Shown one piece after another: positions 1 to 64,000 of a stretch of 64,000 bases of DNA; position 1 is the first letter of the stretch; each line of letters begins with the position of its first letter. The DNA lies in contig OX597819.1 of the NCBI GenBank assembly GCA_951406725.2, positions 117,738,001-117,802,000 of the forward strand, written 5' to 3'. A program made the translations under genes and the position numbers. This stretch comes from Octopus vulgaris (Eukaryota). The notes under the pieces are model-generated. The model did not search any database. It worked only from the letters and a program-made list of their open reading frames with translations, and was not told where the DNA came from.

Positions 1-147
1 ATTATATTGCTGTAAGTGCACTTTTGGGAAAAAAGACTTCTATGTATTTACGTATGTATATACGCGTGTACGTATGTAAACATATATATTTATATTTACA
101 TAAATGGCTATATTAATATATGCATATATGTATAAATATATATATAT

Positions 148-565
148 GCGTAGGAGTGGCTATGTGGTAAGTAGCTTGCTTACGAACCACATCGTTCTGG
201 GTTCAGTCCCACTGCGTGGCATCTTGGGCAAGTGTCTTCTACTATAGACTTGGGCTGACCAAAGCCTTGTGAGTGGATTTGGTAGACGGAAACTGAAAGA
301 AGCCCTTCGTGTATATGTATATGTATATATGTATGTGTGTGTATATGATTGTGTGTCTGGGTTTGTCCCCCCCCCCCAACATCGCTTGAGACAACCGGTG
401 CTGGTGTGTTTGCATCCCCGTAACTTAGCGGTTTGGCAATAGAGATCGATAGAATAAGTACTAGGCTTCCACAGAAAAAGTCCTGGGGTCGAGTTGTTCG
501 ACTAAAGGCGGTGCTCCAGCATGGCCACAGTCAAATGATTGAAACAAGTAGAAGAGTAAAAGAGT
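148..565 (+). mobile_element. tRNA-derived SINE family A, full length, with internal (TA)/(TG) microsatellite
   Basis: A-box-like GGAGTGGCTATGTGGTAAG and B-box-like GGTTCAGTCCC, body CTTGGGCAAGTGTCTTCT...GACGGAAACTGAAAGAAGCC, tail GGCGGTGCTCCAGCATGGCC...GAGTAAAAGAGT; many similar copies in the window. Confidence 0.9.
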
Positions 566-609
566 ATGTATATATATCTATCTATCTATCTATCTATTTA
601 TCTATATAA

Positions 610-672
<63 letters not shown>
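566..672. repeat. compound (TATC)n/(TG)n microsatellite
   Basis: Direct reading; explains the spurious ORF 566-787. Confidence 0.95.
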
Positions 673-676
<4 letters not shown>

Positions 677-1685
677 TATATACCTATACATTCACACATG
701 TACACACACATGTGGATAAGCACACATGCCATTGATATATGTGGAACAACAACTACGATGCAGTTACTGCTAGTATCTCTACCGTAACTCTCATTCAGTG
801 ATGATATCCTACCTTCCTCAGTCTATCTTAAAATAAACACAGTCTTAAGAATGCAATTATGTCTTAATACAAATCGTTGAAGAAGATGGTCTGGGCATGC
901 GTGTGTCTCATTGGACGAAATGAAAGTTTCAAAATAAGTAAAGGAAATGAGACATTTGTAAGAATTGAAAGAAAATAATTTTCAATAGATATTCAGAACA
1001 CAACTGATTCGCTGGCGTTTCGTTGAATAATAATTCTAATTACATTTTTATACGCCGATTGTTACGTACATAAACAATGTTTCTATTTCGACATATTTCA
1101 TATGCATATACACAGATATAGAAACATATATGAATATACATTCTCACTCCTACATATATATACATATACACACGCGCACAGACACACGCACAGAACGGAC
1201 AGAGATTGTCAAGTGTCGCCTGATGGCTTATTGATGTAGTCTATGTACTTATTAAAAGTGATGAATAAATTGTGAAATGGATTTCTTAATGCACTTTACT
1301 CTGCATTGGTATAGTGTCTTCCGCCATCACGATTTTGAATGTGTCTCCCTCTATCGGATTTATAATGACAACTTTGAGTTAACATTTACCCATACTCACA
1401 GATATGTATAGGAATGTATATTTGCATGCACGTAATTATTTATATTTGTCTATTTCTCTTTTTTCTCTCTGTATTTATGTGTCTGTCTGTCTCTCTGTCT
1501 CTCTCTCTCTCTCTCTTTCTGTTACATACACAAGCGCTCTTCCTCTCCCCTTTCCTTCCTCTTATAAAAGTTGAATGGACATATACTCTACTAAAAATTT
1601 CCCAGTAAATCTTCAGTTCAAGGTCAAGATATTTTTATTATGGAAGCTGGCATATAAACAATTCGTATGTATAGTGTTACTGTGC

Positions 1686-1723
<38 letters not shown>

Positions 1724-1807
1724 GTATATATATATATACACATATATTTATATATACAGAGAGAGAGAGAGAGAGAGAGATGGAATATCTATCTATCTAT
1801 CTATCTA

Positions 1808-3336
1808 CTGTCCCTAAAAGGTCGGGCGGAGGTGGCGAACACGTACATTGCGTCCGTCATCTACTACCGCCTGACCGTCATGCCTTGTCCCGACCCTACC
1901 ATCACCAAACTACAACGCATTCTCTTTCGCTTCTTGTGGAAAGGATGCGTCCCGATGGTCAGGCGATCCATTTGCTGTCAACACCCGTTAAAAAGAAGGA
2001 CTGGGCATGCCGTGGGTGATGATGCGCATACACGCGCTGAGACTGCGACATCTCAGGCTCTTCGTAGACGACGGTGAACAGGTGTGGTCGCCGTTTGTGA
2101 GGCACGCTTTCCCGCAGCTCGTCTCCATGACCGAACTGCAGTCGTGGATCAAAAAGAGGCCGAGGAAAGGCAAATGGCACCGCGAGAGTCGCGTTGCTCT
2201 CAAGCAACTCTGCCGTCCTGAGTCGACCTTGAGTGACTTCAACACAACCAAAGCATTCTATAGGGGATTAGTGAAGGGGAGGTACGACGACGAGCTCGGG
2301 GCGTACCTGGACGTCGACGAGGAGTACCTGACCCGCCTTTTCAGGACGACTTTCGGGCCAGGGCCCATGGACAACTTCCAGAGATCCCTGGCCTGGCAGT
2401 GCTACCGAGAAGCGCTACCCGTTCGGGATAAGCTCTACAGACACGGCTCGAGAAACACGGGGTTGACCTGCCCGAGATGCGGTCAGAGCGACGAAACCGT
2501 TCTGCACGCACTCGTACAGTGTCCAAAAATTTCCGACCTGTGGGCTTATGTCGAACAACTGCTGTCACGTGTGGGACGAGTCGGTTTATCAGCTGAGTCT
2601 ATCGTCAATATTGTCACGCCTCCTTCCTTCAAACGGGAAGGAAGAGCTATTTTCATCATCGTTGTGGCTATGGCGAAAGAATGTATCTGGTGGATGCGTC
2701 TGAAAGGATTGGAGACAAACACTTTCCTCTCTGGTCAATCTCTCATCAACTTCTTCTTGAAAAGGAAAGTGAGAGTAGAGAGGCAAGTTTTGTCTAGCGA
2801 ATGTTTTAAAAAAAGATGCGTGAATGTAGCAAGGATGGCACGTATGAATGACGAAGCCACCTTGAGCATAATCCTATGAACCCAGAAATTGAAAACAGAG
2901 AGTTACCCACTGGCAAACAAATGTGGTAACATATAACAATATTGACCAAGGTTACCGTGGTCTTTTTCGTAGGCTTTTCTTCCCACGGATAAACCTTACT
3001 TGCTTTCCCCTTTACACCATATATCATAACACTGTGATACACGATCCCTATTGATCGTTCTTTTTCCTCTTCCCCTTTTTTCCCCTTTTTTCTTCTTTTT
3101 TCATTTCTCTTTTCTTTTGTTCCTTTTCTTTTTTCTTTTTATTCTTTTTATTTTTATTTTATTTATTTTTTTTTTGTTCTTTTCTTCCCTTTTACGATCC
3201 CTCTTGTTTGAAAACCTACGGCACCCCTTTTTTTTGTTTCTTTTGTTTTTTTTGTTTTTTTCATCCCCCAAAAGAAAAACTATACCTTGTAACTTGTCCC
3301 ATCTGTGTGCAGCCCTGTGTGGCCAATAAAGAAACT
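1808..3336 (+). mobile_element. 5'-truncated Tx1/L1-clade LINE (ORF2 thumb, zf-RVT, 3' UTR)
   Basis: LSLKGRAEVAN...KLQRILFRFLWKG...CCQHPL, +1 frameshift near 1995, then GLGMP; ORF 2007-2879 with CPRCGQSDETVLHALVQC zinc knuckle; T-rich 3' UTR and AATAAA at 3325-3330; GC-rich relative to the flanks. Confidence 0.9.
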
Positions 3337-3353
3337 TATCTATCGATATATAT

Positions 3354-3551
3354 ATATAGTTAATCCAAACATGAAAACACAACAACGCGAGGACGTGGAA
3401 CAAGTATAGTATTATTGGACGCTCAGGAAAGAAGGAGGGTTTAACGTTTCGAGCGGAGCTCTTCGTCAGAAACATAGGAAAAGGAAAAATCCAAAGAAGA
3501 GAAGACGGAGTAAAAAAATCCCCAACGGTACACACGCGGTCACATTTTGAA
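3354..3551 (-). mobile_element. HHR-bearing short element family H1 (Penelope pLTR-like), copy 1
   Basis: Homologous to 4652-4860, 18480-18694 and 21568-21745; flanked by (TA)n; contains a hammerhead motif. Confidence 0.8.
3439..3473 (-). ncRNA. minimal type I hammerhead ribozyme, canonical core
   Basis: Reverse complement GUUU CUGACGA A GAGC-UCC-GCUC GAAA CGU U^AAAC: stem I GUUU/AAAC, stem II GAGC/GCUC, palindromic ACGU stem III. Confidence 0.75.
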
Positions 3552-4349
3552 TTATATATATATAAATATATATATATACATATAGATTGATAGATAGATA
3601 GCTGGGTACATGTATTTACATATATATTTTTTCCCTACAGATATAGCGATATATGTACATATATGTTTAGTATTTAATTTAAATACTATATAAAATTGAA
3701 TATATGAATAGGGAAAGACAGCAACGAAATACATTTTATAATGCAACTGAGAGCATTGACATCGAATTTCGTTTACGAACTGCTTTTCTGAGTCACTATA
3801 AAGAAAAATAAATAAGATGAACCTTGTTTTTGAAAATTAAAGATGCATTTCAAATCGCATCCTTTTCCTCCTGTTAAAAAAAAAAAAAAAAAAAAAGTCA
3901 AACTTAATTTACACGTTTTCACACTGAAATTTCAGTTCCTGTGTCGGATATAATTGAACAAAAGACGGACGTAGGCGATTTCAGGTATTGTAGAGAAAAA
4001 TAAAGCATCCCAGCTGTAGAAATAAAACTGCGATGTGATTCCATATTGGTGTCCTGGAAGCATGTATTTTGAGGAGGAAATCAACTACCAATTCTACTGA
4101 TGCCAGAAAGATTTCAAATACAAAGAATACTATGACATATCCATGTCAAGCTATGTCAAGCAACCACCGACAATAGCCATTGTGTCATGTCACAGAAAAA
4201 AATGAATAAAAAGGCCCATTGAGATAGTTCATTCAACTCAGCTCAGGCAAAAACACTGCAAATGACATATTCGCAGCTGATACCGATATGAAAAGAACAA
4301 AATTGGAAAACTCAAAAGTTGTTTACAATTCTGTAAATCATTATATTAA

Positions 4350-4605
4350 ACTAGCTGACCACGTTCCGTCAATGATGACGGCTAATTGTAATATTCTATA
4401 TATAAATAAGGTACATAATAATAACACATAAAAACATTCACATACTTCCCCTTTACACGCACACACAGGGACAAAGTCTTTTCACACTTTCATTCCCTTT
4501 CATTCTATCATACCTTCTTTCCATTCATTGCTATTACTTTTTCTCATTCCCTCTCAGCCCAGGCTTCCCTGAATTACTCTTTCTCTCCCCCTCCGCGTCA
4601 GGCGT
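4350..4605. mobile_element. possible Helitron/Helentron-type non-autonomous fragment
   Basis: Begins AACTAGCTGAC followed by hairpin CCGTCA-ATGA-TGACGG; other end not identified. Confidence 0.25.
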
Positions 4606-4611
4606 GATTCT

Positions 4612-4651
<40 letters not shown>

Positions 4652-4653
<2 letters not shown>

Positions 4654-4860
4654 TCAAAATGTGACCGCCTGTGTACCGTTGGCGATTTTTTTTCCTCTGT
4701 CTTCCCTTCTCTGGATCTTTCCTTCTCCTATGTTTCCGACGAAGAACTCCGCTCGAAACGTTAGACCCTCCCTCTTTCCTGACCGTCCAATAATACTATA
4801 TTTGTTCCACGTCCTCGCGTTGTTGTGTTTTTTTGTGCTTTCTCATTTGGATTAACTATA
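4652..4860 (+). mobile_element. H1 element copy 2 (HHR core mutated to CCGACGA)
   Basis: Inverted homologue of 3354-3551; GTTT CCGACGA AGAACTCCGCTC GAAACGTTAGAC at 4732-4766. Confidence 0.8.
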
Positions 4861-4904
4861 TATATATATATATTTTTTATTTTATTTATTTATTCATTTA
4901 ATTA

Positions 4905-5175
4905 TTTATGCGCCCTTTTCAAGCCTGGCCAGGCTCATGGATCCGATTTCCCGGTTTCTGTGGCGTAAGTGCTCCCTCCAGCAGGACTGGATGCCAGTTC
5001 ATCGCAGCGTTACTCAAGAGACAGGAAGAAAGGGTGAAAGAAAGTTAGGGCGTAAGAGTACAACAGGGATCACCACCACCCCTCGCCAAAACGTCACAAC
5101 ACCCGGTCTGGGAATGGAAACCGCGATCCTCGACCGCGAGTCCGCTGCCCTTAACACTGGATCATTGTGCGTCCA
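4905..5175 (-). mobile_element. tRNA-derived SINE family C, tail type 1
   Basis: Head homologous to 14859 copy (GTTAAGGGCAGCGGACTCGCGGTCG...CCCAGACCGG on minus strand); ends in (TAAA)n. Confidence 0.8.
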
Positions 5176-5384
5176 CACACACACACACATATATGTATAT
5201 ATAAAAACACTACACTCAATATATATTAGATTATTAGTAGAATTGATAAACACAAAATTAGTCGTATCACATGCTTCACAATTGGACGACGATGAGAAAT
5301 ATAATGGAGCCCTCAAAATTACCATAAGTAGCCGTAAATATGCACTTTTCTGTCAATATATTGATAATCATATTTAACGTTAAT

Positions 5385-5598
5385 AATGGGTACTGATTTT
5401 GCCACGAGGGAAGCAGTTTTGGGGTAAGAGTTGAGTCGATTACATCAACTCCAATTCTCAACAGGTACTTATTTTATCGAACCTCAAAGGATTAAAGGCG
5501 AAGCCGCCACGACGGAATTTGAACTTAGAACGTAGTGGCACACGCATTGGTCCTTAGCATTTTGTACTGCGCGCTAACGACTCTGCCAGCTCGCCGCC
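5385..5598 (-). mobile_element. SINE family B, diverged
   Basis: Reverse complement starts GGCGGCGAGCTGGCAGAGTCGTTAGC; B-box GTTCAAATTCC. Confidence 0.8.
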
Positions 5599-6342
5599 TC
5601 ATATTTAACGATCATAATGCATTCTAGTTCCTTATTACTAACTATCCAATAAACAAGCTTATCAATTAAAAACATAAATTTAAAATATCGAATCGTCTCT
5701 ATGTTTCAATATATCAAGAGATATAGGACAATAATTGTCCACATTAAAATGTATTCAATTTTGAAATAATTCACTATTTCACAAACATTTCTTCGCAAGA
5801 ACGTCAATATTGAAAAGAAATATTTAGTGGCAGATTTTTAAAATGTTTTAGTATTCCATTCATCTAGGGAACGGGTCATATGTTTATATGAATATATATT
5901 CTATAATAATACCATATATGCATTGCAATCAATTCACCACAAAAGAATACACCATTGGCAATTTATTTGGTGGGTGAAGCTATATAATATAATTGTAATT
6001 TAGAATAGTTTTGTAATACAAAAAGTTGAATTGTAATGTATTATAATAATTTGCTTCAAGATAAACTGAGATATTTAGCTTACGTAAGCCGAAGTGAGAA
6101 AACAATAATTGTTAGAAAACTATGGTTATTAAAACGTGATGCCTTCTGATACAAGTGACAATAAAATGATGGTTTTCTAAGTTTATGTATGTATCAGCTA
6201 TCTTTCAACACATGCTAAGATTTTGTCTCCGGTCACTAAATATAGATAAATATTTTCACCGGTATTAATAGAATATAGCCAACTAGATATTTAAAATGGA
6301 ATACTCGTCTCTGGGAACATCATAACAGCTCAAATATATTCG

Positions 6343-6553
6343 TTTCTACTACAGGCACAAGGCCCGAAATTTTGGGGGAGGGGGCTAGTCGATTAGATCG
6401 ACGTCAGTACGTTACTGGTACTTAATTTATAGACCCCGAAACTATGAACGGCAAAGTCGACCTCGGCGGAATTTGAACTCAGAACGTAAAGACAGACGAA
6501 GTACAGCTAAGCATTTCGCTCGGCGTGAAAACGATTCTGCCAGCTCACCGCTT
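6343..6553 (-). mobile_element. SINE family B
   Basis: GGCAAAGTCGACCTCGGCGGAATTTGAACTCAGAACG...CTGCCAGCTCACCGC. Confidence 0.85.
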
Positions 6554-6565
6554 TGGTTCAAATAT

Positions 6566-7095
6566 TTTCTTTTCTACTCTAGGTACAAGGCCTGATATTT
6601 GGGGGGAGGGGTCCAGCCTAATATATCGACGCAATGCGTAACTGGTACTTAATTTATCGACCTCGAAAGGATGACAGCCAAAGTCGACCTCGTTGGAATT
6701 TGAACTGAGAACGTAAAGACAGACGAAATACCTATTTCTTTACAACATACAAGGGGCTAAACACAGAGGGGACAAACAAGGACAGACGAACGGATTAAGT
6801 AGATTGCATCGACCCCAGTGCGTAACTGGTACTTATTTAATCGACCAGGAAAGGATGAAAGGCAAAGTCGACCTCGGCGGAATTTGAACTCAGTACGTAA
6901 AGACAGACGAAATACCTATTTCTTTACTACCTACAAGGGGCGAAACACAGAGGGGACAAACAAGGACAGACAAACGGATTAAGTCTATTTAATCGACCCC
7001 GAATGGATGAAAGCAAAGTCGACCTCGGCGGAATTTTGAACTCCAAACGTATGGCAGACGAAATACCGCTAAGCGTTTTGCCCGGAGTGCTAACG
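6566..7095 (-). mobile_element. SINE family B head-to-tail trimer
   Basis: Three repeats of AAAGTCGACCTCGGCGGAATTTGAAC with identical junctions AAAGACAGACGAAATACCTATTTCTTTAC near 6715 and 6898. Confidence 0.85.
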
Positions 7096-7490
7096 TTTCT
7101 GCCAGCCCGACGCCTTAGTTCACATATATTCTGACATACCTTGGTGTAAGAGTGCTCAAGCCAACAAATCCGACAACCTTTACGTTGAACTGTATTTGAG
7201 TGGCAGTCTATGATTGCCCGCGTAATCTGCAAACACTTGAATCACTATCGCCCGAACGTTACATATTACAATTTGTCTCATGAAAACATTACTTAACTAA
7301 TCGCACAAAACTTTCTGCGATTTGGAAGATTATGCTATAATCGATCAACAACATAAATATATAGGAGAATCGATAACATGGTGTGATCTATTCATATTTT
7401 GTAAACGTATTTCGTTTGTTTTGAAAAGCAAAAGAAGAGGAAAATAAGAAAGTAAAGCAAAATAAATGGAAAACCAAATGAAATATCAAG

Positions 7491-9060
7491 TGTAATACGA
7501 ACGCACGAACCGTCGCCTTCAACTAGCAAGGAAGAAGGAGTACGAAAGAAGGAAGGAAATGAAAGAGACGGCGAATTAGAGTCAGAGCTATTTGTGACGT
7601 ACGAAGAGAGTGGTGAAGGATATCAGAGAACGATACTTACAGGCAGAAACTTAAGAAGCCTCATAGTATATGAAAAAAGCGTCGAAATTGAAAAGAGAGT
7701 AACAAAAATGAAAAATATGAGAGTGAAATTGGCAAACTATGAAGGTGAGAAGGCTAACCACTCCTCTCTTTCTGTTGAAGAGAGAAATACGGGAGTGTTT
7801 TGGGGAAAGAAAGAGTTGAAATAACACTATTTCTGTATAGAAATGACGAGTTTGCCGGCTTTTGTAATTTTTGACGATATAATGCAATATTTGTTTTTAA
7901 TTTTGTGTTAAGGAAAAAATACATGACTGTAAAGTAAAACTGTAATTTGTAAAAAACAGTAAAATGGAACTACGTACTTTGGTGGGCAGGAAAGCGGTTT
8001 CATTCTCATTTAATTATATTCATAATTCATCCGAAACGTATTTTCATGTACCCCAACGTATTGCTTGTGCTGTCTCCTCTATGTTATGGCCGTAGTGCCA
8101 AAATAAAGAAAGTAGTGTCGTACGAGCAGCAAGTTCATTTGAACGAGATGTTGTGTTTTGCTGGTTTTCCTTTTCAAAGGTATTGTTGATTTTTGAAAGG
8201 CGGCGAGCTGGCAGAAACGTTAGCACGCCGGGCGAAATGCGTAGCCGTATTTCTTCTGCCGTTACGTTCTCAGTTCAAATTCCGCGGAGTTCGACTTTGC
8301 CTTTCATCCTTTCGGGGTCGATTAAATAAGTAGCATTTGCGCCCTGGGGTTGATATAATCGACTTAATCCGTTTGTCTGTCCTTGTTTGTCCTCTCTGTG
8401 TTTAGCCCCATGTGGGTAGTAAAGAAATAGGTATTGTTGTTGTTTCAATTGATTATTTTGTTAAACAATAGCCTGCTTGGCAGGTGCTGTGTTTTAAGTT
8501 GCGTTCCTTCTCCCTAAGGAGGAGGGGAAATTGTAATATTTACTATAGTCGTGAACTATGGTCTGTTTTGGACAATTTTTATTGAACTGTGTTCCTTCCC
8601 CAGACGGGACTTGAACTGTTTATTGTTGTGATTCTCTTACGAGAGAAAATTTATCTTTAGAATTACACATTTGTGAACTGTTTTCATTAAACTGCATTCC
8701 TCCCCCGACGGGGTGAGGATTTGTACTGTTTACTTTTGTGTCTCTCCGACGAGGAAAACTTTATTTTCCAAAATTTTATTTTCATCGAATTAGACATTTG
8801 TGAACTGTTTTAATTTAAAACTGTGTTCCTCCTCCGACGGGAGAGGATTTGAAGCTATTTTGGAGTATTACCTACAGCAAATAAAAATAAAAATTCTCTT
8901 CTCTCTGAAAGAGAAAATTGGTGATTCTTTTCTGTTATATCGGTAGAAATTATCAAGGAAAAAATGCCACTCTTTGAGAGAGAAATTGCACCACACGAAG
9001 AGATGGAAGTATCAAATATAACAAAGGATTCGCGGCAGCTACGAAAATCTCTAGGCGGCC
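7491..9060 (+). mobile_element. probable decayed LTR retrotransposon: 5' LTR, PBS and repetitive leader
   Basis: TGTAATACG start at 7491; purine-rich U3-like stretch; TGGCCGTAGTGCCAAAAT at 8087-8104 resembles the tRNA-Ser PBS TGGCGTAGTCGGCAGGAT; downstream tandem hairpin units; no gag/pol recognised. Confidence 0.4.
8198..8431 (+). mobile_element. SINE family B inserted in the putative LTR-element leader
   Basis: GGCGGCGAGCTGGCAGAAACGTTAGC...GTTCAAATTCC...AAAGAAATAGG. Confidence 0.9.
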
Positions 9061-9076
9061 GGGCTAATCAGTTGAC

Positions 9077-9262
9077 TTGCAGCTCGGCTCCTGGAAGGGC
9101 AAGTCGATGCCACCCAATAACATCGTAGGACGTTGGACGGAAGGTCCGACTAAGATGCTAGGGGTCTGGTTCAGTCCTGACCTCCAGGTAGAGAAGAACT
9201 GGAGCGACGTTAGAGGCAGGGTGACTGCTTTAACTCAGACCTGGTCTGGAAGGGCCTTATCC
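9077..9262 (+). mobile_element. Tx1/L1-clade RT C-terminal fragment
   Basis: KMLGVWFSPDLQVEKNWSDVRGRVTALTQTWSGRALS matches the YLGV...NW...W..R.LS pattern that precedes LSLKGR in L1/Tx1 ORF2. Confidence 0.7.
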
Positions 9263-10446
9263 CAGCTAGGGATACCACCTGAAGAGCAAGTTCTGATTCG
9301 AGAAGAGACATCTGTCACAGAGTATGTACAGAAATCTGTAGAAAGTTTGCTGCTCGTGACTGGATCCAGGTTGGTGGAGCCAGCGGAAAACAAACTGCAC
9401 CATGTCGGGCTTCGTCTGGATGTCTTGACATTACACAAAATCTTTTGAATCATGTTTAAATTTTTTTTAATCCATAGCATTGTTAACCATCTGACATAAA
9501 AGAAATAAAAGAAGCATGGTCGGTAAAGGTATGTCGTTCGGACCAGTCCCGTAGAGACGACGATGTACGTCATCATCACGGGATATATCAGTGGCGACGA
9601 TGGTTCGGACGATATCGCCAGTGAGACATATCACAATACACACACACACACACATATATATATATACACACAAGACACATACCTGTATATATATGTGAAT
9701 TCACATATATACCAAGAAATACAAGCACTTGTTCGTATATTCATTCATGTGCCTAGTGTAAGAATGAATATACACATGCAGACATCCATATTGTGTTAGT
9801 ATCGATGAGCATTTGGATGCACTAAACTAGAAATAAGTTGATTGTACAATTTAAATACATTTGATGGTAACATTTATTATTAGTTGATGCAGCTACTGCA
9901 GTGGTGGTGGTGGTGGTGGTGGTGGTTGTAGTGGTCGTAGTCGTGATGATGATGGTGATGATATTTCCATTAACGTAAGCCAAAAACCCGAAAATTTGTA
10001 GGGAATTGCCCGATAGAAGTGCGTCAAATAAATGACCGCCAGCTCTTCTTATCAACTCTGGAGTGATGCCAAACAAAGCTGACGTTGTCTTCATTTAAAA
10101 TCAGAACCGAAAGTGATACCTGAAAGAATGTTTCCGGACTACAACCATATGACCCCTAGATATTAAAATAAATATTCAAAATCTGTACAGGTGCCTTCTA
10201 GGTATAACCTTTTGCATATTTTTACAAATACAACAATTTATACGTACCATTCCGAAAATGTTGGAGAATGTATACTTCAATAAGTTGCATTGCGTGAAAA
10301 TTAGTGTCTTAATTTACACAGCAACAATCATGTATTAAAACAAATTGAGCTTAGATAAAAAAAAATTTATATTCGTAAGCGTCTTTCAGAAATTATCACC
10401 GAATAACCTCACGTGACAAAACTAACACTCACGTGAGAGAAAGTAG

Positions 10447-10740
10447 AGGTACATGGCTCAGCATTTAGAGCGTGAGCTTTGTAATCATGAGTTAATGAGT
10501 GCGATGTGCTGTATTCTTGAGCAAGACACTTTATTTCATATTAATCCAGTCCACTCAGCTCTAGAAGTGAGTTGCAACGTCATATGTACCAAGCAGTATA
10601 GGCCTTTATGTTTCCCTCTGATAACATCAGCGTCATGGAGAAGGGATACTGGGTTGCATGGATGACTGCTGGTCTTCCATAAATATGTTTGCCTGGATTT
10701 CGAGGTGCAATCCCATAATCATTAATGGCTGAAAGCGTAT
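10447..10740 (+). mobile_element. old tRNA-derived SINE family D
   Basis: ATGGCTCAGCATTTAGAGCG A-box-like head; CTTGAGCAAGACACTTTATTTC...CCAGTCCACTCAGCT central domain typical of mollusc SINEs. Confidence 0.55.
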
Positions 10741-11572
10741 ATGATCTTTACTATTTGCACTTTTACGCGAGAGGTTATAACAGCTTCTATATTTATGGGA
10801 GTATCTACCAAGTAATTTAGAATAATGCATTATCTATTTCAAATCTCTATATCAGAAATATTCTGAATATTATCTACAATCATTCGAAAATAATCTTACA
10901 GGATTCTCAGGTGAATATCAAGTTTAGGAAATACAATAACATCTTCAGTCAGCAAAGAATAGAGCAAACATCTAAATCGCGAGACATGACATAAAAATAC
11001 ACAAGAAATATCTAAAGGAATTACCAAATATATAAAATTTCATAAACTGATTTGTTTTGCATTTTATAGCGAACAAGAATCACAACAGTCAAAAAATAGA
11101 AAGATAAAGAAAGTATGCACCTTGTTGAACGAGATTAATATCCATAAACAGAAGATCCCTTTCAAATTCGTCAGTGGTGAAAACAAAGAAACTTTGGATG
11201 CCAAATATTATTATTTAGCTTTTGAAAAAGGATAACTTTAAGTATATAAGTCTTGAATCTTTAGTGGAGCCCGCAACGTAATTCAGCTACCACGTTATGG
11301 AAGAAAGTGCTATAAAATCGATGAAAGATGAGTGAACTGAGTTTCAAATGACATATTGAAACCAATACCAACAAAGGATATAAAATGCCATTTGACCGGA
11401 ATGATCAATTTCAAACAAGGTTTGCGAAATATACGCGTTCGCGTGAATGTGCGTGTATGAATATATTTTCTATCTATCTATGAGTGTATGTATGTGTAAG
11501 CATGCATGGGTGCATAACTGTCTGTACATGTATATATGTGTGTATGTATGTATGTGATATGTAATATGTATG

Positions 11573-11622
<50 letters not shown>

Positions 11623-11667
11623 AAACATATCTATTTATCTATCTATCCAACTATGTATCTATATATC

Positions 11668-11702
<35 letters not shown>

Positions 11703-12585
11703 TTGTGTTTGTGTTTGTGTGTGTGTGTATGTATGTATGTATATCCAGAGAGAGAGAGGGAGAGAGAGAGAGAGTGCGGAGAAGAAAACTTCTTGCGACA
11801 AAACGCGTGTACGAAAGAGAGTGAACACAGCGATATTAGCATAAGTGGCTTTTTGACATTGGTAATAAATCTGGGATACGGTATAAGTGGCCTGTTGAAG
11901 TAGGCAGAAGGATTTGCGACTTCAAAAAAAAACAAAAAATATATGCAATAAGAACATCTCGTCGCTGCGTGGGTTAAGCGAATACGAACATGATCTATGA
12001 GAGAGAGGAAGGTGATAGTACACTGTGGCAGGGCGAGAATTGAAAGAAGAAAAGATTCAATATCAATCGAGTGAAAGTGAGCAAAGGACTTTGAAACAAT
12101 AGAAATAATAGATTGTAAAAGAATATACAACATGAAAAAGAACTGGACAAAACTGGAGATAGGAAATGCACTGAGAATTAGCGACGAGAGAGGAGGGGAA
12201 GAGGCATGGGAAGGGAGAGTTGGTAAGGGGAACAGAATGGAAATGTGTAGATCTTTAAAGCAAAGAAATGTAATATGACACAAAACTTTGAGGTGAATGT
12301 TAACAAGGTGATGTAAAAGGAGAGAGATATAAATGTAATATACAGGTAAATGAACGTTAAGGAGAAAAGCCCCACGCTCACATGCACACGCACACACACA
12401 GAAACACAGTTATATCTAAATGTCTCTAGCATAATTTCCACGTTTCTCTCTCTCACTCGCTCTATATATCTTGTGGTAGATTTTTGTGTGTGTATGTGAG
12501 TGTGTGAGCGAGAGAAATTGACTATAACATGTGGACGGAACATTAGTATATATATATATATATGTGCGTGTGTGTGTGTGTGTGT

Positions 12586-12745
12586 GCAGGCGTGGGTGTC
12601 TGGAAACAAAATTGTTTCCAAATGGCATGGTTCCGTGTTCTGTGCCACGGTACCTTGGGCGAGTGTCTGCTACTATATCCTAAGGCCTGAAGCCAACCGG
12701 AGATTGTGAGTGGATCTCGTTGAATGAAACTCATTGAAACCCGTT
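12586..12745 (+). mobile_element. SINE family A, diverged 5' half
   Basis: GCAGGCGTGGGTGTCTGG...CCTTGGGCGAGTGTCTGCTACTATA...TTGTGAGTGGATCTCG. Confidence 0.7.
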
Positions 12746-12746
12746 T

Positions 12747-12786
<40 letters not shown>

Positions 12787-13496
12787 TAGAAAGAGAGAGA
12801 GAGCAAGAGAGACAGGGAGAGTGTCAGACATATTTACGTTCTTTATATATGTATATATATCCATATATGATATGTATATATATATATATATATACGTATA
12901 TACATATATATATACATATATGTATATACATATGTATATAGATATGTATTTATTTACGTATGTATATATTTATATATATGAGTGTGTGCGTGTTTATTTG
13001 TGTGTATGTGTATTTGTACATAAACACTCACACACACACATAGACACGCATATGCCTAAGTACTCATACATAACGTGAGATAAAAAGAGGCGAGAATAAC
13101 TGTTATATATATAGCAAAAATTTAGATTCAAATGAATATGGTACTTAATTTAGATGCACCAGAATTCTGTATGGTGCTATCCATACAAATCTGTGGGGTG
13201 ATTATAATCAAAATAAGCAACAAGAATGAGTCCGGTAATTTGGTACGATCGTTTCGTACTACATCATTTTATTAAATGTTGTAAGTATTACAACAGTTTT
13301 AAAATGCTGAGCACTCATCAGCCAATTATAGAGGTTTTCCATTAATACAAAAATTTTCATATCAAGGGGTAACATTACAGACTAGGTAGATATATAGACA
13401 AATATGTGGATTTAAATTTTAAGAACATTTGAGTTAGTGGAGCCCATCAACTGACTTAATATACATGCGTCTATGTAGGAGAATATACATATGAAC

Positions 13497-13552
<56 letters not shown>

Positions 13553-14858
13553 TCTGAATTATGATAGAATCTTTTCAGTCTTGACTTGTTTGTCTAGAAG
13601 AATATCTACACAGTAATATTATATTACTTATGTCCCCACCCGTTTTGTGCTATTTGACGTTGGTTTGTTAACTGCTTCTATAAAGATTCATAGAAATGCT
13701 CTGTTGTTGGCTATTTTCATCATTATTAGTTCAGATGTCTGGATTGTTAGAAAGAGTAAAATTTTGGCATCATATTAAATGAAATTGTCTTTCAAACTGC
13801 TACATCAAAATCTACAGTCTTCAAAATATATTCCAGAATTCCGAGGCATATTATAACCCGGCAACTTACTTTGAGGGAAATATTTATTGGTAAATTATAA
13901 ACGGTATATTTTATTCTTTCTTTTCAGTTTTCAAGGAACATTAACGGAGGAAACTCATCAAAATACACGAAATATATAAGTTTGTGGACGTTGACGCCAT
14001 ATGACGCGAGAGGAAAATAATAACCATTATTATTTTTGTTAAAACAGATAGCGCTGATAACTGGTTATTATTCAATATCTACATATATCAGCACATGAGC
14101 CAACTATCTGTGTTTAATTTAGGCACATAAAAATATTATCTGAAAATCATGAAATTTGTATTGTATTTTATGTACGAAATTATGTTTAATTGATTCACAT
14201 TTGTACAGATATTTCCCCTTTATTGTTCCTGTTACGGATATAAAAACAAGAAAAGCTGATATTAAAACTGCTGTGAGATGGTAGGGGTTATATATGAGCG
14301 CTAGAATGTAAAGAAATCAGAAAAAAAGCAATTAAAAATGAAGTCGAAATACGTGCTAACTTTTATAAGGAGAAATAATTAGTCGATTTATTAAATCAAA
14401 ATTTACCGATACATAACAAAAACACTGTTCATATTCATGGTGGAAATTAGAATAGTACAAAGTTGGGAAATACAGAGAAAATGGATGGGGATACGAGAGG
14501 AAATTCAATAGTTTTGACGATGAAATGAGAATAAAAATTTACTTCACTTATTTATCGATGCAAAACAACAAGGGTCAACGTAGGAAATGGTAAATCTTTA
14601 GAATATATGCATATAAAACTAGTGATAATGTAGTATATGTAAAATAATGATTAATATAAAACAATGTAACGTAATAGAGGTCACTAGAAAATTTGAAATA
14701 CCATATACTTGTATACCATGGCATTGTTCATTAAAATCCATGTGATGTACCTGTTATGGGACTTAGAAGTAATAGAATAATACATAGGCAGGACTCATCT
14801 GCTCGTAAGTTTCGGATTTGTGTGAGAACTGCTGAATGATGTTTATATATGCTTATAT

Positions 14859-15155
14859 GTGGAGGCGCAATGGCCCAGTGGTTAGGGCAGCGGACTCGCG
14901 GTCGTAGTATCGCGGTTTCGATTCCCAGACCGGACGTTGTGAGTGTTTATTGAGCGAAAACACATAAAAGCTCCACGAGGCTCCAACAGGGGGTGGTGAT
15001 CCCTGCTGTACTCTTTCACCACTCTTTCTCCCACTCTTTCTTCCGTTGGCCTGCTCGCTTAGCCAGCGGGGTGGCGTCATTCGAAGGCTAAAACAATGCG
15101 AACGCATTGTGACCAGCGATGTGTAACTAAATCTGATGGACTGGTCGGTTACGTG
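14859..15155 (+). mobile_element. tRNA-derived SINE family C, tail type 2, with 12-bp TSD
   Basis: A-box TGGCCCAGTGG, B-box GGTTTCGATTCCC; TSD ATATGCTTATAT at 14847-14858 and 15156-15167. Confidence 0.9.
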
Positions 15156-16304
15156 ATATGCTTATATATGGTGTTGATGTGCATAGCCAAAAAAATAGAT
15201 ACACGTTTAAACGTCCTTGAGTGGCTGTAATTGCCATTTACATGGTACTGTTTTTTACTTACCTCAGGCCAGACAAAATGCTTAACGGCATTTGGTTCAT
15301 CTGTTCGTTCAACAGAGGCCGTTTTAAATTAGCTTTTCGGGGTCGATAAAATGATCCCTAGTTCAGAACTACTGAGGTGAGTTGCTCCCTCTCACCTAAA
15401 ATTTCAGTTTTTGTGCCTATAGTAGGAAGGAATATATTTTTATTTATCTGTGATTTAATGAAACTCTTCGTAAGAACTAACCAGTCTTGTGAGTATGAAA
15501 TTATTCTAACATTAAATTTGCGTACACTCAAGGAAGTGGACATATCTAATTATTGTCTTGTTACTAAGCAGAGAAAATATTTGAATTCGTTGAAGTGTAT
15601 GACTTCATATTAAACGTCTGACCAGTTGAAATTGAAATTATTAATAACTACAAAACTCAGAGGTAAAGTAGGACTGTTCGTGTATGAAGTACTTTTATCT
15701 TGTTACAACCTACTTACTTTCAGATATATCCAATGTTTTTCAACACTGCTATTTTTTTTTATTTAGGCCTTCGCAGAATACATACTATTGTTTCGAAATT
15801 AATTATACTGCGACAATAGACTGACCCAGAGAGATTGACCTGATGAATAAATAAATAAATAGAAAGGAGAGTCGAGGAAAGAAGATGGCAGGCTAAAAGA
15901 TAAGGAGTGGTTCTAGACAAGTCATGAATATTTAAAGGCTTAGCGTGTTTATGTAGTATAGGAAAGAAAAACTATGTAGATAATTAGAAAAATGGGAATA
16001 ACATACATATACATACACTCCAACGTGAACATGTCCCTATACATACATAGGTAAATGATATATTCTATATATGCAACGAATATGTGGAAAAGTGAGTGCA
16101 CGTACACATATGTGTATCCCAAACGCATTTTAACATTCTTTATATTGTAATTCATACAAATTATATTTCCTACATTCTGATTAGCCGCATGCTTCATTTA
16201 TATCGTCTTTCTTTGATTATTCGTGGTGGTTATTTGATTGTTTCTGATAATATAAAAATGAAAATAATTTGAAATTACATAATTCCAATCCGGTAAAGGT
16301 ATAT

Positions 16305-16450
16305 ATAGGGAGAGTTTACGAAAAACAAACAAAAGGCGAAGACAGGTGGTGTGCAAAACAAACAGATGTATTAGTATAACGCTCAGGAATAGAAAAATGT
16401 CTTTTACGTTTCGAACCTACGCTCTTCTACAGAAAGGGACACAGAAAAAT
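16305..16450 (-). mobile_element. HHR-bearing short element family H2, copy 1
   Basis: Homologous to 40722-40937; TA flanks; reverse complement CUUU CUGUAGA A GAGC-GUAG-GUUC GAAA CGUA^AAAG at 16400-16437. Confidence 0.75.
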
Positions 16451-16585
16451 GTATATATATATATATATATATGTAATCACCCCACTTTGTCGTATGGTTA
16501 ACACCATATAGATTTCCGGTGCATCCTAGTTAAGGACCATATTCATGTGAATTCATTAGAACTCAGTTGAATCTCAATTACTTAA

Positions 16586-16684
<99 letters not shown>

Positions 16685-16687
16685 TAT

Positions 16688-16738
<51 letters not shown>

Positions 16739-16927
16739 GAGGTCTAGGCTTGAGTAGAAAGAACATAACAAGGAGGAAGAATTAGACGAAAGCAGAGCAA
16801 GCGGCAAACTAGACGAAAACACGAAAACTTAACGAACTAAACAAAAACACGCTACACGGTATATCCGCAGCTGATTCCCTCCTCAGTCGATTATATCGTT
16901 ACACATACACACACACACACACACACA

Positions 16928-16966
<39 letters not shown>

Positions 16967-17139
16967 ACACACACACACGTACACACACACACACATACAC
17001 ACATTTATATATATTTCTATATTGTATTAAGGATCGTGAGTTCGGCCAGAAAATTACGAGATATGCGAGTCGATATCTTTATGAGGTGACTGTGAAATGT
17101 GAGACTAGTAAAGAATGTAAAAGTATCAGAATAATTATA

Positions 17140-17331
17140 TAGGCGTAGGAGTGGCTGTGTGGTAAGTAGCTTGCTTACGAATCACATGATTCTGGGTTCA
17201 GTCCCACTGCATGGCACCTTGGGAAAGTGTCTTCTACTTTAGCCTCGCGCCGACCAAAGCCTTGTGAGTGGATTTGGTAGACGGAAACTGAAAGAAGCCC
17301 TTCGCATATATGTATATATATATATATGTGT

Positions 17332-17370
<39 letters not shown>

Positions 17371-17584
17371 TTTGTGTGTCTGTGTTTGCCCTCCCCCCCA
17401 ACATCACTTGGCAACCGATGCTGGTGTGTTTACGTCCCCGTAACTTAGCGGTTCGGCAAAAGACATCGATAGAATAAGTACTAGGCTTACAAAGAATAAG
17501 TCCCGGGGTCGATTTTCTCGACTAAATGCGGTGCTCCAGCATGGCCACAGGCACATGACTGAAACAAGTAAGAGTAAAAGAGTA
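17140..17584 (+). mobile_element. SINE family A, full length
   Basis: Close match to 148-565. Confidence 0.92.
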
Positions 17585-17654
17585 CTGAAGAAAAATGGTA
17601 ACGGTTGACGAGCAAACTGAAAGCATAATTCGGTAGAGTAACCTTTTTTCCTTT

Positions 17655-17840
17655 TGGTTCTTGGGCAGCAAATTTGAGATGTTAAGAAATAGATTTCAAC
17701 GATTCCAGTACGTAACTAATACGTTTAATTATCTTATCGACCCTAAAACAATGACGGGTAAAGTCTACCATGAAACCAGAATATAAAGACGGACGAAATA
17801 TCGCAGCTTATTTTTTTCGGCGTGGTAGCGATGCTGCTAG
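17655..17840 (-). mobile_element. SINE family B, highly diverged
   Basis: TATCGACCCTAAAACAATGACGGGTAAAGTC...AAGACGGACGAAATA. Confidence 0.55.
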
Positions 17841-18479
17841 GTAACCTCATTTTGGATAAAATAATAAAGAAATATAGCCAAGTTTTTTTTTCTGCTTATT
17901 CAAACTTTTATTTCTTGCTGTTTGTTTTTACATTTAATTAACATTTCGTATAAGCTTCAGAATTTTTATAGATTTTTATCAATTTTCCATTAGTGTGGCA
18001 AATGAAATATTTTTCAATATTTTCCTTAATTTCAATATTTATTTGATATTTTTATTCTATTTAAACTTACTTCTTTAATAAGTTTTCGATATTTTACCGT
18101 ATTTCCATTTCTCTATTTCTTCCTTTCCTTCTTCCTTATTTTTTCATTTCGTTTCCTCCCTCACTACAATTGCTTACCACTCCTAACTAATCTTTGAATT
18201 ACTGACCATTCTTCCAAATCAGCACCCCTGTAGCTATGAATACTTTTTGCTATTCAAACGCATGCCCACCCGATGCCATTATCCCTCTCAGAACACACTA
18301 TTTCTGCTCTTATTCCCGTCCACTCCTATATTTTTTACCTCCTTCACCTCTTTCGTGTTCACAGTTCTTTTCATATTGTTTTGCTTTATCTTCGCCTTTC
18401 AAATTTTACTTCCCCGTTTCCCATAACTCATATAGCTTTCACCATTTTAGCGTACGCCACGAACACTCACTGGCGCTCT

Positions 18480-18692
18480 CTCTGACCGTGTGTGTACCAT
18501 TGGCGATTTTTTCCTCCGTCTTCCTTTCCTTGGGTCTTTCCTTTCCCATGTTCCTCACGAAAAGCTCCGCGCTCGAAATGTTAAATCGTCCTTCTTTCTT
18601 TCCTCTCATGAGCGTTTAATAACACTATACTTGTTGCACGTCCTCGCGTTGATGTGCTTTCTCTTTGTGTTTTCATGTTTGGATTAACTAAC

Positions 18693-18694
<2 letters not shown>
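18480..18694 (+). mobile_element. H1 element copy 3 (degenerate HHR), possibly extending 5' through a pyrimidine-rich tract
   Basis: TGACCGTGTGTGTACCATTGGCGATTTT...CTCACGAAAAGCTCCGCGCTCGAAATGTTAAA...TTGGATTAACT then (TA)n. Confidence 0.75.
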
Positions 18695-18759
<65 letters not shown>

Positions 18760-18764
<5 letters not shown>

Positions 18765-18915
18765 TTGTTTCAGTCATATGATTGCGGCCATGCTGGAGTA
18801 TGGCCTTTAGTCAAAGAAATAGACACCAACACTTATTCTTTCTAAGTCTAGTACTTATTCTATTGGTTCTTTCATTCTTTCCGCCGAACCGCTAGTTAAG
18901 TGGGCATAAACACAT
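18760..18915 (-). mobile_element. SINE family A, 3' part
   Basis: TTGTTTCAGTCAT...GCGGCCATGCTGGAG...GCCGAACCGCTAG. Confidence 0.75.
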
Positions 18916-19035
18916 CCGAAAGGCGGAGTTTTATCATGACTATCGAATAATTGTCACTTTGTATTTATAGATAAATTCGTCTATTTACATAATATCGAGG
19001 TCTCTTTCATTGTTTTGTTGTCTTGTCATTTGTAT

Positions 19036-19085
<50 letters not shown>

Positions 19086-19356
19086 ACGATAGGCTTCATA
19101 TCTAGTCTGTTTCATTCACAAAGTCAGCCCCATTTAATTTTGTTCAGATTGTTTTCAATCTTGATATATCGATTCGGTTCTGAATTTTGATTACACTCAA
19201 GCAATTACATTTTCTTGTAAATTGAAGAATCTAATGTTATTTGGAATTAATGTTGGGAAAATTTGGGTAATTTGAGCCAGTCAAGAGACGGCAGGGCACG
19301 AACTGCTTATTATTACCATGACAACCGCACTTTGTATTGTATTTCTCTTCCCTCGC

Positions 19357-20777
19357 ACGTTGAGCTATATTTACTTCACCCACGTGTTTTGTTTTAATAA
19401 AAAATCATATTTATCATTTAGAATTCAATTGTAGACATTTTTCGTAAATTGTCTTAATATTTTACATATTTTTCATATATATTTTACATATATTTCGTGA
19501 ATTTTTTCTTCTGTGTTTACATTCATTGCAATGGATGGCTTTTAGTTTAAACCCAGGTCAGGTTAGAATGAACCGTTCTGTATATTTACTGAAGATGTAG
19601 AACATTTTTTAATGTGGTCTTCATTTTAAAAATGGTAGAGCATAGTGTGGGGGGGGATTTGGTTGTTATTTCTAGCAAATTGATCAACCATTACCCCATT
19701 GGATCATTTGCTGATGTGAATAAGTAAACAAACACTAAATGACGATCATTCCAAGATGATCATTCCAGTTGTGTATTCAACTGAACTGGTTACACATTCA
19801 ACTGGTACTTATTTTATCAATCTCCAAAGGATGAAAGGCAGTCTTCAAATCCAAATTCCATCTAGGTTGACTTAGCTCTTCATCCTTTGAGGATTGATAA
19901 AATAAGTACCAGTTAAATGTGTAACCAGTTCATTTCATCAGACAACTGGAATGATTATCCTTTAGTTTTTGTTTACTTATACATATCAGCAAATGAGCCA
20001 ATGATGTAGTGGGTGTTGAATTTGCTAGAAATAATAGCCAAATCTCCCTAACACTATGCTCTAACATTTAAAAAATAAAGAACACATTAAAATATGTCCT
20101 ACATCTTCAATAAAAATACAGAATTGTTCATTCTAGCCTGGCCTGAGTTTAGACTGAAAGGCCTTCGTTGCAACGAATGTAAACAGAAAATCTTCACGAA
20201 ATATAAGTAAAATATATATGAAAAATGCTTGTAAAATATGTAAAATCATCATCATCATTGTTCGACCGTGGTAGAGACAATGGAATTTACTATGCTACGC
20301 CAGACTTCACAGTCCATCATAGTATTACGGAGGTCCTGTTGCTGGATGCCTGTATCCTTGGAGATTACATCAGGGTAGGAGAGTGTGCACCCTCTGGTAT
20401 CGCGAGTAGATGGCTTCCAGAAGAGAAGAGTAGAAACTACCTCGTTTTCAGCTCTACAACAATGTCCAGCAAACTGGATTCTTCTAACTTTCACAAGATA
20501 TGACACAGGTGGTAGTTTTACATATATCTGTACTCTGGTTGGATGACGCTTCCACGAGAGATTTTGAGCTCTCATAAGGAGGCGAGTGTAAGTTCCATCC
20601 AACCGCTTCTCAAGCTTCTTTGATAACATCATGGTTTCTGAGCCATATCGTAGAATTGGTTCTCTTCTACATATGTAAAATATTAAGACAATCTGTTATC
20701 TACAATAATATTCTAATTGATAAATATACATTTTTATTAAAACAAAACACGCGGGTGAAATAAATTTAGCACAATGT
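19357..20777. mobile_element. large palindromic foldback/MITE with arms of about 480 bp, interrupted by an RTE
   Basis: Left end ACGTTGAGCTATATTTACTTCACCCACGTGTTTTGTTTTAATAAAAA is the reverse complement of the right end (TTTTTATTAAAACAAAACACGCGGGTGAAATAAATTTAGCACAATGT); homology continues to a centre near 19850. Confidence 0.85.
20247..20670 (-). mobile_element. 5'-truncated RTE-clade LINE with (GAT)n tail and 11-bp TSD
   Basis: EPILRYGSET...RLDGTYTRLLM...FAGHCCR...DCEVWRSIV; TSD ATATGTAAAAT at 20236-20246 and 20671-20681. Confidence 0.9.
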
Positions 20778-20909
20778 AAATAAAATCGCATGCACACTGG
20801 GTAGGGTATGCTGGATCATCTATAATAGGTCTAAGTTTTAAATCTTTTGGATGCTGAAATTTTATGCACTTACTTTCTTGTTCGTTTACTGCAGGCTGAA
20901 TATCTTTTG

Positions 20910-21235
20910 CAGCGTCGAAAGTGTTTGTAAGCCATTTAAGAAACACACAAAAGCCGTTCGATTCACTTCAAAATTTAAGTTTAATTCGGCAAAATATTTT
21001 CGTCGCTTTAAGACCGCGACCTGTTCCCTGACAACGGGTTTTTGTCAGTGAACAGTTCGCGGTCTTAAAGCGACGAAAATATTTTGACAACTTAAACTTA
21101 AATGTTGATGTGAATCGAACGGCTTTTGTGTGTTTCTTGAATGGCTTACAAACATCTTCCACGCTGCAATTGTTTTCGTTTCAGCACACGATCTCAGATC
21201 AAATCAATTGCTATGCAAGTACATCTCTGTAAAAA
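20910..21235 (+). mobile_element. hairpin retro-insertion with 13-bp TSD carrying inverted HHR motifs (family H3)
   Basis: TSD TGAATATCTTTTG at 20897-20909 and 21236-21248; inverted arms of about 125 bp (20907-21034 and 21042-21169) plus a unique 3' tail ending in an A-run. Confidence 0.85.
21042..21090 (+). ncRNA. hammerhead ribozyme motif with G3-C8 swapped core
   Basis: UUGUCA GUGAACA G(U)UCGC-GGUCUUAAA-GCGAC GAAA AUAU UU^UGACAA: 6-bp stem I, stem II, 1-bp stem III with palindromic AAUAUU. Confidence 0.65.
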
Positions 21236-21567
21236 TGAATATCTTTTGATTTATGTATTTTCAGTTAGCCGTAGAAGTAAATGGGTTTTGGTTTTAAATT
21301 AATGAGGCAGTCTCTTTCATTATCGGTAAGTGAGGTTTGGGGTTTTGAAACCAGGTTGTTGATTTTCTTCATGATGCGGTGGTCTACATTTGAAGGTATT
21401 TCACATTAGAAGTAGTGTCCTTCAGTTGGTCCTCAGCCAATTCCTTATAGTATACTGCATCCATAATAAAAGTGTGTGCTCACGTTTTGATTCGTCAATG
21501 CTGTTCAGATTAATCATATCCGGATATATTTATGCATAAGTAATCTTTGGACTACCTATACATAAAT

Positions 21568-21745
21568 ATGAAAACATAAAGAGAAAACAAAACAACGCGA
21601 GGCCGTGGAACAAGTATAGTATTATTGGATGCTCAGGAAAGAAGGAAAGAAGGAGTGTTTAACGTTTCGAGCGGAACTCTTCGTTAGAACATCGGAAACA
21701 AAGAAGGGAAGACGGAGGGAAAAAATCGCCAACGGTACACACGCG
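21568..21745 (-). mobile_element. H1 element copy 4 (core CUAACGA, G5A)
   Basis: Homologous to 3354-3551. Confidence 0.8.
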
Positions 21746-22956
21746 ATGCATATATGTACGTATATGGTGGAGTGTGCGTGTGTATCTGTGTGTGTGGGGA
21801 GGGATGCTTATGTGCATGTACCTCTCTATAATAATAGGTTTGTTCACTGGTTGTATGTTCCAGTCACGCTTTACATCTTATAACAAGATGGTGGAGAGAG
21901 AGAGAGAGAAGAGAGAGAGAGACAGAGAGACAGAGAAATACTGAAAGTCAGATACAATGACAGTGAACGTAAGTGATGTAGAATGAGTGATTTATAGATT
22001 TATGAAAATTATATATTGTTTTACTGAATTTTGCAGTCCAACATCATCTACTTATGGAATAGTAATTTCATATCGAAGAATCATTTTTATATACGTCGAA
22101 ACTACTTTTCAACAACCTGTTACAACCTTGCAATGTATATGCCGAATGTAGAGGAAGATATAATATCTGTCCTCATGCATTTAGAAACACACAGGTAGTA
22201 CAAGGTGAAACGTTGTTCTCTTGGATATTGTAGATGGGAAATTTCCTATGATACATATCGACACTTTTATATCGTTCGCCTATTTCATGATGCAAAATGG
22301 CATATCAGATGTAGTAAAACGTCTAAATGCCGAAACATGTCAGCCTTAACTTTAGCACTGTAAGTTCTCTTGATGTATCCTTCAACAAGACACATGCCTG
22401 AAACAAATGGCAAACACCTCTGAAAACTGATATAAATCAATATAGGATTTTGCCGATCATATTTATTTGAGACATTAAGATTAATATTAGAGATAGCAGC
22501 ACTCGGATACCAAATAAAGAAACCTCTGAAATGCCGCTCTTCAAACAATAATGCGTTGAAATTGATGGCAATCAGATTAACAAATATTATTAAAACCTTG
22601 ATATCTAATACTCAGTAAAAATGGCATAACATTATCTGATTCGCAACCATTTTCTTTACAGATTCAGTAACATATCTCTAAAACCTAACAAAACCAACAG
22701 CAAAAAAATCTGATTTCCTGCATAAACATATACCTACTAGATATTCCATCAAGGTTTTTGCTAATCAGAAATAACCTTATAGGGGTTTGCAGTTCTCCTC
22801 CAAGCCCCCCAAATCATACCGTATGTACACTAGATGCATTTCTCATTTCTAATGTGTCAAGACGCCATCATATATGAAACGTTTCCTCCATCATGTTGTC
22901 CGTGAATAATTTGTGTTAACACTATGTATGGGATTGAAAAATTACAATTTAAATTA

Positions 22957-23161
22957 CAGTAATCCCCCGCCATATTGCGGTTCATATAGCGCGGTTTATT
23001 ATTTAATCTTGCGTCAACTCCTCCGTGGTGTTCTTTTGCATTTATAAGAAAATAAAGATATACAAATTATAAAAATAATAAAAAAAATATAGAGTACAGT
23101 ACTATTTCTAATTCGCTGAGGTTTTTGGAACGTAACAACCGTGATAGTCGAGGCATTACTG
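22957..23161. mobile_element. pogo/Tigger-like MITE
   Basis: TA|CAGTAATCCCCCGCCATATTGCGG ... CCGTGATAGTCGAGGCATTACTG|TA imperfect TIRs with TA TSD. Confidence 0.75.
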
Positions 23162-23687
23162 TACTTCACTTCAGTGTACATTTCTTTGTGACAGGGAGAT
23201 AAAAGGATTATGAACAATTTTGTACTTCATCTGAAATTTGAAAATAACATTTTACTGCATTCAAAATATCAGTATTGAATGCATAGTTTGTATGAAATGA
23301 AAGATTCTCTAGCAAAGCAGAACTATTTGAGATATGAATAAACGCTGCAAGTAATATAATGCTGAAGAGAGATATGGAAAAATCCGCAAATACCTAAAAT
23401 GAATTTGAGCAAACTTTGAAAAATGTCGCCTACGTGAATATACATACAAGTAAAAATGAATGACCATACTCCTACCCCTGCAAACAGGTATGTAAATACA
23501 AATTATTTAATATAGTCAACGATGTATCTTTGTAAAAGCGCCACCTCAACATATCTAACTGATTCAAAACCACTTTTAACACATTCTTTGGCATCCAAGT
23601 TTAAACGTACTTTGTTGGATGTTCATACTTCCATATTAATTATTATAACATTATACAATACATACTTGTATCTGATTTATTTTTTAA

Positions 23688-24912
23688 TACACAAAACCGC
23701 AAAAGAAACACGATGTTTTGAAATGCATTTTTATACGGTAAAGTTTAAAAATTTATTTCTGCAATACAAGACATGCTGCTTTATGGCTGAGATCCTAAAT
23801 ACAGGTAACCTTTCAACTTACCCTGAAACAAGACGCTAAAATTACGTAGGTGGTAGCCGCAAACAACTGTCATGATAACCGAAATGCACGTGCATGTCGT
23901 AGAGGTTATGGGTTTAAAGATGTACTTGAACTGCGTTTCTGACATTCGTAATTTGAATGCATTAGGTATGACCCAAATGTCAGGAGAACAAGCTATCGGT
24001 CGACTGCAAGCAGGACAGCGTGCCCCGTTTGATGCGAAAGCTTACAACGCCCATGTCAGCACCATCTATTGCCTGCAACAGCGATACATCAGCAGCAGTA
24101 CTGCAGATCGCAGAGGGCGCCCCCGGGTGACGACGTCCAAGCAGGACCGCTTTATCCAACTGCAACATCTTCGTGATCGCTTCGGACCGGCCAGCGTGAC
24201 AGCTCGCGTTACCATTGGCACTGGACAGTGACCAATCAGCGACGACGCGGTACGACGGCGACTGTCCGTCAACAAACTTCGTTGCCGTCGTGCTCCAGGT
24301 AGGCCTGTCCTCACTGCCCGTCATCGTCAGGCACGGCTACAGTGGGCGATAGAGCACCGACATTGGTGACATCAACAATGGAGGTCGATAGTCTTCTCTG
24401 AAGAGAACCTGTACTGCGTTTCCATCTAGGAGGGTAGAGTGAGAGCGTGGCGTACGAGGGGCGAATGCTACAGAGACGAATGAGTCATGGAAAGAGACGC
24501 ATGGGGTGGCCAAAGCATCACTGGGATCCATGTGTTCCAAAATTTTGGTGCAGGCAGAAGGAATTGAACATGTGTGGGGTGAAATCCAGAGACGGCTAAA
24601 CCAGGTGGACTCAAGGCTGACAAATCGTGTGGAACTGGAAGCAGCTTTTCTCAGGGCGTGGGAACAGGTGCCAATAGCTTTTGTCAACTACTTCATGCAA
24701 TCCATGTACCAACGGTGTATGACCATTTTGAACAGCCAGGGAGGACATACACGGTATTGAACTTGTCGCCTACAATCTCAATATACTGTGGTTAAATTGC
24801 ATCCAGGAAATTCACTTTATCAGATTTATTAAAATTTATCTCTGACATAATGAAATTTAAACATATTTCACAGTCACACACGTTTCGTGTTTCTTTAATG
24901 GTATTCTTTATA
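23688..24912 (+). mobile_element. Tc1-like transposon relic with disrupted transposase (about 23968-24760)
   Basis: EQAIGRLQAG...GRPRVTT...QWRSIVFSEE...IEHVW...GGHTRY; stop codons and an internal deletion near 24510-24560; degenerate TIR core AAAGAAACACGA at both ends. Confidence 0.85.
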
Positions 24913-26304
24913 TATCTCATATATTACTCGTGTATTTCTTATTTACATTTATCCTTTTCATTATATATTTTACTGCTATTAATTCCGACAGGAAATATCT
25001 TGAGTGTCCTAATGTATATCTCCATTCAATGATACGGTGTACCCTTTTCTTTTAATGCTAATCTGAATATCGCAATCCTTTGGAAATTGTGTCTGGCTTT
25101 GCCCCAAAGTGTATGAGGTTGTCACTTCCATAGCATTTGGTTATTTTACTAGTTATGAAACTAGTTATAGTGCTTTAACTGAATATATTATGTATATTTC
25201 ACTTTCCATTTTTATAGAAAGAAACGCTTTTTTTGTACTCTCTTCCTGCTTGCTTCTAACCCTTCATGGCTGTCTGTGTCTAATCATATATTTATGTATG
25301 AATCTGTATTTGTGTGTGAGTGCATATTATTTTAACATCCTTGTTCCCTTTTGTCTTCTAACTAATTCGTTCTTCTTTAAAAAATGACTAGCATAGAACT
25401 ATTTTTAGTTAAATCAATTACGAATATGGCCTAAATTAATCAGACGCAATTATCATCTTCCACCCTTTCTATGTTTTTTTCCCATTTATTATTTTTCTTT
25501 ATTGTTACACCCAATACAAAATTCAATTTCTTCATGGCATCCATTAGATAATTGATATTCTATGAATGAAACTAACAATAGAATATTTAACCCAACCGAC
25601 CTGAACAACTGGAACAGATAATAACAAGACTTTCGTTTCTTCCACTACCATATTCATCATCATGCTCATGAATATCTTCATCTCCAACATCATTATCGGT
25701 AATATCACATTGATAATCATCATCAAAGTAGTGGACATTATCACCAGCATCAACATCATGCTTCCAGCACAAGGAAAGCATCAACATTATCTTCACGAAC
25801 GTTTTATTCTCTTTGGAATTTGCGTTTTAATTAGTTCACATAGCAGATAAAACAGAAAGAGAATTGTAGACTATCACGTGAATAATAAATTCGGAGCCAA
25901 TTTATGATCACTGTGAAGTAATTACCACTTGAAGACACTACTCTGATATTAAGAGACACTTTAAAGAAATATAGCGCACAAATCTGTCGATCAGGGTTCT
26001 TCTTTGGTGCATTATACATCGATTAGTTCCTATTACCTCCTCCTAACTCTCTACTCGTTCATTACAAGGATATATATTTGCCAGCCTTTAGAAAAAATCT
26101 CATTTTCAACAATGAGAAATGAGAAATATAGCATAAAGATCCGGAAATACGAAGACGCAATCATTAGACGTTTTTATTATTTCGTTAAATTTACATATTA
26201 TTATACCTTACATTTATATATCTTGCGTTTGAAATATTCAGTATATATATATATATATATATATATTTAGTTTCAGCTCACAAGCTGTGACCATGCTGGG
26301 GCAC

Positions 26305-26386
<82 letters not shown>

Positions 26387-26399
26387 TGTATGTATGAAT

Positions 26400-26629
26400 G
26401 GTATACGGACAACTGCCCAACAGACACGTGCAAGATCATTTTAATGTACGTCGAAACTAAAAGTTTAAGATATTAAGCGTGGGTGTGTGGTAACAAGCTT
26501 GCTTTCAAATCACATGATTTTTGGTTCAGTGCATTGCGTAGCATCCTGGGCAAGTGACGTCTGCTATAGCCCCGGCCGACCAATGTATGGTGAGTAGATT
26601 TAGTCGACGGAAACTGAAAGAAACCGGTC

Positions 26630-26716
<87 letters not shown>

Positions 26717-28536
26717 TTTGTTCCCACCGCCATCGCTTGACAACTTATGTTGGTGTTTTTCCTTCCCCAAAACTTAGTGGTGCTCCCTATGGCCGCAGTC
26801 AAATGACTGATATGATTAAAAGACTAAAAGAGTAAACGAAATTTTTATTAACCAATTTTAGTTGTAACATAAAAGTACAAAAAATACAATTTATGCTTTA
26901 ATTGTTGAAACAGAGGTAAGAAATTAGATTTTATAAAAACAATATTATTTTCAGGTAATTTATCTGTATCACGAACAATAATGTGATTTGGAAAATAGTA
27001 CAAAATAAAAAAAGAATTAAACTTTACTTTATGAGCTATTCCTTTTAAAAAATCCATCACCTCTCGAATTTTATAATCCTCCTCAATATTTGCAATTCTT
27101 TCCATTAAATATTGTTACTTGTTTTCTTTTTGGGTGAGGGCTGATGTCCTGCCAACATTTGTTTGATGATCATGTCGTTAAGCGCGTGTTCCGTCTTCAA
27201 TACTTGAAGATAACGTCAGATACTTGGATGATTTCACGTCATATTCGACTGAAAATGCCATCCTTCCAAGGAATTAATTGTTCGTGATTAATCATACCAT
27301 ACGCAGTCATTCACATTCCATATACAAATACGCCGTCGTATTCTATCGATATAAGAATCTTCAAATTAATCAATGATTGGATCTCTTTCATGGCACAAAG
27401 TTTCTTGTAATTGCTCAAATGCTGTCACAACATTGTCTGCTGGCACAAAAGCCAAAGCTGGTATCATTTGAATGCTTAGAGCAAAAACAGCATCGCTCTG
27501 ATATCTTGATTATAATCCCTATGATTGTTCCTTCCGATGAACTGCTTGAGAGAGATGAAAAAATCACACTTTGATAATTGCATTTGGAGAACTTTCGGTA
27601 ATTGCATTCTTGGCAGCTTGTTCCTAATCGATAAAAATAGTAGTTGGGTTGAGGCTGTAGGTAATCGCCTGAAGTTGGCTGGAAAGTTCTTCATAGGTGG
27701 CTTGACGTTTATTTGGCAATAATGCAATGACAACGAATCGTCCTATTAGAGATTAAACAGTGAATGGAGTAGAGTTGGTAAAACAGTTCTGGTACTACTT
27801 TGAATATAGCATTGCAAAACTTATCATTTAAAGATTGTAGAAGTCGCACACTTTTCTCAGTAGAAAACGAAAGTAAACGGTTGACGCTGGATCCTCTATC
27901 GTACGTTTCTCGGTATGTCATGCAGAGCGTGTATAGCTTGCTTCTATCTTCTGATTGAACTCCTAATAATGCTCATGGCTGGTAGCCAAGTAAAGGCTTT
28001 CTCCGAAACATTCTGTAAATTTTGCGTTATAATTTGTTGTGAATATTGATGGTTTATAATAGCTTTCTCCTTCATTTCTTTACGCACAGTTTGATCTTCA
28101 CGAAGAACATATGCAGCGTGAGTGTGCTCGTATGTCTGGCTAATTATTTCTTCTATACACACTATAATTTAAGCCTTGTAGTTGTTATTTCGGCAGCGTT
28201 CACATTCGTGGAACTTATCTCCAGATGACAAGCCCTTGTTCTTAACGTAGACGTAACCATTATAGCAGAGCTTCAAACCTCCAAGTTCAGTTTTAACGAG
28301 ATTCATGGGTACTAACAATTGTGTATTAAGATCAAAGAAGTTTCACGGACTACACTATTAAAGTTGCTAGGCCTTTCGAAACCGGGTGGTCTTTAACTTC
28401 AGCAAACTGAGGAAAATACAACTTTTGAGTACAGGAAGATTCGCCCAAATGACAGATAAAGTGAAATGAATGATAAGGGTTAAATGAAATTGTCTGTCGG
28501 GCAATTAATTACTCGTCGGACAGTTGACCGAGAATC
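26400..28536 (-). mobile_element. MULE (Mutator-like) transposon relic with TIRs
   Basis: Reverse translation FKVVPELFYQLYSIH (near 27760-27805) and RTINSLEGWH (near 27255-27285), typical of animal MULE transposases; terminal inverted CGGACAACTGCCCAACAGACA / TGTCTGTCGGGCAATT...CGGACAGTTGACCG. Confidence 0.75.
26474..26833 (+). mobile_element. SINE family A nested in the MULE relic
   Basis: Family A head, internal (TA)(TG) tract and tail. Confidence 0.85.
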
Positions 28537-28559
28537 ATACATATATATATAAAATATAT

Positions 28560-28645
28560 GTGTCTTCTGCTGTAGCCTCGGGCCGACCAAAGCCTTGTGA
28601 GTGGATTTGGTAGACGGAAACTGAAAGAAGCCTGTCGTATATATG

Positions 28646-28690
<45 letters not shown>

Positions 28691-28906
28691 ATGTTTGTGT
28701 GTGTGTGTGTTTGTCCCTCTAGCATTGCTTGACAACCGATGCTGGTGTGTTTACGTCCCCGTCACTTAGCGGTTCGGCAAAAGAGATCGATAGAATAAGT
28801 ACTAAGCTTACAAAGAATAAGTCATGGGGTCGATTTGCTCGACTAAAGGCGGTGCTCCAGCATGGCCGCAGTCAAATGACTGAAACAAGTAAAAGAGTAA
28901 AAGAGT
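28560..28906 (+). mobile_element. SINE family A, 5'-truncated
   Basis: GTCTTCTGCTGTAGCCTCGGGCCGACC...GAGTAAAAGAGT. Confidence 0.9.
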
Positions 28907-29999
28907 ATGTATGGATCTCGTTTGGTACTGCCTGATATTTGACACCAAATCTACTCGCTTGTTGTTTGTCAAAACCTCTCCACACCAGTTGATTGATAGG
29001 GCAACACTTGACTTCCAAGGAAGGGGTCAGTCTTTTGTTTAGGGTGTAGGGTTTGACCTAGATTACTGATCACCACAGAGAGCATTTCCTCTCACTTTCA
29101 TGTCAGACAGACCAAATAGCAACAAGCTCTTTTGCGTGAGTCATGATCAAGAGCAACACATCACTTCGGCCTTCGCTCAACATACGAAGAAAAGCTTTCG
29201 GCGGCAGGAAAGTCGATGCCACCTTTATCCTTTCTTCCTTTCTAGTCAACACCGTGCATTCGTTAATCTTTCACTCACTGCAGACAGACAGCGGCTTCTA
29301 CTACTAACCAGCGAGCCAATTTTTTGTCATTGTCACTACAATTACTACTGTTTCTTTAACTACTTGTCGGGCAAACGAATAAATATGTGTAAACAATATT
29401 TCTTCCTTCTTGGTGTTGATTCTTCGATGTTCACTAGTAACTCCGATGCGAGAACCTTCAAGCATTACATCTACAGCTACATTTGGTAGTGGCGTACACA
29501 ATATCGACCTCATATGGCAGGAGGATTCAGCTGCTACATGTATGTTTATGTGTGTGTATACATATAATTATATACATGCAGATGAGCACACACACACATA
29601 GACATATATATAAATACACACATACACACACACACACAGATATGGACATCTATCAATATTATTAAGTCTTTCGTACAGGATCAGTTTCCGACAATCTGGA
29701 TATGGAATATCACTAACAATATATACGTTTGTGAAACGATAACAATATGGCTCGGTGGTATTGTTATATACCTTCTGAGATAGCAAAACAGGGACATGGT
29801 TTTGATCGCCATCTCCTTTCATTTGTAGTAGGTCAGTAGCGAAAAATTAGTCTTTAATATTTTCTTTTTTTTTCTTTTTTGCGTACAGCAAAATATAGTT
29901 ATGAAAAAATTGACACGAAATATATACGTTGTTGAATATATCCAAAGCAGGATAATGGGCACACTTCTTTTGAAGAACACAAAATGTGAAAATCATATA

Positions 30000-30552
30000 T
30001 TGGGTTGTCCAGAAAGTTCGTGCCGATTTTTAAAGGAAAGAAAAAGGTCAATAAATACTTGCCATTACATTTAAATCAACCAAATATGGAACATGTTGAT
30101 ACACAATGTGTCTTCATCTTTCCTTTAACTTGAAAATACCCTCTTTTCAGAATTGAGGTGGTTTCATGGAAAATAATTCATCAAGATATCTTTTTACGTC
30201 ATCCAAGGAATATGAATGTTTAGCTTTAAGACTATCCTGCAGAGACCTGAATAAGTGGAAATCCGAAGAATCAATATCTGGTGAATATGGAGGGTGGGTA
30301 ACACATCCCAGCCCAGCTGCAGCAATTTTATTCTGGTTCCCAAAGCATCAGATGCCAAAATTAACTTTCTTATAAAGGGCTTTAGAATTAACACAAGTTA
30401 TAGGAAAATAAACCTTCTTCCACGAAAAGATAGCTTAAACTGTGCTCTAAATGGAGGTGCAGTCAAATCGTATTTTATGGACTCAACCATGTTCTAAAAT
30501 AAGTCGAAAGGTATGCTACTATATATCGGCACGAACTTTCCGGACAACCCAA
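30000..30552 (-). mobile_element. internally deleted mariner element
   Basis: Near-perfect 28-bp TIR TTGGGTTGTCC(A/G)GAAAGTTCGTGCCGAT with TA TSD; reverse translation HPPYSPDIDSSDFHLFRSLQ (mariner YSPDLAPSD motif). Confidence 0.92.
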
Positions 30553-30859
30553 TATTATAAGAAATATAACTGTAGTACAAATAACACTGAGGTGACATGG
30601 GTCTTCTCTGAATCTTAGCAAAGCTGGAAGCATTTCTTTGTATCAACTACATACAGTAGTTTCAGTAAATAATTTTATTGAAATGAGAATAATATAAAAA
30701 AAGATCATCAGCAAGATATCTACAAGAAACATATTTTTACTCTCTTTATTGTGATTTGCTGTTAGCTGCTGTATATTTTCGAATAGAAAAGCATATATTT
30801 TGAAAAAAAGGAGTGTATGGATAAAATGCGTGCATGCATCGAACAATGACTTATTTTAT

Positions 30860-31370
30860 ATAAGAATGGAATGTTTACTGGAGATTCTAAGATTTGAACA
30901 TAACATGTTTTTATTAACATTATTTATTTTTGACGGATATTTGTCCTCATCTTGTTTGTTGTTATCACAATTTTTTCGGATAATATACCGTCAAGACTTC
31001 TTCGGGTGTATTGGGGACATTTTGTACCTGGGTTCTCATTTCTAAGGTATTTTTCGATGTTGTTGTTGTTGTTGTTATTATTATTATTGTTGTTGCTGTT
31101 GTTGTTGTTCTTGTTATTGTTGTTGTTGATGTTGTTGCTGTTGTTGTTGTTGTTGTTGTTGTTGCTGTTGTTGCTGTTGTTGTTGATGTTGTTGTTGCTG
31201 TTGTTGTTCAGGTCACTGCTTGGAATTGAACTCGGAATCTTGGGGTTAGCAGCCCGCGCTCTTAAACCACAACGGCATATGCCCGGGGACAAGATGACAA
31301 GTATCCGTCAAATGTAAATAATGTAAATAACATACATAATTCCTAATCTCTTAAATATAGAACTATAAAA
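30860..31370 (-). mobile_element. composite element: inverted terminal block, tRNA-like head, (AAC)n and degenerate HHR (family H4)
   Basis: tRNA-like 31209-31284 (B-box GAGTTCAATTCC); (TTG)n 31058-31208; reverse complement ACAC CCGAAGA...UCC GAAA AAAUUGUG at 30965-31009; 30918-30957 is an inverted repeat of 31288-31325. Confidence 0.6.
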
Positions 31371-33099
31371 TGTTTTGATGTATCCATTGTTTAATTGCGC
31401 CATGACTTTACGGTTTCCGTAGAAATTTTCTATGTCTATGCAATATCTTAGAAGCAGCAGAAGAGATATAAATTGCTAACATGCATGTAAGTTTAAGGCC
31501 TCTACATATAGTGCTGAAACTACTACAATGCTGTCCATAATATGTCTTGAATAACATTTTAGTTTAACTAAAATATATAAGCATGTAGTATTTAGGAAAG
31601 AAAAAGAATCAATACAGATTTATGAATAATATAATTACACGTTGAAATAATGGCTTCCACAATAACAACTAAGAAATCTTGTAAAGAATTGTTATTCCCA
31701 TAGAAATTTTCTAAACGACATAAAATTTAATAAACTATTTTTTCGTGAGAAACCAAATAATTCTTAAGCATTTCTCTTTTCTTCTCTAATTGCGCAGAGT
31801 TATACTTTTTTTCGAACTTCTGTATTGTTTTGTGGCAATCTGGTTACTGAACAGATATTTATACATGGAAAAATAAATTCTTCGAAGTTAATTATGAGTA
31901 GAATGGACACTGTGTTTTTCATGTGTATACACTTTTGGTATCACGTATCATGACAGATGGTACTAAGTATGCATAATCGGGGTAAATAACATATTTTGCC
32001 TCCTTGTTATCTCTAAGTAAATACTATATACTTAGGCAGATGATAGTTGCCAGATCTCTTATATAATTCATTTCTATGTACTGTTTCCTCAGGTAAATAG
32101 ATTAAGGGAACAAGGTAACAAACCGTTTATGCTCTTTAAATTGCTTATAGATTTAAAGTGAAATAATAATGGTTCAAATGTGTTTTAGAGTATTCTTTCA
32201 TGTGCGTTATTTCTGAATTCTGGTTTTTCGAGTAAACTTGTTTAATCTATGTCTTAAATTGTATATATGCACATATTACCTACTGTTATATAGACATTTA
32301 AAAAAAATACCCTCGACTCAAAACTGGTAAACGTTCGCCAGATCAGGAAATTTACTAGGAATAGCAGAAATATTTTTGTAAGATCATATTACATAGTGTT
32401 CGAAATGAAAGTGTACGGTAGATAATACAAAACCAGGATATATTAAAACAGAGGATGGTCAGGACTGAAACAGACATCTATATCATTTGATATCGAGGAT
32501 ATATAACTAGTAAAAAATCTAATCTTTTCGAATATCGCTTTGATGTAGGTATCAATAGGTTATACACACTTGCATTTAAAATCACCTTTGAAGATGATGA
32601 AGTAAATGATAATTTTATGTTTACACTGTTCCGTGCAGATTATAGATTTTTGTGTTTTATAAGAAACACAATTGTTAATATGAAATTTTTACTAACGCAC
32701 TGAATATTACGCCACTCATGTTTTTTAACATAAGACTTCAGTTTATGTGGCTTTATAATATACAGAGCGTTTAAGAGATGTGGAATGGAGGTAGAAGGTG
32801 AGTAAGTCTGAAATGGGAATTTGGAAGTTTGTGGGCAATGAGGGGAGTAAACGTGGTACCTATACTACTTGGCACACTTGGATGTATCAGCACCCAATAA
32901 CCAGCATGGCTCAAAAAGATTAGTACGAATGTAAAGATTGAACACGTACAAAAATCAGCATTGCTTGGAACTGAAATAATTCTTCGCAGGTTTCTTCAAG
33001 CATGTGACCCCATAGTCTGCTGGCTGTGGACAGCTGACACTTCCATTATGCCCAGCAAAATAAGTTGTGAGTTTTCATCAAATGATAATAATGGCAATA

Positions 33100-33303
33100 A
33101 TCCTTTCTACTAAAGGTGCAAGGCCTGACATTTGGGGGAGGAGACTAGTCGATTATATCGACTCCAGTGTGTAACTGGTACTTGCTTAATCGACACCGAA
33201 AGAATGAAAAGCAAAGTCAACCTCAGCAGAATTTGAACACAGAAGATACAGACGGACGAAATACCGGAAAGCATTTCACCCGGCGTGCTAACGTTTCTGC
33301 CAG
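33100..33303 (-). mobile_element. SINE family B
   Basis: AAAGTCAACCTCAGCAGAATTTGAAC...GCTAACGTTTCTGCCAG. Confidence 0.85.
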
Positions 33304-33334
33304 CACGAACGTTGAATGTAGAGCGTTATTGGCA

Positions 33335-33567
33335 AGGTGGCGAGCTGGCAGAAACGTTAGCACACCAGGGGAAATACTTACGGTGTTAGTCTGCCGCTAC
33401 GTTCTGAATTCAAATTCCGCTGAGGTCGACTTTGCCTTTCATCCTTTCGGGGTCGATTAAATAAGTACCAGCTACGCACTGTGGTCGATAGAATCGACTT
33501 CATCCGTTTGTCTGTCCTTGTTTTTCCTCTCTGTGTTTAACCCCTTGTGGATATTAAAGAAATAAGT
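33335..33567 (+). mobile_element. SINE family B, head-to-head with the previous copy
   Basis: GGTGGCGAGCTGGCAGAAACGTTAGC...AAAGAAATAAG. Confidence 0.88.
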
Positions 33568-34337
33568 AGAGCGGTATTGGCACATTTCGTGATACGGCGT
33601 TTGCTATCATTCACTGCCTGACACAGGATACACCCTATCAAGCTATAAAACTTTATCCTGTATTTTTCCAATTACGTTTTACTTCTGTAATATTGCATGG
33701 ATAGCAAAGAATTCTGCACATATGAACATAAAAATTTATGAATTACGAGTCATGTCAGAACATTTGTCTTCGAATGAAATATATGTAACATAAACGATAA
33801 TATGAAGCGGTAGAGAAAAGTGAAGAAAGGGATTCCATATTCATATGAAAATTTTGAAATTCTTTTATTAAATTTATCATGATTAATACTTATGAATTTT
33901 GCGGGTGTTATATTTCTCGAATATAAGAAATTGATGTGAAAACGAGCCTACTGCGAGGACGTTTAAATGTTACAGAAGATGGATGCTTTATACTTACTGC
34001 TTCCTGAGCGATACTAAAATATCATTGCCTATCTTTCAATCCAGTAATTTAAAATGCATAAGAAATCTATTGGAATTGATTCCATTGTATTACATTCCGT
34101 TTTATTTCTTACAATAAATTAATATATGGAAGAAAATGATATTTATTAACTTCCGCTGTAGATGCGAATTCAACGTATTTTAATCTCCGGTTGAAGCTAT
34201 TTCACATACAGTATGCAGCTAATTACATCGGGAAAGCCTTCAAATACGCCGACGTTACTCAGTGTCATGAAATATTGTGCCCTCTTGGCTGGGAAAATAT
34301 TCAGCTATATTTTCAGAAACATAATGTAATCACAAAC

Positions 34338-35807
34338 TAAAATGAACCAGAAAGGAAACGTAGCACACATACTAAATAGAAACCAGTTTATAACAGACTA
34401 TCATAGCATTGATTGAAGTGTGCTAGTTACGAAACGATGCTTTCCTAAAGATAAAACGTCATTTCCTGAAATATGTTTGACATCATGTGGTGTCAAGTGA
34501 TGACGGAGTGTCCTGGATCGAAAGAGATGAACTCAATATCTCGCATGACCACCGTTGGCGTTGATTACCATCAGGTATTTTCTATACATTGAATGCACCA
34601 AAAACTATTGATGAAGGCCATGGGCATAGCAGCCCATACTATGTTAAAACATGCAGTGAGTTGTGCCGCAGTTCTCGACCTTGGACAGATATTATTTACC
34701 CTTCGTTGGAATGCGTCCTACAGATGCTCTATGGGGTTCAATTCCGGACACAGGGCAGACCATGGAAGTAGCAGAATGTTGTATTGTTGGAGGAAGCTTG
34801 TTGTCAATCTGGTAGTAGTATGGGAACGAGGCTGTGTTGTGTTGGAACGTGATTCTGATGAAGGGCAAAGTATGACACAATGTGAGGACTTAACGTTACT
34901 CTGTTGCCTCGGCCTTGGTCGATGTTTTGGAAGATCACCAGTCCAACGGTACAAGTTTCTAGTTAAGTGCAATCCCACCCATTATAATGATGCTCTGTCC
35001 TCCCCATTACTCTCTCTTCTTCACCCCTTCTTCTCCAATCCTTAGCTCTGCCATCGGCCACAGAAATACAATATCGACTTTCGTCAGAGAAGACTATAAT
35101 CCTCTACTGCTGATATCACCAGTTCTGAAGACTTTGAGCCCACTGCAGACGTACCGGTCGATGATGATCTGTGAGGATGGTGTCCTAGCCGGAGGTCAAC
35201 AAGACATATTGAAATACCTCAACCAGCTGTGAACTGTCTCTGCACAAATTGGTCAGTGGTGAGTCCCTATAGTCTCATTCCGTTGCCCTCCGGAATCGAC
35301 CCTGCAAGAGCTGTCAATGCCGGTGGTGCTCTTGACATGCCGTTGGTCGGTCACTGCGAGGACAATAACCCGTCCTGTTTGTGGCATTGTATTGTTCTCT
35401 CAACCACTCAATTGTCCGAATACCGCAGTATGGACGTTGACGAGCATGGAGACGTCCGATGGCTTGCTCCGTCTGATTTCGTGTCAGTCTAGGCCTGTTT
35501 GCTGCGTTTGGGAAACGAATGACAGGCAGGTAAATTTGGGTGGCTTTAATACCCAATGAGTCAACGTTTTGCACATGCATTATGCTTATCATAACGATTC
35601 GTTCGTGAGCATTACCATGTTCACGAAAAGTGAGCGAGTTCGAACACTTTATGCAACTTGTGTTTTCAAAAGAGATTGGTGTGTGGGTCAGTGACATCAT
35701 CCCTATTTCAAATTGCATTGAAATGAAATAAAATCCATATAATATCAATATCGTATGCGAAACAAATAATAATTTAAAGTGCGACGTTTCTTTTGTAGTT
35801 CATTATA
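34338..35807 (-). mobile_element. Tc1-like transposon relic, near full length with TIRs
   Basis: Reverse translation PRLTRNQTEQAIGRL...LPWSALCPELNPIEHL...GGHARY*; TIRs AATGAACCAGAAAGGAAACGTAGCAC / GTGCGACGTTTCTTTTGTAGTTCATT; related to the 23688 element. Confidence 0.85.
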
Positions 35808-36619
35808 CTTTCGTATAGCTTATTATAACTTACATATTTTATATATCTTATATACAATTAAACTGAAACTGTACGATATAGCACTATTAATACAGGCACT
35901 GCGGCACTGCAGTTAACATATGTCGCACGTGCTCTTTAGAACAAATATATTGTTGTTTAATTTCATACCATTGGTTATAAAACCTTACGAAATGGACGAA
36001 ATCTAATTTCATTAATGAGAAAATTCAAAGAAATTTAGTATTTCGTTTTAGTTTGCTTAGCTCGGAAAACCAAAGACAAAAGCAAAATGTAATTCTTAAA
36101 TGTACCGAAGTAATTGCCAAGTGATATATGTAAGCAAAAGCTAAGTCCAAAACGGATCTGATTTATTATGAAATGATACTTTATCTTAAACAAAGCTGGC
36201 ATGTCATATCTGTTATCGTAAATACTAGGTGATCTGCATCCTACTTTAAATGATATTTCTGTTGTTGTTTGACGAAATTTTCTTTTTAGTTCAAGCATTA
36301 CAGCCGTAGTAATTTTGTCCTTTCAGAGAACTAATTGCTTTTTTTGAGTGGGGTGTGGTTCATTTTTGAAGAAGTGACACCACAATATTTTTTTGTTGTA
36401 TAGCGCAGTACATCTTCATTAGCATACGATCAAGAGTAACTTTATTACAAATATGTTTTCCGTTCTATGAAATATAACATATCTGTAGATGATATTCATG
36501 ATGAAATGCATATACGATCATTTCATATATAATATAAACTATTTTTATCTTACTTCAAACGAAATAAGTACAACATTCATAACTGAAAGTATTACATTTT
36601 GCTTTTCCCTACGAAATTC

Positions 36620-36915
<296 letters not shown>

Positions 36916-38410
36916 AAAACTGTCTGTTTTTTCTGTGAATAAATATTTAATTGCACATATATATGTGTATCTGTATTATATATGCATATGTACGCACACA
37001 TACATGTACATGCGTACAATCATAAATGCATTCACAGGGACATATTCACACAGGAATATGTGTTAGTACACAGGTATACAGGTATGCATTACGATATATA
37101 CGTCTTTGAACTTCTGTTGACGGTTACACAAAAAAAAACTGGAAACGAGTGCTATTTTCACTTTCATTTATCACTTAATAGAACACTTTACTATTTTTCT
37201 ATTAGTAATTTACTGTGTCGTCTAATTTCTGCAACCTATTTATTTATAGCTTTACACTACATTCAGAAAATTCCACCTTGACGAACGGAAATGTGTTTCT
37301 AAGGGTATCGGAAGCCAAGGAGCAAGTTGATCTTTCGTATTAGTTTACTATTTTAGCTACCCCATCTCTTCTATAACCACATAAAGAGTAGAAAATAACA
37401 TTTTCTTCACCATTTTAGATACCTTACTTTTCTGTATTTTCATTGGTTATATTTGCCTGGGTTTTGCCAGTTTTATGTCTGCCCAGTCATCATGTGGTAT
37501 TTTTATTCATTAGATTATTTATTCATTTATTTATTTTCTATTCGTATGTAAGTGATTAAGTGTATATTGCCATCTTTCTATACACTCTGTGTATTTATAT
37601 TGGTGCATATGAATACTTGTAACGCACCTATTTTAATACATATGATTATCTAAATCTGCTTATTACTGGGAGTAACTTTTCTCGAGTCGTATTGCATTTC
37701 TTATGTAGATGTCTGAAAGTTAAACTTTCATATGTAGTAAATTCTTTCTGAATTAAACATACGCTTCATGTTGAAATTTCCGAGGAAGCAATACGATGTT
37801 GCACATGCAATTATTTGTGAGTACACTGTTTCTTGTAAGAAACACACCTGTTTACTTTTTAGTCAATCGATTTGTATGTGTATAAATATATTATGAATTG
37901 GCAAATGTCAGGTGTAAAGCTTAATGGAATGTAGATAGCCCTGAAGCTTTCCTAAAGTGGCTCTCAATTTTGTGATTTACCACTGGATACTTTTATTGTC
38001 AAGGACTATATGAAAATTAATGCTGAATTTGATTGGCTGCGAGATTTCGCGTATAATCATAAATGTGTATGAAGTGTTGGAGGCTACACGTAGTAGTTTG
38101 GCATGAGTTCTACGAAGTGGAGGTTTGGAGTAAAGAAAAAGGAGTGGACTAAAAATGGGTCAATGAGAATGAGGTATACGGTACAATGTTAAGTGTTAAG
38201 AGGTAAGGCATAATCCACACAGAAATGTATAAAAGAGGTGTAGGCTTCCAATGATATTGATATAGAATATGTTGATTGAAAGATTCATAAACTTCTAGGA
38301 GAATTACCTTTAAACAAAATCATACAAATATCAAGAAAAGTTGTACATATAGGCAATACGTTTCATGTGTCAGAGGCGTGAAATTTAGTTATGAATGCAA
38401 GATAATATAT

Positions 38411-38612
38411 AAGGCAGCGAGCTGGACGAGTTGTGACTACACGGGCAAAATATTTAGCAGCATTTCGTTCGTCTCTACATCTAAATTTCAAATTCCACCG
38501 ATTTGCTTTTCGGGGTCGATAAAATAAGTACCACTTCAGCACTGAGATCCATGGAATAGACCTCGTCCCTCTCCGCTAATTGCTGGGATTTTGCGTTAAT
38601 TTGAAACCAATA
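38411..38612 (+). mobile_element. SINE family B, diverged
   Basis: AGGCAGCGAGCTGG...TTTCGGGGTCGATAAAATAAGTACC. Confidence 0.75.
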
Positions 38613-38642
38613 TATATTTCGGGATATTTAAGAAAAGTTTCG

Positions 38643-38857
38643 TATTTCTTTATTGCCCACAAGTGGCTAAACACAGAGGGGACAAACAAGGACAGCCAAA
38701 GGGATTAAATCGATTACATCGACCCCATTGTTTAACTGGTACTTAATTTATCGGCCCCGAAAGGATGAAAGGCAAAGTCAACCTAGGCGGAATTTGAATT
38801 CAGAACGTAACGGCAGAAGAAATACTGTTAAGCATGGCGTGCTAAAGTTTCTGCCAG
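38643..38857 (-). mobile_element. SINE family B, tail-to-tail with the previous copy
   Basis: CCCGAAAGGATGAAAGGCAAAGTCAACC...TTTCTGCCAG. Confidence 0.85.
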
Positions 38858-40464
38858 TTAAGAACAGTTTCGACTCCCCCCCCCAGCAAAAAAAGAAACC
38901 AGACAAATTACAAACTTCATATCTGAAAATATATATATAAAAGAATTACTTGTGGAATCTAAGCAATATATATCTCTACAAAATAAATTTATCCACGTCA
39001 ATGCTTCTATCAAATTATCTCACTTTATATTTAGGCTTAAAACCTAAAATATATTGCCCTAAATACTTCTAGTAGTGCTAAACTTCAGGTTTTAATCAAT
39101 CCTTTCCCAACTTCAATTGTATAAACTTAATTTGCTAAATCATCCACGAACAAGAATTAATACCACTTCATGACAATTACGCAGTTTTATAATTAATGAT
39201 TGATGACACGATATTGTAAATTACCACTAAGCTAAACCAGTATTTCAGTAATAAAATCTATATATTCAATTAATAATAGAAAACAATATACAAGCAATCT
39301 GTTTGATATAGTAACCATTCTCTTACCAAACACTCTCCAGAAATTAATGTAGTTATGTGCATAATTCATATTAACGTCTAAAAACTAAGGGTAAAATTGC
39401 TGGTGATTCTTTGATGTCAGCATGGCTGCAAGAGAATTATTCGATACATATGAATTAAAGCAAACTATATCATTTGCACTTAACAAACCCTCCATTAAAT
39501 TGATTGCAAAGTAGTTTAAACTGTGATGAATGTTACATAATATTACTGAAGATATATAACTCAAAGTGATATCAGTTATCAAAATATTCGTTTGAATATA
39601 AAAATCGTAGCGAAGGCTAGCATGAAAATAATTGAGATTTGTAGATTCATACTCATTTTCGTATCGTAAATTTTATAAAATATCACTTATAATGTAACTG
39701 AGCAAATAGATTTTTGAAAATGATCGCAAACATGAACTTGTTTATACAACTTGACTGATGTTATCTTGCTATCAAATTTATCACAAATCACCTACCATCG
39801 CCTCCTTCCAAAACCACTAGTAACTTGAACTACGCGACTTTTATGTCTGCAAGAAATAATTTTCGAATTTCATAAGCTCAGATGTTATAAACTGATTCTA
39901 CTATGTATATATTCATTGGTATCGGACATACTGTCTCTTTGTATCAGCATGAGAATAAAAATAGAAAAATAGACATATTAATGTTGGAGATCTATTGCTC
40001 TTAGAATAATTTCTAATAAAACTCACAAACTCTTACCTATATATTCCTGTTTTCTTCACATTAAATTGTCATTTCATACATTCCTGAACGATGGTCAAAC
40101 CACGATTCTCCTTTTTCTCTTCAGAGCACCTACAATGATAAGCAATGATAAATGAAAATCTATGTAACTGTATTTTAGTAGAGATACATGTTTAGGCAAG
40201 GCATTGATGACTTCTTCAGATGAAAAAATTCACCGGTCGTATCTGGGACATTTATCACCACTGTACGGGCGGTGACATTTAATATACATACACTAATTAA
40301 GAAGTGAAAAATATATAGTCGATCGATATTTTTATGAACTGAAAGTTTAACTAATACATGCTTACCCACCCCCAGTGCACGAACACGTGATATTTCAGGA
40401 AAAAAACAAACAAAACAAGTACGAAAGTAAACGTGGATGCATACAAACAAACAGATATATGTAA

Positions 40465-40507
<43 letters not shown>

Positions 40508-40621
40508 AACATATATATATTCGAAAAACAAAACACATTCTACAAGTTTTTTAGTATTTAGTTAAAAAAAAATAATTAGGAAATCTGGCCTTCAAAAATC
40601 CTTGTTATCTATCTATCCCTC

Positions 40622-40680
<59 letters not shown>

Positions 40681-40721
40681 GCTAGCTAGCTAGCTATCAT
40701 CTATGTAAGTATATATATATA

Positions 40722-40935
40722 AGATCGCCATGTTGATTCGCTAGCTTCTGCACGCATTTTTTTCTCTCTCCTTGTTTCTCTCCGTGTTTCTTTTCTGTGT
40801 ATCTTTCTGTTGAAGAGCGTAGGCTCGAAACGTAAAAGACTTGTTTTATTTATATTCCTGAGCGCCATACTAATACAATTGTTTGTTTGTATTCCACCTG
40901 CCTTCGTCTTTTGTTTATTTTCATAAAGCTTCCCG

Positions 40936-40937
<2 letters not shown>
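40722..40937 (+). mobile_element. H2 element copy 2
   Basis: Homologous to 16305-16450; (TA)n on both sides. Confidence 0.75.
40802..40839 (+). ncRNA. hammerhead motif, A6U variant
   Basis: UCUUU CUGUUGA A GAGC-GUAG-GCUC GAAA CGUA^AAAGA: 5-bp stem I, 4-bp stem II, ACGU palindrome, GUA site. Confidence 0.65.
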
Positions 40938-40978
<41 letters not shown>

Positions 40979-41726
40979 CATTTATATCTCCACCTGTCTA
41001 ACTATTTATATATCTGCCTATGTACGTATGTATGTATGTTTGTCTCTATCTTACTCTCTTCACAGAAAGATTAGTAAGTATATGGATACATAGAGAAACA
41101 GATAGAAAGATACATCAAAGCTTTAAACTCGTAGACATACACACACAGGCGCGCACACTCATATGGACATATGTGTATGACATATAACGCGTCCAAGACT
41201 CATATCCCCTTTGTTTATTGTTTCACCAATTCAGGCACCTCGTCAGTATATTAATAACTCATTTTAAAATGTAGGCCTTAGAGACATAGAAACACACTTT
41301 CGTTTTCTATTATTTTCTGTCAATAACTGATAATGTAGTCACATCCCATTAGAACGATTATTATACGTGTCTTTTCTTTTTTACTTTTTGAAATTATAAA
41401 TCCGTTCAATTTTTATTCGTAAATACACTCTTTCTGAAAATTATAGATAATTTATCAGTTCACATTTCATACAAAGACCAAGCAATAATCACACCAAATA
41501 CAACAATATATTTTTCTCGGGAGGTTTATTCTTAAGCATTTTAATATAAGAAACTGACTATTAAAGCCAATTTACAGTAAATTCTGACAAATTTATATTT
41601 TCATTCAAAAACTTTTTATAGCACAATTCAAAGAATATAAGCGAAAATAGAAATTTCTACAAAAATTGATGTGTATGTATATATATATATAAATATATAT
41701 ATATAAATAAATAAATAAATAAATAA

Positions 41727-41828
<102 letters not shown>

Positions 41829-42462
41829 ATAATCTATGTGAAATAAATAAAATCTATACACACATACACACACGCATACACATATATATTTAGCAAGTAA
41901 ATTTATTTTATTGTAAATAATACGTTGCTGCATTCCATAATTAAGGAGAAAAAATTGTTCAAGTAATGAAAAGAGAAATGAAATTCTCCAAATATGTCAA
42001 TGGTGGACATTTTTTTTCTCTAAATATCTAATTTACAAAAGGTAAATTAAATATTTTTTCCTAGGTAATTTGAAATTACAATAACCTACATGACTGAAAG
42101 TACTTTTAGCTTCTATAGCGTATTTATGGCTTCCCATGATATATGATTTCATTTCAAATTCTTGCCATTATGTCAATAAAAGGTTTTAAAGTCTGAGCAA
42201 AAACGTTGAAATGATTCGCACCAGTTCTTCCGACCTTTATCAAATTATTTCTCCCAATTGTTTTATTAACGAAAAATGCTTATTAATATGTAGGTCGACA
42301 TATATCTTCGTTTAAAAATGCAAGTTTAAATCAATAGTTTGAACTAGCTTGCACTCAAGCAATACAACATACATCGAAAATATCCCATTCCGCTTGTGGC
42401 ATTCTCTGTGCACGGCACCATTCTTTGTTTTTATAAAGATCGTTTTTGTGCATTGATATATG

Positions 42463-42720
42463 TACGAAGTGCTTTCAAAAAGTATTCAAATTTATTATTT
42501 TCCTGACAAATCTAATGCAACGTGATCAAAATTCTTTCAGTCGGCGGTGACGAGCGCTCGGTACGCGTCTGTATTTTGGGCGTAAGATCCGCTAATTGAT
42601 GCGGCAACCGGCGCGAATGTTTTCAAGAATGCACAAAAAAGGTGATGTCAACACTCACCCAAGTATTCTGCCCACGTGGCATGAGTACTGCCGAGAAAAT
42701 ATTTTTTGTCTGCACCTAAT
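42463..42720. mobile_element. possible mariner-type MITE fragment
   Basis: TACGAAGTGCTTTCAAAAAGT resembles mariner TACGAGG...CAAAAAGT termini; weak right end TTTTTGTCTGCACCTAAT. Confidence 0.35.
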
Positions 42721-42962
42721 GTGTAAAGTTAAAACGATGGAAAAATCAAGTAAATGACAGGAGACTGCTATTCAAGTTCAGAATAATAGGTATTTTAGAT
42801 TTTCTGGTTTTTGATGTTATGAAATAATTCTCGTTAAATAATACAACGTGATCAGTGTGTGAACTTGATAAACTGTTCCATTACCAGTTAATAATTTTCG
42901 TAGAAGTTGCAAGGTTGCAAGTTATTTACAATTACATAAATACCCTTACATTAAGAAATTTA

Positions 42963-43081
<119 letters not shown>

Positions 43082-43899
43082 GTTTGTCTCTCTCTAATAA
43101 TTATTGTGGCTTTTACAGTTAAATTACCGGTTCCACACAAGGGCTTCTATTTCGTTCATTTGCTTATATTTCGCTGATTTACACTATATACTAAAATACA
43201 GACATATTATATACATATCACGCGGTAAGCCATTATGCCATATATTTTAAGTAATACATTATTACATTTTCTCATGTGACTGCATAGACTCACCTTTTGT
43301 TTCTTCTTCCAGAGCCACACCACCAATCCAATGTCTTCGCTTTCCGCAACATTTCAGCTGTTCACTTCACCGTTGCCGTCTACCAATTCAGTCCATTTCA
43401 GGAATGTACACATTTACGTACAATATCTCCATTACAGCTCCATTCATTTGGCAGTCAACAAAACGATGGATTGTGTTAGATGCAGCGCTGACCGCCTCAG
43501 AGTCAAGCATATCAACTGGCAGATTTTCGGTGAATTCAAATATAACATACGCGCCACTGCCAATTTTCCATGATAGGTTAGGGCATGCAATCCTGCAAAC
43601 GGACGTATTAAATGTCACTTAGCCGAATGAAACCATCATTTACTCCACAAATATTTCGTCGTTAATGCTGCAATTTCCTGTATCACTTGGTTCAACATAA
43701 CTGAAGAGAATAGTTACGCTGAGTAAGTGATATGATTGGTCAACCATGAGGTTCCAAGCTCACAGCTGAGGCTGAGACTAGGGATCCGTATTAGGCTTCT
43801 GTGTTAGTACGTATATATTGGAGGAAAAGAACAACCAAAACCGAGGCCGGAGAAGTATGTCAATTGATTTATAATAATTTACGGTAAAGTGAATTTGAA

Positions 43900-43974
43900 G
43901 TCTTATAACTGTTTCTGGGTATCTAAAGTGATAGACTAGCATGTCCGAGCACTAGGTATTCAGTCATCAGAGAT
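43900..43974 (-). ncRNA. hammerhead motif with canonical CUGAUGA core and long stem II, within a PLE-like 3' end (about 43810-44300)
   Basis: Reverse complement UCU CUGAUGA CUGAAUACCUAGUG...CACUUUAGAUACCCA GAAA CAGUUAUA^AGA; stem III looks like a decayed ACAGCUGU palindrome. Confidence 0.5.
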
Positions 43975-44542
43975 AAGGTGATTATGCATGGAAGTGCCAG
44001 ACAGAGAAATTAGTAGTTAATAAGGATTAAAATAGAAGAATAAAGAATAAAGTGTAAAAGAATATTCAAATAGAAGAATAAAGAGTAAAATACAGACAGT
44101 AGAATAAAGTTCACAGTTCATCTTTTTCGAGAGGATATGGAGGTTGGTCTGAACTTCCATGAAGGTATAGGCAGTTAGGTATAATACCAGGGAAATCCAG
44201 TCATTATTTTGTCAGTATTTTGAATGAAGCTTTCATGTTGAATCATTGGATTAAATGTAAATTGTCCAGACTTCGCAATAGGCAGAAGTGGATTATGAGT
44301 GAGTGAAGAAGAAAGAGGAGAAAAAGAGAAAAGAAGGAGAAAAAAAAGGGAGAAAAAGTGAGTGTATAACCTATGGATTTACTACTTTATTCGAGTGTAG
44401 ATAGAATGAACAGGCTGTAATACTCACATTTTGCAAAATAGATTCTATGTTCTCATATACAGACGACACTCGGTCCCTCTATACATTTGTTTGCATTTAT
44501 ATATACATAGACCCGTGTGCGTGTGTGCTTGTATATTCTCGT

Positions 44543-44575
<33 letters not shown>

Positions 44576-45023
44576 CGAGCACACACATATATATGTATAT
44601 GTATATATATAATGGTATGGTTCCACTTTGGAGACAGGAACATATTTAAAGAGTTATTCAGATACAAAAATTATACTTATTTCTATCGATGAAGTCGGAC
44701 AGCAAGGGAAATTCGGCGGGAGGTTCATGTTCGTAACCCTGGAAACAGTCATCAAAAAGACGGAAAAATATATTTCTTCTTTGAGTTGCAATTTTCAACA
44801 AATCGTTTCGCAACAGTATAGAGAAGCAACTTAAATTTCAAAGAAGACGTCCGTTTTGTATATAAAGTGCACATATAGAAAACACACCCTACCACACACT
44901 TATATACTGAAGTAATTAAATGTAACTGTACAGGAAGATATATGTACTTCTCTCTCCCTCTCTGTCTGCCTTTCTGTATAACTCTCCCTCTCTCAAAATA
45001 AGTGTGTGTGTGTGCGTGCGTGA

Positions 45024-45134
<111 letters not shown>

Positions 45135-45235
45135 CATTTATATATATATATATACAACTATATATACATATATTTATTGCTGTTTATGTATCACACTACC
45201 TTTCAAGATATTTGTTTTTCTCTCTCTCTCTCTCC

Positions 45236-45275
<40 letters not shown>

Positions 45276-45348
45276 ATATCTCTTTATCTTTCTATCTGTC
45301 TATATGTGTGTGTATGTGTATGTGTTTGCGTTTGTGTGCACATATATG

Positions 45349-45432
45349 TAGGCACAGGCATGGCTGTGTGGTAACAAGCTTGCTTTCCAGCCACATGGTT
45401 CCGAGCTCAGTCCAACTGAGAGGCACGTTGTG
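45349..45432 (+). mobile_element. SINE family A head only
   Basis: GGCACAGGCATGGCTGTGTGGTAACAAGCTTGC...GGTTCCGAGCTCAGTCC. Confidence 0.75.
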
Positions 45433-45711
45433 CCGGTGTCGAGGGATATGAGTTGTTGATGGCTATATTGCATCGTAAATTGAATATTTACGGCAAGTCC
45501 ATTAATAAGTGCTTGAAATTCTTTAATCTCTCTATACTTTCATGTTAAAGAATGAAGCAGTCATCGAGATACCACTTCTGGTTATTTTCTATGTAGAGGG
45601 AGGATGGGCTGCGTTTTTTTCTTGGAACTTGGGATAAAGACTGATTTCAAGATATCCCATCGCTAGGTTAACAAAAGAGGCGGCCATTCTCGTACCCATC
45701 GATGTCCCCCG
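45433..45711 (-). pseudogene. Penelope-like RT catalytic core fragment
   Basis: Reverse translation GTSMGTRMAASFVNLAMGYLE...KWYLDDCFIL*...NIQFTMQYS matches the PLE GTAMG/YLDD motifs; stops and frameshifts present. Confidence 0.85.
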
Positions 45712-45745
<34 letters not shown>

Positions 45746-45747
<2 letters not shown>

Positions 45748-46064
45748 ATAAAATCCTTTTAAGTGCAGCAGAAATTTGTCGTGATCCAGCTATGAGGATC
45801 GAACTCGTGATCCAGCTATGAGGATCGAACTAATATCCAGTTAGAGTAGTCTACCTTTAAGCTAAACAGCCGAACAACAAATTCTTATCCAACTTTAGAA
45901 GTTATAAAGTAATCTAGAAACGCTTGATGTCATAGTAATTACGTTATATCTAAAGAAACATAAATTTGTTTGTGAAGCAGTCTAACCGGATATTAAAGTG
46001 GTACGAGTTCGAGATTCATGAATGGTTGCCGACAAATTTTTCTGTTCTTAAAAAGCATTTTATC

Positions 46065-46065
<1 letters not shown>
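45746..46065. mobile_element. palindromic MITE-like element in (TA)n with inverted tRNA-like segments
   Basis: GGATAAAATCCTTTTAAG...AGAAATTTGTCG vs CGACAAATTTT...CTTAAAAAGCATTTTATCC; internal exact 26-bp tandem duplication 45779-45830. Confidence 0.65.
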
Positions 46066-46124
<59 letters not shown>

Positions 46125-46126
<2 letters not shown>

Positions 46127-46291
46127 TTTTACTTGTTTCACTCATTTGACTGCGGCCATGCTGGAGCACTGCCTTTAGTCGAGTCTCTTTTGCCGAACCG
46201 CTGAATTACGGGGACGTAAACACACCATCTGTTGTCAAGCGTTGTTGGGGGGACAAACAGAGGCAAACACAAACACATGCATATAAATACA

Positions 46292-46330
<39 letters not shown>

Positions 46331-46490
46331 GAGGGGCTTCTTTCAGTTTCCGTCTACCAAATCTACTCACAAGTCTTTGGTCGACCCGCGGATATAGTAG
46401 AAGACACTTGACCAAGGCGCCACGCAGTGGTACTAAACCCGGAGCCCTGTGGTTGGTAATGAACCTACGTACCACACAGCCACTCCTGCA

Positions 46491-46493
<3 letters not shown>
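46125..46493 (-). mobile_element. SINE family A
   Basis: Reverse complement of the family A head, body and tail. Confidence 0.9.
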
Positions 46494-46563
<70 letters not shown>

Positions 46564-48006
46564 GGACAAGTGGAGAGAGATACGCATAGATATATTGAAA
46601 GGTAGATTGAGTTACAGATAGATAGAGAGAGAAGGTGGGAGAAAAACACACAGATTGAGAGAGAGAGAGAGAGAGAGGGGGAAATTAAATGCAAGAGACC
46701 ACACGTTTGTTGCGGTTCACATTGCAAATTTATGATCTCTATCCCCCATTTGCTTCGCTATGTCCTCAATTAGTAATTGTGTCTCTCCTCTAACGAATAT
46801 CTTCCTTTCGAAAGTGATACTTAAGTGCGAAGTGGTTGTATAAGCACAGAAAGTGGTTTCTTTCAAAAGCAATACATCAAATGTTTCGGGGACTGAAATT
46901 CACAAAGCCGTATACACTGAGGAAGCCTTATATGACTCTAAGGATTAAATGACATATTTTTAATCAGTTAAAACAGCTTGTTTGGGGGAGAATCAATCCT
47001 TCAAGCAATCTTAAAGGTGTATCATATACATTTTTGCTCTACATATTTAATAGTCAACAAATTTTTGCCTATACGTTTGTCCTTGTCGAATTTAGATGTG
47101 ATTATGCAAATTACTGTAGAATTGCGCAATGTATGTTATCTTTATCACGGACATCATGCAGAATTCCACTACTGAGTTGATTCCTATCAACATATTCGGT
47201 TACACGTTCACTTGCGCTAAAATGTATTGCAAGCTACGTTAATTAACATTGAAATGCAATATGCATAAACTTATTGTCTAATACCAATAGTCATGGTGTA
47301 AGCTATATTTCCAGAAACGGCAATATTTCTGGAATGCACCAATTTGCATAAACCTATATGTTAAATGTTCCTCTTGCGTTGTCTCCATAATCTTCTCCAT
47401 AATCTTCATTAAATGTACTCACATGGTTATATCTGGGTTTATAAAAGCAAGTTCACTATATGTCATATGTAATCATATAAAACACTACGTTGAAATTGCA
47501 TATATCATACTCCATTTAAGCGTCTTGCATTTATCATTAAGAAGCAACGATAAAAGGGGCTGATAATTGCTTCGGAAATAACATAAATGCTCACTTACGT
47601 TTTAAGACACTATACGTAGCGAGATACTTTAAATAATTAGCCAAGTATATACTTAAATTAATTATCCAAGTATTATATTAAGTTGATTTTGATGCAATTT
47701 CTGTGAATTCATTCGGACAAAATGTCAAATTTATACTTGGCTAAATACATAAGTTCGATTTGAAAATTCATAGTATGTGTTTCCTTTTGTTCAATTATAA
47801 TTGATGCATGCATCACAAATATGCAATTATATCCAACCATACCATGACCTTTATGATATTTCCAGAATGCTCATTTGTATGTCTATAACAGTTTCTAAGG
47901 ACACTTGAATAGTATAAAATAAATTCATGTGAAACATGTAAAAAAACAAACAAAAAAGAAACCTAGCAACCGAACATAGTATTTATAATTCGTTTTATTT
48001 ACAGTC

Positions 48007-48051
<45 letters not shown>

Positions 48052-48061
48052 ATACACACAC

Positions 48062-48150
<89 letters not shown>

Positions 48151-48604
48151 CATATGTGCATGGGTGTGCGTGACATGTACGTGTAGTTCAAAATAATTAT
48201 ATTGTAAACAAATATTCCTTTAAAATAATTAGCGTCAAATATTGTAAATTAAATAGCAATTATTAGAATATTTGTTGAAGAATAAATTTGTCGTTAGAAA
48301 TAAGAGAACTCAAGAAATTACAGCAGTTTTCCTTTTAAAGATTAATGATGAAATAATTATTGTATTGAATTTCAAAACTGTACAATTGCATTGTTTATAA
48401 GCGTCATTTACCGGCAAATTATATGGTAGACGTGTGACACGGGAACGTTTTAACGATATATACAATGAATTCGATGTATTTGTAAACATTTTAGCATGCA
48501 TTATGCATTTGTGCTTCTAAGCAAGTATAAGGATATATATATATATATATATATGAGTATATATATATTTGTGTCTATATATATATGAGTGTATATATAT
48601 ATGA

Positions 48605-48644
<40 letters not shown>

Positions 48645-48707
48645 ATATGTATGTATATATATATATATACATGAGTGTGTGTGTATATATATATATGTAT
48701 GTATATA

Positions 48708-48768
<61 letters not shown>

Positions 48769-49519
48769 ACATATATATATATGTATGTATGTGCATGTAT
48801 GTATGTATATACAGTGAGGCAAATCGAAAGAGAGGCTAAGATAAACAGAGAGATAAAGGGAAGAGAGGGATAAACAGAAATGAATGTCATTCTATAATGC
48901 CAATAAAATAACATATAACTATACATATCTAAGCACTGAATAATTCAAACATCTTCGCTCGCATGTACATGAATATACACACATGTTCCTCTCCTTCCAT
49001 CTCTTGTTCTCTTTCGCACTCTCATATGCACATACATTCACATATATATACACACATATACATGCATACACACCTGCACACACGTATAGAAACATGCCCA
49101 TAAATACATATTTTATGCTTGCGGTTTATGAAAACCATATGTCTTATTTGTATATATCTCTTTATTTATTAATCTACCGATATATGAATATGTAAACGTA
49201 ACATGAAATTCTAGATACAACTTTATTTTGTTAGGAATTTTTCTAGGAGCGGGCAAGCCGTGAATCAGCTTCACGCTTACAATATAAAATACATTTATTC
49301 TTAAAGACTATCTATTTCATTTGAGGGAGATCTGTCTAACCCTTCTAGACCTACATCTGAGCATCATATGAAAATTTGTTGTGTTTAAAATGTGTTCACT
49401 TCTGTAACTTTTGTCAATTTTGTTCAAACGCGATGCCTATATTCTCTGTATTATCAAATTCTGCCGCGGTCGCATTAGCCATATATACTTTCGATCTCGA
49501 TAAAACAAGGGTTATTGTA

Positions 49520-50868
49520 CAGTTTAAGTTCTGGTCACGGAAACAAATTTAAACAGCCCACTAGGTATGAAAAAGTGTGTAGAAAACACATATGAAACAA
49601 AAATTTGCGCAAACGGATGCGGGGTCAGCGGGGAGAGGACTTGCGGAAAATTGCCCAGATCCGATTATCCCCTCAAAAATTTCAAGAAAATGGATATATC
49701 TTAATGACATTTTATGGAAATACCGTTCACACAGTACAAATTACGACTATAAAGAAATGTTTTCCGGAGGGATGGGGAGAGGATTTCACAAAATTGACAT
49801 GATCCATTCTTTTCCCTCATTACTTTCAGGAAAATGGATATCATTTAATAAAAGTTTACAGAAACACCTTTCAAACCACATAGATCACCATTATAAATAA
49901 ATTTGTGGGGAAAAATGTTTTTCAAAGCGTTGGGGAGAGAACTATCTAAAAGGTCACACGATTGTGTCTTTTTTTCCGTCATAACATTGGGGATCTTGTT
50001 TAGCACCCGGTCACCAGTACAAAAACACCTCACTCTAATAGGTGTAGAAATCGAATACGAAAAAAAAAAAATTGGGCAAACGAACAAAAAATTGGGTGGC
50101 TGGTGAAAGAACTTTTGGAAACTTTGACCCAATTCGACTTTTTCCCTCATAACTTTCAGGAAAACATTTTCGCCACAAATTTCTTTGTAATCGTAATCTA
50201 TATCGCTTGAAAGGTTTCTGCAAATTTCCGTTAAACAATATCCATTGTCCAAAAAGTTACGAGGGAAAAGTTAAATTTGTGTTCATTTTCAGAAAGTGTG
50301 CCCCACCGTTGTTTTGCGCATTTTTTTTTTGTTTTCATAATCGTTTTCGATACGTTCTTTTACACCTAGTAGACTATTTTTTTTTGTTTTTAATTAGGTT
50401 AACGAGTAATAAACTAGACCCTGAAAATTATGTGGGAAAAATGGATTGTGTGAACTTTCCGACAGTCCTTTCCCTACTCCTTCGTAAAACTTTTCCTCCC
50501 ACGAATTTCTTCATAGTTATAATCTATGATCTTTGAAACGTATTTTTGTAAAGTTGCATTAAAAAATATTCATTTTCCTGAAAGTAATGAGGGGTAAAAC
50601 AAATCGTGTGAATTTTCCTAAATCTTTACACCACCCTTTTGGAAAACGTTTTCTCTCAAAATCTGTGCCATTTGAACGCTATATCTATAAAATTTCATAA
50701 ATACATATCTATTTTCCTGAATGTTATGAGGGAAAATCGGATCTTGTGTATTTTCCTAAAGTCCTCTCAGGGCGTTTGCTCGCTCAAATCTTTGTTTTCA
50801 TATTCGTTTTCCACACATTTTCTACACCTATTATGCCGATATTATTTTCTCGACCAAGGTTTAAACTG
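49520..50868. mobile_element. foldback/MITE with long imperfect TIRs, subterminal repeats and a nested inner copy of its ends
   Basis: TA|CAGTTTAAG...TTAAACTG termini; TAGGTATGAAAAAGTGTGTAGAAAAC (49562) vs GTTTTCCACACATTTTCTACACCTA (50830); inner pair at 50039 and 50368. Confidence 0.75.
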
Positions 50869-51029
50869 TGTATTGACTAATATAAGTACCTGCAATCGAC
50901 TTACCCTCACCTCCCAAAACTGCTGGCATTGTGCCGAAATTGAAACCAATATTATCTCTATTGTTTCACCTGTTTGAGAGGTGCTGAATATTTTTCGGAA
51001 ATCAAAATATGTTTTGCATTAATATTCTT

Positions 51030-51231
51030 TTATTCTTTTATTCCTTTCAGTCATTTGACTGCGGCCTTTAGCAGAACAAATCGCCACCCAGTTCTAATTA
51101 TTTTAAAGCCTAGTACTTATTCTATCGGTTTCTTTGCTGAACCGCTATTTTACGGGGACGTGAACACACCAGCATCGGTTGTCAAGCGATGGTGGGAGGG
51201 CAAACACAGACACACAAACACACACACACAC

Positions 51232-51289
<58 letters not shown>

Positions 51290-51428
51290 GTCTACAAAAT
51301 CCATTCACATGGCTTTGGTCGGCCCGAGGCTATAGTTGAAAACACTTGCCCAAGGTGCTACGCAGTGGGATTGAACCCGAAACCATGTGATTGGTAAGCA
51401 AGCTTCTTACCACAGAGCCACTCCTGCA
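51030..51428 (-). mobile_element. SINE family A
   Basis: Reverse complement family A with internal (CA)n. Confidence 0.88.
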
Positions 51429-53454
51429 TATATTATTTCAATTCCTTTTCATCTTTATATAATTAAGGTTGTAATTGTGTGTTTAAAAACCATGAAACGA
51501 GTGGTTGCAACTTCTAATATATTATCGATGCATCAAATGAGGGACTACGTTTTTCTGTCATTGTTATTATTTTAAACTTTTTTTATCTTCAGAAAGAAAA
51601 CACACGCGGCTAATATCAAAAGTGTCCGCATGGATAACCTCTTCCCGACAGCTAGATTCTCGCTAATATTCCTATCATTGAGAACTAAATTTAGAATATT
51701 TAGAATTAAACATCCATCTCATTCGGATGGATTAAGAAGTGGGAAGTAATCTATTTTAACTTGCCATCATATGTTAGTGGTTACTAAAGTTATGACCAGA
51801 AATTTTCCTGCATCAGACACAGCATTCCATCACGTAAAAGTGACATTAGATATATAAAGCACACACTGGTAATGGTTGTTAGACGTGCAAAATTTAAACA
51901 CTTAGAAATTAAATGAATCATTTAATGTTTCCTATTACTGCCACGTATGAAAGAGCAAAAAATAATCAAGAGCCCTCTATCATAGAAGTTCGAGTTATCG
52001 TGTATTTTCTTTTCAAAGATGAAACTAAGTATTAATTTTCTGTAGACCAACAAAATGAAACACACAGATTTTTCATATTATTGTACGGTGTTATAAACGA
52101 ATTCTCACATAATTGTTATTACAGATTTTCATTTCGATATTTTCAAACGTTTGTTGAAAGGTTTATTAATTATTACATGGATTTTTGTTGTAAGTTGTTA
52201 TAATGCATACACAACTGTGTCAGCTATATGCATGAAATATATTTGTGTAAAGTACTCAACAGAATTAATGAAATGTCGAACAAAATGCTTATCGATATTT
52301 CTTCTGGCTCTTTAATTTCTGAGCTCAAAACTCACCGAGATGTATTTTGTATTTCTTTCATCGTGGATCAGCAAAATGAAGTGCCAGTGAAGTACTAAGT
52401 CGATGTTATCCGCTAACAATTTCCTAAACCTTTTCAGGGTTTATATATGAAACTATATTAAAACAAAATGTTGTTATAATGAAGTATGTGCATTATGGCG
52501 TGTATAAAACCTATCTATCGTCAATATGCATTTACCATGTTGTCGGGTGATTGGAATTAGAAACTCGGCAAGAATCATTTCTCCAGACATGCAATTTCAA
52601 ATCCAGCTTTATCAGAATGAACTGCATAAATTCTCTTTGCATATACAAGGAACGAACATGCCATGCGATGCTCAACCACTTCCACGCTAAGTTAAATAAT
52701 GTTCTTCAACAAAGCGGATAAACATCCATTTATATTAATGTTGGTATAGTGAAACTGAAAACATCTAAATGCATATGTTATTATACTGTAGATATATACG
52801 CGGGGATAGCACAATAAAAAAATGTGAATTTTAAATTGAACATATGATTATAATTGATGATTATATCAGGCATATAGTTTCGTAGAATTATCATGCATAT
52901 CAGGATGTTAATGAATCTCATAGGCTTTTATTACATGTTGACATAATCACAACTTTGAACCAACGCAAACGAAGCCAGGAACATTTAATTCTATAAAGCA
53001 AGAATAAAAGATAGGCATAAAAATAGACAAACATATTCATTTAAGGTAAATTTCATTACCAAAATACAGTTCTGACCATAAATAGTGGATATCTCCTTCT
53101 TTAGAATCTGTTCATTGGCACCTTCTTAATTTCAATAAACTCACAGAATTATAGACTTCATTTTTGCTGCAATATTAATAAAATATGTCAATTAATATTT
53201 ACTAATATAAACAGTAATATTACCTAAAGCATTTCAATGTATTACTGTATATTTACTTAAAACTGAGAGATAGTATATTATTAGTTTTTGTAACGAATAT
53301 CTCATAATACATTTCAAAGGATCACCATACTTTTACTTAAATCTAGACAGCAATATATTATTGGTATTTCGTAACAAAATTCCAATTTGTTTGCAACCAT
53401 AAATGAATGCATATACATGGTGTACAAACGCTCACACAACCACACACACATATG

Positions 53455-53518
<64 letters not shown>

Positions 53519-53581
53519 AACATATATATATATATATATATGGTGTACACACCATAAGTGTGTGTGCATGTGTGTGCGAGC

Positions 53582-53616
<35 letters not shown>

Positions 53617-54139
53617 GTACGAATATATATTCATATGTACTTAGAAAGATGGTTACTTACATCCTTTTAATAAATGTGTATAAGTATAAGTAAATGAGTT
53701 ATGTATGTATACGTGACAGCATGCGTGTATTCATCTCAATGTTCCTCTATATGTGTCGTGTGCACGTATAGTTCTACTTATAAAAACTTAAACACGGATA
53801 ATCAAAATATTATAGGACACAAATAGTGAACTGTGAGTATGAACATTACAAATACTCAACTTTTATATTGGGGTAAAAGTTTATATAACAAATATATATA
53901 TATGTTACAGAAAAACATTCAAACTGTTACACAATCCCGCATTACACATTCTGTCACATCAGTACACAGATACACTCACACACACACACACACAAACACA
54001 CAAACACACAGGTATAAAAACTTATACATACACACCACTATATATGTATAACTAAGATCATATATCATATATCACACACATGTCATATATTACACACTGC
54101 ACACAGACACACTCACACACACGCACATATATATATATA

Positions 54140-54172
<33 letters not shown>

Positions 54173-54179
54173 TATATAC

Positions 54180-54245
<66 letters not shown>

Positions 54246-54271
54246 TTATATATGTATATATATCTATATCT

Positions 54272-54334
<63 letters not shown>

Positions 54335-54989
54335 TTTAAATAGATTGATCTACATATACGTATATATACAAAGCGAAGGAAAGACACAGACGAGAAGAGA
54401 GATACACACAAAGTGATAATCAATCATAGCGTGTGAGTGGTAGGCACATATATCGGATGAGAGAGATCGAGTGATAGACAAACAGGCTATAATCGCGATA
54501 ATCAGATATTTGCTGCTCACTACTCTGTGTGTTTCAGTAGATATTTTCAAAAGACATCTCCTTCTTGCATCATCCTATATTGCTATGATCAAAGCTGATA
54601 TCTCTTCTGATCTCTTCGCTGTTACGAAAGTGGAAATATATTTCTACGCAATGTGTAAATCTTTTATCGTTTGAAATATACTCTGACCTTTGACATTCAT
54701 CAAAGTTCAAAGGTAAATCCTTAAGACAAAATATTAAATAGCAACTTTCAGCGCTCTGGTAGCCTCCATAAATTCCGTATGCCATATTAAGCGTGTTCAA
54801 AATCAGGTCTACCTCCCGGACTGCATGCGAAGATACATACAGAAATAACTGCATGGATGCATGCGTACGTGCATTCATACATATATACATACATACATAC
54901 ATACTTACATATATACAAATGTTTTCACAGAAGCACACAAACACAAACACATATACATGTGTTTCAGAGTGTGAATGTTTGTGTATAGT

Positions 54990-55039
<50 letters not shown>

Positions 55040-55166
55040 TATATGTATATCTATGTATATCTTTGTATATGTATATATATATATATATTAATTATTTTTA
55101 TTTTTATGCTTTGGTTTATGTTTTTCACTGTTTGATTTGCCTAATAGTGGTTTTATCTCTAATTTA

Positions 55167-55255
<89 letters not shown>

Positions 55256-55573
55256 CGTTTGCGTGTGTGTGTATGTGCGTGTGTGTGTGTGTGTGCGTGT
55301 GTGTGTGTTTGTGTCTATAGAGATAACGACAACCTGCTTTTAGAACTATACATACACATGCTTCATAGTAGAGCGTTCGTGGAGTAGAGAGTATAATATG
55401 AAATTAAATAAACAAGAAAAGAACATAAACTACGAAATCAGCTTTATTAATTGACAGCTGTTTCTGGTATAAGATGCAGTACATTCAGATCTGCGGTGTT
55501 AACCACCCTATAACTTCCTCCGAGGTATGCATCCCTGTACACATATATAATACATACATTTATATTAATAATA

Positions 55574-55633
<60 letters not shown>

Positions 55634-55782
55634 AGGTTACTTGTTGTTATCCGTAGACTTACTGCAGGAACTTTGCAGTTGCAGTTGGAGTAATAGTATT
55701 AATAAAATGGGAGATAGAATGTGTATTAGACTTTATTGAGTACAACACATGTTGCGACCTGTCGTTTTGGTTCTCTTCAATA

Positions 55783-55834
<52 letters not shown>

Positions 55835-56069
55835 GCTGGCTAGGATTCATGCATAACTGCTAATATTCGGTGCAGTGTATAATGATCTATAAAAAGTTTG
55901 AGAAGACTAAATGAGTTCTACATCCGGAATACTTTCATAGCATAATTTGTATAAAATGCGGTTACTCTTTTTAAGAAGCTTATAATATAAAATATATTGG
56001 GAACTATATATTCCGTATGAAAAACATTTTCGAATTAAAGTATAAATTTTTTGCAGTCAATGTAATGAG

Positions 56070-56310
56070 AAGAAGCTACGAGAAGTAGCTGTGTGCAAGA
56101 TAGAAGAAGCAGCAGAGAGAGCCTCTTCGTGGTTATGAAACGGGAAAAAGAATTTATAGGTCAAGAAGTTTGACAACAATTTAGTCTTATCTGGTGAGCC
56201 AACAACCGAAGGAAGGTTTAACCTTTCAGGATCGAAACTATTGATGATTATTGTATATCGTCTTATGACATCAGTTCTTCCTGGTCAAAGCTTCTTTCAC
56301 CAAAGATGAA
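56070..56310 (+). mobile_element. 3' end of an RLE-type (Hero/NeSL-like) LINE
   Basis: LREVAVCKIEEAAERASSWL* resembles the AE.AS.WLW C-terminus of these elements. Confidence 0.45.
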
Positions 56311-56627
56311 TGAAGCACCATCTTCTTTTACATGTTATCAATATCATACGATTTTCACATACACACAGACACGCAAACCCAAATCCAAAGTGAAAGAAGC
56401 CTGTCGTATATATGTATATATATGTATGTGTATGCATTTCGAAGCTGAAGACCGTTATACTTCATGCTCATGCAAACTGGATTCACTGCCATATTTGTAG
56501 ATCATTTCATGGAGGTCATACACATTCTTGAAGACGGGCAATTCGTACTTGTACATAACGGGTAAAATACAGCTGCTGATGATTTATCTGGTCGAAACTT
56601 CGAAGTCACTTTCAGTCCACTTATTAT

Positions 56628-57020
56628 CTCTTTTACTCGCCTGTACTTGTTTCAGTTGTTTGACTGCGGCCATGCTGGAGCACCGCCTTTAGTCGAGCAA
56701 ATTGACCCCAGGACTTATTCTTTGTAAGCATATTACTTATTCTATCGATCTATTTTGCCGAACAGCCACGTTACGGGGACATAAACACACCAGCATCGGT
56801 TGTCAAGCGATATTGGGGTGGACAACCACAGACACACAAACACATACATATATATACATATATACGACGGGCTTCTTTCAGTTTCCGTCTACCAAATCAA
56901 TTCACAGGGATTTGGTCGACCCGAGGCATTACTAGAAGACGCCCAAGAGTCCACTGTGCGACTGAGCACGGAACCTTGCGGTTTGTAAGGAAGTGACTTA
57001 CCTTACAGCGACTCCTGCGC
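56628..57020 (-). mobile_element. SINE family A
   Basis: GCGGCCATGCTGGAGCACCGCC...TTTCAGTTTCCGTCTACCAAATC...CGACTCCTGCGC. Confidence 0.88.
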
Positions 57021-59149
57021 TTATATTCATGAATAACACATTTGTAATCTAAAAAGTATGGAATACTCCCTTCAGATTAACTTAATATTGTCGCTTTATA
57101 ACTGAATATAAACAACAAGCATTAACATATGGATCTATGTATGTGTGTTTTTTGTGTGTATATACGTACCTGTGTGTGTCTATATGTGTGTCATATAATT
57201 TAAGATCCCGTTTCTAGCATCATATATTCACCATGTTGAAGACTGAAATAATCTAATATTATGCAGTTACAGCAGCTTCGAACATTTTTTGTAGTGAACA
57301 TTGCAACCATTTCCGTTGCAACATAATTTGCAGTACGTATTAGGACACCAGCACTTACGCCTGCCGCTCAATATTTTACCATTACAGAGAATCACTAATT
57401 GGTTCATGGTTAACATTCTAAACCTGTTTATTACATTAAACTGGACTTGCTTCACATAATTCCCAGTTAATCAAAATTCCATAAAGCAATTTGTCTTCTG
57501 CAATATTAATGGTAGGGTTTTCCGTGGTTACATAATCCTTTCCATAGAATTCAGTTAGTGTATAACTGAATGCTTTATACTTCTAAAATGTGCGAAAAAT
57601 TGATAAAACACACTACTTTTTATCAGCTACTTATTTCAAATGAACTCTAAATGGTTTGTCCTGTTTGTTTTTTATATTACGTTCCATTTTTATTTGTGAG
57701 ATAAAGCATAAAACCTGATATACATTCACTTCTAAATGATATGCAAAAAATAAATAACATTTTTATGAAGGAAAATATATTAAATTTACATTGCAATTAA
57801 TTAATTTATTTTATGTTACAAATGCGCATATTTCGAAACAAAATATTCAGACAGACAACATTAGATTTCACGATTCATCTGCTAAAATATCCCTCTTCAA
57901 GTCATGCGAATCAAAAAAAAAATATATCCTTCATAATAAATATTATCCGCATATTTGTTATATAGATTATGTATATGAACGTAGAATCGTTACTAGTTAG
58001 CCGATTCTCAAGTAACTTGGTGATCAGCTTAGTAACAGTAAGTATGTTGTTCGTATCTGTTTTCTACATTGTGCATATTATCACTCAGGATATCTCAATC
58101 AGATTTGCTTGATTAAAAAACGGCTACAGAGTCGGGTGGAAGTACGTATATAATTGAAAATACATGCACACAATTAGACATACATTCTCTCCTTTGTCAC
58201 ACACACACACACACACATACGCACATAGCGCATATTTGTATGTCGTATGTAAGTAAGCATAATCAAGAGCCTCTGGTTTCACTTTTATGCGACATAGGAG
58301 TGCCTCAGTAATATATTATCTATTGTTCAATTTGATTCTTTTTGAGAATGGGGCGACATTGTTCACATAACTTATAGACAGAGAGGAAAATCCTGTGGTA
58401 CAAACCATTTCCTCCTTCGTCTGCAACGTCAAAGACATCATTTTGATACAATATTTACTCTGTGAATGACTGAAATCTTGGCACGAACACTGTATACGTT
58501 ATGTACCAAATAGTGCATAGAATAATAACTAAACACAAAATAACATTTTCTCTAAATGAATCTTAGCTAAAATGCTGTTACGTTTGAAACATGCAGGTGA
58601 TAACTATTATGCTTGGAGTATTCTGTTTCTCTATACATCTGGAAATATATTAATAAGGTTAACATGGGAAGTACAGTTGAATCTTTACAATTCAATGACA
58701 GGCGATGAGGACATGACGGAGAATATCATAAGAATCGTATTGATTCTATAAGAGTATAACACGGTGAACCAGTATGTACGTTGAATTCCATACATAGAGA
58801 TTTTCACGCGAAAAAATTTGAATCCGTTACGAAGTTTTACTAACATTCATCTTGCAGACATGCTAGAATATTACCACGTATTAAGATTTAGTATAGAGAT
58901 TTAAAGATGGAACAAAAGTCCAGAATGCGTCTCAAACAGTTTTAATAGTGACGGTGTCAAAAACAAAGATATTAGTCGCTATCAATATGAAAGTAAAACG
59001 AAAATATGTGCTCTCTTCCAATTAAGAAAGCAAATCATAAGCAATGACGCATTCACCATTTACATTTCGGGTCCTCATTAGCAGTAATCGAACACAAAAT
59101 CTCATCTCATGTAGTTCAGCATATAGGACACCCCTTATAGGGATTTCGG

Positions 59150-59320
59150 TTGCGCATACTATTGGAGTCACTGGACACTGCTCCATGTGGCCCCATAGTT
59201 TCCATCAAACTGGGAATATTGGGATCTCGTCCATTGTTTGGTATTCAAGATTCTCTGCATGACATCCTGCTAGTTCAAATCCAGGAATCTGATCTGTTGG
59301 GTACTGCTTATAACAATTTA
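59150..59320 (+). mobile_element. possible R4/Dong-like LINE C-terminal relic
   Basis: PIVSIKLGILG...QIQESDLLGTAY resembles PVVIGALG...LQK..LLGTA. Confidence 0.3.
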
Positions 59321-60084
59321 TTATCGATAATGTTTTGTCTGTCTCCTACCCTTCGACCAGTCTGGCCTGGTTACACCTACCTGGAGATTTCTCTCGCTCC
59401 AGCATAGCTTTCCAGATCAATGGGGCACACAGGCACTTCACCGCGAGAAGGTACTTGTTGAATTGGCCGTTGAATACACAGTAGTTCTTCCGCCCTTTGA
59501 CGGGTCTTATTTTTGTCCCGCAGGATGTCCAACAATCACCCTCCTCACAATCAGGTTGTTCTGGCCAGTAGCACTCAAGTGCAACCTGGCCCTAGGCACA
59601 TAGAAATGAATATAAATTTCAAAGCATTTTCATTTGGATCAAAGTACAGAGGCTAAACCACTGAGAGATTCGAAACATGGTAAGGCAAGGAATGGGAAAT
59701 CATCTCGCAGGCGCTCTTTTTCATTTCACAAAAAATATAGAACGTGATATAGTGGGGCAATATATCTTAAAACGCACGATAGTGTTGTGATTTTGAACAT
59801 AAAAGAACTGCACAGTATAGAGATCGGAACCAGTGTAAAACAAATATGCTCAAATAAGAAAGGAAAACATTGTAGATGTGAACCAAGTTCATGATCATTG
59901 AAGGAATAGCGACACATCAGGTGAATGAACTTCCGAAATAAATGAACTTCACCTAGTTCGTTTGGTGCTTCGTGTATTTTAGAAGTTTGATTCAATTCCA
60001 ATTTACGCACAGATTAGCGAATATATATCAGTTGTTTAGAGACGACGAAATAAGAATATATTTAGTTATACACACACACACAAA

Positions 60085-60154
<70 letters not shown>

Positions 60155-60997
60155 ATGTCGTGTGTTTATGTGCGTGTGCATGTATGTATATGTCTTTACA
60201 TCTATACGTATTGGCGTACATGCATTAATGAGTGTATTTTGATATTGTATGTGTAGTTAATATCAATTCCACGCTTTATTGAACTAAGACGAAACCCATT
60301 AAAGCAGGCATTTCGTCGCTGACTTTCTTACAGACATAGCATAAATAATTTTGACAATTTATCTACTTTCCATTTTATGTATTTTACAGACCATTTTGTC
60401 TGAGTCGAAGGGTAAGATGTGAACGATAATGTATGCAAAAAATATCAAGAAAAAACCTTTTAAAAACTTTACATACAACTTGATGATTACACTCGAAGAA
60501 TTTTAAATCGATAGTAACTGGTCATTTTTAAAAACATATATGTAGTGTACAGAAATAAACAGATAATTCTAGCCCCTTACCTAATTAAAAACAACACAAA
60601 TCAAAACAAACTACAAATATTTACCTAGATATTTACGGGAGTATGTATGTATGATTACACACATATATATATATATATATATATACGATATACGCGCGCA
60701 TACATAGATATACGGACGCATATACATTAATCATGTTACATATATATAATTATCATCAATATCCACTACAAAGCGAAAAGAAAAAATAGGTGATAAAGAA
60801 TGATTAGATATCAACATTCAATATTTTTCATTTTGCTTTTAATTTCACGCTTATTGAGCGGAATAATAGAATAATCGCGCATAATATTAATAACGCAGAA
60901 ATCGTTTTGTTTCATGTGCTTCGTCTCTCGTGAATTATATTGATCAATATTACGCGTCCTCTTGCCACTAGATACTACAATTGAGCCGAATTGATGA

Positions 60998-61460
<463 letters not shown>

Positions 61461-61954
61461 AGGTTTCGGTACATTTGGCATGTGTTTAGGTATGAATATA
61501 TCTAGGTTGTATCAGGTGACTAACTTTCTCAGATTTATTAATGAGAATGCTATTCACACTGCACTCAAAACAAATCAAGTGACTATTATTACATTCTGTG
61601 CATTGATATATGTCTCTGCGTGATAGAACGCTTGGACATCCATACTTCTTTTACGTTCATATCAACCTTGTTTATCCTTTTGAACAAATTATTAATATAT
61701 TAGACATTATGAATTACTGTCGAATGTCGATCGATAATGTTTCGCAAAGACCTTGTTTGTATATATCGCAATTTGTTGCATAAACTAGCTTTTTAACGTT
61801 GACAATTCCGATATAAATCTAATTAGATCGTTTCTTATGAAATATAAAATATTGCAGAGTAAATGTCAAAATAATGAAATTAATTGAGAACAAAACGCAC
61901 ACAAATTGTTGTTTGCTTTATTTTTTGAAGAAGTGTCTACTATATAACGTTCGT

Positions 61955-62525
61955 AGGGCGGCGAGCTGACAGAATAGTTAGCGCGCCAGGTGAAATGCTT
62001 AGCCGTATTTCGTCTGCCGTTACGTTCTGAGTTCAAATTCCGTCGAGGTTGACTTTGCCTTTCATCCTTTCGGGGTTGATTAAATAAGTATCATTACGCA
62101 CTGGGGTCAATCTAATCGAATTAATCCGTTTGTTTGTCTTTGTTTGTCCCATCTATGTTAAGCCCCTTTGGGCAATAAAGAAATAGGAAACGTCAGCACG
62201 CCGGGCAAAATGCTTAGCGGTATTTCGTTTGCTGCTACGTTCTAAGTTCAAATTTCGCCAGGATCGACCTTGCCTTTCATTCTTTCTGGATCGATTATAT
62301 AAGTACTAGTGACCCACTGGGGTCAATATAATCAACTTATTCCGGTTGCCTTTTCTTGTTTGACTCCTCACTGTGTAGCCCCTTGTGGGCAGTAAAGAAA
62401 TAAGAAACTTCGGTGAAATGCTTAACGGCATTTCGTTTGTATTTACGTTCTGAGTTGAAATTCCTCCGATCAAGTTGAGTGGCCTCCTCTCCCAAAATTT
62501 CGCGCCTTGTGCTTAGACAAGAAAA
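61955..62525 (+). mobile_element. SINE family B head-to-tail trimer
   Basis: Full first unit GGCGGCGAGCTGACAG..., then 5'-shortened units starting after AAAGAAATA(G/A) near 62180 and 62400. Confidence 0.85.
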
Positions 62526-62990
62526 CAGTATATAACGTTCGTGTTACCTCATTTTCCACTGCCATTCATGTCTCATCTCAGATGAAAGCATATGCAATAC
62601 AATACCGCCATTTCCTATTCATAGTTGAATTGTTATGGCATTGCTTTTTTTTTATTCGTTTTGAAATATATTCTCTTCTCAATATACACTTTGATGTATT
62701 GTATTTTATTGTTTCAGTATTTCAGCATTTTACAGGCTAGTTTTCAAATTAGCACCCATTCTCTGAATAAATGTCTATTCTAGTAAATGTGGAATGAAGT
62801 GATGATCATTATGATGCTTAGCGTAAAATCTGTCATTCTAAACGATATATTTTACCCCAGAGATATTATGTATTTTCATCGGAACAAACGCACAAAGGCG
62901 CGCGCACACACACACATTCATACACAAAGACACGCACGCAGACACACATAAGCACTTCCATCTATCTATCTATCTATCTATCTCTGTCTG

Positions 62991-63071
<81 letters not shown>

Positions 63072-63488
63072 GTGTGTGTGTGTGTGTGCATATAAATGTC
63101 TCTACATGTGACTAAGGTGTTAGGAAAACCTTGCATTACTAGTATTTAGAAATAAAACGCGCTAATGCTGTAACGCACATCAATGAAGCTATACACACTT
63201 ACATGAACCATAATAGTACGAAAAGTGCCGATCGAAGATTTTTAATACTGAAGCCTAAATTTTCGGCAATTTCCGTTGATATATTAGTCAAGACCACTCG
63301 ATTGTTCGGCTCTTTCCGGATTCGTTTCGCGATTAGCATTTCTGTTTTCGTATGTTTAATATATATGTTTTCCATATTACATGGAAATTACCGAACGCTG
63401 CTTCAGTTTGGCGTATTTTCAACACATAACGAATTATTTGGATGATTTAGCGATTCGCTAATATGTATATATAAAATTCATCAATTAA

Positions 63489-63763
63489 TAGGCGCAGGCG
63501 TGGCTGTGTGGTAAGTAGCTCCCAAAGAGTCTGAGGGACCTATACAAAGTTGATATAGGTTATTTCAAATCGAAACTGGACCGCGCTTCTTTTCGAGAGT
63601 CCCGGATGAAGTTACCTCGCGGTAAGAGGTGCCAATGAGGGTAGATACTTCAAACTCCCTTATTCACCAAATGCATCATATTAGAGGAGACTCTCAATAA
63701 TAACAGTGTAACAAAACGGCAGTACCCCAGCATCGACATAGGTCTGAGCTGAAACTAAAAAAC
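63489..63763 (+). mobile_element. chimera: SINE-A 5' head fused to a CR1/L2-like LINE 3' end
   Basis: GGCGCAGGCGTGGCTGTGTGGTAAGTAGCT, then LPKSLRDLYKVDIGYFKSKLD..(frameshift)..VPDE...SNSLIHQ, then tail CGGCAGTACCCCAGCAT...CTGAAAC. Confidence 0.7.
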
Positions 63764-63784
63764 AGTATATATATAAGAAGAGAA

Positions 63785-64000
63785 AGAAGCACTCCGTCGG
63801 TTACGACGACGAGGGTTCCGGTTGATCCGATCAACGGAACAGCCTGCTCGTGAAATTAACGTGTAAGTGGCTGAGCACTCCACAGACACGTGTACCCTTA
63901 ACGTAGTTCTCGGGGATATTCAGCGTGACACAGAGAGTGACAAGGACGGCCCTTTGAAATACAGGTACAACAGAAAGAGGAAGTAAGAGTGAGAGAAAGT
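63785..64000 (-). mobile_element. SINE family C, tail type 3 (runs off the window edge)
   Basis: Ends with AGGAAGTAAGAGTGAGAGAAAGT, matching the family C body (compare 5023-5045), joined to a different 3' segment. Confidence 0.7.

What the first reader, a model, noticed from the sequence alone, without database searches (positions are those of the whole stretch)
20897..21248. Hairpin retro-insertion carrying a hammerhead with a swapped G3-C8 core pair
Seen: a 326-bp insert splits a Penelope RT between KIHKSKD and IQPAV and is flanked by a 13-bp TSD. It consists of inverted arms of about 125 bp plus a tail. The plus arm folds as a type I hammerhead: stem I UUGUCA/UGACAA, core GUGAACA, stem II GUCGC/GCGAC, GAAA, and stem III of 1 bp with palindromic AAUAUU. 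The minus arm carries a second copy (core GGGAACA) that keeps the same G3/C8. Established: canonical CUGANGA has a C3-G8 Watson-Crick pair, compensatory G3-C8 swaps can retain cleavage, and PLEs carry minimal HHRs and inverted pLTRs. Inference: a non-autonomous PLE or retrozyme-like family whose ribozyme standard CUGANGA searches would miss.
Basis: partly seen in the sequence, partly recalled or inferred. Interest (0 to 1): 0.85.

Follow-up and report, generated by a model that had tools for sequence, protein, structure and literature searches.

The report
Swapped-core hammerhead in octopus Penelope element
This insert is a back-to-back double copy of the front end of a Penelope-like jumping gene whose thousands of copies carry a hammerhead-shaped RNA with two paired core letters swapped, while its sister element keeps the usual pair, so it is likely a natural new hammerhead variant, though self-cutting is untested.

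Summary
The 326-bp insert, 13-bp duplication and inverted arms are real. The insert is the pLTR end of an autonomous Penelope-like element (PLE; RT plus GIY-YIG, about 4.3 kb), not a separate retrozyme; its tail is the first 30 codons of that element's ORF. The G3-C8 core is family-wide: 6,272 matches; only 14 lack both letters; none is C3-G8. The sister family (RT 57-61% identical) has C3-G8 at the same place and another relative U3-A8; 11 of 13 pairs show double changes across seven sequences. So it is a minimal type I hammerhead fold with a swapped 3-8 pair, not found in my paper searches (Lünse 2017 unreadable). Both arms in this window are decayed and lock into one hairpin. Cleavage is not shown: 86 of 91 sampled arms run across the cut site, and many start at one point with an extra G (774 G vs 256 A/T), which suggests capped, uncut RNA as template. 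Head-to-head copies pair a +144 end with a +205 end (30 of 36), suggesting twin priming. Two earlier scan notes report G3-C8 cores in PLEs of other genomes.

The parts
20897..20909 (.). Left copy of the 13-bp target-site duplication; its last 3 bases also match the end of the inverted arm
20907..21034 (-). Inverted arm: family positions about +16 to +142, ending at the first (~+144) family 3' end
20985..21034 (-). Decayed hammerhead copy: G3 21028, C8 21023, U4 changed to G, stem I 3' strand broken
21035..21232 (+). Direct arm: family positions about +9 to +205, ending at the second family 3' end (the PLE tail)
21041..21090 (+). Minimal type I hammerhead fold: stem I 21042-47/21085-90, G3 21048, C8 21053, A9 21054, extra G 21055, stem II 21056-60/21070-74 (G10.1 changed to U at 21056), GAAA 21075-78, palindrome 21078-83, U17 21084
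21141..21232 (+). First 30 codons of the element's own RT-EN ORF (MAYKHL...)
   Evidence: L130, L131, L150 continue into the ORF
21236..21248 (.). Right copy of the 13-bp target-site duplication, preceded by three A's that are not family sequence
21238..21381 (-). Host: decayed RT fragment of a different Penelope-like element, part before the insert
   Evidence: 46% to the L094 element, E 4e-8; no match to the insert's own ORF
20758..20853 (-). Host: the same decayed RT fragment, part after the insert (LKLRPI motif)

Best explanation
The insert is two head-to-head copies of the pLTR end of an autonomous Penelope-like retroelement, whose family carries a minimal type I hammerhead fold with G3-C8 in place of C3-G8; the fold is likely a slow, dimer- or protein-assisted self-cleaving ribozyme, and the insert likely arose when both nicked target strands primed reverse transcription at two internal sites of capped, uncut element RNA. 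Shown: element identity, family-wide G3-C8, C3-G8 in the sister family, two fixed 3' ends (+144, +205), a 5' pile-up with an extra G, 11-14-bp duplications, decay of both arms here. Inferred: transcription starts at position -1, about 22 nt before G3; the extra G is the copied cap; the GIY-YIG domain cuts the two strands about 12 nt apart; one 3' end primes at +205 and the other at +144; the two cDNAs join at their 3' ends. Inferred from engineered mutants: a G3-C8 core cleaves, but more slowly than C3-G8; pairing of two AAUAUU palindromes would supply stem III. The predicted cut lies 56 nt before the ORF start and would remove the capped end, so cut RNA would not be the template of these copies. 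This genomic copy is likely inert.
For: Autonomous parent: copies with upstream sequence run into a GIY-YIG domain (Pfam PF01541 above cutoff); a 1,025-codon open frame; pLTR-ORF-pLTR units with motifs 4,261 and 4,965 bp apart. Family-wide core: 98 and 96 of the first 100 listed matches have G3 and C8; 14 of 6,272 lack both, 0 are C3-G8; in 71 arms picked by a downstream anchor G3 is in 70 and C8 in 69, and shared variants fall in loop II, in the flanks, at CpG sites, or keep a wobble pair in stem I. Covariation: sister family B (branch 100/100) has C3-G8 with double changes in stems I, II and III; L280 has U3-A8 and is sister (100/99) to L282 with C3-G8; 94% of cells paired, 11 of 13 pairs with double changes, 0 of 500 shuffles. 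Insertion anatomy; extra G 774 vs 256, control position 16 of 100. Literature: C3G/G8C partly rescues a PLE hammerhead, which needs the protein, and uncut RNA is the substrate; two internal RT starts make the tail (PMC11167929).
Against: No cleavage data. Only 2 of 91 arms start within +56 to +60 and both sit at inversion joints, so there is no genomic trace of cut RNA. Read data were contigs of uncertain type and show no ends. The seven aligned motifs were chosen because they fit a hammerhead descriptor or by eye, which inflates; L281 had about 880 bp downstream and no motif, L289 was left out as weak, L283 has A in place of G12. Sister B and L280 have C at position 9, a departure from the catalytic consensus, so the group may tolerate weak catalysis. 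Conservation inside the family could also reflect promoter or protein-binding constraints. Arms mostly share subfamily marks (16 of 17, 17 of 17, 15 of 15), which fold-back synthesis also predicts. RNAcofold did not give the dimer as minimum-energy fold.
Confidence: 0.7

Rival explanations
1. The motif descends from a hammerhead and keeps its fold, but works as a protein-binding, promoter-proximal or translation element and no longer cleaves at a useful rate.
For: 86 of 91 arms cross the cut site; sister lineages have C9; cleavage is dispensable for PLE insertion in vitro and no RNA ends were found at the site in another PLE (PMC11167929); PLE minimal hammerheads are weak in vitro (PMC4209133).
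Against: U4, G5, A6, A13 and A14 are invariant in all 7 aligned motifs and G12 in 6 of 7; the 3-8 pair, a contact of the active fold, stays Watson-Crick in three forms.
Confidence: 0.25
2. A separate non-autonomous or retrozyme-like family that amplifies through tandem or circular RNA cut by the hammerhead.
For: Short copies far outnumber long ones (7,501 matches of a downstream 25-mer, against 470 of an upstream 26-mer). L152 holds a head-to-tail array of at least 7 units; L148, L150, L151 and L152 share or approach a shortened derivative. Retrozymes are proposed to derive from pLTRs (10.64898/2026.07.22.740005).
Against: Short copies are identical in kind to the autonomous pLTR and end inside its ORF; ends are set by -1, +144 and +205, not by the cut site; 71 of 72 sites are not head-to-tail.
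Confidence: 0.04
3. The inverted arm arises by fold-back (self-primed) DNA synthesis followed by endonuclease resolution at +144, not by twin priming. This is a rival for the insertion step only.
For: Arms mostly share subfamily marks; joints often use self-complementary sequence; self-priming and EN resolution are the published proposals (PMC3846280; PMC8557442).
Against: Single copies also end near +144 (11 of 33 by my reading of the table). L215, L219 and L222 have arms that barely overlap, the +205 arm stopping about where the other begins. L055 has arms from two subfamilies. The +144 arm reaches further 5' in 20 of 28 pairs.
Confidence: 0.3
4. The 5' pile-up marks a splice acceptor (branch-point-like and pyrimidine-rich sequence ending in CAG) behind a tiny first exon, not a capped start site. 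Rival for that step only.
For: The upstream sequence resembles a 3' splice site; introns occur in pLTRs of other PLEs next to the hammerhead (PMC4209133).
Against: Upstream of the extra G no letter is shared (T 12, C 6, A 5 among 23 cases), so an exon would be at most 3 nt long.
Confidence: 0.12
5. A MITE-like DNA element or chance hairpin; the hammerhead reading is accidental.
For: Long inverted arms with a duplication; Rfam finds no hammerhead.
Against: 33 of 72 sites have one arm only; variable joints; link to an RT-EN ORF; cross-family covariation.
Confidence: 0.01

Closest known systems
[quoted passage not shown]
   Same: Place in the pLTR; extra nucleotide after position 9; G10.1-C11.1; palindromic stem III; U17 common; copies on opposite strands close together.
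   Different: G3-C8. The 56 representatives in its Fig. S3 start with C3 or U3, none with G3; the named core variant is U3-A8. The extra nucleotide is G here, H in the published consensus.
PAc (Poseidon, Anolis) hammerhead and internal RT initiation (Frangieh 2024, PMC11167929)
   Same: Hammerhead at the pLTR-ORF junction; two internal RT start sites inside the ORF start define the tail; AT-rich targets; uncut RNA is inserted.
   Different: There G3-C8 is an engineered double mutant with partial activity; here it is the natural state. The ORF starts 56 nt after the cut site, not inside stem II. The parts I read do not describe a cap-like G or paired use of the two sites.
Natural U3-A8 hammerheads (Perreault 2011, PMC3088659)
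   Same: Natural covariation of the 3-8 pair.
   Different: The passages seen name only U3-A8.
EN+ PLEs with a CX2-5CxxC linker (Neptune, Nematis; Craig 2021, PMC8557442; Adineta Penelopes, PMC3846280)
   Same: C-terminal GIY-YIG, linker zinc finger, inverted 5' pLTR, optional tail, pLTR that includes the first codons, short duplications, (TA)n targets.
   Different: Linker spacing (7 aa) is like the Nematis rows and unlike Neptune, but the RT has about 70 extra residues between motifs A and B' (131 vs 62 aa); clade not settled.
Non-LTR retrozymes (10.64898/2026.07.22.740005)
   Same: Type I hammerhead in a short pLTR-derived unit; one tandem array seen (L152).
   Different: Defined by head-to-tail units; this copy and 71 of 72 sampled sites are single or head-to-head.

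Membership tests
Minimal type I hammerhead of PLEs | Three-way layout open at stem I, with paired stems I and II | tested here: met
   Family copy: 7-bp stem I, 5-bp stem II, z -3.49; double changes across lineages. Not met by the two decayed window arms.
Minimal type I hammerhead of PLEs | Core C3 U4 G5 A6 N7 G8 A9 as written | tested here: not met
   G3 and C8; 0 of 6,272 matches are C3-G8.
Minimal type I hammerhead of PLEs | Watson-Crick pair between positions 3 and 8; U4 G5 A6 A9 and G12 A13 A14 A15.1-U16.1 kept | tested here: met
   G-C here, C-G in 5 and U-A in 1 of 6 relatives; other core letters 97-100% in 71 arms.
Minimal type I hammerhead of PLEs | Extra nucleotide after position 9, G10.1-C11.1, palindromic stem III, H17 | tested here: met
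   Extra G; G-C; AAUAUU; U17. The window plus arm has lost G10.1.
Minimal type I hammerhead of PLEs | Located in the pLTR of a PLE | tested here: met
Minimal type I hammerhead of PLEs | Self-cleavage (dimer or protein-assisted) | not testable with these tools
   No raw RNA reads offered; no genomic pile-up at the cut site.
EN+ Penelope-like element | Single ORF with RT and C-terminal GIY-YIG | tested here: met
   YVDD motif and PF01541 above cutoff; Pfam RVT_1 did not match the 530-aa part scanned.
EN+ Penelope-like element | pLTRs in partial tandem, inverted 5' copy, optional tail | tested here: met
   the tail is about 60 nt here against 30-40 published.
Nematis or Neptune clade | CX2-5CxxC linker finger | tested here: met
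Nematis or Neptune clade | Groups with named members in an RT tree | not tested
   No named reference proteins were available as tool sequences; motif look-ups in the Craig 2021 supplement gave no match for GAIG.
Non-LTR retrozyme | Head-to-tail units each with a hammerhead, no coding parent sequence needed to explain ends | tested here: not met
   ends lie inside the parent ORF. L152 is an exception.
Non-LTR retrozyme | Abundant circular RNA | not testable with these tools
   Contigs only.

The most novel reading that the evidence does not exclude
A natural, active G3-C8 hammerhead, fixed in a successful retroelement, belongs to a PLE group whose 3-8 pair has switched among C-G, G-C and U-A. 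It acts as a gated switch in the 5' leader: cut RNA leaves the copying pool, while capped uncut RNA is copied from two internal sites by both target strands, which would explain the inverted pLTR, the optional tail and thousands of solo pLTR ends in one mechanism.
Probability: 0.25. Interest if true: 0.8.

Novelty: new variant of a known kind. Interest (0 to 1): 0.58.

Why it matters
G3-C8 is known from engineered rescue mutants; the natural covariant named in the papers I could see is U3-A8. A family of thousands of copies fixed for G3-C8, beside a young sister family with C3-G8, gives a natural pair for testing how much catalysis PLE hammerheads need, and shows that CUGANGA-based searches undercount them (some PLE groups are reported to lack hammerheads on such searches). 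The copy anatomy (extra G at one start point, +144/+205 pairing, about 12-bp duplications) turns the open question of how PLE inverted pLTRs and tails form into a direct experiment with an existing in vitro system.

Tried and rejected
Rfam: no hammerhead match at E up to 10 in window 20600-21600 or at gathering score in 5 loci, including two with canonical cores, so the blank is uninformative. Sequencing runs: no RNA holder listed on record; four guessed-RNA runs were contigs and show no ends or joint at the cut site; not used as evidence. Cleavage trace in the genome: none. Third family in the genome: a search with a distant protein returned 75 matches whose places and scores fit families A and B; loci were not cut, so one or two unlisted places are unchecked. 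A3-U8 among 6 of the 14 double variants is read as two ordinary transitions, not as selection. Dimer by RNAcofold: not the minimum-energy fold. Metagenome relatives: of 26 loci, 5 were aligned; L284-L286 repeat L283; L281 had no motif; L289 (weak U3-A8) was used in the tree but not in the pair count; L295 gave only loose hits; most others lack downstream DNA. Seven rows at +25 are one amplified composite and were collapsed; four of the 72 sites and five of the 19 pairs are that composite. Literature: searches gave no report of a natural G3-C8 hammerhead or of a cap-derived G in PLEs; Lünse 2017 (hammerhead variants of PLEs) and Przybilski and Hammann 2007 (3-8 pair exchanges; recalled) are not held and may already describe it.

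Full report
1. Observation. The insert, the 13-bp duplication (20897-20909, 21236-21248), the 128-nt arms (91% complementary) and the 66-nt tail are as described. The host is a decayed RT fragment of another Penelope-like element. The plus arm has G3 at 21048 and C8 at 21053. Against the family, it has lost G10.1 (U at 21056); the minus arm has lost U4 and the 3' strand of stem I. Neither arm folds better than shuffles, an intact family copy does, and the whole insert folds as one hairpin (-183.6 kcal/mol) in which the hammerhead stems have zero probability. The genome is an octopus genome: protein P0001, labelled Octopus vulgaris by its source, matches G000 at 100%.

2. What the insert belongs to. 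A pattern with positions 3, 7 and 8 free has 6,272 exact matches, the reversed control 0. Copies that extend upstream pass through about 1 kb of microsatellite-rich sequence into an ORF with a YVDD RT motif, a CX3CxxC linker and a GIY-YIG domain. Copies that extend downstream continue into the start of the same ORF: the tail of the insert is its first 30 codons. Two loci hold pLTR-ORF-pLTR with the motifs 4,261 and 4,965 bp apart, both with stops or frameshifts; one locus has a 1,025-codon open frame lacking the N-terminus. So the insert is the pLTR end of an autonomous EN+ PLE. Inverted pLTRs with 8-10-bp duplications, an optional tail and pLTRs that include the first codons are published PLE features (PMC3846280, passages; PMC8557442, passages). 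The clade is unsettled: the linker spacing is like the Nematis rows of Craig 2021 Fig. S2, but no tree with named references was made.

3. The core. Numbering: +1 is the A after the CAG upstream of the motif; G3 is +22, the predicted cut follows +57, the ORF starts at +114. Of the first 100 listed matches 98 have G3 and 96 C8; of all 6,272 only 14 lack both and none is C3-G8. In 71 arms (of 100 anchored downstream; those reaching +16 or further 5') G3 is in 70 and C8 in 69; shared variants lie in loop II, in flanks, at CpG sites, and at one stem I position that keeps a wobble pair. The family also has the extra nucleotide after A9, G10.1-C11.1 and a palindromic stem III, the marks of PLE minimal hammerheads (PMC4209133, main text parts 1-2 of 4; supplement file 2 parts 1-2 of 3; file 1 could not be searched).

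4. Covariation. A sister family in the same genome (RT 61% identical over the region searched, 57% over RT-EN) has at the same place C3-G8, with double changes in stem I, stem II and stem III. Of 26 metagenome loci, L279, L282, L283 and L290 have C3-G8 and L280 has U3-A8; L289 has a weak U3-A8 form. The tree joins A with B (100/100) and L280 with L282 (100/99) (11 rows, long outgroup), so the pair changed at least twice independently and stayed Watson-Crick each time. On seven aligned motifs 94% of cells pair and 11 of 13 pairs change on both sides, against 0 of 500 shuffles and much lower slid controls. Caveat: the motifs were picked by fit to a descriptor or by eye, which favours this result; the A-B comparison is anchored by position and does not depend on that. 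B and L280 have C at position 9, so this group departs from the consensus at a second site.

5. How such copies form. 100 arms were sampled by an anchor at +71 on contig C1; 91 remain after collapsing repeats. 3' ends fall in two groups, near +144 and near +205, both inside the ORF start, as for the two internal RT starts of PAc (PMC11167929, parts 1-2 of 4). 5' ends: 39 at -7 to +2, 41 at +3 to +57, 6 further upstream, 5 at +58 or beyond. Where copies begin at -1 the preceding base is G far more often than chance although the template has C: 774 G against 256 A/T genome-wide, against 16 G in the first 100 rows at a control position; no letter is shared further upstream. I read this as a copied cap at the transcription start (cap-derived G in LINEs is recalled, not checked); some of these G's also fit the target or the inverted arm, as microhomology would give. 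Of 72 sites, 38 are inverted, all two-arm cases head-to-head; 30 of 36 pair a +144 end with a +205 end, one pairs +144 with +144, none +205 with +205. 22 of 72 have a non-simple duplication of 7 bp or more, most often 12 bp (control 12 of 300); 27 more lie in simple repeats. The +144 arm reaches further 5' in 20 of 28 pairs; L215, L219 and L222 have arms that hardly overlap; L055 has arms of two subfamilies. This fits priming by both target strands at the two sites (twin priming in L1 is recalled as the analogue). Fold-back synthesis remains possible, since arms mostly share subfamily marks, which co-active subfamilies would also give.

6. Does it cut? Not shown. Engineered C3G/G8C partly restores cleavage (PMC11167929; PMC8495972, one passage); a G3-C8 variant is reported to be more active with G17 than with C17 (PMC3884650, passages), and this family has U17, which is also common in ordinary PLE motifs. 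86 of 91 arms cross the cut site, so uncut RNA is the template, as in PAc in vitro. The cut would fall 56 nt before the ORF start; cleavage-linked translation has been shown for viral 5' UTR hammerheads (PMC13725137, passages), a lead only. I put useful cleavage, slow or protein-assisted, at about 0.65-0.7.

7. Novelty. The natural 3-8 covariant named in PMC3088659 (passages) and PMC4209133 is U3-A8; none of 56 listed PLE representatives or the motifs listed in Craig 2021 file S2 has G3. Searches found no natural G3-C8 report. Lünse 2017 was seen only as a reference in PMC6765202 (passages) and could overturn this. PMC6155905 (passages) added nothing. The retrozyme preprint was read in parts 1-2 of 5; its supplements are closed. 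Two unchecked notes of this scan describe G3-C8 cores with one extra nucleotide behind PLE RTs in other genomes; no look-alike of this DNA was on record.

8. Verdict. A real, family-wide, covariation-supported G3-C8 variant of the PLE minimal hammerhead, in the pLTR end of an autonomous element; this genomic copy is a decayed head-to-head insertion. New variant of a known kind; interest 0.58.

Noticed in passing
L103 333-3326 (-), P0001 and homologs: This PLE group has about 70 extra residues between RT motifs A and B' (131 aa vs 62 in the host-type element; 127-135 in 101 of the 102 homologs where both motifs were found, of 120), at the place of the telomerase IFD, in a C-terminal-EN element. 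Craig 2021 reports an IFD for N-terminal-EN clades only and shorter. Possibly an unnamed clade.
   Followed up: partly
L249-L278 (for example L254 193-4120): Very young sister family B (copies about 99% identical, open frames of about 1,310 codons with an Asn-rich insert, tandem units about 4.6 kb apart in L258/L266/L271). Its hammerhead has C3-G8 but C at position 9 in all 51 motifs listed.
   Followed up: partly
L152 1755-3083: Head-to-tail array of at least 7 units of about 180 bp, each with the G3-C8 motif and a (TA)n spacer: a retrozyme-like array derived from the pLTR.
   Followed up: no
L148, L150, L151, L152, L183: Shortened copies that stop about 90 codons into the ORF; L150 and L152 (and the 5' end of L183) share one joint to a new pLTR start, suggesting a non-autonomous sub-lineage.
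   Followed up: no
L171, L174, L200, L202, L203, L206, L223, L238: One head-to-head insertion with the same joint recurs at several places on contig C1, so it was amplified as part of a larger repeat.
   Followed up: partly
window about 3430-3475 (-), C3 at 3469; related sequence near 21655-21690 (-): A canonical C3-G8 minimal hammerhead match in another repeat; the copy near 21670 looks decayed.
   Followed up: no
window 20255-20695 (-): 146-codon open stretch resembling the end of a LINE ORF (label recalled, not tested), next to the host RT fragment.
   Followed up: no
L279 4965-5017: Relative with C3-G8 core but U15.1-A16.1 in place of A-U.
   Followed up: no
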